A DNA stretch of 64,000 nucleotides from contig OZ253496.1 in NCBI GenBank assembly GCA_965262115.1, positions 704,001 through 768,000 on the forward strand, given 5' to 3'. A model generated the notes under the pieces. It saw only the letters and a list, made by a program, of their open reading frames with translations, searched no databases and had not been told where the DNA came from. This stretch comes from Nitrospinales bacterium (GTDB taxonomy: Bacteria > Nitrospinota > Nitrospinia > Nitrospinales > VA-1). Of this stretch, positions 1-64,000 are shown one piece after another. Position 1 is the stretch's first letter. Each line of letters starts with the position of its first letter. Position numbers and translations under genes: made by a program.

Positions 1-1
1 T

Positions 2-547
2 GCGGTCCATAACAAAAAAGAAATTGCCCTTTATATCCATTGGGATGACCCCTCTCTCGACCCGGCGCTAAAAAAATTGACCCCCGTCAAAGAATCACCC
101 GTGCCGCCACTGCCAGAAAGCATGAAAGGCCACAAGGAACCAGAAGAACCCCTGGAACCAACTATCCCCGACTACCCGGATGCTATTGCGGTGCAGTTCC
201 CTATCAATCTGGATACCCACAAACCCTACTTCCTCAATGGCGATGCCGATCACCCTGTCAACCTTTGGAAATGGACATCTTCCACTAATAAAGCGACAAA
301 GATACACGCCAGCGGAATAGAAAACTGGTTTGAGGAGGAAAAGTCTTCGGTCAAAGTTAAAGGGAGTTTCAGCTATGGCAGGTATTCAGTAATTTTAAAA
401 CGCGCCTTCAAAGAAGATGACGATGACATCCAGTTCCAAACCGGCAGACCCATCCCCATCGCCTTCAATGTCTGGGACGGATACGCCGAAGAATCCGGCA
501 ATAAAAAATCCATCTCCTCCTGGTTCACCCTCTGGCTCGACGAGTAA
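2..547 (+). CDS. C-terminal part of an ethylbenzene-dehydrogenase-gamma-like (EB_dh) heme b-binding protein; gene begins left of the window
   Basis: Frame is open from base 2 (AVHNKKEIALYIHWDDPS...). Motifs PDAIAVQFP, NLWKW and PIAFNVWDG...KKSISSW are typical of the family. Confidence 0.75.
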   Translation, partial: AVHNKKEIALYIHWDDPSLDPALKKLTPVKESPVPPLPESMKGHKEPEEPLEPTIPDYPDAIAVQFPINLDTHKPYFLNGDADHPVNLWKWTSSTNKATKIHASGIENWFEEEKSSVKVKGSFSYGRYSVILKRAFKEDDDDIQFQTGRPIPIAFNVWDGYAEESGNKKSISSWFTLWLDE

Positions 548-548
548 C

Positions 549-632
549 CCCGTAGCCGGGGAGGCCGATAGCAATAGCCCGTTGAGCAGCCATAACTCTT
601 TGCTCGCCAGCGAGAGTCATTGCAAATGGGCC
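549..632 (+). repeat. Dispersed hairpin repeat family A copy
   Basis: GATAGCAATAGC...ACTCTTTGCTCGCCAGCGAGAGTCATTGC aligns by eye with copies at 10571, 35934, 41371 and 42484. Confidence 0.55.
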
Positions 633-726
633 CACTCCTCGTGACGGGAGAGTTTGATATAATCCCCTATTGCGATAATCCAATAAAATTGTAACCAAGC
701 AGTAACTTTCCCCCTGACAGGTGAAA

Positions 727-1653
727 ATGACAGGAAAAATAAAAAGAGTTGGTTTGCGGGAGGTTTGGAAACATGAGGCGAAAGATTTTGCAATTTGGCT
801 TGAGGAAAACTGACATTCTTAACGATGTGATAGACCTTGAACTAACTAGCGCTGAACGTGAAAAATCCGTTGGAACATTTAACGTTGATTTGGTTGCTGA
901 AGACAAATCCGGAAAACTTATAATAATTGAAAATCAATTAGAAAAAAGCAATCACGACCACCTAGGAAAAGTAATCACTTATCTCACCAACTTAGAAGCG
1001 ATAGCCGCTATTTGGATTGTTAAAGAGCCTCGACCCGAACATATTAGAGCTATTTCTTGGTTAAATGAAAGCAGTACAGCTGCATTTTATTTAATCAAAT
1101 TAGAAGCCATAAAAATATGGGCATCTGACTCAGCACCGCTTCTTACGTTGATTGTAGGCCCCAGCGAAGAGGGCAAGCAAATTGGAACGACCAAAAATGG
1201 TTTGGCAGAGAGACATGTTTTAAGGAAAAGGTTTTGGAAACAGTTGTTGGATTGCGCTAAAAATTATTCAAAATTACATTCAAATATTTCACCGAGCTTG
1301 TCAAATTGGGTTGCGGCAGGCTCAGGTAAAAGCGGGATAATTTATAGTTATGTTATTAACAACAATGATGCATCGGTGGAACTATATATTGATCGCGGAA
1401 AAGATAATGAAAAAAAAATGAGAAAATTTTTGACACTTCGGCTAAAAAGTCTAAGGACATCGAAAGTTCCTTTGGTCGTCCTTTAGACTGGCAACGTCTT
1501 GAGGGAAGACAGGCTTGCCGAATCAAGTTTAGTATTACTGGAGGAGGTATTGGGAATGAGGACAAATGTCCTGAAATACAAAAAGCCATGGTAGATTCCA
1601 TGACCCGGTTAGAAAAAGCCCTTCGACCTCATGTTAAAGGTTTAAAAATATGA
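727..1653 (+). pseudogene. DUF4268-domain protein with N-terminal PD-(D/E)xK-like region, two frameshifts
   Basis: ATG at 727 gives MTGKIKRVGLREVWKHEAKDFAIWLEEN. A shift near 810 enters the 749..1486 frame (DLVAED..IIIENQLEKSNHDHLGK). A shift in the A-run near 1410-1418 gives NEKIFD...PLDWQRLEGRQACRI...KGLKI* ending at 1653. Confidence 0.75.
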
Positions 1654-1781
1654 GCTAATGTAAATCACCCCGACCCATCGAACAAAACGTATTCCTATTG
1701 TTCGAGTTTAAAAAAGAGGGCGCAATCGAGGGCCTCAACACGACATCAGGTTAAACCCACTTGTGATCAATCACACCTGCA

Positions 1782-1879
1782 CGTCGTCGCGAGCCGCGAA
1801 GCGGCGCGGCGATCCAGACTTCATAACAAACCCCTATGGATTTACCACTTCTGGATTGCTTCGCTCTGCTCGCAAAGAC
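1782..1879. repeat. CGTC-type REP-like inverted pair
   Basis: CGTCGTCGCGAG...GGCGATCCAG (1782-1816) is inverted against CTGGATTGCTTCG...CTCGCAAAGAC (1851-1879). Confidence 0.55.
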
Positions 1880-1976
1880 AACTTGGGCCAACCCTCCCTC
1901 AAGCCGAGACAATCTATTGTTTGCTAGATAAAGTTATTGCAATTTGAGTCCAGCGCCACGCTGGTGCGCCGAGCAC

Positions 1977-2014
1977 AAAAAAAAACAGCACCGGAACCGA
2001 AGTTCCGACGCTGT
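1977..2014 (-). terminator. Probable intrinsic terminator downstream of the 2136..2954 gene
   Basis: ACAGC..GGAAC-cgaa-GTTCC..GCTGT stem preceded by an A-run, which is the U-tract on the minus strand. Confidence 0.5.
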
Positions 2015-2135
2015 AATTTTTAAGGGTGTCTCTAATAATTCACTGTTTTATGTTTTGGCAATTCGTGCGCCCTTTCTTTCAAAGGTCGCACTCATGGCCT
2101 CGAACAATCTATAGAAATTCCCTTTTAAACTTTTC

Positions 2136-2954
2136 TTACTTCTTGGCGGTCAGCGTAAAATCAGCTTTAGCTGCACCATCTGCTACGGTAACTTCCATAG
2201 TAGACTCGCCAACATAAGGTTGCCATGCCGTCACTTTGTATGTACCGGCAGGAATTCCCTCAATCTTGAAAGTCCCGTCAGCACCCGTAACCGCGTAATA
2301 AGGGTTCCACACGATTCGTGCATCGGCTTCCATGAAGTTGTGCTGGTCGCACTGCAGGAAGAAATGTTTATCCTTTTTCTGCTTGAAGCGAGCCAGGTTC
2401 TTGGTCACGTCCGCAACATCACCCTTACTTGGCAGAGGCTTGTTGAACAGAGTTTTGCGGCTTGCACCCACAATGGAATATCCATGCGGGTTGTGCAAAA
2501 TTTCCTCATCCCGATTCGTGATTGTCACCAGGCCACCTGTTTTTTTCTCTGCTTTGGTAGCCTTGCGAACAGCACCCATTTTCTGGACAATATCGCATTT
2601 TTCGAAATCGAAAGCCATTTTGCCCCCATCACCCCAAGGCTTTCCGGCTTTAATATTTTCGATAAATACCACCGCGTCTTTCAATTTACCGCCCACAGCT
2701 GAAACTTTGATACGGGGCCGAATTCCACCCTCTTTGGTATCAGGATGTGTGACACAGAACTCAACGTTTTTACCTTTGTTCAAGTCTTCCATGATCGGGG
2801 CCGGGGCATCCCCCTTTAGCATTACCGTGCCTGTGATGGAGCCTGCGCCTGCTGCACCCTCTGCATACTTAGGCTTCTTTGCCGCAAAACCGGTGGACGC
2901 TCCCAATACCAATGACAGGGAAGCCACCATTACACCTAAAACAATCTTCTTCAT
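2136..2954 (-). CDS. Periplasmic carboxypeptidase-regulatory-like domain protein with a cupredoxin-type ligand set
   Basis: RBS GGAGG precedes MKKIVLG at 2954; signal peptide; GSITGTV, LHNPH, CDQHNFM and YAVTGADGTFKIEGIPAGTYKVTAW motifs. Confidence 0.7.
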   Translation of the reverse strand: MKKIVLGVMVASLSLVLGASTGFAAKKPKYAEGAAGAGSITGTVMLKGDAPAPIMEDLNKGKNVEFCVTHPDTKEGGIRPRIKVSAVGGKLKDAVVFIENIKAGKPWGDGGKMAFDFEKCDIVQKMGAVRKATKAEKKTGGLVTITNRDEEILHNPHGYSIVGASRKTLFNKPLPSKGDVADVTKNLARFKQKKDKHFFLQCDQHNFMEADARIVWNPYYAVTGADGTFKIEGIPAGTYKVTAWQPYVGESTMEVTVADGAAKADFTLTAKK

Positions 2955-3093
2955 TTCTTTCGTCCCTCCTTCAATTAGGAAATCAAAAAATATACACCGC
3001 ACACAATGATACATGTCTCTCTAAAAATCCACGAAACCACCAGCTTTTGAGAATGCCGGAATTGTAGCATAAAGAATCCGCTGTTATAATGTT

Positions 3094-3123
3094 AAAAAGG
3101 GGCCCCATCAAGAGGCCCCCTTT
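3094..3123 (-). terminator. Intrinsic terminator after the multicopper oxidase
   Basis: AAAAAGGGGCC-ccatcaaga-GGCCCCCTTT hairpin. Confidence 0.55.
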
Positions 3124-3157
3124 CACTTTTCTTAAAATAACTACCAAAAACCGGCAA

Positions 3158-6100
3158 TTATCTCATTGACAGCTTATCATCCCCAGCTTTGGAAGCGGAT
3201 TTCTCCCCTTCTTCCGGCTGAGATGCGGTTTTCACACCCTTCACTGTCGCTTTACCCAGCGGCAGGATGGAACGATCACCCACAGGCAATACCTTGAAAT
3301 AACCCCATTGGCCTGCCTGTTGGTATGGCGTTCGAGCATTCAACCACAGGTAGGTGCCGGGGTTATTGTAGGTTCCACCGGCCTTGGTGTAGGCCTGAAT
3401 GTACTCGCCCGCACCAAACTGCTCGGCATCAATCATGTCAGAACCATTCTGATCCATATGGCGCCGCCACTGGTGGCCATCCATATTGAACACCTGGTTC
3501 TGCTCATTATGAGCCCCAAAAATGTTGATCATTATCTGATCCCCAGCATGGGCTTTCAGAGTCGGTGTTGCTGGATCAGAATCCGCCGCAACACAAGCCG
3601 TGAACATATTACCCAGTTCACAACCCTCGTCTTCACGATAGAGCCATGGTTCCAAGCGGTAGTTCACACCCGTCAACCCTGCTACGTTCTGCAGGTAAGG
3701 CATGAAAGATGTACCGATGATGTTGTCTTCATCCTGGAAGTACAACGCAAAGTCTCGGTAGTTATCGATTTTCGCGTTTTCAGGGTAGGACTTATCAATG
3801 ATGACATCCGCTTTCCAGGAATTACCGAGAGAGATGTCTTTCCCGGTCTCCGGATCACGGTACACCGAACCACGCGGCCCGATGATGATACCGCCATATA
3901 AACCATCGCGAATATTTGTCAGCAGGTTACCGAAATCCCATAACAACGAACCATTGATTTTGAACTCAGGGTGCGCGTAGAACGTATAGGTTTTCGATTT
4001 ACCCGGAGCCACCGTCTGGTCGCCCGGATTGTTCCCGACGTTGATGCCCTGAGAATCCTTGGGATCGAACGCGATGTTATTAGCATGAATCGATGCGTTG
4101 CCTTTTTTCAGGCGGTTGGTCAGCTTGATCTTGACACAATCACCGATATTGACACGCAGGGTCAACGGATGCGGCATGTGGCCATCGTCAGCAGCCTGTT
4201 TGACTTCGCCTTCCAGAGCGTAAATTTTCGCACTGGCATTAGCAAGAAGCAGTTTGCGTTCAAAGTCCACTTCGATCTCATCTTCAGCGCTGGGATGAAA
4301 CTTCAACGCTTTGTCAATCGCGACAACACTGAAGTTTTTAACCGGAGCGCCTTTCGGGCACACAGTCTTCTTAACTTTTTTCTTAAAGTCTGTGTTGCCA
4401 GGGAGGATTTTCAGATCTTTCTGAACTTCATCATGCACACGGATAATTCCCCAACTCCCTTCAGACAACTTGGAGGTTCGTCCGTTGTAGTACAGATAAT
4501 CACCCGCCATTTGCTGAAAACCACCCGCTTTGGTGGGCAGGTCATAACGCTCAGCAATGCCAATATGAATGGTGTTTGTCACGCGGGAGTCCCGGTCATA
4601 ACGCTCCGGCCGGTAACCATGACCTGACACGACAAAGGTATGGGTCTCATTCTGCATACCCGCCAAAAGCCTGAAGACAATATTGTCTCCTACATAAGCT
4701 CTCAACATGGGTGTAGAAGGATCACCATGCACCTTACTGCTGAACAGTTTGGAAGCGTCTTTGTTGCTTGCAATTCTTGCGGCCAAAGAAGCAGCCCTGA
4801 AATTGAAAGCACCCCCTGTTGTATGGGTTCCACCATTCAACAAGGGAAAGGCAACTTCCAGCATGTCAGTAGGCATCTGGAAGGAAATCGATTGTCCCGC
4901 GGCGATCGCGTTTTCACGTGACAGCCCCGGCGGATTTCCTGCAGTCACCAACTGAGCAGTATGAGGAACGGTGTCACTCACCTGGGCCACCAATTCACGG
5001 AAACTTCCTTGAGTGTTGTAGCCAACAATTTCAGTACTATGAATATCAGCTACCGGTCCACTGCGAATCAGCTTGCCAGTTGTGGGATCATGGTACGTAG
5101 ACCCCCAAGGCTCAGCAATGGTAGACCCGATTCCGCCGTGCGGCCAAGTGGTCGCGCCGAACGCATGATCATGCCAGAACACCAGACCCATATCAACATC
5201 CACCCACCAGCGATAACGCACATATTCAGTCGTGACGATATGACCTGCTGCATGCGCATGCGTCATTCCCTCAGAGAACTTGATGGTGTATTTGCCATCT
5301 TTTGCTGGGCCTTTATTCGGATCAGGCGTGATGTTTGTGATCCAGCGTGCGTCCTTGCCATTGGGAACTTCGATACCAACAATGATATCAGCTCCAACAT
5401 GGTAGGTGGGCGAACCCTTTGCCATCTGAACCTGGATCGTGCTGTCACCCGGTTTCGTCGCCTTCAACAACTTGGCGTTCATCGGAACCGGCATGCCAAC
5501 ATGATGTCCGTCTTTCATCTTCTTGGTAAACTGCTTGTAAGACCTCATCGACTGGTCATAAGAGAATCCAGTGATTACGCCATCTGAGGCCTGGTTGTCG
5601 AACTGGAAGAAATGTGGATGGATGTTAACTTTAGACATCTGGAAATTAGTAAAGTCATCATCATCCCATTCACTTGAAAGCAGGACATCCACGCAGTCAT
5701 AAACATTTGCGCGAATGACCAATGGAATGGCTTTTTTAGGATCTGCTTTTTTCTCAGCCATTTCTTCATCAATCACATAGATCAAACCGTATTTATCAAT
5801 GACCGGCGGGGTTTTCCCAATCTGTCCGGCAAGCTCGATCGGAGTGTTGATGAAGTGCAGGTTGTACTGTTTGCGTCCAGCACCTCGGGGACAAAGGCTC
5901 CATCGGCCCTGTTCACCCGGTTTGGCACCACCCGTATTCTCCATATCGGGACCACTTCGCGCACTCCCGGATTCCGTCTTAGTAATAACCTCCGGATCGG
6001 TCTGCATATGGAATGGCTCCAGCCAGGGAGCGCCACCATGGTTTCGCGCAAAAGGAACACGCTTACCAAAATGCGGTGTCAGATGAGGCCACGCCAGTTT

Positions 6101-8110
6101 GCCATGTTGGTCAAACTGAATCGGATGGCGTTTACCAGGATGCGGAGTTTTAAATTTCGGCCATTTAGTAACCGTTTCCCGCTCAGACATGGCCTTATTA
6201 CCTTTCCAGCCATAATCCAATACAGAACCGTCGTACGCCTTGATCTGTTTGATCTGATCATCATGATGACCCGGTTGGCCCTTGGGCGGAAGCATGTACT
6301 TCACCCAGTCCTTGATATTGACGACCGGGATTTCTTTCGACCAGTCACTTTTTCCTTTTCCTACAATTTTAAACTTCTTGCCAAACCAGTCCATGGTTTT
6401 ACCGACCAGCTTGTCTGAAGTTTGTCCTTTGGGAATTCTTCCCGCACGATCAGGAAGTTCTTTCAAGGGACGCATGATATCGGTGCTTTCAAACGGATAG
6501 TTGCCCGTCTGCAGGATGTTGTAAACCCTCCAATAGCCCCACATACCTGCTACGTAATGATGCGCAACGTGACAATGGAACAGGAAGTCCCCTGCCAGAC
6601 GTTGACAAAGTCCGGATCCACATTCCGTTTCCAGATCCATAACTTCTGAAGGACCAATGACTTGAACGTCAACACGAGCTGAAGTTGTTCTTACAACAGG
6701 ATACTTAACAGGACCGTCATAAGCCGCTGTGGTCAGGTTCAGCAACTGCTGAGCTTCACGTTGTGGAGAACGGGTCCAACGAATGGTTCCACCATGCGGA
6801 TGATGGGAATGGAAAACTTCACCACCGCCATGCACGAGGCGGAATTTTGCCGGATCACCCAGATAGGAACGGGGAATCGTGGTCGGAGCATCTCCGAAAG
6901 TGTAAGAGCTGTAAGCCAGAGATTCGTCTTCAAAATGAAATTTCTTTTCCTGAACAGCCAGGTTGTTGATACCAAACGGCTCGGAGCGGAAATTCAAAGC
7001 GCGTGCAGAAGGACGGTATGCGTCTGTCTGCGGATCACGTTGAGGGATCATTTCGCCATGACGGTTGAGGGGGCGAAAAGATTCGTCACCCACTTCGTGG
7101 TACATCAGAGTAAATTCCCGAAAATCCTTGGCATTGTCATTGACAATCATGGCCATCCAGCCGCTTTCCAGCGGACCACCGGTCCATGGATCCAAGTAAC
7201 GGGCACCTCTCGGCTCAACAATAAACGTTCCGATCAATCCCAGAGAAGAAGGATCACGACCCGCATGATTCTGAATCATGTGACCACCTTCCTGCTCATC
7301 GATTGGGATGTACCACTCATAGTCTTGTGACTCTTCGGCCGCCACAATGGAGCCCGGAGTCGCCGCCGTGTTGGGTTGACCGCTGGAACTGATGATCATA
7401 GCGGACCCATTAATCTGAAAACCCGCGTCCTCATCTTCCAACTGGTTCGTAAATTTAACGCGGACACATTCTCCCTGATTACCTCTGATAACTAAGGGTT
7501 GAATGGCATCGCCTTGAAGGCCGTTAGAAACCGCACCGGGATCCATTCCGTATTCACGAGCGGCTGCATTTTTTTCCTCTTCAGCGCGGACTTTATCAAT
7601 GTTCTTATCCAGAACATACATATAGCCTGGGTAGTAATCGCCCCATTGGTTGAGAGTGACTTCCACATTAATCGCCGAGATATTATATTGTTTTACGGGA
7701 ATGTTGCTGGGACAGTGGGCACCTTTATATACTTTTGCTGCCGCTTCCGTTGGCCCGAGGAGATAGCTTTGTCCCAACTGATGGGCGGCCCAGGAGTCGT
7801 GAAAACCGCCACCGGATGAAGCCGGGCTGGCGTGTTCCTTGAGCTTGGATTTTAACTGGTCCATGATTCTCATCATGGTGTTGTCCAGTTTGCCCTGACT
7901 GCCTTCCATGCCGGACATTAGGTCTTCATGCTCAAGTTGTTTTTCAAGCTTTTCCAACCATGCGGGTTTGTCTACCGCAGCATTGCCGAGATTGTGACCG
8001 CCATGTGAATGGTCAGTCGAGACCGCGCCTGCCGGGACAGAAAGCCCCAAGGTCATAAGAATGACCGCAAACGCATGCCAGTTTTTCCATCCCTTTTTGA
8101 CACCAAACAT
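3158..8110 (-). CDS. Very large secreted multicopper oxidase (MnxG-like, multiple cupredoxin domains), 1650 aa
   Basis: Signal peptide; HSHHPH, HCHVAHHYVAGM, NIHPH and WHDH copper motifs; repeated PLVIRxNxGDCV cupredoxin openings. Confidence 0.85.
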   Translation of the reverse strand: MFGVKKGWKNWHAFAVILMTLGLSVPAGAVSTDHSHGGHNLGNAAVDKPAWLEKLEKQLEHEDLMSGMEGSQGKLDNTMMRIMDQLKSKLKEHASPASSGGGFHDSWAAHQLGQSYLLGPTEAAAKVYKGAHCPSNIPVKQYNISAINVEVTLNQWGDYYPGYMYVLDKNIDKVRAEEEKNAAAREYGMDPGAVSNGLQGDAIQPLVIRGNQGECVRVKFTNQLEDEDAGFQINGSAMIISSSGQPNTAATPGSIVAAEESQDYEWYIPIDEQEGGHMIQNHAGRDPSSLGLIGTFIVEPRGARYLDPWTGGPLESGWMAMIVNDNAKDFREFTLMYHEVGDESFRPLNRHGEMIPQRDPQTDAYRPSARALNFRSEPFGINNLAVQEKKFHFEDESLAYSSYTFGDAPTTIPRSYLGDPAKFRLVHGGGEVFHSHHPHGGTIRWTRSPQREAQQLLNLTTAAYDGPVKYPVVRTTSARVDVQVIGPSEVMDLETECGSGLCQRLAGDFLFHCHVAHHYVAGMWGYWRVYNILQTGNYPFESTDIMRPLKELPDRAGRIPKGQTSDKLVGKTMDWFGKKFKIVGKGKSDWSKEIPVVNIKDWVKYMLPPKGQPGHHDDQIKQIKAYDGSVLDYGWKGNKAMSERETVTKWPKFKTPHPGKRHPIQFDQHGKLAWPHLTPHFGKRVPFARNHGGAPWLEPFHMQTDPEVITKTESGSARSGPDMENTGGAKPGEQGRWSLCPRGAGRKQYNLHFINTPIELAGQIGKTPPVIDKYGLIYVIDEEMAEKKADPKKAIPLVIRANVYDCVDVLLSSEWDDDDFTNFQMSKVNIHPHFFQFDNQASDGVITGFSYDQSMRSYKQFTKKMKDGHHVGMPVPMNAKLLKATKPGDSTIQVQMAKGSPTYHVGADIIVGIEVPNGKDARWITNITPDPNKGPAKDGKYTIKFSEGMTHAHAAGHIVTTEYVRYRWWVDVDMGLVFWHDHAFGATTWPHGGIGSTIAEPWGSTYHDPTTGKLIRSGPVADIHSTEIVGYNTQGSFRELVAQVSDTVPHTAQLVTAGNPPGLSRENAIAAGQSISFQMPTDMLEVAFPLLNGGTHTTGGAFNFRAASLAARIASNKDASKLFSSKVHGDPSTPMLRAYVGDNIVFRLLAGMQNETHTFVVSGHGYRPERYDRDSRVTNTIHIGIAERYDLPTKAGGFQQMAGDYLYYNGRTSKLSEGSWGIIRVHDEVQKDLKILPGNTDFKKKVKKTVCPKGAPVKNFSVVAIDKALKFHPSAEDEIEVDFERKLLLANASAKIYALEGEVKQAADDGHMPHPLTLRVNIGDCVKIKLTNRLKKGNASIHANNIAFDPKDSQGINVGNNPGDQTVAPGKSKTYTFYAHPEFKINGSLLWDFGNLLTNIRDGLYGGIIIGPRGSVYRDPETGKDISLGNSWKADVIIDKSYPENAKIDNYRDFALYFQDEDNIIGTSFMPYLQNVAGLTGVNYRLEPWLYREDEGCELGNMFTACVAADSDPATPTLKAHAGDQIMINIFGAHNEQNQVFNMDGHQWRRHMDQNGSDMIDAEQFGAGEYIQAYTKAGGTYNNPGTYLWLNARTPYQQAGQWGYFKVLPVGDRSILPLGKATVKGVKTASQPEEGEKSASKAGDDKLSMR

Positions 8111-8324
8111 TTGCTACCTCCTAGTAGTGCGTCTAAAAATGGCTAAACAAAAACCGTTGAATGTAGTTTTTTTCTGAATCTATATAGCGGCCCCTTCCAC
8201 CCCCTAAAATGGTAGGCCAAAAAATTTAACCCCTTATATCAAAAGGTTTATAAGATTTCTTGTGTAAAACAAAACATCCCCGCAGACAAAAACCTTGCAT
8301 TTTGGGTGCGCCAATTTAACAAAT

Positions 8325-9698
8325 TTAATTTTCCCTGACAAGCCCCAAATGAAACTTTTTATCATTTCTCCAAACCAACAGAAAAATCGCACTTCCTTTG
8401 TTAATTTTGCCTAATAATCGGTCAAAATCGGGCTGATTTTCAACGACCTCTCCATTGACCGCCGTGATCAGGTCCCCAGACAGCAACCCCTTCAAGCCAG
8501 CAGGACTCTCCGGGTTGACGCTGGACACCAGAGCCCCGGCAGGCAAATGCGTTCCCTTTGCCGGATCCTCCACGCTGAACCCCAGTCCCGATGGACTTAA
8601 AGGCGACAAATTGGCCAATTGGGTAGTGTTTCTCTTCCTCGATTCCAGTTTGACCGACACCATTTGGGATTTGCCGTCCCGCAGAATATCCAGATTGATG
8701 GTCTGCCCCGGCGTGATCGCCCCAATCACTCGAATCATTTTATTCGGGGAATCAATGTGAGATCCGCCAATCTTCAGAATGATATCGCCTATTTTGAGAC
8801 CCGCTCGATCAGCCGGGTCGCCCTCAAAAATAGAATTGATGATGACCCCTTTTCCCTCCTGCACATTAACTCGTTGGGCAACCTCCTCGGTTACAGGGTC
8901 AATGCCGACCCCCAGCCAGCCGCGATGCACCTCGCCATTTGCCACCAATTGTTCCACCACATGCTTGACCATATTGGATGGAATAGAAAAACCGATGCTC
9001 TGGGCGTAATTAATGATCGCTGTGTTGATGCCAATCACTTCCCCTTTGATGTTCAAGAGAGGTCCACCGCTACTGCCCGGGTTGATAGAAGCATCGGTCT
9101 GCAGGAAATCTTCATAACGAGAGAGATTGACATTTTCCCTCTTCAGTCCGCTGATAATGCCAAAAGTGGTGGTGTCATTAAGTCCATACGGATTGCCCAC
9201 CGCGACCACCAGTTGACCGACGCGGACTTTACTGGAGTCTCCAAACTTAACTTCGGTCAACGGCTTGTCGGAGGATACATGAATCACGGCGAGATCGGTG
9301 TCTTCATCGGTCCCCAGCACTTCACCGATGATCTCCCGGCCATCCTTAAAGGTCACCTTGATTTTGTTAACATTGCGCACCACATGACTGTTGGTGACAA
9401 TAAGGCCCTTTTCAGCATTGTAGACAACCCCTGCTCCGGCATTTGTGGGCCTGCCCCTGTTGGGCAGCCCCTGCCCGATAGCGCCTTTAGCAACATAAGG
9501 TGACAAGCTGACAACCGCAGGACGCACCTGATCCGCGAGTTCCACCAATTCGTTTTCCATCTGCTCCAAAATTCCCGCTTCGCCTGAAAAAGGAATCGCA
9601 AAAAGCAGAGCGGCAAAAAATAAAACAAATATCACCTGTAGGTTTTGTAATAGGTATTGAAAGAAATTCCCGGTTTTAGAAAAATAATGTTTCACCAT
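8325..9698 (-). CDS. HtrA/DegQ-family serine protease with two PDZ domains
   Basis: IVTNSHVV, TDLAVI, LQTDASINPGSSGGPL and RGWLGV motifs. Confidence 0.9.
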   Translation of the reverse strand: MVKHYFSKTGNFFQYLLQNLQVIFVLFFAALLFAIPFSGEAGILEQMENELVELADQVRPAVVSLSPYVAKGAIGQGLPNRGRPTNAGAGVVYNAEKGLIVTNSHVVRNVNKIKVTFKDGREIIGEVLGTDEDTDLAVIHVSSDKPLTEVKFGDSSKVRVGQLVVAVGNPYGLNDTTTFGIISGLKRENVNLSRYEDFLQTDASINPGSSGGPLLNIKGEVIGINTAIINYAQSIGFSIPSNMVKHVVEQLVANGEVHRGWLGVGIDPVTEEVAQRVNVQEGKGVIINSIFEGDPADRAGLKIGDIILKIGGSHIDSPNKMIRVIGAITPGQTINLDILRDGKSQMVSVKLESRKRNTTQLANLSPLSPSGLGFSVEDPAKGTHLPAGALVSSVNPESPAGLKGLLSGDLITAVNGEVVENQPDFDRLLGKINKGSAIFLLVWRNDKKFHLGLVREN

Positions 9699-9855
9699 TG
9701 ATCCGTTATCAAAGAAAAACGACAGAAGGTACGTTTTGAATGGAAAGAGCTTTAATGTTTTTTCGCTCCCAGAGCTTGATTTTTCGGCACGGGCATGAAA
9801 AAGTAAGAGGGTCGCTATCTAATGTAATTTCAATTTATATAAACTATCCATTCTC

Positions 9856-10578
9856 ATGTCAAGTGGGAAGCCCGTTATGACATTATCATCTATTGATTTC
9901 GAAGCTAAATCTGCGGAAGAACTGTTGCGTTGGAGTATGGACCAATATGGCGTTAAAGCTGGACTGGCATCCAGCTTCGGCATGGAAGACATGGTGCTCA
10001 TCGACATGATCGCCAAACTCGATGGCCCCCTCACCATCTTCACCCTCGATACCGGACGACTTCATGAAGAAACCTATGAAGTCATGGACCGGGTGCGATC
10101 CAAATATGGACTCGAAATCAAAACCTATTTTCCCGACCACAATGAAGTCGAGCGTCTGGTTCGGGAAAAAGGGTTTTTCTCGTTCCGTGAAAGCGTGGAC
10201 AACCGCAAGGAGTGTTGCTACATCCGCAAAGTGGAGCCGCTGAATAGAGCATTGGGAGAATTGAAAGCCTGGGTGACAGGATTAAGACGGGCCCAAGGGG
10301 TCACGCGGACAGATATCCCAAAAGTCATGGAAGATCCGGATCATCCTCCTTTAATAAAAATCAATCCTCTTGCGGAATGGACCGAGGAACAGGTATTGAC
10401 CTATATTACGGAACACAATGTTCCTATCAACGTCCTGCATAGAAGAAATTACCCCAGCATTGGTTGTGCCCCCTGCACACGTCCGGTAGAACCCGGTGAA
10501 GACATCCGCGCCGGGCGCTGGTGGTGGGAAAACCCGGAACATAAAGAATGTGGCCTCCACCAGCGTAACGCCCACTAG
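9856..10578 (+). CDS. cysH: APS/PAPS reductase, Fe-S-binding APS-reductase type
   Basis: LDTGRLH, CC-x-RKVEPL, YPSIGCAPCT, RAGRWWWE and KECGLH motifs. Confidence 0.93.
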   Translation: MSSGKPVMTLSSIDFEAKSAEELLRWSMDQYGVKAGLASSFGMEDMVLIDMIAKLDGPLTIFTLDTGRLHEETYEVMDRVRSKYGLEIKTYFPDHNEVERLVREKGFFSFRESVDNRKECCYIRKVEPLNRALGELKAWVTGLRRAQGVTRTDIPKVMEDPDHPPLIKINPLAEWTEEQVLTYITEHNVPINVLHRRNYPSIGCAPCTRPVEPGEDIRAGRWWWENPEHKECGLHQRNAH

Positions 10579-10657
10579 GCGTGGGGCCAACTAGCCATAC
10601 TTTCACTTGCTAACCAGAAATAGCTATTGCTCATTGCCACCGGCGGCTCGCCGGTAG
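10571..10657 (+). repeat. Repeat family A copy containing the stop codons of both convergent flanking genes
   Basis: CCCACTAGGCGTGGGGCC...GCTATTGCTCATTGCCACCGGCGGCTCGCCGGTA matches the reverse complement of 35934-36034. Confidence 0.6.
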
Positions 10658-11343
10658 CGGTCTATATCGGAAAATACCCAGACGATGAATTGCAGGACGG
10701 AACGGCACACAGAACGTAATTTTTTAGTGCCCCGTTCACTCTCATTCTTGCGAAGACCTGCAAAATATTCTTCGGTCTCGGCAAAGATCATCGGCAAAAA
10801 CTTCACCGCCATTACCGAAACAGCAAGCAGGTCGCGGATGATCGGCAAACGATATGTCATGGGACCAAGCAGCTTATCCAGGCCTCCCATCCAGTCCGCC
10901 GTCGTGCGCACCAGCACCAGGGATATAAGGAGAATGTTCAGCAGTCGCGCGGAGGATTCTAGACCCAACGCCAAGCCTTCACGCGAAAGGGTGACGGGAA
11001 TCCACGCAGGCAGGTCAATATAAAACCCCGGAGTGAACAGCACAGGAAAAATCGCGATGGCCAAAAAAAACCAGGTCATGCGCCGGATGACATGAAAAAT
11101 TTCTTTAACAGGCACTCGGGCTACGAGAACTCCCAACACCGACAGCAAACCGACCACGGAGAGGGCCCAGCTATTGCCTACTCCCGCTCCTATTAACAGG
11201 AATAAAGCGGCGATGATTTTAGTTTCCGGCTTTAAGTTATGGAGAACGCTGTCACCCGCCACATAACCACCATTTTTAGTGCTGTGGATTTTCAATTGTT
11301 CGTTGATCCTTAAATCGGGATATGAAATGATACCGCTGTTCAT
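10624..11343 (-). CDS. ECF transporter transmembrane component (EcfT/CbiQ-like); start uncertain, C-terminus short
   Basis: YVAGDSVLHNLKPETK, hydrophobic helices, LVRTT, AVKFLPMIF. The longer ORF-track N-terminus overlaps the opposite-strand gene. Confidence 0.7.
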   Translation of the reverse strand: MNSGIISYPDLRINEQLKIHSTKNGGYVAGDSVLHNLKPETKIIAALFLLIGAGVGNSWALSVVGLLSVLGVLVARVPVKEIFHVIRRMTWFFLAIAIFPVLFTPGFYIDLPAWIPVTLSREGLALGLESSARLLNILLISLVLVRTTADWMGGLDKLLGPMTYRLPIIRDLLAVSVMAVKFLPMIFAETEEYFAGLRKNESERGTKKLRSVCRSVLQFIVWVFSDIDRYRRAAGGNEQ

Positions 11344-11364
11344 GAACCTTAAAATTATCAGACC

Positions 11365-12009
11365 ATGCCTATTATAAATAAAACCTGTCGCTTTGTGGAG
11401 CAGAAGCTCGCAGGTGACGGGTCTGGCCACGACTGGTGGCATATCTACCGGGTATGGAACCTGGCAAAAAATATCGCCAAACAGGAGGGGGCCAATTTGC
11501 TCATCGTTGAGTTGTCCGCCCTGCTCCACGATATTGCCGACTGGAAATTTCACGACGGTGACGACAGCAAAGGCCCGCAAATGGCAGAACAGTTCCTTAT
11601 AGATAATCAAGTGGAGCGTAAAGTGATCGACCCGGTCGTTGAAATCGTCGCCAGCATCTCTTACAAGGGTGCCGGAGTTGCCACTCCCATGCAAACACTT
11701 GAAGGCAAAGTGGTGCAAGATGCCGACCGGCTTGACGCCATTGGGGCAATGGGCATCGCCCACACTTTCGCCTATGGCGGAAACAAAAACCGTTTGATGT
11801 ATCACCCTGATGAAAAGCCAGTCATGCATCAGAGTTTTGCGGATTACAAAAAAAATACCGGGCACACCATCAACCATTTTTATGAAAAACTGCTTTTACT
11901 GAAAGACCGGATGAACACGGCCTCGGCCAAAAAGATGGCGGAAGGTAGACACCAGTTCATGCAGGCGTATCTCGATCAGTTTTATGAGGAGTGGGATGGA
12001 AAAGCTTGA
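11365..12009 (+). CDS. HD-domain phosphohydrolase (YedJ-like)
   Basis: GHDWWHIYRV, ALLHD, VQDADRLDAIGA and HFYEKLL motifs. Confidence 0.88.
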   Translation: MPIINKTCRFVEQKLAGDGSGHDWWHIYRVWNLAKNIAKQEGANLLIVELSALLHDIADWKFHDGDDSKGPQMAEQFLIDNQVERKVIDPVVEIVASISYKGAGVATPMQTLEGKVVQDADRLDAIGAMGIAHTFAYGGNKNRLMYHPDEKPVMHQSFADYKKNTGHTINHFYEKLLLLKDRMNTASAKKMAEGRHQFMQAYLDQFYEEWDGKA

Positions 12010-12823
12010 AATTCTGCACGAAGCCTCGGACCTGATTAAAAAGTCCAGACGCACACTGTTCTTAACCAGCGCCGGCATGAGCGCCGACTCCAACATCCCG
12101 ACATTCAGGGACAAGGACGGTTATTGGAGAAATTTTCCTCCCTTCAAAGACAAAAACCTGGAAGCGCAGGATCTGGCCAGCCCCTGGGCGTTTCGTAATG
12201 AATTGCCGCACGCCTGGGCTTTTTATGAATGGCGACGTCGTAACGCTCAGGAAAACCAGCCGCATGAGGGTTATCGGATCATCAACAAATGGCTTGAGGC
12301 TCAGGATGGATTCATCCACACCACCAATACCGATGGTTTGCATTTGCGATCAGGTTGCCCCGAAGACCGCATTCTTGAAGTTCACGGCTCTATGTGGCGA
12401 CTGCAATGCCTCAATACCTGCACCTACCAGTTCTGGGAAGAACTTGCGGTCCCGCTTTGCGATCTCGACACGGGTACGATGAAAGCCTCCAATTATCCAA
12501 CTTGCAAAAGTTGCCGGGGAATCGCCCGCCCTCATATCCTGATGTTTGGAGACGGGGAATACACGGGGCACCCTGAACAGGAAGGAAGTTTTAAGAGGTT
12601 TGTGCAGGAACCGATTGACCTGACGATTCTGGTCGGCAGTTCGGGAGCCGTTCCCACTAATGATTATATTGCTGTTCATTTCAAGGAACGGGGAACCCCG
12701 GTCATCAATATCAATCTGGACCCATCCAGCAATCGCATCGTCAACACGGATTTATTTATTGAAATGAAAGGCAAAGAGGCCTTCGCCGAACTGGATCGAA
12801 TCACTTTCGGAAGCGGCGATTGA
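11996..12823 (+). CDS. cobB: Sir2/CobB-family NAD-dependent deacylase
   Basis: TSAGMSADSNIPTFR, TTNTDGLH, EVHGS, CxxC zinc pairs, RPHILMFGD and VGSS motifs. Confidence 0.8.
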   Translation: MEKLEILHEASDLIKKSRRTLFLTSAGMSADSNIPTFRDKDGYWRNFPPFKDKNLEAQDLASPWAFRNELPHAWAFYEWRRRNAQENQPHEGYRIINKWLEAQDGFIHTTNTDGLHLRSGCPEDRILEVHGSMWRLQCLNTCTYQFWEELAVPLCDLDTGTMKASNYPTCKSCRGIARPHILMFGDGEYTGHPEQEGSFKRFVQEPIDLTILVGSSGAVPTNDYIAVHFKERGTPVININLDPSSNRIVNTDLFIEMKGKEAFAELDRITFGSGD

Positions 12824-12968
12824 CCTCTGCCCTTTCTGCGGCATAAATTAGTGGCTAGATTTTATGTTTCCGTGAGTTGCCAATTTATAGTATCCTCACT
12901 CTCAAGCTAACGTAGATGAAACAGTTGTTTCTTTAGTCCAGAAAAACTTTTCCGACCAGGAGTTTAAT

Positions 12969-13604
12969 ATGCGGATCGTGCTTTTGACGTTAATGGTTTT
13001 ATTGATCCAGCCGATTCCTTCCTTCGCCAAATGTAAGCAGGCCGACATTTGCGAAATGATAAAGAAAATGGATCACTTCTCCATTCTCAACGTATGCCCA
13101 GGTTCGGGAACTATGCTTAAAGAATGCCGAAAAGTCAGTGAAGAAATACTTGAAGAGCTTGCCGAGCCGGCATTTGTGGACAACGGTGACGGAACGGTGA
13201 CCGATACCGTGAATAAACTGCGTTGGATCAAAAAAGGCGTGGTGAATAAATTAAAATTAAAAGATGCCAAGGCTTATGCGGAAGCAGAAACTTTTGCCGG
13301 AAGCTCTGATTGGCGCTTGCCCACCTTGGCAGAATTGAAAACTCTTATTTTCTCTAAGCGGGTCATCAACGCCAGCGGGAAAAAGGCCTGGATCAACCCT
13401 GTTTTTGATGATGGTCTTGGGCATTATTACTGGACCACCACCACCTGCGACCAGTTATCGGTTATAGAAGACCGCTATCAGCGAAAAATATGCCAACAAG
13501 GAAAAGGCGCCGCATGGCTGGTGCATTTCAATATCAATGCCGTCTTCTGGTTTCAGACCAGCGAAGAAAGACCTCATAGCTGGCTGGTGCAAAATGTAGA
13601 ATAG
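12969..13604 (+). CDS. Secreted DUF1566 (Lcl C-terminal) domain protein
   Basis: Signal peptide; FVDNGDGTVTD and DWRLPTLAEL motifs. Confidence 0.8.
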   Translation: MRIVLLTLMVLLIQPIPSFAKCKQADICEMIKKMDHFSILNVCPGSGTMLKECRKVSEEILEELAEPAFVDNGDGTVTDTVNKLRWIKKGVVNKLKLKDAKAYAEAETFAGSSDWRLPTLAELKTLIFSKRVINASGKKAWINPVFDDGLGHYYWTTTTCDQLSVIEDRYQRKICQQGKGAAWLVHFNINAVFWFQTSEERPHSWLVQNVE

Positions 13605-13625
13605 GCACCCATTCCCATGAGAGGG

Positions 13626-13669
13626 TGTGATATCCCCATCATTATCTTCATGCCCCGAAGGGCTAGACG
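13626..13669 (-). repeat. Repeat family B copy (IS110 target-like)
   Basis: Reverse complement reads CTAGCCCTTCGGGGCATGAAGATAATGATGGGGATATCAC. Confidence 0.6.
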
Positions 13670-13785
13670 GCCGGGAAATCTCCCTCTATTGGACTGAAGT
13701 TCAAGGAAAAAAAGAATCCTCACCCCTCTTTTCTCCATCCACATACTGAGCCATTTTTATTTCCTGAAATCCAAGCTTTCATCCT

Positions 13786-15243
13786 TTGACTGACTACCTT
13801 AATTTGAATTTTCAAAATCGCTTTATCGGTCTGGGACCAGAGTTTTATCAGGCCAAGGCTCCAGATCCCGTGACCGATCCTTATCTGGTCGATTTTTCCC
13901 CTTTAGCCGGACAATTGATAGACCTGCCACCTGAAGCTGGCGGAAACAAGGATTTCATAGATCGCTTTAGCGGGAACAACCCTATGGAGGGCGCCGAGCC
14001 CCTGGCTATGGCTTATTCGGGCCACCAGTTCGGTTCTTACAATCCCAGACTGGGAGATGGACGCGGACTCTTGCTGGGCGAGGTGCAAAACCAAAACCAG
14101 GAAATCTGGGACATTCACCTGAAGGGTGCCGGTCCCACCCGGTTTGCCCGAGGCTTTGACGGAAGGGCAACCCTCAACTCTTCTATCCGCGAGCACCTCG
14201 CAAGCGAAGCTTTAAATGGACTGGGAATTCCCACCACCCGTTCGCTAGCCGTCATTGGAATTCGCGAACTGATCTACCGACAAAAACCGGAGTTGGCGGC
14301 AATACTGGTCAGAATCGCCGATTCACATATCCGCTTTGGTAATTTCGAGTTTTTTCACTATACCGGACAGGGAAAAAATGTGGAGCGGCTGTTGGAGTTT
14401 TCTATTCAAAATTATTATCCGGATATTATCGAAGAGTCCGACCGCTATCGAATATTTTTTCAACGTACCGTTCAGCGCACCGCAAAACTTATCGCAAAAT
14501 GGCAAGCGGTGGGATTCATCCATGGCGTGATGAACACCGACAATATGTGCATCACCGGCACCACTTTTGACTATGGCCCTTATGGGTTTATGGACCGTTT
14601 TGCTCCTGATCATACCCCCAATCATTCTGACACGCATGGGCGATATGCTTACAACCAGCAACCTGAGATCGGTTTCTGGAATCTCAACAAATTAGCAGAA
14701 ACCCTCGTTGCTCTGATTGGCGCGGAGAACCTGGAAGAAGAAATGAAACAATACCAGCCGCTTTTCAATCGCTTCTATCGCGAAGAAATCGGTAAAAAAC
14801 TGGGGCTGGCTATTCTGGACTCGGAGTTCACACAACTGGTTCAGAGAATGTTCCAACTGCTTCATGAGCATCAATTTGATTACACCAACTTCTTCAGGTT
14901 TCTCGCAGACCACCCGGCGAACGGCAACAATGGCGAGTTAAAATCGTGGCTGAGTCAATACCTTGCTCTGGCTCAACGGGAAGGCACAAGCCATGAAGAA
15001 CGAAAAGCACAAATGGACTCCATTAATCCCAAGTTTATTTTGAGAAATCATTTGCTACAAACGGCTCTGGATAAAGCGCTCAAGGAATCGGATTTTTCTG
15101 AAATCGCACGCCTTAGAATCCTTTTGGAAGATCCATTCCAGGATCGACCAGAAGTTTTTGAGAAATACGGAATCGACTCTGAACACTATGCCCAGGATAC
15201 TCCGGAAACATTTCTCTGCCGACAAACCAGTTGTTCAGCATAA
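13786..15243 (+). CDS. selO: SelO/YdiU protein adenylyltransferase
   Basis: YSGHQFG..LGDGRG, LKGAGPT, DGRA, GFIHGVMNTDN and DYGP motifs; C-terminal SCSA. Confidence 0.9.
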   Translation: MTDYLNLNFQNRFIGLGPEFYQAKAPDPVTDPYLVDFSPLAGQLIDLPPEAGGNKDFIDRFSGNNPMEGAEPLAMAYSGHQFGSYNPRLGDGRGLLLGEVQNQNQEIWDIHLKGAGPTRFARGFDGRATLNSSIREHLASEALNGLGIPTTRSLAVIGIRELIYRQKPELAAILVRIADSHIRFGNFEFFHYTGQGKNVERLLEFSIQNYYPDIIEESDRYRIFFQRTVQRTAKLIAKWQAVGFIHGVMNTDNMCITGTTFDYGPYGFMDRFAPDHTPNHSDTHGRYAYNQQPEIGFWNLNKLAETLVALIGAENLEEEMKQYQPLFNRFYREEIGKKLGLAILDSEFTQLVQRMFQLLHEHQFDYTNFFRFLADHPANGNNGELKSWLSQYLALAQREGTSHEERKAQMDSINPKFILRNHLLQTALDKALKESDFSEIARLRILLEDPFQDRPEVFEKYGIDSEHYAQDTPETFLCRQTSCSA

Positions 15244-15276
15244 CAAGGCAATCTTATAGATTGCAGAAAGGAAGCA

Positions 15277-15507
15277 ATGATTCTGTTAGATGGAGAAATC
15301 ACCGAGATCAATACTCCCCCCAATAAGGCCGACCAGTTTCGGGAACTCACCATCTGGGTTCCTGAAACAGGAGAACATGTGGAGTTGACGTGCTATGTTC
15401 ATGAGCTCCAAAAGTCAGGCTTGGAAGAAGGCAACAAGATTTCCATTAAAATTGAAAAGAAATTCGATGTTGACTCTCTGACCCGCGACTTGCTGAAACC
15501 ACAATAG
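15277..15507 (+). CDS. Small hypothetical protein
   Basis: ATG with upstream AAGGAA; fills the gap co-directionally. Confidence 0.6.
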   Translation: MILLDGEITEINTPPNKADQFRELTIWVPETGEHVELTCYVHELQKSGLEEGNKISIKIEKKFDVDSLTRDLLKPQ

Positions 15508-15610
15508 GTTCGAGAAAGCATCGGGAAACATCAGGAAATGCCAGCGTGGCTTTTAGTTTTCCTTCTTGATAGTATAGTTGCTAAATAAACTGAAAGCTCG
15601 ACCCATATTT

Positions 15611-16606
15611 ATGAGCAAAATAAAAGAACTCGGCGAATTTGGGCTCATCCATCACCTTTCTTCACACTTGAAATTCCGCGCATCCGATTCTGTTCTGGGT
15701 ATCGGAGATGACTGTGCGGTTTACCCGGTTAAATCCGGGGCCTATGAAATCATCTCCACGGATGCCATGGTTGAGGGCATCCATTTTAAACTTTCCACTA
15801 CAACTCCCGAGGCTCTGGGCCGAAAAGCCCTGTCTGTCAGCCTCAGTGACATCGCGGCCATGGGGGGAACTCCCAAAAGGGCGCTGGTGACATTGGGAAT
15901 TTCAAAAAAGATTTCAGTGTCGTTTCTTGACAGGCTGTATGCCGGATTCAACGAAGTATGCAATCAGTTCAAGGTGGAAGTCGTCGGCGGAGATACCGTC
16001 TCCTCCCCAAAATGTTTTTTCATAAATGTTTCAGTCATCGGTGAAGCAAAACGCATTTTCACTCGCCGGGGTGCCAGACCGGGTGACCTCATTTTCGTGA
16101 CAGGGACATTGGGCGACTCAAGTCTGGCATTAAAACTGCTCAACAAAAAGAAAAAAGGCGATTATAAATTTCTGATCGGGAGGCACCTGGACCCAACGCC
16201 TAGAGTCCATGAAGCCGGCCTCCTGGCCCGTTCCAGAATAAATATTACCTCAATGATAGATATCAGTGACGGCTTGGTCCAGGACCTTTACCATATTTGC
16301 AAAGCCTCCAAGGTAGGCGCCCAAATTTACGAAGCCCGGTTGCCCCAATCCCCGGAGTTTTCACGGATCTGTAGCGAGGATTCGATCTCCCCTCTTCCAC
16401 TCCTTTTGAATGGCGGAGAGGATTATGAATTACTGTTTACTTTACCTGCTGATGGTGTTAAAAATTTAAACAGGCAGTTTTTAAAGGCTAACGCGCTTGT
16501 TACGCAAATCGGGGAGATCGTTCTCAAACCCAGGAAAGTATCACTGGAAATGAGAGATGGGACGACGAAGACCCTTCCACAGTCAGAGGGCTTCAATCAT
16601 TTTTAA
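15611..16606 (+). CDS. thiL: Thiamine-monophosphate kinase
   Basis: LGEFGLI, GIGDDCA, LSDIAAMGG, GGDT, IDISDGL and GGEDYELLFT motifs. Confidence 0.93.
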   Translation: MSKIKELGEFGLIHHLSSHLKFRASDSVLGIGDDCAVYPVKSGAYEIISTDAMVEGIHFKLSTTTPEALGRKALSVSLSDIAAMGGTPKRALVTLGISKKISVSFLDRLYAGFNEVCNQFKVEVVGGDTVSSPKCFFINVSVIGEAKRIFTRRGARPGDLIFVTGTLGDSSLALKLLNKKKKGDYKFLIGRHLDPTPRVHEAGLLARSRINITSMIDISDGLVQDLYHICKASKVGAQIYEARLPQSPEFSRICSEDSISPLPLLLNGGEDYELLFTLPADGVKNLNRQFLKANALVTQIGEIVLKPRKVSLEMRDGTTKTLPQSEGFNHF

Positions 16607-16712
16607 GTTTAACAGCGATGGTTTACCCTTCCCAGATGTGCAAATTGCCAAATCGAGTTATCGTGCAATTTGGTTCACAAACGCCAGCCAAGCTTGAGGT
16701 TTCTTAAAAACT

Positions 16713-18014
16713 TTGGACGATTCATTATTATCCCGTTCACTACTACTGGTATTTCTACTTCTGTGTTCGGCCTTTTTTTCAGCCTGTGAGGTCGCCTATT
16801 TTTCTCTAAACCCTCTTCAACTGAATGAGATGTCAGAGAAAAAAGGACGCATGGGCCGAATTGTAAATTCCCTCCTGGCAAAACCACGCGAACTGCTCAT
16901 CACCATTTATATCGGTAATGAGTTCGTAAATATTGCTATTTCCGTCGTGATCACCTCCATAGCGATCAACCTTTTTGGAAGCATCGGTGTGGGCATCGCC
17001 ATTGGGCTCGGTACTTTGCTCCTGCTGATTTTTGGCGATATCATCCCAAAGAGTATTTCAATAAAATTTGCCCAACCCTACGCCTTGTTTTCGGCATATC
17101 CTTTAAAAGCCTTTGCCAAGCTTGTTCAGCCCGCCCAGAAACTGTTTTCTATTTGGACAGAAAAGATCATCGGATCCATGGGAATCCTGCCACATAGACT
17201 AAAAGAATCCCCCATCACCGATGAAGAGTTCCGGGCCATGGTTCAGGTGGGCGAAGGGGAAGGTGTTATCGATTCCGATGAAAGAGAGTTGATCCAGAAT
17301 GTTATAGAGTTTGGTGAAACCACTGTGGCGGAAATCATGACCCCGAAAATAGATATGTTCACCGTAAACATTGAGGACAGTCTGAATAATATTCTGCCCC
17401 GGATCATTGAAAATTTTTATTCCCGGGTTCCTGTATATGGAGTGGACGAAGAAGGCATTCTGGGAATTTTGTTTACCAAAGACCTGACACGGCACAAACA
17501 TGTGCCTCGGGAAAAAATAAGCTTGAAAAGCATTCTGCATCCCACCGTTTCGGTCCCGCAGTCAAAAAAGATCAAAGAAATGCTGGAAGAATTCAGGAAA
17601 CTGAAAAGGCATATGGCCATCGTTCTGGATGAATACGGAAGCGTCTGCGGGCTGGTCACGCTGGAAGATGTCATTGAGGAACTGGTTGGAGAAATTGACA
17701 GCGAAATGCGGCAGGAAGAACTCCCACTAAAGAAACTGAGTGAAAACCATTATCGCATTGCCGGCGCTTATAGCCTGGCAGAATTTAATGAAAGCTTTCA
17801 GAGCAAACTACCTGAGAACGATTACGACACAGTGGGCGGCTATGTTTTCGGCCTCTTTGGCCGAATTCCCCGGTCAGGCGAATCAACCACCGTAGACAGG
17901 TTCAAATTACGTGTCCAAAAAATGAAGGGATCAAGAATCCTGAATCTTTACCTCACCCTTATGGGTCCCCGTCCATTGCCGGATAAAGAGCAAGCTGAGG
18001 TTCCCGAAGACTAA
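16713..18014 (+). CDS. CNNM/DUF21-CBS-CorC hemolysin-family protein
   Basis: SAFFSACEVA, GDIIPK, CBS pair, VLDEYG and TLEDVIEELVGEI motifs. Confidence 0.88.
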   Translation: MDDSLLSRSLLLVFLLLCSAFFSACEVAYFSLNPLQLNEMSEKKGRMGRIVNSLLAKPRELLITIYIGNEFVNIAISVVITSIAINLFGSIGVGIAIGLGTLLLLIFGDIIPKSISIKFAQPYALFSAYPLKAFAKLVQPAQKLFSIWTEKIIGSMGILPHRLKESPITDEEFRAMVQVGEGEGVIDSDERELIQNVIEFGETTVAEIMTPKIDMFTVNIEDSLNNILPRIIENFYSRVPVYGVDEEGILGILFTKDLTRHKHVPREKISLKSILHPTVSVPQSKKIKEMLEEFRKLKRHMAIVLDEYGSVCGLVTLEDVIEELVGEIDSEMRQEELPLKKLSENHYRIAGAYSLAEFNESFQSKLPENDYDTVGGYVFGLFGRIPRSGESTTVDRFKLRVQKMKGSRILNLYLTLMGPRPLPDKEQAEVPED

Positions 18015-19294
18015 TGGACTTTGCAACAACACTCATACTGGTATTGCTGGGAATACTGCTGGAAGCATTTTTTTCCGGTTCAGAAATCGGCATGGTTTCT
18101 GTAAACCGGATAAAAATGAAGCAACTTGTCGAAGATGGAAATTCGGCCGCTCGATCCGTCTTGAAATTACTCGATAATCCTGAACGGCTCTTCACCACAA
18201 CCTCACTGGGGACCAATTTAGCGATGGTGACCAGCACCGCTATATTCACCGCGTTCATGGTCACACATTTTGGAGATTCCGGGGAATGGATGGCCATGCT
18301 GATTATTTCGCCCCTGATATTTTTTGTGGGTGAAATCATTCCCAAAGTTATTTTTCAGCACCGCGCCGATTCCCTCATGTTGTTTATGGTTTATCCGCTT
18401 ATTTTTTTCTATAAAATACTGGCCCCGTTTACATCCTGGTTATCAAAAACATCGGCGAAAGTCACCAGTCGCGTGCAGTTGGCCTCTACGGAAGAGCATA
18501 AGACCTTCAGCCGGGATCAGCTTAGGGGGGTATTGAGCCTGGAGTCGCAGACCGTTGATTTAGGAGTGACGGAAAAGAAAATCATTCACAATATTTTCAA
18601 CTTCGGAGAACTTCGGGCTGAACATTGCATGGTTCCTCTAATTCAAATGATCGTCATAAGGGATACCGCTACGATGCAGGAGGCACATGATGTCGCAAAC
18701 GATTCCGGTTTTTCGCGCGTCCCCGTTTTTCATGAAAGAATGTATAACCTAATTGGAATTTTAAACACCTTCGACCTTTTGGGCCAACCTGTTGACAACA
18801 CCCCTATCACCAGTCTCATCCGGCCTGCCTATTATATTCCCCCGATCAAAAAAATTGATGATCTTCTCAAGGAACTTCAGCAAAGGGGTTTGCACATGGC
18901 CATCGTGGTGGATGAATATGGAGGATGTATCGGCTTGATAACGATCGAGGATCTGCTGGAAAAAATTGTCGGCGAAATCGAAGATGAATACGACAAGCTC
19001 GAGAAAACCTATGAGCCCTATGCAGACGGGGGATACCTTGTGGATGGGAGCACAGAAATAAGCGTTCTCAACGATACCCTCAACTGGGATCTTCCCGGTG
19101 GGGACTTCGAAACCCTTGCAGGTTTGGCCATTGACCGGTTGGAAAGAATCCCCAACTCCGGCGACCAAGTCGTGGTGGGTTCCTACCGAATAACCGTTAA
19201 AGAAGCCAGTAAGCGAAAAATTCAATCCCTGATCATCCGCAAACTGGATCCGTCACAGAAAACCAGCACTAACGGAAAAACTCCGGCCTCTTAA
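18014..19294 (+). CDS. Second CNNM/DUF21-CBS-CorC hemolysin-family protein
   Basis: AFFSGSE, GEIIPK, FSRVPV and VVDEYGG motifs; start overlaps the preceding stop. Confidence 0.88.
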
Positions 19295-20013
19295 AATTTT
19301 CTAACCATTTCCAGCTCTTTATAAGCCGACTGAATCTCAAGAAACTTCTGGTGGGCCTCATGAACTGTCTGTTCATCCATTGTGGCAACCCGGTCGGGAT
19401 GGCACTGGCTGGCCAGTTTTCGGTAGGCTTTTTTGATTTCATCATTCGAAGCGTCAGAAGAAAGTCCCAATATATAGTAAGGGGTTCTAAAGGGTTCCAG
19501 TGAATACTTCTCTCTGATTTCGTTATGTTGGTCATACGACAGCCCCAACTGCAACCCGACTTTTTTTATCAGCGATTGGGTTTCTTCACCTACGGCATTC
19601 TCAATTAAATTAATCTGATAGCATAGGGCGAGGAGCAAAAGATTGTAGTTGTTCTGACAAGATTTTTTATACTCACCTATGAACCGGTCAATATCCGGTT
19701 TTTTGGACTGAACTTCCTTGATCAATCGATCCAGTGATTTTAAATCCGGGGGGCTATAGCCCAGGTTCTTCATAAAAAATTTATGAATCACCTCCACCTG
19801 TTTCGGGCTTAATGCTCCCGCCTCCATAGCCACCCGCGTTAAAATGACGACCAGAGATGTTATAAATTCACCCTCACGGATAATGCCGGGCAAATTTTCA
19901 TGCAGTTTTTTCTGGAGTTTTTTACCTAAAAAATGTTCAATGGTGCCGCCAATAACGGCACCCAAAGGGCCGCCACGTAAAAAACCCAAACCTGCACCCA
20001 TCCACCATGACAT
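19291..20013 (-). CDS. DjlA-like co-chaperone (TerB domain plus C-terminal J domain)
   Basis: N-terminal [15 protein letters not shown] domain YYILGL...[12 protein letters not shown]. Confidence 0.8.
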
Positions 20014-20146
20014 ATAAAGTGTTCCACTCACAAAATGAAAACGGGCACTATACCACAAACAGGGCCCCGCACCCCCTTACATCAGAAAGCTCAAAAAAGT
20101 GGCAGGTAAGCACAAACACAAAACAACCCACTGGAGGAAGCAATTG

Positions 20147-20437
20147 ATGGTCAAACACATTGTTATGTTCAAACTGGCAGAAAAGAATCAGGAAAACCGG
20201 GACCAAGCCATCACCGCCCTCAACAGCCTGAGGGGAAATATTGAAACTTTGAAGTTTTTAGAGCTGGGAACTGATTTTTTAAGCTCCGAAAGAAGCTACG
20301 ATATCGTTCTTACCGCTTTTTTTGACGATCGTGAGGGTTTGAAAGTATATGCGAGCCATAAAAACCATTTACCCGTTGTTGAGAAAATGCGTTCACTCTG
20401 TTCCTCATCCATTGTCGTGGACTATGAAACGGAATAA
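20147..20437 (+). CDS. Dabb (stress-responsive alpha/beta barrel) protein
   Basis: MVKHIVMFK, YASHKNH and VVDY motifs; RBS GGAGG. Confidence 0.85.
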   Translation: MVKHIVMFKLAEKNQENRDQAITALNSLRGNIETLKFLELGTDFLSSERSYDIVLTAFFDDREGLKVYASHKNHLPVVEKMRSLCSSSIVVDYETE

Positions 20438-20621
20438 CGTTGGCTTTCCCAGTAGAAAGCAGTTTTTTTATGCCATCTGGGCAAATAAATTGTTGTACTT
20501 TATTTTCCCAAATGCTAAGGTTCAAAGAATTTTTATCCAGCCATGGGTAAAATGCAAAGGTTTTTGAGTTACCTGCCCGAATGTATTCAGTATAGGGTTC
20601 CCTAATATAGGAGATTCGGCA

Positions 20622-21230
20622 ATGGCAACGAAAAAAAAGGCGGCAAAAAAAAAGACTTATGTAAAGAAGAAAGTTGTGACTAAAAAGAAAGCAAAGGCCA
20701 AGAAAACTGCAAAAAAGGCCGCTAAGAAGAAGGTTACGAAAAAAACTGCAGCAAAAAAAGCGTCGCCTAAAAAGAAGACCAAGGCCTCACCTGCGAAAAC
20801 CGCCTCAACAAAAAAGAAAACCAAGGGCTCAAAAACCAATATTGAACCGGGCAAGTTACGCTTGGTCAGACAGGAACATCCTCAACTGGATCCTGCGGTT
20901 CTCAAAATCCTTGAACGGCTTATTGCCAACCGGGGAGAATTATTGAAATTGATTCGGGCTTCACAATCTGTGGAGCGCGATGCTGGAGATTTGACATTCA
21001 GTAACGAAATTGATCTTGCCTCAAGTCTTGAGGGAAGAGAAATGATTTTTCAATTGACCAGCAGGGATCGCAATGAACTTAAGTTGATTGAAGAAGCGTT
21101 ATTCAGAATAAACAACGGTAGTTACGGGGAATGTGAATCCTGCGAAAAAAAGATCACCTTGAAGCGTCTTCAAATTATGCCATTGACCACTTTATGTATT
21201 GAGTGCCAGGAGGCCGCCGAGAATCTTTAA
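20622..21230 (+). CDS. dksA: DksA/TraR C4 zinc-finger protein with Lys/Ala-rich N-terminus
   Basis: ALFRINNGSYGECESC...RL..MP...LCIECQ motif. Confidence 0.75.
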   Translation: MATKKKAAKKKTYVKKKVVTKKKAKAKKTAKKAAKKKVTKKTAAKKASPKKKTKASPAKTASTKKKTKGSKTNIEPGKLRLVRQEHPQLDPAVLKILERLIANRGELLKLIRASQSVERDAGDLTFSNEIDLASSLEGREMIFQLTSRDRNELKLIEEALFRINNGSYGECESCEKKITLKRLQIMPLTTLCIECQEAAENL

Positions 21231-21238
21231 CCGCGCCT

Positions 21239-23800
21239 TTACTTCCCATGGCACTTTTTGTATTTCTTACCGCTGCCACACGGGCAAGGATCGTTCCGAC
21301 CAACCTTCTCTTCATCGCGCCGAACCGTCACCTGTTTTTCTGAAGCCTCCGATGCTCCCCGGTGTTCTACAATCCCCCGAGGCTTACTGATCAGTTCCTC
21401 TGGCATCTCCACTTTCTGATTAACCTGAACCTTGAACAAATATTCCGTAGCTTCTTCTTTGATGCGTGCCATCAGGTTGCTAAACAGATCAAACCCTTCC
21501 TTCTTATATTCTGTCAGAGGATTTTTCTGGGCATAACCACGCAAACCAATCCCTTCCTTGAGGTGGTCCATGCCTAACAGGTGATCTTTCCAGAGTGTAT
21601 CCAGAATCTGCAGCATGATGACTTTTTCAACGTGCCGCATGAATTCGGCCTCAATGCCTACTTCTTTTGCTTCATAGGCCTGGGTCACCGCCTCCATGAC
21701 GGCATCATGAAGCTTTTCTCTGTTACAGTATTCCAATTCCAACTTTACACTTCCAAGAATGAGGGGTCCATGTTCGCCGTGTTTTTCAATGTGAACCGCA
21801 AACTGCCTTTCCAGCAACTCGTTCAGAGCTTCAATATCCCACTCTTCTGGATATATCTTTTCATGAGCAATACCAGCCAGCGCGTCATCCACCAACTCAT
21901 CTGCCATATCCAACAGGATTTCTTTCCCATTTTCCGTATTGATGATTTCCCGGCGCAATGCATAAAGAACCTCCCTTTGGCGATTCATGACATCGTCATA
22001 TTCCAGGAGGTGCTTGCGTATATCAAAGTTATGGGCTTCAACTTTTTTCTGGGCATTGGCAACCGCTTTCGAGATCATGGCATGCTCAACGGGTTGCCCA
22101 TCTTCCATTCCTAATCGGGCCATTAAAGGAGAAATTTTATCGGACCCGAAAATACGCAGTAAATCATCCTCAAGGCTGAGATAAAAACGGGAAGACCCCA
22201 TATCCCCCTGCCTTCCAGAGCGACCTCGCAACTGGTTATCAATGCGTCGACTTTCATGACGTTCGGTTCCGAGAATATGGAGACCACCCAGTTCGGGGAT
22301 GCCCTCGCCCAAAACAATATCCGTACCCCTTCCGGCCATATTCGTCGCAATGGTCACAGCTCCGGGTTGCCCGGCCTGCGCAATGATCTCGGCCTCTTGT
22401 TCATGATGCTTGGCATTCAAAACACTATGTTTGATGCCGGTTTTTTTCAGCTTCTTGCTCAAAAGCTCTGATCTTTCGATGGATATCGTACCCACCAGGA
22501 CGGGTCTTTTTATTGCATTCAATTCCTTGATCTCTTCGATAGCAGCATCAAATTTTTCCATTTCTGTTCTGTAAATCACGTCCGGATAATCTTCCCGAAT
22601 CATAGGCTGATTTGTGGGAACAACAACGACTTCGAGTTTATAAATCGAGCTAAATTCTTCCGCCTCCGTATCTGCCGTTCCAGTCATGCCTGCCAGTTTT
22701 TCATACATACGAAAATAGTTTTGGAAGGTAATGCTTGCAAGGGTCTGGTTTTCGTTTTCAATTTTTACTCCCTCTTTCGCCTCCAAAGCCTGATGCAGTC
22801 CATCGCTGTAACGCCTTCCCGACATCATGCGGCCGGTGAATTCGTCGATAATGACGACTTCCCCATCCTTCACCACATAGTCCACTTCATTTTTGAACAA
22901 CCCATGCGCTTTAACCGCTTGGTTTAGACAATGAAGTGTTTCAATATTGGCTGGATCATACAGGTTCTCTATATTTAACAATTTTTCCATGAGGACAATT
23001 CCCTCATCCGTCAAGGAAGCGGTCCTGGCCTTTTCATCAACCGTATAATGCTCTTCTTTTTTCAGCTTGGGGACAATCTGGTTCACCGTATAATATTTGT
23101 CCGTCGATTCCTCCGCCGGACCAGAGATGATCAAAGGAGTCCGAGCCTCATCAATTAAAATACTATCGACCTCATCCACAATGGCAAAATTCAGTTCCCG
23201 CTGAACCATTTGTTCTTTTGAGAACTTCATATTGTCCCGAAGAAAATCGAACCCGAATTCATTATTAGTGCCATAAAGCACATCTGCCGAATAGGCCGCC
23301 TTTCTTTCCTCCTCAGGAATATCGTGATAGATCTTGCCCACAGACAAGCCTAGAAACTTGTATATCTCTCCCATCCACTGGCTGTCACGGGTAGCCAGAT
23401 AGTCGTTGACCGTTACAACATGCACACCCTTTCCCGTCAAGGCGTTCAAGTAAACCGGCAAGGTCGCCATCAGGGTTTTTCCTTCACCGGTTTTCATTTC
23501 CGCTATTTTTCCTTCATGCAGAACCACTCCGCCTATAATCTGCACATCAAAAGGACGCATTTCAAGCGTCCTACAACTGGCTTCGCGAACCACCGCAAAT
23601 GCCTCGGGCAGGACATCTTCCAATGTAGAGCCGTTAGCCAGCTTGTCTTTCAATTCGGGTGTTTTGGCTTTAAGCTGGCCGTCAGAAAGTGCCTTGATCT
23701 CATCTTCCAATGCGTTAACGGCGTCCACATAACTCTGAATCCGCTTAATCTCGCGGTCATTGCGGGTACCCACTAATTTTCTGATTAAGCCAAGCACCAT
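21239..23800 (-). CDS. secA: Preprotein translocase ATPase SecA
   Basis: [39 protein letters not shown] and [18 protein letters not shown] motifs. Confidence 0.98.
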
Positions 23801-23985
23801 CTCAAATCCTGAATATTAATTTATAGTTTGAAGTTTAGAACAATAATAATACAGGGGGATCCTAGACCCTGGCCATCAAGGCCAAACCCTCGCCCATTAA
23901 GGATGCATATAGAAAAAATTCGAGGTATCGGTGGGGGAAAAAGGTGACTCAAAACCTGGCGATTCAATGATCGCCAAAGGACGAC

Positions 23986-24915
23986 CTATTCTTCTAAAAT
24001 ATAGTTCTTGGGAGTGACCGGCACACCGTTGAGCAACACTTCATAGTGGAGATGAGGTCCGGTGCTCCGCCCGGTATTTCCAACCCGCGAAACCACCTGC
24101 CCTCGCTTGACACGGTCTCCCACTTTAACCAGATGCTTGGAGTTGTGACCATAGCGGGTAACAATACCATAACCATGGTCGATCTCAATCATGTTTCCAT
24201 ATCCATATTCTCTTCCTTCAACGACAACCACACCATCCGCCGTAGCACGCACAGGAGCCCCGGTTCGGGCCGCAATATCCCAGCCTTCATGTTTTTCCCT
24301 TAAACCTGTAAACGGAGATTTTCGAAAACCAAAACTGGAGGTCACCCAACCGCGAGTCGGCCAGATTGAAGGGGTTGAAGAAAGAAAAGATTTTTGATTC
24401 TTAAAGAAATCATCCAGCTCCTGAAAGCTGATAGTCTGAATTTTAGCCTGCCTGCCTAAATGATCCAGTCCATTAGATAAACGATCCACCATACTGGCCG
24501 CGCCTCGGCCCATAGCGGTCGTGAAGCTGTTAGTGCTCAATCCATAAGGCCCGCCAACGCCCCAGTTTTTCTCAACCGATTTGGGCGAATTTTCCAGAGC
24601 CGTAATAACCCGGAGCTTTTTCTCAAATCGTTCCAGCCGGGCCATCTCTGTCTCGAAATTTTTTACCTGCTGGGCAAATTTTTCTATCTGGATTTCGCGG
24701 ATTTTTGAGTCCCGACGAAGCTTGGCCAGCTCGGTTTCGCCACCTTGCAACCGCAAATATTGCTGGGCAAAATAAAATGTAGACCCCAGAAACCCTATCA
24801 AAACAACAAAAGACACCAAAACGCCAAACTTTACAAAACGCTTCGGCAGGCGCAATTTTTTAGGGGAGCCCGCCGCCCCAGGAAAAACTACTATGGTTAC
24901 TTCATCTTTGCCCAC
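23986..24915 (-). CDS. M23-family murein endopeptidase
   Basis: HEGWD, YGHNS and GRSTGPHLHYEV motifs; GTG start after AAGGAGG. Confidence 0.88.
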   Translation of the reverse strand: MGKDEVTIVVFPGAAGSPKKLRLPKRFVKFGVLVSFVVLIGFLGSTFYFAQQYLRLQGGETELAKLRRDSKIREIQIEKFAQQVKNFETEMARLERFEKKLRVITALENSPKSVEKNWGVGGPYGLSTNSFTTAMGRGAASMVDRLSNGLDHLGRQAKIQTISFQELDDFFKNQKSFLSSTPSIWPTRGWVTSSFGFRKSPFTGLREKHEGWDIAARTGAPVRATADGVVVVEGREYGYGNMIEIDHGYGIVTRYGHNSKHLVKVGDRVKRGQVVSRVGNTGRSTGPHLHYEVLLNGVPVTPKNYILEE

Positions 24916-25078
24916 TTTGCCTCCTTGGCAGCAGTTAGAAACACGCACAATCTTTCGAATAGTATCGCTTAAACCCATTATTTGTCAATACTTAAATCAG
25001 CCCAGCCAAAAAGGAAATAAATACAAAAGCCCCGCCTTTCAATGCCTGCAAAAGTGGCTCTAAATGGAGCCCTCGAAC

Positions 25079-25954
25079 CTAATCTATAGACTTTATTTTC
25101 TCTCTGGCCTGAATATGATCCGGGTTGATCGACAACACCAGCCTGAAAAATTCCTGGCCTTTTTGGACATCTCCATTTTCTTCATGGAGCAGGCCCAGGC
25201 TGAATAAAGCGGGAACCTGTCCATTGACATCACCAATTTTCTGGTAAATATTCAGCATTTTTTCAAAACCGGCAATCGCTCCGGTTAAATTTCCTTTGTC
25301 GTAATCACGAAATGCATTCTGTCGAATCGATTGGGCAAGGACCTTTCCATAGCCCCAGCCCAAAGTCTGTGACCCCTCTTTTAAAGAGTCGTTATATTCT
25401 GCTTCAAACCGTTGTCCTTCACCCATCTCTTCAAAAATTTTCTTCAGGTTGAAAAAAAACATCAACTCTTTCGGGTTGGTTCGAATCGCAGTTCGCACTT
25501 TTTCCAACGCTTCCTGAAATTGTTTACCATTAACAAGAGAAGCCGCCCAATTATTCCAGGCCAGTCCATTCTCTGGGTCCAGTTCTGTCGCCTGCTTAAA
25601 TAACTCTTCGGCTTTTTGATCTTCACCCTTTACATAATGTAGATAGCCCAACGCATACCAAACTGAGGACGAGTTTTCGTGAGACCGGCGGTATCCGCCC
25701 AAAAATTCCTCTGCTTCGTCAAGAGCCCCCAGAGCATTCCAGGCCTTCACCATATTGCGGAAAACATAACCGGGGTTGGTCTCATCAACCAAGACCGATT
25801 TATAAATTTCAAGAGCCTCTTTAAACTTTCCCTGAGAAAAATAAAAATCGGCTTTGGCATTTGCGGGTAACTGAAAACCACCGGAATGCGGTTGGGCCTC
25901 TATATGCAGGGGCCAAAGCATCAGCGCTAAAAACACTGGTAGAAAATAAATCAT
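25079..25954 (-). CDS. Secreted TPR-repeat protein
   Basis: Signal-like MIYFLPVFLALML; TPR patterns (ALGYLHY, AWNNWA, SLGLLH). Confidence 0.75.
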   Translation of the reverse strand: MIYFLPVFLALMLWPLHIEAQPHSGGFQLPANAKADFYFSQGKFKEALEIYKSVLVDETNPGYVFRNMVKAWNALGALDEAEEFLGGYRRSHENSSSVWYALGYLHYVKGEDQKAEELFKQATELDPENGLAWNNWAASLVNGKQFQEALEKVRTAIRTNPKELMFFFNLKKIFEEMGEGQRFEAEYNDSLKEGSQTLGWGYGKVLAQSIRQNAFRDYDKGNLTGAIAGFEKMLNIYQKIGDVNGQVPALFSLGLLHEENGDVQKGQEFFRLVLSINPDHIQAREKIKSID

Positions 25955-25997
25955 GGACCATATTGAAGCCCCTCTGTTTTGCGAAGAAAGCTTGCGA

Positions 25998-27389
25998 TTA
26001 AAAGGCAGGTTCAAAGTCTGAAGAGTCCGCTTCGGGTGGAACATCCGCGCGGGTGCTTCTATCGTAGAAGCGTGTGTATTGGTTTTCAAAGTGTAAGAGC
26101 ACCTCCCCGATGGGACCGTTTCTTTGTTTGCGAACCAGAATTTCTGTTTTACCCGGGTCATCCGATTCGGGGTTGTATACAACATCTCGGTAAATAAACA
26201 TGACCACATCCGCATCCTGCTCAATGGAACCCGATTCCCGAAGATCCGACAAGAGCGGCCGCTTATCCGTCCGACTCTCAACAGCTCGGCTCAACTGGGA
26301 AAGTGCCAGTATCGGAGCATTTATCTCTTTGGCCAGGGCTTTGAGTCCTCTCGATATTTCTGAGACTTCCAGTTGTCGGCTCTCGCTCTTCCCCCGTCCC
26401 TGCATCAATTGCATATAGTCTACAATAATCAGTCCGAGAGGCTGTTCGGCGGCGAGCCTGCGGGAGCGGGCACGTATATCCAGGACCGACAAAGCTGAGC
26501 TGTCGTCGATAAACAATTGCGCTTCCGCCAGTTCCCTGCCAGCGTCATGCACTTTAGGCCAATCACTCTTAGCCAGATAACCGGTACGAACTTTAGAAGA
26601 ATCCATCTGCGCCTTGGAGCACAAAAGCCGCATTCCCAATTGTTCTTTCGACATTTCGAGACTGAAAAAAGCTGTAGAAATTTTTTTATTCAAAGACACA
26701 TAACGGGCGATATCCAGAGCAAAACTGGTTTTACCCATACTGGGCCGTGCCGCCAGAACGATCAGATCAGATTTTTGAAACCCCGCTGTCATGTTATCCA
26801 AATCAGTAAATCCCGAAGGCACCCCGGTAACCATTCCCGGTTCCTGGGCAAGTTTTTCCAGATCCGACAAACCCTGCTTAACAATCTCAGGAAGCTTGTA
26901 AAAGCTTGGTTTGGTTCTTTTTTCGGAGATTTCGAAAATGGACTGCTCAGCTTTATCAAGCAGGGTGTCCACATCATCACTGTCGCTGTAACTATTAGAA
27001 ACAATCTCTGTCGCGGTCTGAATCAGGTCTCGGAGGATTTTTTTTTCGCGGAGGATTTTAGCGTGGTGGACTACTGCTGTAGAGGTGGGTACAAAATCTT
27101 CAAGAAGAGTCAGGTATTCGATGCCCCCCACCTCTTCCAGCTCATTTTTTCTTTTGAGCTTGTCTGCCAATGCGAGAACATCTATCGGCTCATTGCCTTC
27201 GAACTGTTCCCGCATTACAGAAAATATTTTTTTATGGGTGGACTTGTAGAAGTCCTCTGCACTCAAAATTTCAAGAGCTTTAGCAATCGCATCTTCTGAA
27301 TGCAGGCAGGCACCTAGAACACTCTGCTCCGCCTCCTTGTTATAAGGAGGCAATTTGTTCAGAGAAATGTCGGTCAGGGCATCAGCCAT
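25998..27389 (-). CDS. dnaB: Replicative DNA helicase
   Basis: AARPSMGKT, IIVDYMQL and LSDLRESGSIEQDAD motifs. Confidence 0.97.
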   Translation of the reverse strand: MADALTDISLNKLPPYNKEAEQSVLGACLHSEDAIAKALEILSAEDFYKSTHKKIFSVMREQFEGNEPIDVLALADKLKRKNELEEVGGIEYLTLLEDFVPTSTAVVHHAKILREKKILRDLIQTATEIVSNSYSDSDDVDTLLDKAEQSIFEISEKRTKPSFYKLPEIVKQGLSDLEKLAQEPGMVTGVPSGFTDLDNMTAGFQKSDLIVLAARPSMGKTSFALDIARYVSLNKKISTAFFSLEMSKEQLGMRLLCSKAQMDSSKVRTGYLAKSDWPKVHDAGRELAEAQLFIDDSSALSVLDIRARSRRLAAEQPLGLIIVDYMQLMQGRGKSESRQLEVSEISRGLKALAKEINAPILALSQLSRAVESRTDKRPLLSDLRESGSIEQDADVVMFIYRDVVYNPESDDPGKTEILVRKQRNGPIGEVLLHFENQYTRFYDRSTRADVPPEADSSDFEPAF

Positions 27390-27416
27390 AATTCTTTCAG
27401 GGTAAAGGCCTCTTTA

Positions 27417-27944
27417 CTATTTTTTAGCTTCTATCTCAGCTTCCCCTTCTTCTTTAACTTCCGGGGCAGGTTCAGCAGATTTGGCAGGCTCTACAACTTC
27501 CCGCTCCCCTTCAACAACAAGTTTAATTTCCGCTGTCACTTCCAAATGGAGTTTTACGGGGATTTTATATTCCCCAGCTTTTTTAATGGGCTCGGCAATC
27601 TGAATTTTACGCCGATCAATATCGACGCCCTGACCTTTGAGCAAATCAGCAACTTCCTGCGCTGTCACGGAACCAAACATCTTTCCGGTATCGCCGACCT
27701 TTTTCTTGACCGAGCAGGTCACCTTTGCAATTTCATCAGCAATAGCCTGGGCCGCAGCGATCACCTTTGTCACTTTGCTCTGGACCACACGTTTCTGATG
27801 ATTAAAAGCTTTAAGGTTATTAGGGGTCGCCAACAAAGCCTTGCCCTTGGGGATCAGGAAGTTCCTCCCATATCCGTCTTTAACCTCTACCTCATCGCCA
27901 CAAAATCCGAGGCCATCCACATCTTCTTTCAACAACAGCTTCAT
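27417..27944 (-). CDS. rplI: 50S ribosomal protein L9
   Basis: VEVKDGYGRNFLIP and KMFGSVT motifs. Confidence 0.96.
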   Translation of the reverse strand: MKLLLKEDVDGLGFCGDEVEVKDGYGRNFLIPKGKALLATPNNLKAFNHQKRVVQSKVTKVIAAAQAIADEIAKVTCSVKKKVGDTGKMFGSVTAQEVADLLKGQGVDIDRRKIQIAEPIKKAGEYKIPVKLHLEVTAEIKLVVEGEREVVEPAKSAEPAPEVKEEGEAEIEAKK

Positions 27945-27975
27945 AAGTTTTCCTTTCCTGAGGATCAGAGTGTTT

Positions 27976-28923
27976 TCAATTTGTATCTTCAACGGCTCTC
28001 AGCTTTCTAAAATCCGCCCAGATATCAAACACGCCCAACCCAGCCACCAATCCAATTAAAAGAGATTGCACAAAAATTAATATAAAAAGAACAAACCAAA
28101 AGAAAGTCGGAATCTTCCTGACTTTCAAAAAATGAACAATAATGCTGAGTCCCTGAGCAAAATAGATGCAAAGCATCACCAGAAAGATATTGAGCCCGGC
28201 ATCCGCCACCATGCCCTGCCCCAGGAACAAAGCCGCTCCCGACAATATGAAACCCCAGACCAGGTTTTCCGGACAAATCCATTGGGAGAATGCTCTCTCC
28301 GAAAACAGTCCCGGCCCATAAAGTCGCGTCCAGGCGATTCGTACCAATGCGTAATTGGCCGCCGCGCCAATCAAAGACCCGATCAACAAAAAGGCCGGAT
28401 AAGACGCCGCAAAACCCTCAGCCGCCCGTTCTGCGAAGGCCTTCATCTCCGCAACCTCAGCTTTGTCCTCGCCCATGGACTCGAAGGCTTCCATCGACTG
28501 GGAAAAATGAGCGCGAACTTGCGTCTCAAAAAACTCTTTAACCGATGTATCCTGATCGCCAAACAAAGCCATCAACAGAACGATCGACACAAAACCCGAT
28601 GCCAAAGCACTGATAGCGATGCACCGGTCTGCCGACAACTGGATTCGGATCATCTCCCCCAGTACCAGAGCCATCAGCGCATACTCAGCTAAAAATAACA
28701 TGGCCTGGTTAATCCCAATCAGCAACAGGAGCACCGCAAAAACCAACGCAACAAGAGCAATGCCAACCTGCCTGCCCCTCTGCAAGTAAATGAATACGAG
28801 AGGAAAAGGGGATAAAACCCCGATCAATGCCCCCAATGGCGGAAACACCATCAAAGCAAAAAAGAGAGCAAAAACCAGAACTACAGCGACCAGTAGGTTT
28901 TTGGGTGATGATGACTCAGCCAA
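27976..28923 (-). CDS. YybS/DUF2232 membrane protein
   Basis: Polytopic protein ending GVFDIWADFRK, located between rpsR and rplI. Confidence 0.82.
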   Translation of the reverse strand: MAESSSPKNLLVAVVLVFALFFALMVFPPLGALIGVLSPFPLVFIYLQRGRQVGIALVALVFAVLLLLIGINQAMLFLAEYALMALVLGEMIRIQLSADRCIAISALASGFVSIVLLMALFGDQDTSVKEFFETQVRAHFSQSMEAFESMGEDKAEVAEMKAFAERAAEGFAASYPAFLLIGSLIGAAANYALVRIAWTRLYGPGLFSERAFSQWICPENLVWGFILSGAALFLGQGMVADAGLNIFLVMLCIYFAQGLSIIVHFLKVRKIPTFFWFVLFILIFVQSLLIGLVAGLGVFDIWADFRKLRAVEDTN

Positions 28924-28925
28924 GT

Positions 28926-29168
28926 CTAATGCTCAACAGCAAACGGTAATAAAGCAATGTTCCTGGCTTTTTTGATCGCCCGGGTCAAAATTCTCTGACA
29001 CTTGGCACAATTTCCTGAAATTCGCGAAGGCACGATCTTTCCTCTTTCAGAAATCAGCGGTTTCAATGCCTTGATATCGAAAAAATCGATATAAACCTTG
29101 CTTTGGTCGTCGTTGCAAAACCGGCAAATTTTTTGCGAAAAAAATGAACGTTTTTTTGTTTCTGGCAT
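28926..29168 (-). CDS. rpsR: 30S ribosomal protein S18
   Basis: [17 protein letters not shown] and [13 protein letters not shown] motifs. Confidence 0.96.
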
Positions 29169-29195
29169 AACACCCTTCTTCTTTTAGTAGTTTTA

Positions 29196-29588
29196 TTAAA
29201 ATGGGATATCATCAGCGGCCGGGGCAGAAGTCGAGTCAGTATTCATACTCACTTTATCTCCCTGGCGGGTCAAGAACTGCACATTATTAGCGACCACTTC
29301 AAGCTTGCTTCGCTTCTGTCCACCATCCGCTTCCCAGGTCTGATAGTTCAGCCGACCTTCAAGAAAAACCAGACTGCCCTTATTCAGGTATTGGGCACAA
29401 TTCTCACCTTGCTTGGCCCAAACCGTGATATCGACAAAACAGACCTCATCTTTCCATTCCTCGCCCTGCTTGAACTTGCGGTTGACCGCCAAGCCAAAAC
29501 TGGCAACGGCCGCACCACTTGCGGTATAACGCAGTTCAGGATCCCGGGTCAGGTTACCCATCAGAAGCACCTTGTTGAACGAAGCCAT
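29196..29588 (-). CDS. ssb: Single-stranded DNA-binding protein
   Basis: NKVLLMGNLTRDPELRY motif; C-terminal DDIPF. Confidence 0.97.
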   Translation of the reverse strand: MASFNKVLLMGNLTRDPELRYTASGAAVASFGLAVNRKFKQGEEWKDEVCFVDITVWAKQGENCAQYLNKGSLVFLEGRLNYQTWEADGGQKRSKLEVVANNVQFLTRQGDKVSMNTDSTSAPAADDIPF

Positions 29589-29615
29589 ATCAAATCCTTA
29601 TTGTTACTTTGTTAA

Positions 29616-30011
29616 TCAGGAGTCTTCTTTCTTTTCAGCTTTATTATCACCATTGGCGGAAGCCTCTTCCTCGGTTTCACTTTCCTTACCGAGGGCTCTT
29701 TCCAATTCATCACCCTCCAACCGGAGCACCATATATTTTATGATCAGGTCGTACAACTTATATTTATTTTCTAGAGCGGAGACTTTTGCGGACTCAAGGG
29801 TGTGATAAAGGTTCAGGTATATCCCAAATCTGTTTTTCTTTACCCGGTAGGCGAGGCGTTTTTTACCCCAGTTTTCAATTTTAAGACACGCACCTCCGTT
29901 GCTCTTGATGAACTCGCCTATTTTTTCCAAGGCTTCAGCAACACGTGCTTCGTCAATATCGGGTTTGAGAATCAGGACACTCTGGTAAGATCGCAATGAA
30001 TACCTCCTCAT
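29616..30011 (-). CDS. rpsF: 30S ribosomal protein S6
   Basis: ENWGKKRLAY motif; position in the rpsF-ssb-rpsR cluster. Confidence 0.93.
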   Translation of the reverse strand: MRRYSLRSYQSVLILKPDIDEARVAEALEKIGEFIKSNGGACLKIENWGKKRLAYRVKKNRFGIYLNLYHTLESAKVSALENKYKLYDLIIKYMVLRLEGDELERALGKESETEEEASANGDNKAEKKEDS

Positions 30012-30206
30012 GGGTTAAGAATAGCCCCAGCCTAAATCTGGAACGAGGGGTTAAAGCACGTAAAAACGGGATTTAACTAAATTTAATTATTCACTATATA
30101 ATAAGTATCTGTGAAAGGCGAATTTTTGCATAGTCGCCCAACAAAATCAAGGGATTTCAAGCAACCTAAACGAACAAATATAGTGAAAAAACAACCCACC
30201 ATCAAG

Positions 30207-31355
30207 ATGAAACCCGACTCCGACCTTTTCCAGCACCTGTCATGGGCCGGTTTATATGGCGCGGTTTTACTGCTGTCGGCCTGCGACTTTCCACAGCCGC
30301 CGCCGGACTTGTTCTACAAATTCGATGTCATGCCGGTGGGTCAGGGCCCGGCCCATCTATTGACCGCCGATTTAAATCTGGACGGAGAACCGGATCTGGT
30401 TTCCACCAACGCCAAGAACGGCACTCTCACCCTCCTATACGGAAAAGGCGACGGCAGTTTTCATGCAGGTCTAACTATAAACGTCGCCGCCGAACCAACT
30501 ATGTCAGCGGTGGGAGATTTTAATAAAGATGGAGTCCCTGATATTGCGATCAACTCCCGAGGAACAGGAAGGTTTTTAGTTTTTCTGGGAAAAGGAAACG
30601 GCAAATTCATGAAACCCATCCCCACGCGAACCGGCAAAGTCCCTTTAAACATTATTCTCGGTGACTACAACCAGGACGGCAACCTGGATGCCGCCGTCAC
30701 CCTGACCTTTGACGAAATGGAATTGTATCTTGGCACCGGAGACGGTCATTTTAAAAAAGGCGAAACCTATCTGACCGGTTCCCGATCCTTTTCCGGAGTG
30801 ACAGAAGACTTCAATGAGGACGGGCACCTCGACATTGCCCTCGCGGCCAGCAGTTCCAGCGCCAGTTCTGTCCGGTTGTTTATCGGGAACGGCGATGGAA
30901 CTTTTCAGAAACCTAAACGGCTGGCAGAAAAGCTGGTGCCGCTAGCCATCGTGGCTAGTGACATGAATGATGACGGTAGAACCGACCTGGTGTTTGCCGC
31001 AGGTCAGGGAGACAATTTATACTTGCTCACTTCAAACGGAGACGGCAGTTTCAAAGAACCCATTGCCTTTTCCGGCGGGGGTGGACCCTTTGCTCTCATT
31101 ACGGGGCATTTTGATCCGGACAAGTTGAAGGATGTTGCGGTCGCCAATTCCCGATCCAGTACTTTCTCGATTATTGTCCGCAATGCCAACGGAACATTTA
31201 AATTCCCCACCCGGGATTATGTGATCGAAGGCGGCACCGTATTAGCCATTACCAGCGGCGATTATAACCACAGTGGCATGAGCGATATTGTCGTGGCCAG
31301 CAATGCTAAGCACACCATCGAAATTTATTTACAACGGCGGATATTTGCTCCTTAA
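30207..31355 (+). CDS. FG-GAP/VCBS repeat lipoprotein
   Basis: Lipobox LSAC; repeated DxNxDGxxD and GxGDGxF units. Confidence 0.82.
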   Translation: MKPDSDLFQHLSWAGLYGAVLLLSACDFPQPPPDLFYKFDVMPVGQGPAHLLTADLNLDGEPDLVSTNAKNGTLTLLYGKGDGSFHAGLTINVAAEPTMSAVGDFNKDGVPDIAINSRGTGRFLVFLGKGNGKFMKPIPTRTGKVPLNIILGDYNQDGNLDAAVTLTFDEMELYLGTGDGHFKKGETYLTGSRSFSGVTEDFNEDGHLDIALAASSSSASSVRLFIGNGDGTFQKPKRLAEKLVPLAIVASDMNDDGRTDLVFAAGQGDNLYLLTSNGDGSFKEPIAFSGGGGPFALITGHFDPDKLKDVAVANSRSSTFSIIVRNANGTFKFPTRDYVIEGGTVLAITSGDYNHSGMSDIVVASNAKHTIEIYLQRRIFAP

Positions 31356-31358
31356 TCC

Positions 31359-31802
31359 AACCCTCCCCTTACCCCTCCCTATGAAGGGAGGGGGATATGA
31401 AAAGTAAAAAGCGATGGCAACAATTTTCAACAAGAATACAGAAAAGGCTAAAAGAAAATCTTTGCGCAAAGAAATGCCACCTGCAGAGGTCACTTTATGG
31501 CAAGTTTTGCGAAACAAGCAAGCTAATGGACATAAATTTCGGCGACAATACAGTGTTGACCAATACATTCTGGATTTTTATTGCCCCTCGGCAAAACTCG
31601 CGATTGAAATCGATGGAGATTCTCATTTCAGTGACACAGCAATTCAATCGGATGAAATCCGTCAGAAGGCCATCGAAGATATGGGAATACAAATTCTGCG
31701 TTTTACCAATCAGGATATCTATGAAAACTTGGATGAAGTATTTGAGAAGATTTTAAAACATTTACCTCCCCTCCCTTCATAGGGAGGGGGCGAGGGAGGG
31801 TT
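31359..31802. repeat. ~36-bp inverted hairpin repeats (31359-31395 and 31767-31802) enclosing the DUF559 gene
   Basis: AACCCTCCCCTTACCCCTCCCTATGAAGGGAGGGGGA versus TCCCCTCCCTTCATAGGGAGGGGGCGAGGGAGGGTT. Confidence 0.85.
31414..31782 (+). CDS. DUF559 (Vsr-like) endonuclease domain protein
   Basis: LRKEMPPAEVTLW, KFRRQY, YILDFYC, LAIEIDGDSH and ILRFTN motifs. Confidence 0.88.
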   Translation: MATIFNKNTEKAKRKSLRKEMPPAEVTLWQVLRNKQANGHKFRRQYSVDQYILDFYCPSAKLAIEIDGDSHFSDTAIQSDEIRQKAIEDMGIQILRFTNQDIYENLDEVFEKILKHLPPLPS

Positions 31803-31821
31803 TGCCATTATCTGGATACGG

Positions 31822-32370
31822 TTATCCGTATGAGTGGTCTAAAACTCTTCGTTCTTCATCCAGGTGTTTAATAAATTCTTTCCCCTTTTGTTCCATATTC
31901 GTAACCAACTTAAATATTTCTTCCAAATGCCCACTATTAACGAGTTGTTCATCAGGAATAGATAATAGAATTTCATAGACTCGACTTGCACGAGCAATGA
32001 AAAGGGCAGCATCTGTAGCCAATTCTGCGTTTGAAAATGAAGCATCTTGGAGTATTTGTCGAATCTCATCCAGTTTCAATTTAATCTCAGAAAAACATTC
32101 CTTAATCCATTCTACTTCTTTTACATCCTTAGTTTCTTCTACAGACCTTACATAAGCAATGAAGTCCCCTTTCCTGAAATATAAGCACTAAAGTAACTTA
32201 CCAATTTCTCTCATCTCCACAAGCTCTTTAAGGATTTTTATTCGGGCTCGTTGTCCATGATAATGGAGTTGAGGTTTTAATATAAGATCAACAAGCTTTT
32301 CAGGAAGTTTTAGTAGGAAATCGCTAGTTTCCCGAATCTCTTTGAGTAAATTTGCAAAGTCTTCAAGCAT
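31822..32370 (-). pseudogene. AT-rich hypothetical helical protein split by one in-frame TAG at 32188-32190
   Basis: ORFs 32188..32370 and 31822..32079 share a frame, and the 36 codons between them are open (CLYFRKGDFIAYV...). Confidence 0.65.
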
Positions 32371-32459
32371 GATTCCTATCTCTTCTCGTGGAGCAGTAAA
32401 AAGCTATTTCTTTTTGAGCCAGCGTCACGCTGGCTATTTACCCCTTGTATGTTGTTCAT

Positions 32460-32670
32460 AAGGGGAATTTGTAGTAGTTGTACCTGTGAGCCCTGTGGGA
32501 AGCCGGTTTTGTGTTTTCCACAAGGCTCACAGGGTTTGATTCAGGGCACAATAGATCGTTTACCCCTTGGGCTTTTAAGCCCGTCCCGAAGCGCAGATCG
32601 TTGTGTCCTATTTTGATTAACCCGAACAGTTGCCTGGGCCACTGAGCCCGCATCGGCAAGGCTGGGAGAC
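32460..32670 (+). ncRNA. Predicted IS110 bridge RNA (5' hairpin, target-binding loop, donor-binding loop); ends approximate
   Basis: Hairpin CCTGTGAGCC...GGCTCACAGG. Stem GGGCACAA...TTGTGTCC encloses TTTACCCCT (32559-67) and CCCGAAG (32585-91). A third loop carries ACAGTTGC (32626-33) and CAAG (32657-60). Confidence 0.8.
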
Positions 32671-32676
32671 CAAATT

Positions 32677-33627
32677 ATGAATCAGAAACCCCATTTTATT
32701 GGCATCGATATTTCTAAACTCCATCTGGATGTTGCTGACAGCATGACTCAAGAAACCTGGCAAACCGCTAACAATGAGGAAGGGATTGCTGGTTTGGTCG
32801 AGAGTTTATCCGCCTTAAATCCTCCATTGATCGTTTTGGAAGCCACAGGCGGCTTAGAGATCCCGTTGGCTTCGGCCCTGGTTGCGGGTCGACTGCCAGT
32901 AGCCGTGGTCAACCCACGGCAAGTTCGTGATTTTGCCAAAGCCACCGGGAAACTGGCAAAAACCGATGTCATTGATTCTCTTGTGCTGGCCCATTTTGCC
33001 AGGGCCGTACGTCCTGAGGTCAGGAAAATCAAAGACGAAGAATCTCTTGAACTCTCAGCTCTAGTGACACGCCGTCGCCAGTTGATCGAGATGCTGACCA
33101 AAGAAAAAACCCGTCTAAAACAAGCTCCAAAATGGATATGTAAAGACATTAAGGAGCATATCGAATCTCTTAAAAAACGCTTGCGAAAAATCGATGGCGA
33201 CCTTTCCAGAACCATCAAAAACAGTTCTGCCTGGCGTGAGCACGACCAGATTATACAAAGTGTTCCCGGTGCCGGTCCCGTTCTGGCTGTCAACCTCTTG
33301 GCCGGGGTTTCGGAACTTGGAGTTCTTAATCAGAAGCAAATCGCCGCCCTCATCGGTCTCGCTCCCCTCAATCGGGACAGCGGAAAGTTCCGGGGCCGCC
33401 GGTGTATCTGGGGCGGTCGCGCCAATGTGCGTGCCGCTTTATACATGGCCGCCGTCACTGCCATGCAGCATAATCCCGTGATTCGTACCTTTTACACACG
33501 CCTCATCGAAAAGGGCAAACCCTTTAAAGTTGCCATTACCGCATGCATGAGAAAGTTATTAACGATCATCAATACCATGATCAAAACAAAAACACTCTGG
33601 AATGAAAATCTCATTGCCAGCACTTGA
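32677..33627 (+). CDS. IS110-family recombinase/transposase, 316 aa
   Basis: RuvC-like DEDD residues (GIDISK, LEATGG, KTDVID); C-terminal domain with GLAP..RDSGK serine loop and ACMRKLL. Confidence 0.95.
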   Translation: MNQKPHFIGIDISKLHLDVADSMTQETWQTANNEEGIAGLVESLSALNPPLIVLEATGGLEIPLASALVAGRLPVAVVNPRQVRDFAKATGKLAKTDVIDSLVLAHFARAVRPEVRKIKDEESLELSALVTRRRQLIEMLTKEKTRLKQAPKWICKDIKEHIESLKKRLRKIDGDLSRTIKNSSAWREHDQIIQSVPGAGPVLAVNLLAGVSELGVLNQKQIAALIGLAPLNRDSGKFRGRRCIWGGRANVRAALYMAAVTAMQHNPVIRTFYTRLIEKGKPFKVAITACMRKLLTIINTMIKTKTLWNENLIAST

Positions 33628-33718
33628 CATTTAACACAGTTGCTTCGGGGCATGAAGTACCCGTGCCGGGCATAAAGATTAATGAAGAGGCCATCACATC
33701 TGAGGAAGAATATCACGG

Positions 33719-35914
33719 CTATTTGCCACCCCCGCCAGGGGGTTTCTGGATGCCGATTTGCTGAAAGATATTCCCCATCACACCCATGAAGTTGGCCTGC
33801 TCCTGCTCCAGTATCTGGGCGTTCTTTTTTTCCTGATTAAAAATATTCAGGCGAATCTCCTGCGGCCTTTCCAAAAGTTTGTTCAGGGCCGTGCCGGTTT
33901 GCACCGGGGCGTGGCAGGTGGTGTTCTGGCAAAGATAAACAGTCGGCTCGCCCTTTTCTGCGACCTTGCCTGCAGCAAGCGGCAACAAGTCGCCAGTCGT
34001 TTCGCTTTCATTCCACAGGACAACTTTATTGGGACGGTAATCGGTGTGCAGGACTTTCAACATTTCATCGAAGGATGCATGATCCCGAGATCCGGCAAAG
34101 ACAACCTCTGTCGGCGGAAGATCCGATGCGCTCATTGCCGATAACAGCCCAGTAAAACCTGCCGGACTTCTCTCCATCATGGCGCGAAAAGCATTTAAAG
34201 TTTCTTCTGTTTTACGGATATAAGATTCCTCGCCTGTGAGCCGCCCCAGTTTCAACAGAGCCTGGGCCGCCACCGCGTTAGCAGATGGCAGTGCCTCATC
34301 GGCAGGATTTTTTAACGGGGAAATCAGGGATTCCCCTGAACGACCGGCGAGAAAGAACCCGCCCTCCCCTTCATCCCAGAACTCTGCAATCATGGCGTCT
34401 GCCAGTTCCCGCGCTCGCACGACCCACCGGCTGTCGAGCCCCGCCTCGTAAATAGCGATCAGTCCTTCAAGAAAATAGGCGTAGTCATCAAGACAACCGT
34501 TGATCTTACTTTGGCCATCTTTATAAACGCGCAACAATTTTCCAGCCTGCCATTGTTTGGACCAGATAAACTCGGCGCAACGAGAAGCCGATTCCAGATA
34601 ACTCGAATCGCCCAGCACCGAAGAGCCATGCGCGAGAGCCGTGATCATGAGTCCATTCCAAGCGGTGATAATTTTTTCATCGCGTTCCGGTTTCGGTCTT
34701 TTCTCACGTGCTTGAAAAAGGGTTTCCTTTGCCTTTTTCAAAATATGGTCCGCCTCAAAAATGGGGATGCTTTCGGCTTCGGCCAATTGTTCAACCCGCT
34801 CGCTGATATGCAGGACATTACGTCCATCAAGATGCCCACGGGGAACTAAGCCATAAGCCCGGGCAAAAACCTTGGCGTGTTTGGGTCCCAACAGGTTCAG
34901 GACCTCTTTCAATTCCCAGGTGTACCAAGTGCCTTCCTTACCTTCCGAATCTGCGTCTTGGCTGGCGTAAAAGGCACCCTCATCCGACAACATTTCACGC
35001 AAAAGCCAGCCAAACGTTTCTCTTGCGGTGACCTGATAAATGTCCTGCTTGGTGGCCTGAAATATATCAAGAAAAAGTTTTGCCAACAGCCCATTGTCGT
35101 AAAGCATTTTTTCAAAATGGGGAACCCGCCACTTACGGTCGGTCGAATAACGGTGAAAACCGCCGCCCAACTGGTCGAACAATCCTCCTTCCGCCATGGC
35201 CGTCAAGCTCTTGTCGAGAATATTGAGGGCGTCACCTGTCTGGGCCCAATGCCGCAACAAAAGGGTGTAGTGCGTGGGCTCCGGAAATTTCATGCCCGAG
35301 CCAAACCCGCCATGATCCTCATCAAAACGGTCCAACAAAATGTCCACAGCTCCTCGAATCATCTCATCGTTGGGAACTCCCTGCGCCTTGCCAGCCCGGT
35401 TCTGTTGGGAAATCTTTTGCAGGATATTTTGTGACCGGGTTTCAAGTTGGTCTTTATCGCCGGTGAACAAGTCGTGCGCTTGTTGCAGGACTTCGGCAAA
35501 CCCGGGGCGGTTATATTTAGCGAAGGGAGGGTAATAGGTTCCGCCCAAATAGGGTTTCTGATCGGCAGTGAGAAACATGCTGAGCGGCCAGCCACCGTGA
35601 CCGGTCAGTTCAACCAGAGCTTTCATGTATAAAGCATCCACATCTGGTCGCTCTTCTCGATCCACCTTGATGCTGATAAACTTCTCATTCATGATTTTCG
35701 CGATATCTTCATTTTCAAAAGATTCATGGGCCATGACATGGCACCAGTGGCAGGCGGAGTACCCAATACTGAGGAAGATGGGTTTATTTTCTGCCTTGGC
35801 TTTGTCCAAGGCTTCCGGCCCCCAGGGGTACCATTCAACTGGATTGCTGGCGTGCTGTAGTAAATAGGGACTGGTTTCGTTTTTTAAACTATTGAAAATT
35901 TCTGAATCGGCCAC
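33719..35914 (-). CDS. YyaL/SPATA20-like thioredoxin-domain protein
   Basis: [28 protein letters not shown] and [10 protein letters not shown] motifs. Confidence 0.92.
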
Positions 35915-35933
35915 AGCAAAAACACCTTTCTAA

Positions 35934-36034
35934 TACCGGCGATGCCGCCGGGGGCAGTGAGCAATTGGTTTATATAACTGGAAAGAGTAGTCTCGGCTTA
36001 ACGAGCCAAATAGCATTGCCTCCACGACTAGTGG
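35934..36034 (-). repeat. Repeat family A copy
   Basis: Reverse complement reads CCACTAGTCGTGGAGGC...AGCCGAGACTACTCTTT...ATTGCTCACTGCCCCCGGCGGCATCGCCGGTA. Confidence 0.6.
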
Positions 36035-36099
36035 AAGGATACAAGAAAAGCAAGCAGGAACAAACGAGAAAACAGGAAAAATGATGGGGGAGGGGTCGT

Positions 36100-37017
36100 C
36101 TATTTTTTTACCAGTCCATGCCGGTACTGATGATAGAAGTCGCGAACACTTTCATATTCATCGAGAGCGCTGTCTTCTAACTGCTTTTTGTCATCAACGA
36201 TGAATGAAGCGTCGTTGACATTTTTCTCAGTAGCAATACCGACACTGGCTGCGGTGCTGGGAGCAAAGTAAAAGGTGGGACTCATGAAATAATCCGCTGC
36301 CCTTCCGACAATGTTTCGGGCTGTAGAAGGTCCGAAAAGCGGCAGGACGATATAGGGACCTGTGGGAATACCGTGGTAACCCATGGCTTGGTCAAAATCT
36401 TCATTAACATCATCAATTTTATATTCTTCGTCGGCCACATCGGCTATTCCGCCAATTCCGAATGTAGTGTTGATCAGGGTTCGCAAAATAACCCGGCCGA
36501 ACTTCTCAAAATCCAACTGAATCAAACTGCTGACAAGCTTGATGGGGGCCATGGCATTGGAAAAAACATTCTTAATACCTATCCGAAGGTTCTCATGCAC
36601 CGTGTCCCGGTAACCCCTGACCACCGGCTCCAAGACATTATCGTAAATAGTTTCATTTACGCCAAACATCCAGCGATTATAGCCTTCAAGAGGGTCTGTC
36701 AAGATAGGGATACCTTTTTCATTCCCTGCAAAAGGATCTTCCAGGTCTTCATAGACTTCCGGGTCCTGAGAGGACCATACAGTTCCCTGAGCAGTTTCAA
36801 CAGGTAATGAAGCACTCCGGAGAATACTCTTTTCAAGTTTTATGGTTACCTCTGAGGTTTGTACGAAAAAATCGTTGCCCACATCGGCAACAAAATTCGG
36901 CATTCGGGACTCATTAGCCGTGACCCCGGCCCATGAAAAAGAGGAAAACAGAGAAAACAAGAATAAGCCAGTGCACAGAAAGCTCCTTCCTGGTTTTATA
37001 AATTCCTTGACCCGCAT
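36100..37017 (-). CDS. mlaA: MlaA/VacJ family outer-membrane lipid-asymmetry protein
   Basis: DPLEGYNRWMF, INTTFGIGG, EDFDQ and GPYIVLPLFGPS motifs. Confidence 0.85.
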   Translation of the reverse strand: MRVKEFIKPGRSFLCTGLFLFSLFSSFSWAGVTANESRMPNFVADVGNDFFVQTSEVTIKLEKSILRSASLPVETAQGTVWSSQDPEVYEDLEDPFAGNEKGIPILTDPLEGYNRWMFGVNETIYDNVLEPVVRGYRDTVHENLRIGIKNVFSNAMAPIKLVSSLIQLDFEKFGRVILRTLINTTFGIGGIADVADEEYKIDDVNEDFDQAMGYHGIPTGPYIVLPLFGPSTARNIVGRAADYFMSPTFYFAPSTAASVGIATEKNVNDASFIVDDKKQLEDSALDEYESVRDFYHQYRHGLVKK

Positions 37018-37084
37018 ATCGTGTGAAACCTGAAATTGTGGGAACTTCTGTTTATAAAAATGGCAAGCCGCTACCTACTATTCA

Positions 37085-37251
37085 GAGACCTTTGCGTAAG
37101 TCGATAAAGCAGAAAAGCGAGATGCTTCGACATACCCCTCCGGGGCAAGAAGGTAAAGGTCGAGTATCACTAGCTCAGCATGACAATAAAAGGCTGTTTT
37201 GTCATTCTGAGGAACAACGTGACGAAGAATCTAAGGCTATGCAAAGCTCTC
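37085..37251. mobile_element. MITE-like element, copy 1 (167 bp)
   Basis: Ends GAGACCTTTGCGTAAG and GCTATGCAAAGCTCTC; flanked by TCA on both sides; homologous to 46325-46454 in inverse orientation. Confidence 0.65.
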
Positions 37252-37400
37252 TCACTAGCAACTCACACATTAAACGCCAACTCACAAAAATTCAACCCGT
37301 ATTTTCATAAGTTTGCAAATTTGACACAAATCCCATCATACAGGAAAATTTGCTTTCCCCGTGCCAATTATTGATTAGTCGGTCTAAAACTAGAAACATT

Positions 37401-38135
37401 TCAAGGTTTTTGAGCAGGTTCTGCAAAAACCCTGGATAATCGGTCTACAGAACTCTGTTGCAGGGAAACATTATCGGCACGAGCTTTATGGACTATTTCC
37501 CAAGCACGCTCATGGTTCTGTTGTTTGTATAAAACGTCAATCATGATTTCATAAGCCTGACTGTTAAACCGGTTCAACACCAAGCTCTCTTCCAGTTTGG
37601 CAACAGCTTCCTCCAACTTTTCCAAGGCACTCAGGGATGCCCCCCAGTAGGCATAAGCGTTACTGTGTTCAGGGTTGATCTCCAACACTATCCGGTAATG
37701 ACTAATGGCATCATCGAATTTTTTATCCATTGCCAGTGTCAGCCCCCAATACAGATGGGCCTTCTCATCGGTGGGATCCTTTTTTGCGGCAAGAATAAAA
37801 TGGTCGATAGCTTCCGCCCTCTTATCCAGCTTAACCAGGGAAATCCCCCACCAAGTCTGTATTTTGGCATGATCTGGATTTCTTTCGCCGGCTTTTCGAG
37901 CTATTTCCACAGCTTCCTGGTATTTACCCAGTGCGTTCAGCTCACGAACTAATTTGATCGGATCTATTTGAATCGTTTTCTTATCTATTTCCTTTCGTTT
38001 TTCAACCGCTACCCGGGATGCTGATTCTGCCTGATCGCGGGCTTCATCCATCTCGCCTTTGGCGGCAAGCACCAAAAAGCCACCAACAATGGTGACAATA
38101 CAAAAGTACCACAGAGCTTTAATTTTTCCGGGCAT
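37401..38135 (-). CDS. Membrane-anchored TPR protein
   Basis: N-terminal TM segment; repeated AHLYWG/AYAYWG TPR units. Confidence 0.8.
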   Translation of the reverse strand: MPGKIKALWYFCIVTIVGGFLVLAAKGEMDEARDQAESASRVAVEKRKEIDKKTIQIDPIKLVRELNALGKYQEAVEIARKAGERNPDHAKIQTWWGISLVKLDKRAEAIDHFILAAKKDPTDEKAHLYWGLTLAMDKKFDDAISHYRIVLEINPEHSNAYAYWGASLSALEKLEEAVAKLEESLVLNRFNSQAYEIMIDVLYKQQNHERAWEIVHKARADNVSLQQSSVDRLSRVFAEPAQKP

Positions 38136-38223
38136 TGGCCTTCAATTCTGGTTACTGGGAAATTTTTCCGGCAGGGTCGTGGACCAAGAGGATAATTCGA
38201 CCCCGAGTATACCAGTTTTCCGT

Positions 38224-41200
38224 TTAAAGTTTATTTAATATTTTTTCCGCACCAGGCTGAAGGTTCTCATAACCCGGCCGCAATGGAGCCAGCTTCAAAA
38301 ACGTCTGTAAATGCTGTTTGGCCAATCTGGGATTCCAGCCTTGATACTGGACTCCCAGATAATAATGCGCCGGTGGAAAAGTCGGATCCCATTCTAATGA
38401 TTTTTTAAACTCTTGAATGGCCCTTTTAGGTTCCTTTTTAAAAGCATACGCCAACCCAAGATACAGGCTGACTTCCTGATCCCCCCCATACCACGTTAAC
38501 GTATCTCGCAAAACCTCGACAGCTTTGTCGGGTTGCCCGGAAAATATATGGAGTCGGGCCAGACCGGTCGAGCCAAACACATAAAATGGATTGATCTCAA
38601 GTGTTCTCCGATAGGCAGACTCGGCCTGATCCATCAACTTGAGTTCAAGAAAAATATTCGCCATATTGTAATGGGTCATCACATGTTCGGGATACGATTC
38701 CAGAATCTTCTGGTAGCTTTTAAGAGCACCACTGATGTCGCCAACATTGAACGCCTCCATAGCCTGGTCCAAAAGCCTCTCCAGCCAGGCCTTCTTCTTG
38801 ATATCTTCAATCTGGCTCTCAGACCTTTCGAGTTTTACAAGCTTTTTCACCACCTCTTTCCGAACACCAGCATCGGTTCCAGAAAATGTCACAAACTCCG
38901 GCTCTAGTTTTATAAAGGGGGTCAACTGCCTGACCAAAACCGCCCACTCATCTTTATATACATATTTTGGAGCGTTGAACTCGAGCAGGGAATTATCGTC
39001 GGTATGCAAGGGCGCCGAGGCACTGAACTCCAGCAATTTTTCCCGCGACATAATCATCAGGCTCAAAAGGTCCGGGACATTATTGATCCCGATCCGGCGC
39101 AAATCGCGTCCCACGACTTCGTTCGACAAATATTGACGGGTTTTTTCATAAGACAGGCCGTATTCCTTTTCAGACCCAATCAGCAGGTAATCGTCCCCGG
39201 CTATGGACTCCCACATACTCACAAAAGGAAATTCTTCGCTGAAGGACCGGATAATGGATTTAAAACTATCAGGTGACATATTGGTATGAACCCAGATGCA
39301 GGCCACCCCGCCCGGATTCAACCGCTTCTTCAGCAATTCGAAAAAGTTCACGGTGAATAAAGCTCCCACTCCCGAAATCCAGGGATTGGAAGGTTCAGAG
39401 ATAATCACGTCATAAGTATCACCTGACAGGGCTATATGATTGCGACCATCCTCGAGCTTCAGAACCACTCTCTTATCATCCAAAGCGTGATGATTGAAGG
39501 GATCAAAAAAGCGCGAACCCTCAATGACCGAAGGGGAAATTTCGACAAGCTTGATCTCTTTAACGGGAAACTGCTCCACCGCCCCCAAGGTAATCCCGCT
39601 ACCCTGCCCAATCACCAGAGCCGATTGGGGGTCGGGATGGAACAGCATGGGAAGATAGCCCGAAAGCAATTGCGTTCTCATATCAAGAGCCAGAGAGGCA
39701 TCGATCTTTCCATTCACACGCAGGAAAATATTCCCGGATACGGAGAGCTCGGTGGTCACCGTGGTATGCATCCCTTCTTTAAAGAAGAGGATTTTATTTT
39801 TCTTCAACTCGGCTTCTTTAAGGTCCGCAATTCGGTAAGGCATAAAGGAGCCACTGGAAATAACAGATTTGTCCCAGGGGTTGATCGATTGTGCTGCCAA
39901 TATGGAAAACATCAAAACTGCAGGCAGGGCATAGATCTTCACGCTAAAGCTGAATCGGGCCCCAAAGGCAAGTATCGCTATTCCCAGCAGAACATTCAGA
40001 AACACCCCGCTTAGGAGTGTGGTCTGTAGCCCCAACCCCGGTATCAAAATGAACCCTGCTACGAAGGACCCGACAATCGCACCGATTGTGTTGCAGGCAT
40101 AGGCCCGGCCGACATGGCGACCCAGGGTTTCCAGCTTTCGCGTCATCAGTTTGATGACCAGAGGAAACTGGGCTCCCATAAAAAAGGTCGGAACAAAAAT
40201 TAAGGCAAAAATGATCCCGAAATTTGCCAGTTGAACAGAATCAAACTGCAACCCCCAGTTTTCATAAATCCAACGATTGGCAAAAGGGATATGACCAAAC
40301 AACGGGATAATTGAAAGTGAAAATATTCCAATTATTATTTGAGTTATGCCATATATCCTAATGTTATCGCTAAACACAGAAAGGAGTCGGGAAAAGGTCG
40401 CCGTCCCCAAAGCCAGTCCCAATATAAAGACAGTCAGGATCAAGCTGAAGGCATAAACGGAGGAACCCAGCAAAAGCGACAAAATTCGGTTCCAGGCGAC
40501 CTGATAAACCAGAGCCACCATGCCCGAAAGCCCGAAACTCAAGAGAATTAATTTTTCCCTTTTATCCAAAGGCGGGAGAGAGTGCTGCGGTTCCTTGTGG
40601 TCTTTTTCTCTTAGCGGGGGTCGAAAGACCAGAAAAATAACAGCAGATATGGAGAGGTTCAACAGGGCCGCCATCCAGATGGTAGACTGGACCCCCCAAA
40701 GCCGCATGAAAATAAACGCCGAGGCCCAGGCTCCAAAAACCGCACCAAAGGTATTTATGGAATACAAGGTGCCCACATCTTTTCCGATAAGGGCCTCATC
40801 CTTTGAAACAAATTTGCTGAGCACCGGCAGGGTCGCGCCCATGAACGTGGCGGGAATGATTAAAATGGCGACACAAACCAGAAAGCGGGCCAGGCTGGCC
40901 TGGGTATAAGAATCTCCCAAATTGAGATAGATCCATTTGAAGACCGGAAAAGCCACATCAATCAGGCTGGGAATGAGAAGACAATACAAACCGATTCCCG
41001 CTTCCAGAAAGGCATAAGCGGTTAAGGGATTGAACCTCCTGTCAATCATTTTGCCCCCGGCATAACTACCCAGGGCCAGCCCCCCCATGAACGCGGTCAA
41101 GACAGTGGAAATGGAATAGTGAGTGTTGCCCATTACCAGAGTGAGCAAACGCGTCCACACCACTTCATAAATCAGACCGGTCGCGCCGGAAACGAAGAAA

Positions 41201-41292
41201 AACAGAAAAATCCAGATTCGGGGCGGAGTGCCTCCGCTGGCCAGCGTGACGCTGGACCCAAAGTGCAATATCTTTTTACCGCTAGCCCACAT
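38224..41292 (-). CDS. Fused MFS-like membrane/spermidine-synthase-like protein with C-terminal TPRs; start uncertain
   Basis: SGATGLIYEVVWTR, LYSINTFGA, LVIGQGSG, DGRNH, DVIISEPSNPW and TDD motifs. Confidence 0.85.
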   Translation of the reverse strand: MWASGKKILHFGSSVTLASGGTPPRIWIFLFFFVSGATGLIYEVVWTRLLTLVMGNTHYSISTVLTAFMGGLALGSYAGGKMIDRRFNPLTAYAFLEAGIGLYCLLIPSLIDVAFPVFKWIYLNLGDSYTQASLARFLVCVAILIIPATFMGATLPVLSKFVSKDEALIGKDVGTLYSINTFGAVFGAWASAFIFMRLWGVQSTIWMAALLNLSISAVIFLVFRPPLREKDHKEPQHSLPPLDKREKLILLSFGLSGMVALVYQVAWNRILSLLLGSSVYAFSLILTVFILGLALGTATFSRLLSVFSDNIRIYGITQIIIGIFSLSIIPLFGHIPFANRWIYENWGLQFDSVQLANFGIIFALIFVPTFFMGAQFPLVIKLMTRKLETLGRHVGRAYACNTIGAIVGSFVAGFILIPGLGLQTTLLSGVFLNVLLGIAILAFGARFSFSVKIYALPAVLMFSILAAQSINPWDKSVISSGSFMPYRIADLKEAELKKNKILFFKEGMHTTVTTELSVSGNIFLRVNGKIDASLALDMRTQLLSGYLPMLFHPDPQSALVIGQGSGITLGAVEQFPVKEIKLVEISPSVIEGSRFFDPFNHHALDDKRVVLKLEDGRNHIALSGDTYDVIISEPSNPWISGVGALFTVNFFELLKKRLNPGGVACIWVHTNMSPDSFKSIIRSFSEEFPFVSMWESIAGDDYLLIGSEKEYGLSYEKTRQYLSNEVVGRDLRRIGINNVPDLLSLMIMSREKLLEFSASAPLHTDDNSLLEFNAPKYVYKDEWAVLVRQLTPFIKLEPEFVTFSGTDAGVRKEVVKKLVKLERSESQIEDIKKKAWLERLLDQAMEAFNVGDISGALKSYQKILESYPEHVMTHYNMANIFLELKLMDQAESAYRRTLEINPFYVFGSTGLARLHIFSGQPDKAVEVLRDTLTWYGGDQEVSLYLGLAYAFKKEPKRAIQEFKKSLEWDPTFPPAHYYLGVQYQGWNPRLAKQHLQTFLKLAPLRPGYENLQPGAEKILNKL

Positions 41293-41441
41293 TTTGCATG
41301 AAAACTTGCTTGAAGGACAAGAGTCGAGGTGAAGGTGGTTTAAGGGTGCCTTGTAAACGCACAGAAATACTCATGCAATATCTTTTTATCGCTGGCAACG
41401 ATGCTCTCAGCTAAGTAGGCCATTGCTATCTGCTTCCCACG

Positions 41442-42332
41442 CTAGTGGGCTTTTGAACGGCCACAACGAAAACCCAGAATGCCATCCTTTCTTCCGGGGG
41501 AGGCAGCGAAACGTTTGGAGGTACGGATATCCACACTTCGGGCATCCCACGATCCGCCACGAAATACGCGGTTTTTTTTGTTTTCAGGGCCAGTGGGATT
41601 CATCATGGGTGCAGTTTTATAATAAAACTGGTCATAGAAATCATCGACCCACTCCGAAACGTTGCCCGCCATATCATAAATTCCATAAACGCTACGTCCC
41701 ATAGGATACTTTCCTACCGGACCCATATAGGAGTATCCATCACCAGTGCCAGCGAAGTTAGCGCGCTTGGGCAGGACTTTGTTGCCCCAGGGATATTTCA
41801 GTCCGTGAGTGCCTCGCGCCGCTTTTTCCCACTCCGCTTCCGTCAAAAGCCGCTTACTGGCCCAGGTGCAGTAGTTGACCGCATCGTGCCAGGAAACCCC
41901 GACGACCGCATGACTGGGAACCTTCATCACCTCACTGTCCCCTTGGAAAAACGGAACCGAAGGTTCCACATAATTAGCCAACTTGCGATACTTGTTGTAC
42001 GCCTCCACGCTCACCTCAAACTTATCCACATAAAAAGCATCGAGATAAATTTCCTGCATAGGTTTTTCGTCAAAGCCTCCGGAATCTGACCCGCGGGAGA
42101 AAATACCTTCCGGCACTAAAACCATTTCTCGTCCGTCCTCCCCAACAAGGGTTTCATAGATACTAAAATCCCGGTTGTCAGCCACTTCCACATCGTTGGC
42201 TTTTTTGGATATTTGTTGTACTCTTTCATCGTGGTCAATAGATTTTTTTATTTCCCAAACGATGACCCCCAAAAATATAACGGTGATCGCGAAACAACCT
42301 ATAATCGCAATCATTAGATTCTTGTCACGCAT
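41442..42332 (-). CDS. FGE-sulfatase (SUMF1/EgtB/PvdO) domain protein
   Basis: RLLTEAEWEKAARG, YDMAGNVSEW, RGGSW and GFRC motifs. Confidence 0.88.
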   Translation of the reverse strand: MRDKNLMIAIIGCFAITVIFLGVIVWEIKKSIDHDERVQQISKKANDVEVADNRDFSIYETLVGEDGREMVLVPEGIFSRGSDSGGFDEKPMQEIYLDAFYVDKFEVSVEAYNKYRKLANYVEPSVPFFQGDSEVMKVPSHAVVGVSWHDAVNYCTWASKRLLTEAEWEKAARGTHGLKYPWGNKVLPKRANFAGTGDGYSYMGPVGKYPMGRSVYGIYDMAGNVSEWVDDFYDQFYYKTAPMMNPTGPENKKNRVFRGGSWDARSVDIRTSKRFAASPGRKDGILGFRCGRSKAH

Positions 42333-42439
42333 GTTTTTTGATCCCGGGAATATAAAGCGATAAATTTTTCAAAGAGATGATTATAATTTAAACAGTGATT
42401 AAAGCAACGTTATTTTCCCTACCCTCTAGCGAGGGAGGC

Positions 42440-42560
42440 TGTGATATCCCCTTCCATAAATTTCATGCCCCGGAGGGGTAAATGGGCAAGGGCTCGTTTT
42501 GCCGAGACAACTCTTTGCTGGCCAGAAAGAGCAATTGCTCATTGGCCACACGCCGAGTGG
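42440..42560. repeat. Mosaic of repeat family B (42440-42483, minus) and family A (from ~42484, plus)
   Basis: Reverse complement ATTTACCCCTCCGGGGCATGAAATTTATGGAAGGGGATATCAC, followed by GCCGAGACAACTCTTTGCTGGCCAGAAAGAGCAATTGCTCATTGG. Confidence 0.6.
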
Positions 42561-42664
42561 GCCGAGAAAAATATTTGCCCGCATGATAAAGCTATTGCAA
42601 GTTACCTGCGGAGGTACTCCGCCCCTTACCCGGAAGTTTTCTTAGCCATAAGGTCGTTACAACC

Positions 42665-43447
42665 ATGAATTTACTGGAAGTTAAAGATGCGGCATTGTCT
42701 TTCATGAAACCCGCAAAGACAGAAGTTTTAAAGTGGTATCGTGGGCAGTTTTCCGTCGATCTGAAAGAGGATCGGAGTCCTGTTACCATCGCGGACCGCA
42801 AAGCCGAAGAGATTCTGCGTAAAAAAATTTCCCAGCACTTTCCCGAACACGGGATCATCGGCGAGGAGTTCGGCAGCGACAACTCGGATGCCGAATGGGT
42901 CTGGACCATTGACCCGATAGACGGAACCCGATCATTTGTGAGAGGACTACCCCTTTTCGCCTCAATGATCGCCCTCCTGCACAAGGGGGAACCGGTGCTC
43001 GGCATCATCGAACTACCGGCTCTGGGTGAAACCGCCTGGGCCGTAAAAGGAAAAGGCGCATTCGCAAATGGAAAACTTCTCAAGGTTTCTTCGCAACCTC
43101 GTCTGAAAGGAGCTTTTGTCGCAGTCGCCGACCATTATTGTTTTCGCAGTGAAAAATGCACCTTCCTTTACAACCGACTGAACCAGGAAGCCGGGATCGT
43201 GAGAACCTACCCGGATGCCTTTGGCCACTTAATGGCAATACGCGGTGTCGTGGATGTGATGGTCGACCCTCTCGCCAAAATATGGGACTACGCTCCCTGT
43301 AAAATACTGGTTCAGGAAGCCGGGGGCCGATTCGCAAATTTTTCTGGCAACAAAGCCAGCATTGAAGAAGGAACCGCCGTGGTGGGAAATTCTAAAATTG
43401 TCCAGCAGGTCAGAAAAATTTTCGCAGAGAAGCTCCGCAGAAAATAA
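42665..43447 (+). CDS. Inositol-monophosphatase-family protein, probably histidinol-phosphate phosphatase (HisN type)
   Basis: SPVTIADR, GEEFG, WTIDPIDGT and WDYA motifs. Confidence 0.8.
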   Translation: MNLLEVKDAALSFMKPAKTEVLKWYRGQFSVDLKEDRSPVTIADRKAEEILRKKISQHFPEHGIIGEEFGSDNSDAEWVWTIDPIDGTRSFVRGLPLFASMIALLHKGEPVLGIIELPALGETAWAVKGKGAFANGKLLKVSSQPRLKGAFVAVADHYCFRSEKCTFLYNRLNQEAGIVRTYPDAFGHLMAIRGVVDVMVDPLAKIWDYAPCKILVQEAGGRFANFSGNKASIEEGTAVVGNSKIVQQVRKIFAEKLRRK

Positions 43448-43525
43448 ACCAGAACTTCTAAAGACGAAACAACTTTTTGTTCGCCAACAAGAGCTATTAC
43501 TCACTGGCTCCACACCGCCACTAGC

Positions 43526-43591
43526 CGTGTACCCCTTGCGGGGCATGAAGGCCAATGAAGGGATATATCACAAGTCCAGCGTCACGCTGGG
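43526..43591 (+). repeat. Repeat family B copy followed by a CCAGCGTCACGCTGG hairpin
   Basis: TGTACCCCTTGCGGGGCATGAAGGCCAATGAAGGGATATATCAC. Confidence 0.6.
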
Positions 43592-43972
43592 CTAAATAGG
43601 CTGGCGTCCAGCAAACCCAGAATCGAGACCATGCCAGAAGCGGATCTCTTTTTCGGGCATTCTCCAGCAAAGATAAACTTCACGACCTTCACGGATAGAG
43701 GGGAAATCCACCAGGCCTTCGCGAATCCCCTTGATCTCACAACCAACCAATTCGATTTCTCGGATCAAATGGTTATATTTCAAAACCACATTCAGGTAAC
43801 CTGTCCCTTCCGCACTTCCGCCATTCCACTTGGCCTTTTCCCGTGCGTTGCGGATATCGGGGAAATCTCGATTCATTGAACCGGATAATTTTTGAATTTC
43901 AGGAACCCAGTCCAGCAGTTGCGGAACAAGGGCATTGGCTTCTTCCAACGTGAAAAGTTTTTTTGAAGTCAT
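43592..43972 (-). CDS. DUF2203 domain protein
   Basis: FTLEEANALVP, GLVDFP, VYLCW, WH and GFAGR motifs. Confidence 0.88.
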   Translation of the reverse strand: MTSKKLFTLEEANALVPQLLDWVPEIQKLSGSMNRDFPDIRNAREKAKWNGGSAEGTGYLNVVLKYNHLIREIELVGCEIKGIREGLVDFPSIREGREVYLCWRMPEKEIRFWHGLDSGFAGRQPI

Positions 43973-44257
43973 GAAAAAGTTTTTGGTTTGATTAGTTAGT
44001 CAGTCGTTGCGTCACTTTTTTCATTATACGAATTTGAAACCATTAATCCAGTTTTCCATTATGATCAAGAATACCCACCACAAACCCCGTATCCCAACAA
44101 AGCAAAACTAAAATCCGATAATTTCAAAGAACAAAAGAACAAAGGGCAGGAGCCTTTAAAAACCTTTGAATTCAATATATTATCAGCGAAAAAATCCCCA
44201 TTTTATAGCTGCCTCAAGAGCAGTTTGATCCTGTTTGCAAGAAGGGTCGGTTTTTTA

Positions 44258-44286
44258 TTGACAAACGGGCCGCAAGGTTATAGATT
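44258..44286 (+). promoter_or_regulatory. Sigma70-type promoter for the 44460 gene
   Basis: TTGACA-17 bp-TAGATT, followed by a TCCTACT/AGTAGGA palindrome at ~44301-44336. Confidence 0.55.
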
Positions 44287-44459
44287 CTGACATCTACTAA
44301 GGTTTTGTCCTACTATTAAGAGTAGGATAAAAACCATATTTATGGAATTTTCGGGATTTATTTATCCATTGGTTCTTTTGTAAGGGATCAGTTCATTTTG
44401 ATTGACCGTGTTGTTTAGTTTAAAGGTTTTATTTCCAATCATTAGTTGGGAGGCAAGTA

Positions 44460-44918
44460 ATGAAAAAGGCAATTTTTTTCGTAGCAGTGAGCGCATTTGT
44501 AGGGTTTATGGCAATGGGTTCCATTGCTGTAGCCGATGACGTAGTTCCCGGGGCTTACGGCCAGAGTGATGCCAGCGTTATGGGTGTTGGACAAACCATA
44601 ATGCAAATGGGATCCAGTGCCAGAACTCTGACCAATGCCGTTAACCTGGCTTCTGGAGCCGGTAGGTCAAGAGCTAATTCAAATACGGGAGCTTCCGGTG
44701 GTGACTACCAATTCGGCTCTTCTCAGTACGAGCAAAGCTGGAAAGCCGCTAAAACGGTTGAAGAAGCTGAAGTTCACGGATTGGTTGCAGGCGACTGCCA
44801 GGGCGAAAATTCTTACGATATGTATCGCAGGCAAATGAACCAGAATCGCAATGGTTACATGAAAGAGGTTCTGGTTTCTAACGCTCAATGTGGTGATTAT
44901 CACCCTACTTTACAATAA
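44460..44918 (+). CDS. Secreted hypothetical protein (paralog 1)
   Basis: RBS GGAGG, signal peptide, two Cys, own terminator; clear paralog at 45768. Confidence 0.85.
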   Translation: MKKAIFFVAVSAFVGFMAMGSIAVADDVVPGAYGQSDASVMGVGQTIMQMGSSARTLTNAVNLASGAGRSRANSNTGASGGDYQFGSSQYEQSWKAAKTVEEAEVHGLVAGDCQGENSYDMYRRQMNQNRNGYMKEVLVSNAQCGDYHPTLQ

Positions 44919-44962
44919 TCGCCAAGTCTCAAGATTAGTTAAACCCCCTTTAAGGGATGAAG

Positions 44963-44997
44963 AGCCGGTAAGGCAAATGCCTTACCGGCTTTTTTTT
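44963..44997 (+). terminator. Intrinsic terminator
   Basis: AGCCGGTAAGGCA-aa-TGCCTTACCGGCT followed by a T-run. Confidence 0.85.
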
Positions 44998-45054
44998 GCA
45001 TTTTAACTGCTGGTTCGACTAGAATTCGGGGTCACTACCATTCCGGCCCCTCCT

Positions 45055-45507
45055 ATGCCCAATAAAAGTAGACCCCTCCCTCTAAAACTAACCCTCATCA
45101 TCATTTGTTTGTTGCCCGCTTTACTCAACATATTCCCGTCCAGCTTATCAGCCTTTGAAAGGGTTTCTCTTAAAACCCACTCCGAGACCGGGATCGTCGT
45201 TTCCAATCCCATGGAAATCGCAAAGCTCCCAGACAGGAAAACCTATCAGGTCAACCACGAGGCATTTACCCTGCAGTTTTTTTTCAACGAAAAGGACATA
45301 TTCGGCATTATCCTTAAACGAGACAAGAAGCTTCCCATCCATTTCCGCTGGTGCTTGTTCAGAACCTGCGAGGAAAGCCAGCATGATTATAAAAAAATGA
45401 TCGCTGAGGCCTTCAACCCTCCTTTCGAGCAAGGCTTCTTCTCAATTCCCTACCCTTTCTATCTGCCTTATGGCTTTCAGGGAATAGAATTCTCCTCCCC
45501 GGACTAA
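45055..45507 (+). CDS. Hypothetical exported protein
   Basis: 150-aa ORF with hydrophobic N-terminus filling the gap between the paralogs. Confidence 0.6.
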   Translation: MPNKSRPLPLKLTLIIICLLPALLNIFPSSLSAFERVSLKTHSETGIVVSNPMEIAKLPDRKTYQVNHEAFTLQFFFNEKDIFGIILKRDKKLPIHFRWCLFRTCEESQHDYKKMIAEAFNPPFEQGFFSIPYPFYLPYGFQGIEFSSPD

Positions 45508-45767
45508 CCAGCAAAACCAAATATTCGGGTTTTAGACTATAGTTCTAGTAATCAACTTCACCAACATCAAAACACTAACTTCCTGCAAGTATTTTCGCCT
45601 TCAAAAGTTATTGCGCTTTTTTAAAAAAGAGACACCAGAAATATAACCAAATATATACAAGACTAATACCTACACAAAAAACAGGATTTACCTGATACCC
45701 TGACAAAAAACAAATCGTTAATATTAGGAAGTTTTTATTCCAATTTCATCCTGTAGGGGAGGAAGTA

Positions 45768-46339
45768 ATGAAGAAAGCAATTTTGTTCGTAGCAGTATGC
45801 GCATTTGTTGGGTTCACAGCATTGAGTGCCAGTGCCGATGACGTGGTTCCTGGTGCTTGCTATCAGGGACAAGTAGATGCCAGAGCGTAATGGGTGTTGG
45901 ACAGACCATGATGCAAATGGGTGCCCATGACAGAATCTTGACCAACGCGGTCAACCTGTCCTCTGGTGCAGGATCCTCCCGGTCCGATACCACTGGTGTG
46001 AACCAGGATCATCAGTTCGGCTCTTCCCAGAGCGAGCAATCCTGGAAGCAATGGAAATCCGTAGAAGATGCGGGTGTTGTTGTTGGCTTGGTACCCGGTG
46101 ACTGCCTTGGTGACAACTCTGATGACAGCTATCGCAAGCAAATGAACCAGAACCGCAATGGTTTCATGGCGGAAAATCTGGTTTCTCAAGCTGGTTGCGA
46201 AGTAGACCATGAACCAGTCCGTCAAGTAAAGAGCAGAAAAGTTTCAAAACTCACCCGAGGTAAAAAACCGATAGAACAAGTTCTATCGGTTTTTTTTATT
46301 CTTACGCCCGCCCCTCAAAAGAAGGAGAGCTTTGCATAA
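45768..46339 (+). pseudogene. Frameshifted paralog 2 of the 44460 secreted protein
   Basis: MKKAILFVAV start at 45768. An extra AG at ~45882 (GATGCCAGAGCGTAATG versus GATGCCAGCGTTATG) gives TAA at 45888. The downstream frame matches paralog 1 but reads through the terminator. Confidence 0.8.
46262..46297 (+). terminator. Intrinsic terminator
   Basis: AAAAAACCGATAGAAC-aa-GTTCTATCGGTTTTTT. Confidence 0.8.
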
Positions 46340-46454
46340 CCCCGGATCCTTCGTCGCCTTCGGCTCCTCAAGGATGACAAATCGGCGTTTTTTGTCATTC
46401 TGAACGCAGTGAAGAATCTCGTCTTTCTCCTTTTTTGACTTACGCAAAGGTCTC
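46325..46454. mobile_element. MITE-like element, copy 2 (130 bp)
   Basis: Ends GAGAGCTTTGCATAAC and GACTTACGCAAAGGTCTC; internal GATGACA/TGTCATTCTGA REP-like pair. Confidence 0.65.
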
Positions 46455-46534
46455 CAAAAGAAGCCAGCTCTCTGCCCAAACAGAATTCTGTTATAATGAT
46501 TCTTCAACGATCATAAACTTTCACGAGGTTCACC

Positions 46535-46945
46535 ATGTCTAGATTCATCGACAATGGAAACGATACCATCACAGATAGCCAAACCGGCCTGACCTGGTTT
46601 AAAAAAGACTCGCGGCAGATGATAGGCAAATGGATTCATCTGGAAAAAGCCATGAAATTTGCCGAAGAAAAAAATGCGGAAAACTTTGGTGGTTTTAACG
46701 ACTGGAGGGTTCCAAAACTGGAAGATATTAAAACTATTTTTAACAAAAGTTTCAACCAGCGGGATTTTGGAAATAATGAAATTCATATCCCCGCAGAGTT
46801 CGATCCCAAAGGCGCGGATTGCACCTGGACCGACACCGTCAATGGTGATCGTGCCATGATGTTCAGCCTGGTCAAAGGCCGTTCCAGTTGGATCAATAAA
46901 TTTGGGGAAGGCCCCTTTGCCGTCCGGCTGGTACGCGGTTCCTGA
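46535..46945 (+). CDS. DUF1566 domain protein
   Basis: RFIDNGNDTITD.QTGLTW, DWRVP and VRLVR motifs. Confidence 0.82.
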   Translation: MSRFIDNGNDTITDSQTGLTWFKKDSRQMIGKWIHLEKAMKFAEEKNAENFGGFNDWRVPKLEDIKTIFNKSFNQRDFGNNEIHIPAEFDPKGADCTWTDTVNGDRAMMFSLVKGRSSWINKFGEGPFAVRLVRGS

Positions 46946-46946
46946 T

Positions 46947-47312
46947 CTATCCTTTAGAACTGGTAAAGGTGCTGGCGAAAAGCCAGACCGCCGTGATTAC
47001 CAAAAGCACGGAAAATATACGTTTGTAATTCTGATCGGAAAGGTGTTGCAACAAGTGTGGCCCGATTTGCGCGCCGATAACGCCGCCTAAAGCCATAACC
47101 AGTCCTGTTTTAATGTCGATATTTCCTAACCTGTAATGCGCTAGAACAGAAGATATCGCCACCATTAAAATAAAAACAAAGGATGTGCCTACCGCCAGTT
47201 TAGCTTCCTGGCCCAGAAAAATCAGCAGAGGAACCACCAGAAACCCCCCGCCCAGTCCGGACCCCGAAGAAAGAATACCTGCGATGATTCCCACCAACGC
47301 CAATGTGATCAA
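46947..47312 (-). CDS. Half-size TSUP/TauE sulfite-exporter-family protein
   Basis: GLGGGFLVVP, AVGTS and GGVIGAQIG motifs; TTG start after GGAGG overlapping the upstream stop. Confidence 0.78.
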   Translation of the reverse strand: MITLALVGIIAGILSSGSGLGGGFLVVPLLIFLGQEAKLAVGTSFVFILMVAISSVLAHYRLGNIDIKTGLVMALGGVIGAQIGPHLLQHLSDQNYKRIFSVLLVITAVWLFASTFTSSKG

Positions 47313-48541
47313 GTCTTTCCTCCTCTCTCTACCCACTTTTCTTCCAAAGTGTCTACCACGCCGGCACCAATAGAGTCGCCCCAAACATTAATAGTGGTCC
47401 TGCATCGGTCCAGAAACCAGTCCACCGAAAGAAGCATGCCGATTCCCTCAAGGGGAAGCCCTACAGACTGAAGCACCATCACCATGGTGACCAATCCCGC
47501 TTCCGGAATTCCCGCCGCTCCAATAGCAGCCAGTGTTGCCGTAAGAAATACGATCATCTGCTCTCCCAGTCCAAGTTGAATCCCCAACATTTGTGCTATG
47601 AACAAAGCAGCAACCGATTCATAAAGAGCCGTGCCATCCATATTCACCGTAGCACCCAACGGCAGGATAAAAAGACAGGATTTCCGGGAGACCTTGTTGT
47701 TTTTCTCGGCGCACTCGATGGTGACCGGCAAGGTGGCGGAACTGCTGGCTGTTGAAAAAGCCGCGGTGAGTGCTGCCACCACATTTTCAAAATAAGCGAT
47801 AGGATTCCGCCGGGTTACCATATAGAGAATAATCGGCAAGACCACAAGCCCGTGAATCAAAAGCGCGGAGATAACGGTTATGACATATTTCCCGATTTTT
47901 GCCAACTCTGCCAGAAACAGATCCCCACCTCCAGCAGCGCCCAGTTTGGACGCGATCAACGCGAAAACCCCTAGCGGGGCAAACCACATCAGCAGATGGA
48001 CGATCTTCATAATCGAAGAGTTGACCGTATCAAAAAAATCGATCACCCGTTTGCCCGGTTCTCCCAGCGTGGTTAAAACCCCACCAAACACCAGCGAAAA
48101 TACGATGAGGGGAAGAATTTCCATATTTGCCATGGATTGCACCAGGTTCGGCGAGACAAAAGTTTTAAGAATATCGGTGATACCAACGGCCTCTTTTCCT
48201 GCCACTTTTTCCGGGACATGTTCCACAGTCATCTCAACCGCGACCCCAGGTTCGATAATATTGACCATCACCAATCCGATCACTACGGCAATGCAAGTGG
48301 TCATCATAAAATAGCCCAACGCGATAAGACCGGTTTTTCCTACTTTCCTGATATCCCCCAAGCCCGCAATGCCAACGATCATCGAAGAAATGATTAACGG
48401 TACCACCAGCATTTTCAGGGCATCCAGAAACATCTCGCCAATCCATTCCACCGCCAGCATCGTGGTTCCGTACATCCATCCAGAAAAAATTCCCAGAACG
48501 ATACCGGCAATCATCAGATATAAAAGTCCGTTACGTTTCAT
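47309..48541 (-). CDS. Dicarboxylate/amino acid:cation symporter (DAACS)
   Basis: AFSTASSSATLP, GATVNMDGT and DWFLDRCRT motifs. Confidence 0.92.
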   Translation of the reverse strand: MKRNGLLYLMIAGIVLGIFSGWMYGTTMLAVEWIGEMFLDALKMLVVPLIISSMIVGIAGLGDIRKVGKTGLIALGYFMMTTCIAVVIGLVMVNIIEPGVAVEMTVEHVPEKVAGKEAVGITDILKTFVSPNLVQSMANMEILPLIVFSLVFGGVLTTLGEPGKRVIDFFDTVNSSIMKIVHLLMWFAPLGVFALIASKLGAAGGGDLFLAELAKIGKYVITVISALLIHGLVVLPIILYMVTRRNPIAYFENVVAALTAAFSTASSSATLPVTIECAEKNNKVSRKSCLFILPLGATVNMDGTALYESVAALFIAQMLGIQLGLGEQMIVFLTATLAAIGAAGIPEAGLVTMVMVLQSVGLPLEGIGMLLSVDWFLDRCRTTINVWGDSIGAGVVDTLEEKWVERGGKT

Positions 48542-48671
48542 TTCGAATCCCCTTAAAAAAAATAAAAATTCTGCCAAACCCCGACAAACAGGGCTTATAA
48601 TACCAGCGTGGCAGTGTCTTTGCAATTCATAACCTATAAGCTCCTGAACCCGATCTAAGTGGAGAAAAACC

Positions 48672-49964
48672 ATGGCGGAAACTGTCAAACTCACCTATGA
48701 AGGGAAAACTTATGAGTTCCCGGTTCTGGAGGGAACTTGCGGAGAAAAAGCCATAGATATTTCCACTCTGAGGAGTACTACAGGGCTGATCACTTTTGAT
48801 CCTGGGTTTATAAGTACCGGCTCCTGCCAGAGCCAGATTACCTATCTCGATGGTGAGAAAGGGGTTCTGCTATACAGGGGCTATCCCATCGAACAGCTCG
48901 CCGAGAAAAGTTCTTTTATCGAAACCGCTTGTCTTCTCATATACGGTGATCTCCCAACCCGCGAGCAACTTGACTACTTCCAATACCACCTGGTACACCA
49001 TTCCATGGTTCATGAATCTATTAAGAATCTGTACGATGGATTTCCCAACAACCCACATCCGATGGCAGTGTGCAGCGCGGTCGTTGGTTCCCTGGCAACG
49101 TTTTACCAAAATGAACTGAACGTAAGAAACGAACGGGAGGTGGAAATCGCCATACACAGACTGATGGCAAAACTTCCTACCATTGCGGCGTACAGTTATA
49201 AAAAATCCATTGGTCAGCCCTTTCAATATCCTGATAATACTCTGAGTTATTCCGCAAACTTTCTGAAAATGATGTTTTCCCTTCCTTGCGAACCCTATGA
49301 AATTGATGAAGACGCTGCAAAAGTTCTGGATGTTTTATTGATTCTGCACGCCGATCATGAGCAAAATTGCTCCACCAGCACCATCCGCCTGGTCGGAAGT
49401 TCGATGTGCAACCTATTTGCATCCGTGTCTTCTGCTATTTATGCCTTGTGGGGGCCCCTTCACGGTGGTGCCAACCAGGCCGTTATTGAAATGCTGCAAA
49501 GCATCCATGATGATGGTGGAGATGTCAACAAGCACGTGCAAAAGGCCAAAGACCCCAACGATTCTTTTCGGTTGATGGGGTTCGGGCACCGGGTTTATAA
49601 AAACTTTGACCCTCGTAGTCGAATAATCAAAAAACTGGCCGATAAAATTTTCAGCAAACAGGGAACTAATGAGCCGCTTCTTGAAATTGCATTAAAACTG
49701 GAAGAGATCGCCATCAAGGACGATTACTTTATCGAGAAAAAACTATACCCAAATGTTGATTTTTATTCAGGCTTGATTTATAGAGCCCTGAACATTCCCC
49801 TCAATATGTTTCCGGTGATGTTCGCGATCGGACGCTTACCAGGTTGGATTGCACAATGGAAAGAGCTTCATGAAGACAAACAGTTCAGGATTGGCCGTCC
49901 GCGACAGGTGTATACAGGTTCCGTTGAAAGGGATTATGTTCCCATGGGAAAAAGGGAAGGATAA
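48672..49964 (+). CDS. gltA: Citrate synthase
   Basis: LHADHEQNCST, GPLHGGAN, LMGFGHRVYK and PNVDFYSG motifs. Confidence 0.96.
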   Translation: MAETVKLTYEGKTYEFPVLEGTCGEKAIDISTLRSTTGLITFDPGFISTGSCQSQITYLDGEKGVLLYRGYPIEQLAEKSSFIETACLLIYGDLPTREQLDYFQYHLVHHSMVHESIKNLYDGFPNNPHPMAVCSAVVGSLATFYQNELNVRNEREVEIAIHRLMAKLPTIAAYSYKKSIGQPFQYPDNTLSYSANFLKMMFSLPCEPYEIDEDAAKVLDVLLILHADHEQNCSTSTIRLVGSSMCNLFASVSSAIYALWGPLHGGANQAVIEMLQSIHDDGGDVNKHVQKAKDPNDSFRLMGFGHRVYKNFDPRSRIIKKLADKIFSKQGTNEPLLEIALKLEEIAIKDDYFIEKKLYPNVDFYSGLIYRALNIPLNMFPVMFAIGRLPGWIAQWKELHEDKQFRIGRPRQVYTGSVERDYVPMGKREG

Positions 49965-49980
49965 AACAAAGACGCCTTGA

Positions 49981-50301
49981 TCAGGCAGGTTCAATGGTGC
50001 AGGTGAAAGGAAATTCTTCCATCGCAGCTACGGTGTGCACTTGCTCCACTTTAAATTCAGCCTGCTCTAGAGGCAAGGTGGCAACATGACCGGCGCCTTG
50101 AAGATGAATTTCATACATCAATTTTTCTGCGGCCGAATAATCTTTGCTGAATAATTTGACTAGGACCCGAATGACGAATTCCATGGTCGTGACATTATCG
50201 TCCCACATTATGATCTTATATAATGGGAGATAGGCCTGACGGGTTTCCCCTTCAGATTCCTCGGTAACTCCGGGCGACAAAGGTAATGTTTCTACTGGCA
50301 T
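49981..50301 (-). CDS. clpS: Clp protease adaptor ClpS
   Basis: YKIIMWDDNVTTMEFV, IH..G and FPFTCTIEP motifs. Confidence 0.88.
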   Translation of the reverse strand: MPVETLPLSPGVTEESEGETRQAYLPLYKIIMWDDNVTTMEFVIRVLVKLFSKDYSAAEKLMYEIHLQGAGHVATLPLEQAEFKVEQVHTVAAMEEFPFTCTIEPA

Positions 50302-50408
50302 AATAATGAAATCGCCCCAAAAGGGCTAGTGGTTTGAAAAACTAGTTATTACAATATTAAAATAATATCTAAAAAAAAACAACTTTTTCATTTTTTCGTC
50401 ATAAATCT

Positions 50409-51293
50409 ATGAGTTTCAAGCGCCTACAGTTTCAGCCTCTTCTGATGGTTTCCATTGTCGGCCTGATATTCCTTTCCCTCACCGTCCACGCCCTGGAAAT
50501 AAAATTAGCAGAACCGACAACGCTGGGCGAATACAATAACTTCCTCCCAACAGGAAAAATAACCCGATTTTCAGGAGAAACCCTGTATTACGATATCAGT
50601 TTCCTGTGGTTTGATAACGCCGACTCGGCAAAAGTGAGCTTTTTTGAGGAGCATGGGAAGTATTTTTCAGTTCTGGAAGCCAGCACCAAAGGCTTCGTCG
50701 GTTTTTTCACGGCGTACCGCAAACACTTTTATAAGACGGAATTCGAAATCATTGATAACGGCAAAAAACTCCGACCCAAAACCTTCCTGCGGAAGGTAAC
50801 GATTGCAAGCAATTCGGAAATCACCCAGCACAAATTCGATTATTCCCGTCGATTGCATACTTGGGATAAACTTGTGAATGAGGAAGTAGTCGAAACCGGG
50901 CAAGGGGAAATTCCTGCTGACGGTGCTTTCAATGACATTCTCACCTCTTTCTACAATGTACGAAACAGAGTTTACGGAAAACTGGAGAAAGGAAAAAAAT
51001 TTATCATCCGAACCATCCCGGAAAAGGGACATGATGAAATTTTCGTTCACATCCGGTCAGAGAAGGATCAGGAACGCTTCAGAGTCGAAGAGGGACGGGG
51101 AAAAAGAGACGAGACACTGCTCAACATTATTGTGCCAAAAGAAATTTTCAAAACCGAAACCGGAGAATTGATGGTCTGGTCCTCCAAACACTATATTCCG
51201 GTTGAAACCACCGTCAAAGATTATATTTTGCTGGGCGACCTGCACATCCGCTTCACCCACAGGGAAATGGGTCAACTAGCTTCAGAGGGGTAA
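50409..51293 (+). CDS. Exported DUF3108-like protein
   Basis: Signal peptide; GETLYYDISFL, DILTSFY and VWSS..YIPV patterns. Confidence 0.6.
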   Translation: MSFKRLQFQPLLMVSIVGLIFLSLTVHALEIKLAEPTTLGEYNNFLPTGKITRFSGETLYYDISFLWFDNADSAKVSFFEEHGKYFSVLEASTKGFVGFFTAYRKHFYKTEFEIIDNGKKLRPKTFLRKVTIASNSEITQHKFDYSRRLHTWDKLVNEEVVETGQGEIPADGAFNDILTSFYNVRNRVYGKLEKGKKFIIRTIPEKGHDEIFVHIRSEKDQERFRVEEGRGKRDETLLNIIVPKEIFKTETGELMVWSSKHYIPVETTVKDYILLGDLHIRFTHREMGQLASEG

Positions 51294-51300
51294 CACGAAA

Positions 51301-51340
51301 TACTCGTACCGGGCATGAAGAACAATGAAGAGGCATCACA
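51301..51340 (+). repeat. Repeat family B variant
   Basis: TACTCGTACCGGGCATGAAGAACAATGAAGAGGCATCAC matches 33658-33696. Confidence 0.55.
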
Positions 51341-51387
51341 GCTACGGGAAATTATAACAGCTACTGGCCGCCCCACGCCCAGTGATT

Positions 51388-51732
51388 TTAAACATCAAAA
51401 GCCAGAACAGGCGGATCCTGCCAAATATTCACTTCTGTCGCCTCATCCAAAGTGACCGCGCCAAACTGAATCGTGTAAGGTTTCTCATTTTCACAATCAT
51501 ACTCGATGGTAATTTTTTCAATCTCCCACTTTCCGGACCCCGGCCCGACTAGAGTTAAACTGTGGGCAAAACTATTCACCTCAAAGTTCCCCTCAAAAAA
51601 ATTTCCGGACTCTGCCGACCCCACAACATTTTCAAATGGCAGTTTATGATTATTGAAATTGAAATGGACAGGTTCAGACATCCCCTGCTGACCGGTTTGC
51701 ACTTTGACTTTAAACGTGTTGACTTTCGGCAT
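51388..51732 (-). CDS. Hypothetical protein, possibly PLAT/LH2-like beta-sandwich
   Basis: FKVKVQTG...WEIEKITI pattern; directly follows the nfu-like gene. Confidence 0.6.
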   Translation of the reverse strand: MPKVNTFKVKVQTGQQGMSEPVHFNFNNHKLPFENVVGSAESGNFFEGNFEVNSFAHSLTLVGPGSGKWEIEKITIEYDCENEKPYTIQFGAVTLDEATEVNIWQDPPVLAFDV

Positions 51733-51740
51733 GCTTCACC

Positions 51741-52559
51741 TCAGGAAAAAAACGGATTTAAACCCGCTGTGTGGTCGGTTTCATCAAAGATCGCGCCCAC
51801 CTTGGGTACGGCCTTCCTGAACGAAGTATGAATTCCCTGCTTGAGGGTCAAATCGGCGGCACTGCACCCTTGGCACCCGCCCCCCATTTGTATGGTGACC
51901 GAATTTCCTCTAACGGTCATCAGCGTGATGTTACCGCCATGCCCGGCTACTCCCGGGTTCACCTCGTCATCAATCACTTTTTGAATGCCTTCGCGAATTT
52001 CATCCTCTGATGGGAGATCTGCAATGATTTTTTCAGCGATAAGGCCTTCACCCCCCTCTAACGCCCCTCGAATCGCCGCACCAACTTCCTTAGCCAGAGG
52101 AACCCAGTCAACCAAGGTTTTATCTTTGCGGGTGACTGTTACGGTGTATTCACACACCAGCACGGTTTCGACATCTTCCAGGCAAAAAAGGCCTTCTGCA
52201 AGGGGCGACCCCTCAGCACTTTCAAAATCTAAAAAAAACCAGGAGTTCCCGCTCATCAAGGGACGGTTAGCTGTGAAAAGACATTGATCCCCCGTTGGCG
52301 AAGGTTGCGCCTTGATTAAAACTGCATCGGAATTTTCAGGAAAAATACTTTCCGAAATAGCCGGGATCTGGAGAACATTGCGAACATCAGGAAAACTCGG
52401 CGCAGGCTCCGGTTCTGGAACTTCTTCCACCACTGGACTGTTCTCAACTTCTGCAGTCACTGGACTGTTCTCAGCTTCTTCAGCTACTGAACTGTCCACC
52501 GTCACCGGTGTATCGGCTTCCTGTTTTAGTCCCGTAAATAAACGCTTTATAAAGTTCAA
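51741..52559 (-). CDS. Nfu/NifU-family Fe-S carrier (Nfu_N plus NifU_C domains)
   Basis: VNPGVAGHGG and MGGGCQGC motifs; TTG start after AGGAG. Confidence 0.85.
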   Translation of the reverse strand: MNFIKRLFTGLKQEADTPVTVDSSVAEEAENSPVTAEVENSPVVEEVPEPEPAPSFPDVRNVLQIPAISESIFPENSDAVLIKAQPSPTGDQCLFTANRPLMSGNSWFFLDFESAEGSPLAEGLFCLEDVETVLVCEYTVTVTRKDKTLVDWVPLAKEVGAAIRGALEGGEGLIAEKIIADLPSEDEIREGIQKVIDDEVNPGVAGHGGNITLMTVRGNSVTIQMGGGCQGCSAADLTLKQGIHTSFRKAVPKVGAIFDETDHTAGLNPFFS

Positions 52560-52579
52560 TGGATTATCTCCTATCCAAG

Positions 52580-52722
52580 TCGGTTGTCTTTCGGTTGTCT
52601 TTCGGTTGTCTTTCGGTTGTCTTTCGGTTGTCTTTCGGTTGTCTTTCGGTTGTCTTTCGGTTGTCTTTCGGTTGTCTTTCGGTTGTCTTTCGGTTGTCTT
52701 TCGGTTGTCTTTCGGTTGTCTT
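52580..52722. repeat. Perfect tandem repeat, 13 x TCGGTTGTCTT
   Basis: 143 bp = 13 identical 11-mers. Confidence 0.97.
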
Positions 52723-52902
52723 ACTGATACAACAATAATGCTCTATTCTTCATATAGATGCTAGAATTACCAAAAAGTAGCAGATTCTACGGCGAATTTT
52801 TCTCTGAAGTTGCGAGCCCGCCCTTTAACCTTGTTTCCTCTATGTATTTGGCCCCAGAAAAATGTCTTTCCCGCAGTTTTTCTGACATCCCGGTGTAAAC
52901 GG

Positions 52903-53268
52903 TCAAACCTGAAAAGCATTTTCGAGCAATTCAATTTTCCAGGAATTAGGAGGGTCCGACGTCAGGGCCACCACATCGAATCGCATAGGCTTGTCCGCGA
53001 TTCTCTTTCGAGCCAGGAAGCTTTGGGCAGTCTGGACAATCTTTTTCTGTTTGGTAGGAGTAAAGGCATCAAATGGATGACCAAATTCGTGGTCCGAACG
53101 CGCCTTGACTTCAATAAAAACGACCACCCCGGCCTGCTCGGCAATAATATCTATCTCTCCCACTTTCGAGCGAAAGTTTTTTTCAAGAATCCGGTAACCC
53201 TTCTTCTTCAAAAAGGTTATCGCGGCAGACTCGCCTTCACGGCCAAATTGTAATCGTTTCTGAGTCAA
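52903..53268 (-). CDS. YraN (UPF0102) putative endonuclease
   Basis: GEIDII, VFIEVKAR and RFDVV motifs. Confidence 0.9.
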   Translation of the reverse strand: MTQKRLQFGREGESAAITFLKKKGYRILEKNFRSKVGEIDIIAEQAGVVVFIEVKARSDHEFGHPFDAFTPTKQKKIVQTAQSFLARKRIADKPMRFDVVALTSDPPNSWKIELLENAFQV

Positions 53269-53372
53269 TGCGGAGCACCTCCGCTAGTAATCTGCAATAG
53301 CATTTTCATACGTTCAAAGGATTCCTATCGGCTTAACACGTCTCTGCTAGCTGGCCCCACGCCGAGTGTCGG

Positions 53373-56066
53373 CTAGGAGTGGGCAGCGTTCCAGTTTTCT
53401 CCCCACCCCATATCCACAACCAGAGGAACTTTAAGGGAAACCACCTCTTCCATTTCTTTTTTAACCAGAGCCCGCATTTCCTGCTCCTCTTCTTCCGGAC
53501 ATTCAAAAACCAGTTCATCATGGACTTGCAGGATCATGCGGGATTTTAATTTTTTCTTGCTGATTTTTTTTGCCAATTGAATCATCGCCAGCTTGATCAG
53601 GTCTGCCGCACTTCCTTGGACCGGCGAGTTAATCGCAACCCTCTCTGCCGACTCACGCACCTGTCGGTTCTGGCTTTTAAGGTCCGGCAGATAGCGTTTC
53701 CGGTTCATCAGGGTCATTGTGTAACCGACTTCTCTGGCTTGCTCCACGGTCTTTTCCATAAAAACTTTGACATTTTTATAAAGCGCGAAGTATTGATCGA
53801 TGAATTTCTTGGCTTCCTTGGGAAAGATTTTCAACTGCCGGGACAAACCGAAAGCGCTCAAGCCATAAACAATGCCAAAGTTCACCGCCTTAGCCATTCT
53901 TCGGGCTTCCGCATCCAGACGATCCGGGGAAGTCCCGAATATTTCGCAAGCGGTACGGGTGTGAATGTCTTCACCCATTTGAAACGCCTCCATCAAAGCC
54001 TCATCTTCGGAAAGGTGCGCAAGAACCCGCAACTCTACTTGCGAATAGTCTGCCGAAAGCAAGTGATTATTGCCTTCGGCAATGAACGCCTTTCTTATTT
54101 CACGCCCCATTTCGGTGCGGATCGGAATGTTCTGCAGATTCGGATTACTGCTGCTCAACCTGCCGGTCGCCGCTACCGTCTGGTTGAAGGAGGTATGGAC
54201 CCTTCCTGTTTTGCTGAATATCTCCTCCTGCAAAGCATCGACGTAAGTGGACTTGAGCTTACCCAATTGCCGATAGGTCAATATCACTTCAGGGAGATCG
54301 TGCTCCTGCGCCAATTGTTCCAACACCGAAACATCGGTGGAATAACCGCTCTTGATTTTCTTGACAGTCGGCAACCCCAGTTTTTCGAACAGAATCACCG
54401 AAAGCTGTTTAGGAGAGTTAATATTAAATTCTTCTCCGACCAGGGAATAGATTTTCTTTTGATGCTCCTCAATCTTTTTCTGTATAGTTTTGGAAAGCTT
54501 TTGCAGATGCTTTGGGTCGAGTTTCATCCCATGTATTTCCATCTCTGCCAAGACTTCTATAAGAGGCGACTCCAAGTCCAGAAAAAGCTTCAGGTCACCG
54601 CCTTTTAAAAGGGGTGAAAGTTTTTCATACAAACGCCAGGTGATATCCGCATCCTCCGCCGCGTACTCGGTGGCGCGCTCAACATCCACTTCATCAAACC
54701 CGATTTCTTTGGATGCGATGCCCACCACCTCTTTATATTTGATGGTGGTGTGGCCCAAATAATCCCGGGCCAAGTCGTCCATATTGTGCCTTCTACCGGA
54801 AGGATTTAAAATATAGGAGGCCAGCATGGTGTCGAAGGCAACTCCTTGCAGATTGATTCCCTCATTCCTCAATACAATTAAATCGTATTTGATATTTTGA
54901 CCCACTTTTTTAAGTTTTGGGTCTTCGAGCAAAGGTTTGAGTTTCTTGAAAACCCAATCAAGGTTCAACTGATCGGGAACGCCCAGATAGCGATGCGCTA
55001 ATGGAATGTAGCAGGCCACCCCTTCTTCACAGGATAACGAGATACCCACGACCCGAGCCTGCACTGGATGCAGGCTGGTGGTTTCCAGATCAAGCGCGAA
55101 AATTTTTGATTTCTTTAATTGCTTGATCCATCTCTCAAAATCAGCCTCAGTGAGAATAGTTTCATAACGGCTCTCAATCTTTGGCGAACTCTCTCCAGGG
55201 TCAGAGCTATCTTCCAAATCCCCGAGTAAGGAGGAAAACTCAAATTCAGAAAACAATTTTCTCAGTTCCACATTATTGGAGTGCCTAACTTTAAGATCCT
55301 CAAGTTCACCTTCCAGTTCCATCGACGTATCAATGGTCACCAGTTGGCGACTGAGCAAAGCCATCTCCTTGTCCTGAACCAACTTGTCTTTGAGTTTTGC
55401 CTTGTCCACTTCATCAATCCGCTCATACAACTCCTTGATCGAACCGAATTTACGGATGAGCTCCGAGGCGGTTTTCGGTCCGACCCCTTTAACCCCGGGA
55501 ATATGGTCGCTGGAGTCGCCCATCAATCCCATCACATCAATCATCCGGTCTGGAGTCACGCCAAATTTTTCCTCCACTTCCTCCACGCCAAACCATTTAT
55601 TTTTCATGGTATCGAGCATGCGGATATCAGGACCGATCAACTGCATCATATCTTTATCCCCACTGACAATGACCACCTGAAAACCCGCCTTCGCCGCCTT
55701 TTTTGCCAAGGTTCCGATGATATCATCGGCTTCATAACCGGGAACCCTGACGCCATGAATGTTATAGGCTTGTACCAGAGGTTCGAAATAAGGAAATTGT
55801 TTTGCCAGGTCTTCAGGAGGTGCTTCCCGGTTGGCCTTGTAATCCGCATACATCTTGTGACGAAACGTCTTTTCCTTACTGTCGAAAGACACTGCCAGAT
55901 AGTCCGGCTGCTCGTCCTTCACCACCTTCTGCAACATATTGATGAACCCGTACAGGGCATTGGTGGGAAACCCTTTTGATGTGGACAAAAATTGCCGGAT
56001 ACCAAAATAGGCCCGAAAAATGTAAGAAGAACCGTCTATCAGATATAGGGATTTAGCTTTGCTCAT
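53373..56066 (-). CDS. polA: DNA polymerase I
   Basis: 5'-3' exonuclease (LIDGSS, EADD), 3'-5' exonuclease (DLETT), ADYSQVELR and LQVHDEL motifs. Confidence 0.98.
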   Translation of the reverse strand: MSKAKSLYLIDGSSYIFRAYFGIRQFLSTSKGFPTNALYGFINMLQKVVKDEQPDYLAVSFDSKEKTFRHKMYADYKANREAPPEDLAKQFPYFEPLVQAYNIHGVRVPGYEADDIIGTLAKKAAKAGFQVVIVSGDKDMMQLIGPDIRMLDTMKNKWFGVEEVEEKFGVTPDRMIDVMGLMGDSSDHIPGVKGVGPKTASELIRKFGSIKELYERIDEVDKAKLKDKLVQDKEMALLSRQLVTIDTSMELEGELEDLKVRHSNNVELRKLFSEFEFSSLLGDLEDSSDPGESSPKIESRYETILTEADFERWIKQLKKSKIFALDLETTSLHPVQARVVGISLSCEEGVACYIPLAHRYLGVPDQLNLDWVFKKLKPLLEDPKLKKVGQNIKYDLIVLRNEGINLQGVAFDTMLASYILNPSGRRHNMDDLARDYLGHTTIKYKEVVGIASKEIGFDEVDVERATEYAAEDADITWRLYEKLSPLLKGGDLKLFLDLESPLIEVLAEMEIHGMKLDPKHLQKLSKTIQKKIEEHQKKIYSLVGEEFNINSPKQLSVILFEKLGLPTVKKIKSGYSTDVSVLEQLAQEHDLPEVILTYRQLGKLKSTYVDALQEEIFSKTGRVHTSFNQTVAATGRLSSSNPNLQNIPIRTEMGREIRKAFIAEGNNHLLSADYSQVELRVLAHLSEDEALMEAFQMGEDIHTRTACEIFGTSPDRLDAEARRMAKAVNFGIVYGLSAFGLSRQLKIFPKEAKKFIDQYFALYKNVKVFMEKTVEQAREVGYTMTLMNRKRYLPDLKSQNRQVRESAERVAINSPVQGSAADLIKLAMIQLAKKISKKKLKSRMILQVHDELVFECPEEEEQEMRALVKKEMEEVVSLKVPLVVDMGWGENWNAAHS

Positions 56067-56188
56067 AACGACCTCTTAAGTGTGAAAATGCTGGCCAAGT
56101 ATAAAGTCGCAGCTTTACCGTGTCTAATTAATTGTGGTATCATAAAACTCCATTCTGATTATGAACTAATTGAATTAAAAGGCTTAAG

Positions 56189-57211
56189 TTGGAGTCCCCC
56201 ACAAAAATGCGCGCCATTAAAGGTACTACAGAAAAGCAGGATGCCCAAACCCGGTCGATCATTGAAACCGCCCGCAAGGTTCTGAGCATCGAAAGCCAAG
56301 CTATAGCAGGACTGGAAAGCCGGATTGATTCCCAATTCGTCGATGTCGTGCACCATCTGAACAAGTGCAAGCATCTTGTTGTCACAGGGGTTGGAAAATC
56401 CGGACTGATCGGGAAAAAAATTGCATCCACGTTTTCAAGTATCGGACTGCCCTCTCTTTTCCTGCACGCGGCCGAAGCCAGCCACGGAGACTTGGGGATG
56501 ATTTCTGAAGGGGATACAGTGATTGCCATCTCCAACAGCGGGGAAACCGAAGAGATCGTTAAACTGCTCCCGATTTTTAATCGAATCCATTGCACGCTGG
56601 TGGGGATGACCGGCAACAAACAATCCAGCTTGGCCAAAAGAAGCGACTATGTTCTCGACGTCAGCGTTGCAGAAGAAGCCTGCTCTAAAGACCTTGTTCC
56701 CACAGCCAGCACAACGGCCACCTTGGCGATGGGTGACGCACTTGCCATGGCATTCATGGAACTTCGCGGAGTGCAGGAAGAAGATTTCGCGCTCAACCAT
56801 CCCGGCGGCAGCCTCGGCCGGAAACTGCTCACCCTGGTTAGTGACCTAATGCATTCTGGAGAAGATGTCCCCAGAATAAAAGAAAATGCCGACATCTACC
56901 AGGTGCTCAAAGAGATCTCACAAAAAAGATTGGGAATGACACTGGTGGTCGGGGATCAGGATCAGCTTCTCGGCATCATCACCGATGGAGATTTAAGGCG
57001 CCTGATTGAAAAGCAAAAAGACATTTCTCAAACTTGCACTAAGGATATGATGGGCAGCCATCCTAAAACTATTACAGGGGATACTCTGGCGGCAAAAGCG
57101 GTTAGAATCATGCAGGATCACTCCATCACCTCCTTGGCAGTGCTCAGCGATGATCAGAAAATAGAAGGAATCATTCATCTGCACGATATTATCAAGGCAG
57201 GGGTCGTTTAA
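56189..57211 (+). CDS. kdsD: Arabinose-5-phosphate isomerase (KpsF/GutQ, SIS plus CBS)
   Basis: GVGKSG, EASHGDLG, PTASTT and HPGGSLG motifs. Confidence 0.9.
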   Translation: MESPTKMRAIKGTTEKQDAQTRSIIETARKVLSIESQAIAGLESRIDSQFVDVVHHLNKCKHLVVTGVGKSGLIGKKIASTFSSIGLPSLFLHAAEASHGDLGMISEGDTVIAISNSGETEEIVKLLPIFNRIHCTLVGMTGNKQSSLAKRSDYVLDVSVAEEACSKDLVPTASTTATLAMGDALAMAFMELRGVQEEDFALNHPGGSLGRKLLTLVSDLMHSGEDVPRIKENADIYQVLKEISQKRLGMTLVVGDQDQLLGIITDGDLRRLIEKQKDISQTCTKDMMGSHPKTITGDTLAAKAVRIMQDHSITSLAVLSDDQKIEGIIHLHDIIKAGVV

Positions 57212-57235
57212 CCCCGATTACTCCCAATTGAAATT

Positions 57236-59872
57236 ATGACCGGCGACGAACTTAGAAAAAAATTCCTGCAATATTTTGAATACCGGGGACACACGATCGT
57301 GTCCAGTTATCCTCTGGTTCCAAAAAATGATTCAACTCTTATGTTCACCAACGCGGGAATGGTGCAGTTTAAAGACGTTTTCCTCGGGGAAGAGAAAAGA
57401 AGCTATAACCGCGCCGTGTCGGTGCAAAAATGTGTTCGTGCCGGCGGAAAACACAACGATCTGGAAATGGTCGGGCGCACGGCACGGCACCACACTTTTT
57501 TTGAGATGCTGGGCAACTTTTCGTTCGGCGATTATTTCAAAAAAGAAGCCATTCAGTTTGGCTGGGAATTCTTAACAGATGTGATTGGCCTGCCCCGGGA
57601 CCGTTTATACATTTCTGTATACGAGAAGGATGACGAAGCTTTCAATCTCTGGGTCGATGAGGTGAAAATGCCGCGCGAGCGGATATACAAGATGGGTGAA
57701 AAGGATAACTTCTGGGCCATGGGACCCACCGGCCCCTGCGGCCCCTGCTCAGAAATATTTATCGATCAAGGTAAAGCAGTCGGTTGCGGGAAACCTTCCT
57801 GCAAGGTCGGTTGCGATTGTGACCGATTCCTGGAGATCTGGAATCTGGTTTTCATGCAGTATGACCGTGATGCCAAGGGCAAACTCACTTCGCTTCCCAA
57901 CCCCTGCATTGATACTGGCATGGGGCTGGAAAGGCTGGCCGCGGTTGTTCAAGGGCGCACTACCAATTACGACACCGATCTCATGATGTCTATCATCACT
58001 GAGGCGGCCCGCATCACGGGAAAAGAATATGGCAGGCAGGATGAGGTGGATGTCTCTCTTCGAGTATTGACCGACCATGCCCGTGCCTCGGTATTTCTGA
58101 TCAGCGATGGCGTCATTCCCTCCAACGAGGGCCGGGGTTATGTCTTGCGTAAAATCATGCGGCGGGCTCTCCGCCACGGAAAACTCCTTGAACAGAAAGG
58201 CCCCTTCTTTCACCGTATCACCAGCAAGGTGATTGACAATTTTAAAGAAGCCTACCCTGAGTTATTCACCAACAAGGACTTCAATCAAAAAGTTGTCCTC
58301 AATGAAGAAGAAAGTTTCGGCAACACCCTGCATTATGGTACTCAGCGTCTGGAAGAAATTCTGGAAAAGGTACGCAAGGCAAAACTCACCACCATACCAG
58401 GAGAAGAAATTTTTAAACTCTATGACACCTACGGTTTTCCCACCGACCTGGTAAAAGAAACCGCCAAGGATGCCGGGCTGACGCTCGACATGGAAGGTTA
58501 CACTCGCGCTATGGATGAGCAGAAGACCAAAGCTATGGCCTCCTGGAAAGGATCGGGAGAAAAAGAAGTCGCTCCCTTTTATAAAGAGTTTTTGCAATCC
58601 TCATCTCCCACTGTATTTGAGGGTTATGGAACCACTCAGGGCGAGGGCCATGTATTGGCTATTTTAAAGGACCAGACACCTGTAGATTCTGCCAAGGCAG
58701 GGGACGAGATAGAATTTTTGACTGACAAGACCCCTTTTTATGGAGAGTCCGGAGGCCAGGTCGGTGACTCCGGTCGGGCTTTTAATAAAAATATTCAACT
58801 GGAACTTGGTGACGCGGTTAAGCCCCTGCCCGGCCTGATCGTTCATAAAGCAAAAATTATTCAGGGAACCCTGCAGACCGGGGACAGCCTGACTCTGGAG
58901 GTGAGCGCCAAGGTCCGGGGTGACACCGCTCTCAATCATTCTGCCACCCACCTTTTGCATGCAGCACTCACGGAAGTTCTGGGCGAACACATCAAACAGG
59001 CGGGCTCGCTGGTAGCACCCGACCGGTTGCGTTTTGATTACACACATTTTTCGCCCCTTACAGATAAAGAAAGAGTTCGAATCGAATCGCGTGTGAATGA
59101 AAAAATCCGCGATAATATCCAGGTCGCAACACAGGAAATGGACATCGACACCGCCATCAAAGAAGGCGCGGTGGCCCTGTTTGGAGAAAAATATGGCGAC
59201 ACAGTTCGCGTTGTCAATATACCCGGATTCAGCAAGGAATTGTGCGGCGGTACTCATGTTACCGCGACCGGCGATATCGGTCTATTCCATATTACTTCTG
59301 AAGGGGGCATCGCATCCGGCGTACGGCGCATTGAGGCTGTCACCGGTGCTACAGCTTATAACACTATCCGGGCCGAGCAGGAATCTTTATCCACACTACG
59401 CAGACTGTTAAAAGCTCCGTCCAACGAAGAAGTTGCCAAGCTGAAAAAACTGTTGGCAAAAAACCGGCAGATGGAAAAAGAGATCACCCTGCTCAAAGAA
59501 AAAATGGTCAGCGGTCAGGAGTCTTCCGGCATCGACGAGGTGCAAAAAGTCGGCGAGATTTCGTTGCTGATTAAAAAACTGGAAGGCGTTGATGCAAAAA
59601 CCCTGCGCACTTTTATCGACAATGCCAAGAACCAGTTAAAATCCGGGATCGTGGTCGTGGGCTCCGTTGCCGATGGAAAAGTATCCATGGCGGCAGGTGT
59701 TACCAAAGACCTGACCGATAAATACCACGCGGGAAATATCATCAAGAGTATAGCGGTGATCGTGGGAGGAAGCGGCGGCGGCCGACCAGACATGGCACAG
59801 GCCGGTGGTTCCCAGATAGACAAGCTTGATGAAGCCCTCAAGAAAGCCGAAGAATTGATCCGCGCTACCTGA
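57236..59872 (+). CDS. alaS: Alanine-tRNA ligase
   Basis: FTNAGMVQFK, HHTFFEMLGNFSFGDYFK, ELCGGTH and GGGRPDMAQAGG motifs. Confidence 0.98.
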   Translation: MTGDELRKKFLQYFEYRGHTIVSSYPLVPKNDSTLMFTNAGMVQFKDVFLGEEKRSYNRAVSVQKCVRAGGKHNDLEMVGRTARHHTFFEMLGNFSFGDYFKKEAIQFGWEFLTDVIGLPRDRLYISVYEKDDEAFNLWVDEVKMPRERIYKMGEKDNFWAMGPTGPCGPCSEIFIDQGKAVGCGKPSCKVGCDCDRFLEIWNLVFMQYDRDAKGKLTSLPNPCIDTGMGLERLAAVVQGRTTNYDTDLMMSIITEAARITGKEYGRQDEVDVSLRVLTDHARASVFLISDGVIPSNEGRGYVLRKIMRRALRHGKLLEQKGPFFHRITSKVIDNFKEAYPELFTNKDFNQKVVLNEEESFGNTLHYGTQRLEEILEKVRKAKLTTIPGEEIFKLYDTYGFPTDLVKETAKDAGLTLDMEGYTRAMDEQKTKAMASWKGSGEKEVAPFYKEFLQSSSPTVFEGYGTTQGEGHVLAILKDQTPVDSAKAGDEIEFLTDKTPFYGESGGQVGDSGRAFNKNIQLELGDAVKPLPGLIVHKAKIIQGTLQTGDSLTLEVSAKVRGDTALNHSATHLLHAALTEVLGEHIKQAGSLVAPDRLRFDYTHFSPLTDKERVRIESRVNEKIRDNIQVATQEMDIDTAIKEGAVALFGEKYGDTVRVVNIPGFSKELCGGTHVTATGDIGLFHITSEGGIASGVRRIEAVTGATAYNTIRAEQESLSTLRRLLKAPSNEEVAKLKKLLAKNRQMEKEITLLKEKMVSGQESSGIDEVQKVGEISLLIKKLEGVDAKTLRTFIDNAKNQLKSGIVVVGSVADGKVSMAAGVTKDLTDKYHAGNIIKSIAVIVGGSGGGRPDMAQAGGSQIDKLDEALKKAEELIRAT

Positions 59873-59978
59873 TAACCCCCTATATTTAAAAGTTCTATAG
59901 AAATGGGTCGGGGAATCCTGTATTATTCCCTATCATCCATTAATTAAGCTGGTTGAAATTTTCCGGAAAGGACCATAT

Positions 59979-60341
59979 ATGAGCGAAATACTGGGTGCCA
60001 CGGGTACCACTTCCCCGATTAATCCCATCAGAAAAAAAGAATTGGATGACAATTGGCGGGCCGTCGCAGCCAAAGCGGTCACCGATGAATCATTCAAAAA
60101 AAGCCTGGCCGCAGACCCCATTAAAGTTCTGGAAGAACATGGGCTGAAAGTGGCTGCAGAAATAAAAATTATTTTTGATGAAACCGACAAGGAGTATAAC
60201 TTCAACATTCCCAAAGACGCCTCGGAAGAAATAAAAGCAGAAGCCCATTGGTGGACCTGGCGTTTAAAGATGATTAAAGAGTTCGCAAAGGAATTGGGTC
60301 GTCAGGTGGGGAACGTAGCCGGCTTCGACGACAGCTACTGA
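59979..60341 (+). CDS. NHLP (nitrile-hydratase-like leader) domain protein
   Basis: AKAVTDESFKKSLAADPIKVLEEHG resembles the NHLP leader pattern AxAWxDxxFKxxLLxDPxxVL. Confidence 0.6.
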   Translation: MSEILGATGTTSPINPIRKKELDDNWRAVAAKAVTDESFKKSLAADPIKVLEEHGLKVAAEIKIIFDETDKEYNFNIPKDASEEIKAEAHWWTWRLKMIKEFAKELGRQVGNVAGFDDSY

Positions 60342-60355
60342 GACCAAAAAAGTAT

Positions 60356-60432
60356 GCGCCCGTAGCTCAGCTGGATAGAGTATCGGTTTCCGGTACCGAG
60401 GGTCGGAGGTTCGAATCCTCTCGGGCGTACCA
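60356..60432 (+). tRNA. tRNA-Arg (CCG)
   Basis: Acceptor GCGCCCG/CGGGCGT, D-arm GCTCAGCTGGATAGAGT, anticodon stem TCGGT-TTCCGGT-ACCGA, GGTTCGAATCC T-loop, encoded CCA. Confidence 0.96.
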
Positions 60433-60658
60433 TAATTTTTGTTGGGGAAGAATTTGTAAGTGTTGCGACACCCGCAAAAAACCGCGCAGGTTATCCCACA
60501 ACGCAGGACATTTGCAAAAAATACGTCGTGGAAGAAACACAGAATTAGTCCAAGCGGTGGGCACTCTGCCAGATGTTCATCTCCGTCATCTTGCGGAGGG
60601 GCTGATTAACCCCTGCCCACCGCCTTTGGGCTATCAACAAACTATCACAGGGGCCAAA

Positions 60659-60865
60659 ATGAAACTAAACCTGCTGTTACTCGCGCTTATTTTTATATTG
60701 CCCGGGTGTGCACTAAAAGGGCCGCCGCATTACAATAAAAAATATGAGCTTATGTTAGAGCACGAAAAAAAGATTTGCGCGGAGGCCGGATATACAAAAG
60801 GGACAAGGGAGTTTGGTAAGTGCCGTCTGCGAATTTTTAATAAGCAAAGGCGTCAAGAAAAATAA
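60659..60865 (+). CDS. Small putative lipoprotein
   Basis: MKLNLLLLALIFILPGC lipobox; C-x3-GY..GT..F..C pattern. Confidence 0.6.
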   Translation: MKLNLLLLALIFILPGCALKGPPHYNKKYELMLEHEKKICAEAGYTKGTREFGKCRLRIFNKQRRQEK

Positions 60866-60871
60866 ACCGGG

Positions 60872-61458
60872 CTATTCCCCGTATTGAAAAACAATGCGGA
60901 CGTTTGCAGGTTTTAATTTTTCAAAAAGGCACTGAAGGAAAGTAGTCACTCCCGGCAAAAATGGGATTGGAAAGAACTCCGGGAATGGGGAAATACCTCG
61001 GTGGCCGTCCGGGAAATTGACGGTCACGGAAACCTTTTTTCTTTTTCTGTGGCGATAAACCCATCCGGGACCCCGGGAAACACTTGCACAGTGACTCCAA
61101 AAAATGCGGCTAATTCCACCCAATCCCTGGCCGTTTGGAACCTGACATTTCTCAGCTTTGCAATAACCTGCAACCGTCTTGTCGCAATATCCCCATCAAT
61201 ATTAAAACATTTGTCCGGTATCCCTACAGATTTTTCCCACTCCTCGATCAAATTTAAAGTTAAATTAATGTCAAGCTCTTCGTTGGTTGTTTGAATCAAG
61301 GTCTCAATTTCGCTGAACGCCCCACCAAGAGCCAGGAGCAGCTTGCCCATACTAGTCGAACGCCCGTTCTTAGAATCCCATGCCCTGCCGTTGGGCATGA
61401 ACTCTGCTATTTTAAAACCTTGTTCTAACTTTGGAATAGGAATAAATTGATCTTTCAT
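60872..61458 (-). pseudogene. Phage baseplate/tail protein YmfQ (DUF2313, Mu gp48-like), frameshifted near 61030
   Basis: MPNGRAW, LIEEWEKSVGIPD and RRLQVIAKL motifs. The family-like C-terminus LQCLFEKLKPANVRIVFQY lies in another frame. Confidence 0.75.
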
Positions 61459-61473
61459 GGCATCACATTTATA

Positions 61474-61512
61474 AAAGAAGCACTTGGCTCACATTGGGCG
61501 AAGTGCTTCTTT
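61474..61512. terminator. Hairpin, probable terminator at the trailer end of the CRISPR array
   Basis: AAAGAAGCACTT...AAGTGCTTCTTT 12-bp perfect stem. Confidence 0.6.
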
Positions 61513-61604
61513 GTTTATGGCCCTGGTTTTGCTGCCTGTTTATAACCTGAAAGGAGAACACCATGGGCATTGTAAAATTACTTATCCAAACGGATTATAA
61601 GCTT

Positions 61605-62292
61605 TTTCTAAGCTGCCTGTGCGGCAGTGAACAGGGTGCAATAAGTAGTGCCATTGCCGCTGTTTTTCTAAGCTGCCTGTGCGGCAGTGAACTCGCTGGT
61701 GATCGATTTACGCTTATCTGAATCTTTCTAAGCTGCCTGTGCGGCAGTGAATCTACAATAAAGATTGTCATACTTGAGATCATCTTTCTAAGCTGCCTGT
61801 GCGGCAGTGAACCGGTTGACCAGGGGTTGCCGCTATTTGCCAAGTTTCTAAGCTGCCTGTGCGGCAGTGAACCGTTAAGCTTGCAGTAATTTTGTCGTCA
61901 TGTGTTTCTAAGCTGCCTGTGCGGCAGTGAACTGGGTGAAGCTGGCATGTAGTCGGAATCTCGATTTCTAAGCTGCCTGTGCGGCAGTGAACACGAAAAA
62001 GAGTTTCGGCTTGAGGACATTAGATTTCTAAGCTGCCTGTGCGGCAGTGAACACTAGAAGCCCCATTTGCGAAAGTCATAAATATTTCTAAGCTGCCTGT
62101 GCGGCAGTGAACGATGGACATTTGGCTCGCGAAGTCAAGAAGACTTTCTAAGCTGCCTGTGCGGCAGTGAACACTAGAAGCCCCATTTGCGAAAGTCATA
62201 AATATTTCTAAGCTGCCTGTGCGGCAGTGAACAAGACTTTGTTTTAGGCGAGCTTGCTGGTTTCTTTCTAAGCTGCCTGTGCGGCAGTGAAC
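61605..62292 (-). CRISPR. Type I-F CRISPR array: 12 repeats of 28 bp, 11 spacers of 32 bp
   Basis: Exact 60-bp period. Minus-strand repeat GTTCACTGCCGCACAGGCAGCTTAGAAA has the Cas6f-type hairpin. The repeat at 61725 has one terminal substitution. Confidence 0.97.
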
Positions 62293-64000
62293 AATATGAC
62301 CGGGCTGGGCTCAGATAATTTGTTTTGCAGAAAATCATACCATGCTTTGGCGCTTTGTAGACTTTTTAGTTTATTCAGAAAAATCGCACTACTACCCTTC
62401 ACTTTTCCACGTTTTACCCCGTCGGTTATGCCAATTATATATTGGTTTGTCTTATCGTTTTGACTGAATCTGTCTAATCTACCCAGCCGTTGCAAGAAGT
62501 TCTCCGCATGGGTCATTTCGGTAACCATTCTATCGCAAGTGATATTGAGTGCAGCTTGTACGACAGGGCTACTTCGCAATACATCATAGTCTCTACTGCC
62601 GTTTTCCTTAAAAGCATTAAATGCTTTTTTAAACCATTCTGCTCTGTCTGTTTTTGTAAATCTTGAGTGAAGTAAAATACCGTTTTCTTTATTCTGATTA
62701 TCAATAAAGCTTTTTTGGGCGGTAATCGCAGTATTACTGATAACAAAAGTATTGGCAGGTTGTTGCTTAAACAGTGGGTTGTTGTCATCTTCCGATTCTT
62801 CATTATAGCCAGCAAACTTGATATGATATTTACTCTGATTAAAGCTTTTTATATTAACAATATCCTGTTCTTTGAGTCGCAAGAAGTCAGTCACAAACAG
62901 CGGATTAGGTGTCGCTGATACTAAAAGTGTATTCGGCGATGTGTTATCTTCATCTTGTTGATACTTTTTGCACTCCACTAATTCCGCAAACAGCAAGTTG
63001 AATGCGGGCATGTTAATATATTCGTGGTATTCGTCAAACACCACATGGGCATTCATAAAATCCACCAGAGTGGTGACATTACGATGAGTGGTGATTGAGT
63101 TTACAATCTGATCAATGGTAGTAATGACGAGATCGCCTGAAAACTCTTTTCCTTCGAGTGTGCTAGTAGAGGCTCCAGATTCCAGAGTTTGCTTGATTTC
63201 ACCAGTGCAGATTTCAACTTTTGCGTTGGACAAGTACTCACTTGACGATAAGTCATTGAACAACCCTTCACATATTTGCACCCTTGGACACACCCAGAAT
63301 ATTCTTTTTGCCTCGGTATTTAACGCCCACTCCAGGGCTATCTTAGTTTTGCCACACCCTGCTGGGCCTCGTAATACGCCAATGGTTACTTCTTCATCTG
63401 CTAACTTATTTGCAACAATGGATTGTTCTTCGTTTCTTTCAACATCCGGGTTATTTTGATTAAAGCCGTCCAAGCATTGCTGTATGTGTAGTTTCAGTCC
63501 CCGATCTTTACGAAAAGCCTTATCAAGCATTTCGTCTAATGAATGATTGTTGATGTGTTCGTCAAGCGTGTCACCAGTGATTTGAGAAACTAGCCTGTCG
63601 GTAGTAATCAATGCCGAACGAGCCAGGTTATTTTTTGCGTTGTGTTTTATATTGTTTTCATACTGACCTACAGATTCCTTAGTTGAATAGCGTTTGTATT
63701 CAGGCAGTTTAACTTCTTCAAGAGCGTCTTCAATATCATCAAATCCCGGTCTCTTCAGGCTACCAATATCTACTGGCACTTCTTCGTCTTCCTGAAAGTA
63801 TTCATTTGCAATACCATTTAAAGATTTCAGTGTAGCTACAGCTGATACGGTCAGTTTTGAGTAGTTTTGTTTCAGATTGTCCAACTTATTGAAAATCCCT
63901 ATCATTTTCTTGATTTCATTCTTTTTATCCCTGAGTGGTTTGGCATGATGCCAATAGATAGCGTGTTTAGCTCTCTCTAGTGAATCTGAATTCACTCCTT
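62268..64000 (-). CDS. cas3: Cas3 HD-nuclease/SF2 helicase; 5' part lies outside the window, 3' end runs into the array
   Basis: YWHH (HD domain), GPAGCGKT, DEYH, SAT and QRLGRLDR motifs; adjacent to the array; frame open to the window edge. Confidence 0.85.
   Translation of the reverse strand, partial: GVNSDSLERAKHAIYWHHAKPLRDKKNEIKKMIGIFNKLDNLKQNYSKLTVSAVATLKSLNGIANEYFQEDEEVPVDIGSLKRPGFDDIEDALEEVKLPEYKRYSTKESVGQYENNIKHNAKNNLARSALITTDRLVSQITGDTLDEHINNHSLDEMLDKAFRKDRGLKLHIQQCLDGFNQNNPDVERNEEQSIVANKLADEEVTIGVLRGPAGCGKTKIALEWALNTEAKRIFWVCPRVQICEGLFNDLSSSEYLSNAKVEICTGEIKQTLESGASTSTLEGKEFSGDLVITTIDQIVNSITTHRNVTTLVDFMNAHVVFDEYHEYINMPAFNLLFAELVECKKYQQDEDNTSPNTLLVSATPNPLFVTDFLRLKEQDIVNIKSFNQSKYHIKFAGYNEESEDDNNPLFKQQPANTFVISNTAITAQKSFIDNQNKENGILLHSRFTKTDRAEWFKKAFNAFKENGSRDYDVLRSSPVVQAALNITCDRMVTEMTHAENFLQRLGRLDRFSQNDKTNQYIIGITDGVKRGKVKGSSAIFLNKLKSLQSAKAWYDFLQNKLSEPSPVILFTAAQAA

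Follow-up and report, generated by a model that had tools for sequence, protein, structure and literature searches.

The window analysed here, a 64,000-nucleotide stretch of a Nitrospinales bacterium genome (contig OZ253496.1), carries at 32446-33642 what is, with a probability of about 0.92, a complete IS110-group (IS621-like) bridge-RNA element, whose recombinase would be guided by RNA to the CT core of a hairpin repeat (Table 1). A gene for a putative DUF559 endonuclease (31414-31782, plus strand) lies 660 bp to the left of the element, in a repeat-rich region. To the right, a further repeat piece ending in ATCAC was found at 33698-33721, reaching the stop codon of a minus-strand gene for a thioredoxin-domain (DUF255) protein. 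The window also contains a tRNA gene (60356-60429) and, on the minus strand, a CRISPR array (61605-62292) of 12 repeats matching Rfam CRISPR-DR4 with a 60-bp period. The Rfam search returned no family covering the element itself. The first-pass annotation had described a complete element with an intact recombinase gene and with bridge-RNA guides matching both the target and the donor. The domains, both ends, the CT cores and all four guide matches were indeed present, with every motif string lying where it had been placed, and the recombinase reading frame was open throughout.

Table 1. Features of the IS110-group element and its immediate flanks, in window coordinates.
Feature	Position	Strand	Basis
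Left target half TTTACCC; host flank, left end of the split hairpin repeat	32437..32443	+	empty alleles
TTTACCCCT, left target half plus CT core	32437-45	+	sequence read
CT core, left junction	32444..32445	+	
Right donor half TGTAT, start of the left end	32446..32450	+	
-10 box TATGTT of the predicted circle-junction promoter	32448..32453	+	
GTT arm of the 3-bp sub-terminal inverted repeat	32451-53	+	
Long 5' stem-loop of the predicted bridge RNA	32483..32533	+	fold of 32455-32676
Target-binding loop module; outer stem 32544-57/32596-608, inner hairpin 32569-82	32544..32608	+	
Left target guide TTTACCCCT; signal in positions 3-9	32559..32567	+	
Right target guide CCCGAAG, reads CT-TCGGG	32585..32591	+	
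CG handshake bases of the target loop; C complementary to G at donor position 7	32592..32593	+	
Donor-binding loop module; CCC (32621-23) and GGG (32664-66) form the stem, inner hairpin 32636-49	32619..32666	+	
Left donor guide ACAGTTGC	32626..32633	+	
Right donor guide ATCGGCAAG; predicted discontiguous pairing with CTTGTAT that includes one G-T wobble and loops out two bases	32652..32660	+	
CAAG, within the right donor guide	32657-60	+	reverse complement of CTTG
GC handshake bases of the donor loop; G complementary to C at target position 7	32661..32662	+	
IS110 recombinase, 316 aa; D11, E55, D97, D100, S235-G236	32677..33627	+	
-35 box TTGACA; shares bases with the TGA stop and stands 17 nt from the -10 box in the circular form alone	33624..33629	+	
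AAC inverted-repeat arm, then left donor half ACAGTTG (33636-42); ends the 15-nt right end	33633..33642	+	
CT core, right junction	33643..33644	+	
Right target half TCGGG (33645-49) and remaining hairpin repeat; second unit nested, ends ATCAC	33645..33697	+	

The recombinase contained the N-terminal DEDD RuvC domain (PF01548, E = 1e-25) and the C-terminal Tnp domain (PF02371, E = 2e-20), and its 316 aa fall within the 300-460 aa range of the IS110 family. Residues D11, E55, D97, D100 and S235 aligned with D11, E60, D102, D105 and S241 of IS621 and were invariant (6/6). Its relatives with solved structures were ISCro4 and IS621 only. The exact protein formed a cluster of one, and at least 15 plasmid relatives, 46-52% identical, were detected, with no named IS among the 15 listed.

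The ends of the element were delimited by copies of another mobile element, which we take to be of the IS3 family from its two translated ORFs. All 17 IS3-like junctions in the source genome (one of them at C1 ~656650-659140) carried the hairpin repeat between the two ORFs; 10 were filled by the IS110 element and seven were empty. Filled and empty alleles differed by exactly the element plus one CT, which fixes its ends at 32446-33642 between two CT cores. A right end reaching beyond the CT was ruled out by the same empty alleles. The insertion left one CT on each side, with no other target duplication, and split the hairpin of the repeat. The left end of the element is 231 nt long and its right end 15 nt. 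The genome contained 26 left ends, 26 right ends and 24 near-full copies, with the CT core found at the left junction in 24 of 25 rows and at the right junction in 25 of 25. A 3-bp sub-terminal inverted repeat, AAC/GTT, matched at 61 of 72 bases in 24 junctions against a shuffle mean of 51 (11/20,000). The unequal lengths of the ends and the short inverted repeat place the element in the IS110 group and not in IS1111. At one place (C1:2144619-2145978), a 163-nt left-end piece was followed directly by a full copy, the junction TTGTGTC-CT lying in the 3' stem of the target loop at a site matching both guides poorly; slippage, an off-target insertion with a later deletion, or an assembly error are possible causes of this arrangement.

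The joined ends give TTGACA-17-TATGTT, a predicted sigma-70-type junction promoter, from which about 210 nt of the left end would be transcribed. In the linear form of the element no plus-strand promoter was found. The spacer was 17 nt in 24/24 junctions, the search having required the -35 start.

Dinucleotide-preserving shuffling of the 231-nt left end (20,000 replicates) yielded the four guide motifs with frequencies of 0.0033, 0.020, 0.0063 and 0.73, and never all of them together (0/20,000). CAAG, present in 73% of shuffles, is no evidence by itself; it is the last part of a 9-nt discontiguous right donor guide predicted to pair with seven bases. The left end (32455-32676) folded better than its shuffles (z = -3.3). 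The placement of the guides in loops, proposed in the first-pass annotation, held for the target guides, both fully open in the unguided consensus fold of 29 sequences, which gave the same four stems; it held less well for the donor guides, which were partly paired there, and the single-sequence fold partly closed the loops: three bases at the start of the left target guide were paired with the right guide, and the left donor guide was in part paired with its right counterpart. With the scaffold drawn from the IS621 layout, 98.4% of cells were paired in the 29 aligned sequences, the stems showed two-sided changes at 12 of 24 pairs (0/500 shuffles; slid controls 34-48%) and four A-N4-G motifs were invariant. 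The handshake rule held in the element, with C32592 facing donor G7 and G32661 facing target C7. In relatives it held in 38/39 and 28/36 cases, the former count being weak because donor position 7 is nearly invariant. In 43 of 51 loci, representing three donor types, the donor guide was identical to the end of the element carrying it; the other eight were mis-anchored on the target loop. One close relative (L102:1360-1439) had a left end without the long 5' stem-loop, its end being followed almost directly by the target loop, which suggests that this hairpin may be dispensable.

The target is a hairpin repeat, CCCC-TNC-GGGG, entered at the hairpin end (TACCC-CT-N-CGGGGCA...ATCAC). The repeat is abundant, has fixed ends and its pattern was present in 20 of 22 same-genus genomes. 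Other copies of the element sat in the predicted target, as they should if the first-pass annotation was right: the 26 right ends of the source genome were followed by CTTCGGG 23 times, by CTGCGGG twice and by CTCGGGG once, the last on a fragment.

Guides and flanks were compared in 100 relative loci, 97 of them with the protein, of which 64 were parsed (33/97 failed), giving 39 distinct guide pairs. One locus was scored per distinct guide pair using an alignment-anchored parse, which needed donor-like ends; two false parses without guides (L009 and L017) and three loci without flanks or a parsed right guide (L003, L024 and L020) were left out. Of 259 left-guide bases, 172 agreed with the left flanks (n = 37; shuffle mean 93, maximum 121), as did 133 of 145 right-guide bases with the right flanks (n = 29; shuffle mean 52, maximum 82). 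Neither value was reached in shuffles (0/100,000 each), counts that overstate the certainty since the loci are kin. By position, the left guide matched in 6, 14, 25, 30, 30, 33 and 34 of 37 relatives, and positions 1 and 2 matched in 8 and 9 of 18 distinct flanks in the source genome, so these two positions carry little or no signal. The 9/9 identity of the left guide noted at first pass is true at this locus and overstates the match, since position 1 agrees at chance.

The targets of the relatives were plainly diverse. Guides reading CT-GAGCN were found in L004, L005, L006, L014 and L028-L036, which were inserted in the palindromic repeat TGTCATT-CT-GAGCG, and L002/L021 were inserted in CCCC-CT-CACCCCCTT repeats; judged by these sequences, the clade repeatedly retargets different REP-like repeats. 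In one genome (G047), with a guide reading CT-AACCC, the two right ends found both agree with it. Agreement was looser in two other genomes. In G016, whose guide reads CT-CCGGG, the five right flanks (GCGGG, CCGGG, TTGGG, TCGGG and TCGGG) comprised one exact match, three G-T wobbles and one mismatch, and the three left flanks matched at 3, 4 and 5 of 7 positions. A broken copy in G013 had a guide reading CT-CCAGG beside the flank TCGGG, which amounts to two wobbles. Such tolerance of a guide G or U towards T or G agrees with the wobble tolerance described for ISPpu10. The recombinase protein was detected in five of the 22 same-genus genomes, twice weakly, a count to be read with the ability of fragmented assemblies to drop IS copies. 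A metagenome scan for close left ends yielded four loci, with guides reading CTTCGGG (L103) and CTTTGGG (L104) among them, and in none of the four were both flanks present.

A somewhat unlikely alternative is that the choice of target needs the DNA hairpin, CCCC-TTC-GGGG straddling the core, besides or instead of RNA pairing, as reported for ISPpu10. GGGGC is retained up to position 16 in all 25 reconstructed sites of the source genome, past the end of the 14-bp guide window, and a target stem-loop raised the efficiency of ISPpu10; however, in that study (10.64898/2026.03.19.712850) the hairpin is located 5' of the core and was no substitute for pairing. The guides of many relatives track unrelated targets that form no hairpin, and G016 has the repeat pattern once in its genome, with three of five right flanks not continuing as the repeat.

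Fifteen of the 24 near-full copies in the source genome retained the intact 316-aa ORF and shared 98.7-100% protein identity. The other nine were broken, seven by a common 10-bp deletion and two, diverged to about 87% DNA identity, by stops. Most frameshifted IS110 copies lay in or beside IS3-like copies. On the strength of the nine broken copies it could be argued that the anatomy is right and the element no longer mobile in its host. We regard this as unlikely, given the 15 intact ORFs, filled and empty alleles of one IS3 site, and the preservation of the promoter, guides and catalytic residues; the near-identical copies and the paired alleles are the grounds for calling the element probably active. 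Contigs from four sequencing runs spanned the element, those of X1 and X4 also covering its left junction, and contained no circle or empty-site joint, such contigs tending to drop rare forms.

In the loop of the repeat, the variable base is the one read by the right guide; this would explain why the main family was confined to T-class repeats. The 150 empty hairpins fell into the classes A (46), G (41), C (34) and T (29), and the T-class bias has P = 1e-10 if the 14 distinct flanks are independent and 6e-6 if nine are. The copies are not independent, as their flanks are shared and mosaic. Several had a common right flank up to the ATCAC end of the repeat and different left flanks, and one right-flank variant occurred in four filled copies with four different left flanks and in no empty copy. 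The simplest explanation is gene conversion or a mosaic assembly, because the outer flanks of the IS3 copies, often common to several copies or unmatched, are shuffled too. These patterns also speak for a founder effect behind the T-class bias, in which gene conversion carried the right flanks along and few real insertions were counted. Such an origin is decidedly improbable: T was found in all 14 distinct right-flank 32-mers, and among 29 independent guide pairs from other genomes, target position 10 followed the guide in 27.

A change of guide was also seen within the source genome. Two diverged copies of the 23 aligned had the right guide CCCGCAG in place of CCCGAAG, and both sat in CT-GCGGG (Fisher p 0.07); rows 2144619 and 2519436, left-end fragments wrongly paired with a right end, were left out of this comparison. 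The two share one right flank over at least 130 nt and so may represent one event. Guides and targets changed in step both within this genome and across relatives, more loosely in G016 and G013, in support of the target specificity proposed in the first-pass annotation. Among the IS3 alleles, the three with TCGTGG were all empty and those with TCGGGG on the right side were empty in four cases and filled in eight, a weak hint that target position 13 may matter.

That the IS110 recombinase itself moves the 41-bp hairpin repeat is hardly credible: although it is the only PF02371 family in the source genome (32 matches, all at loci of this IS110 family), no Y1 transposase (REP mover) was found in that 93.9% complete genome and neither element nor repeat has long target duplications, its donor loop spells the ends of the element rather than those of the repeat, and the repeat pattern is present in more genomes of the genus (20 of 22) than the protein (5 of 22, two of them weak matches), though IS copies may be dropped from fragmented assemblies. 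A speculative and quite unlikely extension of the preferred reading is a three-tier stack of parasites with natural reprogramming, in which one-base guide variants divide the mobile hairpin repeat by loop class and the repeat with its 1.2-kb IS110 element moves as a unit, by means of the repeat's own mover or of IS3. If true, it would explain the four copies with different left flanks, one ATCAC-ended right flank and no empty copy, and a search for the enzyme that mobilises the repeat would gain a selectable handle.

By analogy with IS621, the RNA-guided element would form a circle by excision or copy-out and express its bridge RNA. The loops would pair with ACAGTTG-CT-TGTAT (donor loop) and (TT)TACCC-CT-TCGGG (target loop); D11/E55/D97/D100 together with S235 would cut beside the CT, and the handshake bases would favour strand exchange. 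IS3 copies with a T-class repeat would supply extra landing sites. The 24 copies could have arisen by copy-out, a route reported by two preprints (10.64898/2026.08.31.748434, 10.1101/2025.10.25.684509); weak excision has been reported in a 2026 paper (PMC13626964).

The element is a well-supported addition to the IS110-group bridge-RNA elements, a group whose mechanism has been known since 2024 and is unchanged by it. Bridge recombinases are wanted as genome-editing tools. A compact recombinase (316 aa), highly amplified, distant from IS621 and IS622 and with a natural 7-nt right guide is a reasonable ortholog to screen, and the source genome offers an existing natural test of guide reprogramming by one base. 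Searches of the published papers did not return the element, though preprint supplements may list a close ortholog. Five strings for its target and left end had no match in seven supplementary files of PMC11208160 (files 3 and 4 in part), so the target is apparently unlisted so far. The mechanism and the donor class are already in that 2024 data set: supplementary file 4 lists the donor 11-mer ACAGTTG-CT-TG 337 times and file 5 lists it 713 times, and the rows shown there include a donor-loop sequence similar to that of the element.

IS621 from E. coli (PMC11208160, PMC11208158; PDB 8wt6) shares with the element the DEDD RuvC and Ser Tnp domains, the CT core, a long left and a short right end, a sigma-70 junction promoter, a 5' stem-loop followed by two guide loops, A-N4-G motifs, handshake bases and insertion into repeated palindromes. 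The 9-nt right donor guide with 7 bp of discontiguous pairing is likewise as in IS621 (PMC11208160), and the A-N4-G motifs are spaced as A43/G48, A67/G72, A116/G121 and A150/G155, the flipped A and syn G bases of IS621 (PMC11208158). Unlike in IS621, the donor is ACAGTTG-CT-TGTAT, the natural right target guide has the full 7 nt, the left target guide is effectively 7-8 nt (the 5' side of the loop offers 10 nt, from the conserved G to the hairpin) and the inverted ends are AAC/GTT instead of ATA/TAT. The recombinase is distant from that of IS621 (phmmer E = 1e-30; 316 versus 326 aa). Its best match among solved structures was ISCro4/IS622 (E = 2e-33; PDB 9t56), described as 88% identical to IS621 and as having, like the element, a 14-bp target and donor around a CT core and handshake guides (10.1101/2025.05.14.653916). 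The putative recombinase described here is far from both. ISPpu10 from Pseudomonas putida (10.64898/2026.03.19.712850), also an IS110 element, resembles the one described here in its CT core, junction promoter and multi-copy hairpin repeat target, as well as in a left guide tolerant distally and a right guide strict apart from G-T wobble. The two differ in the position of the hairpin, 5' of the core in ISPpu10 and straddling it here.
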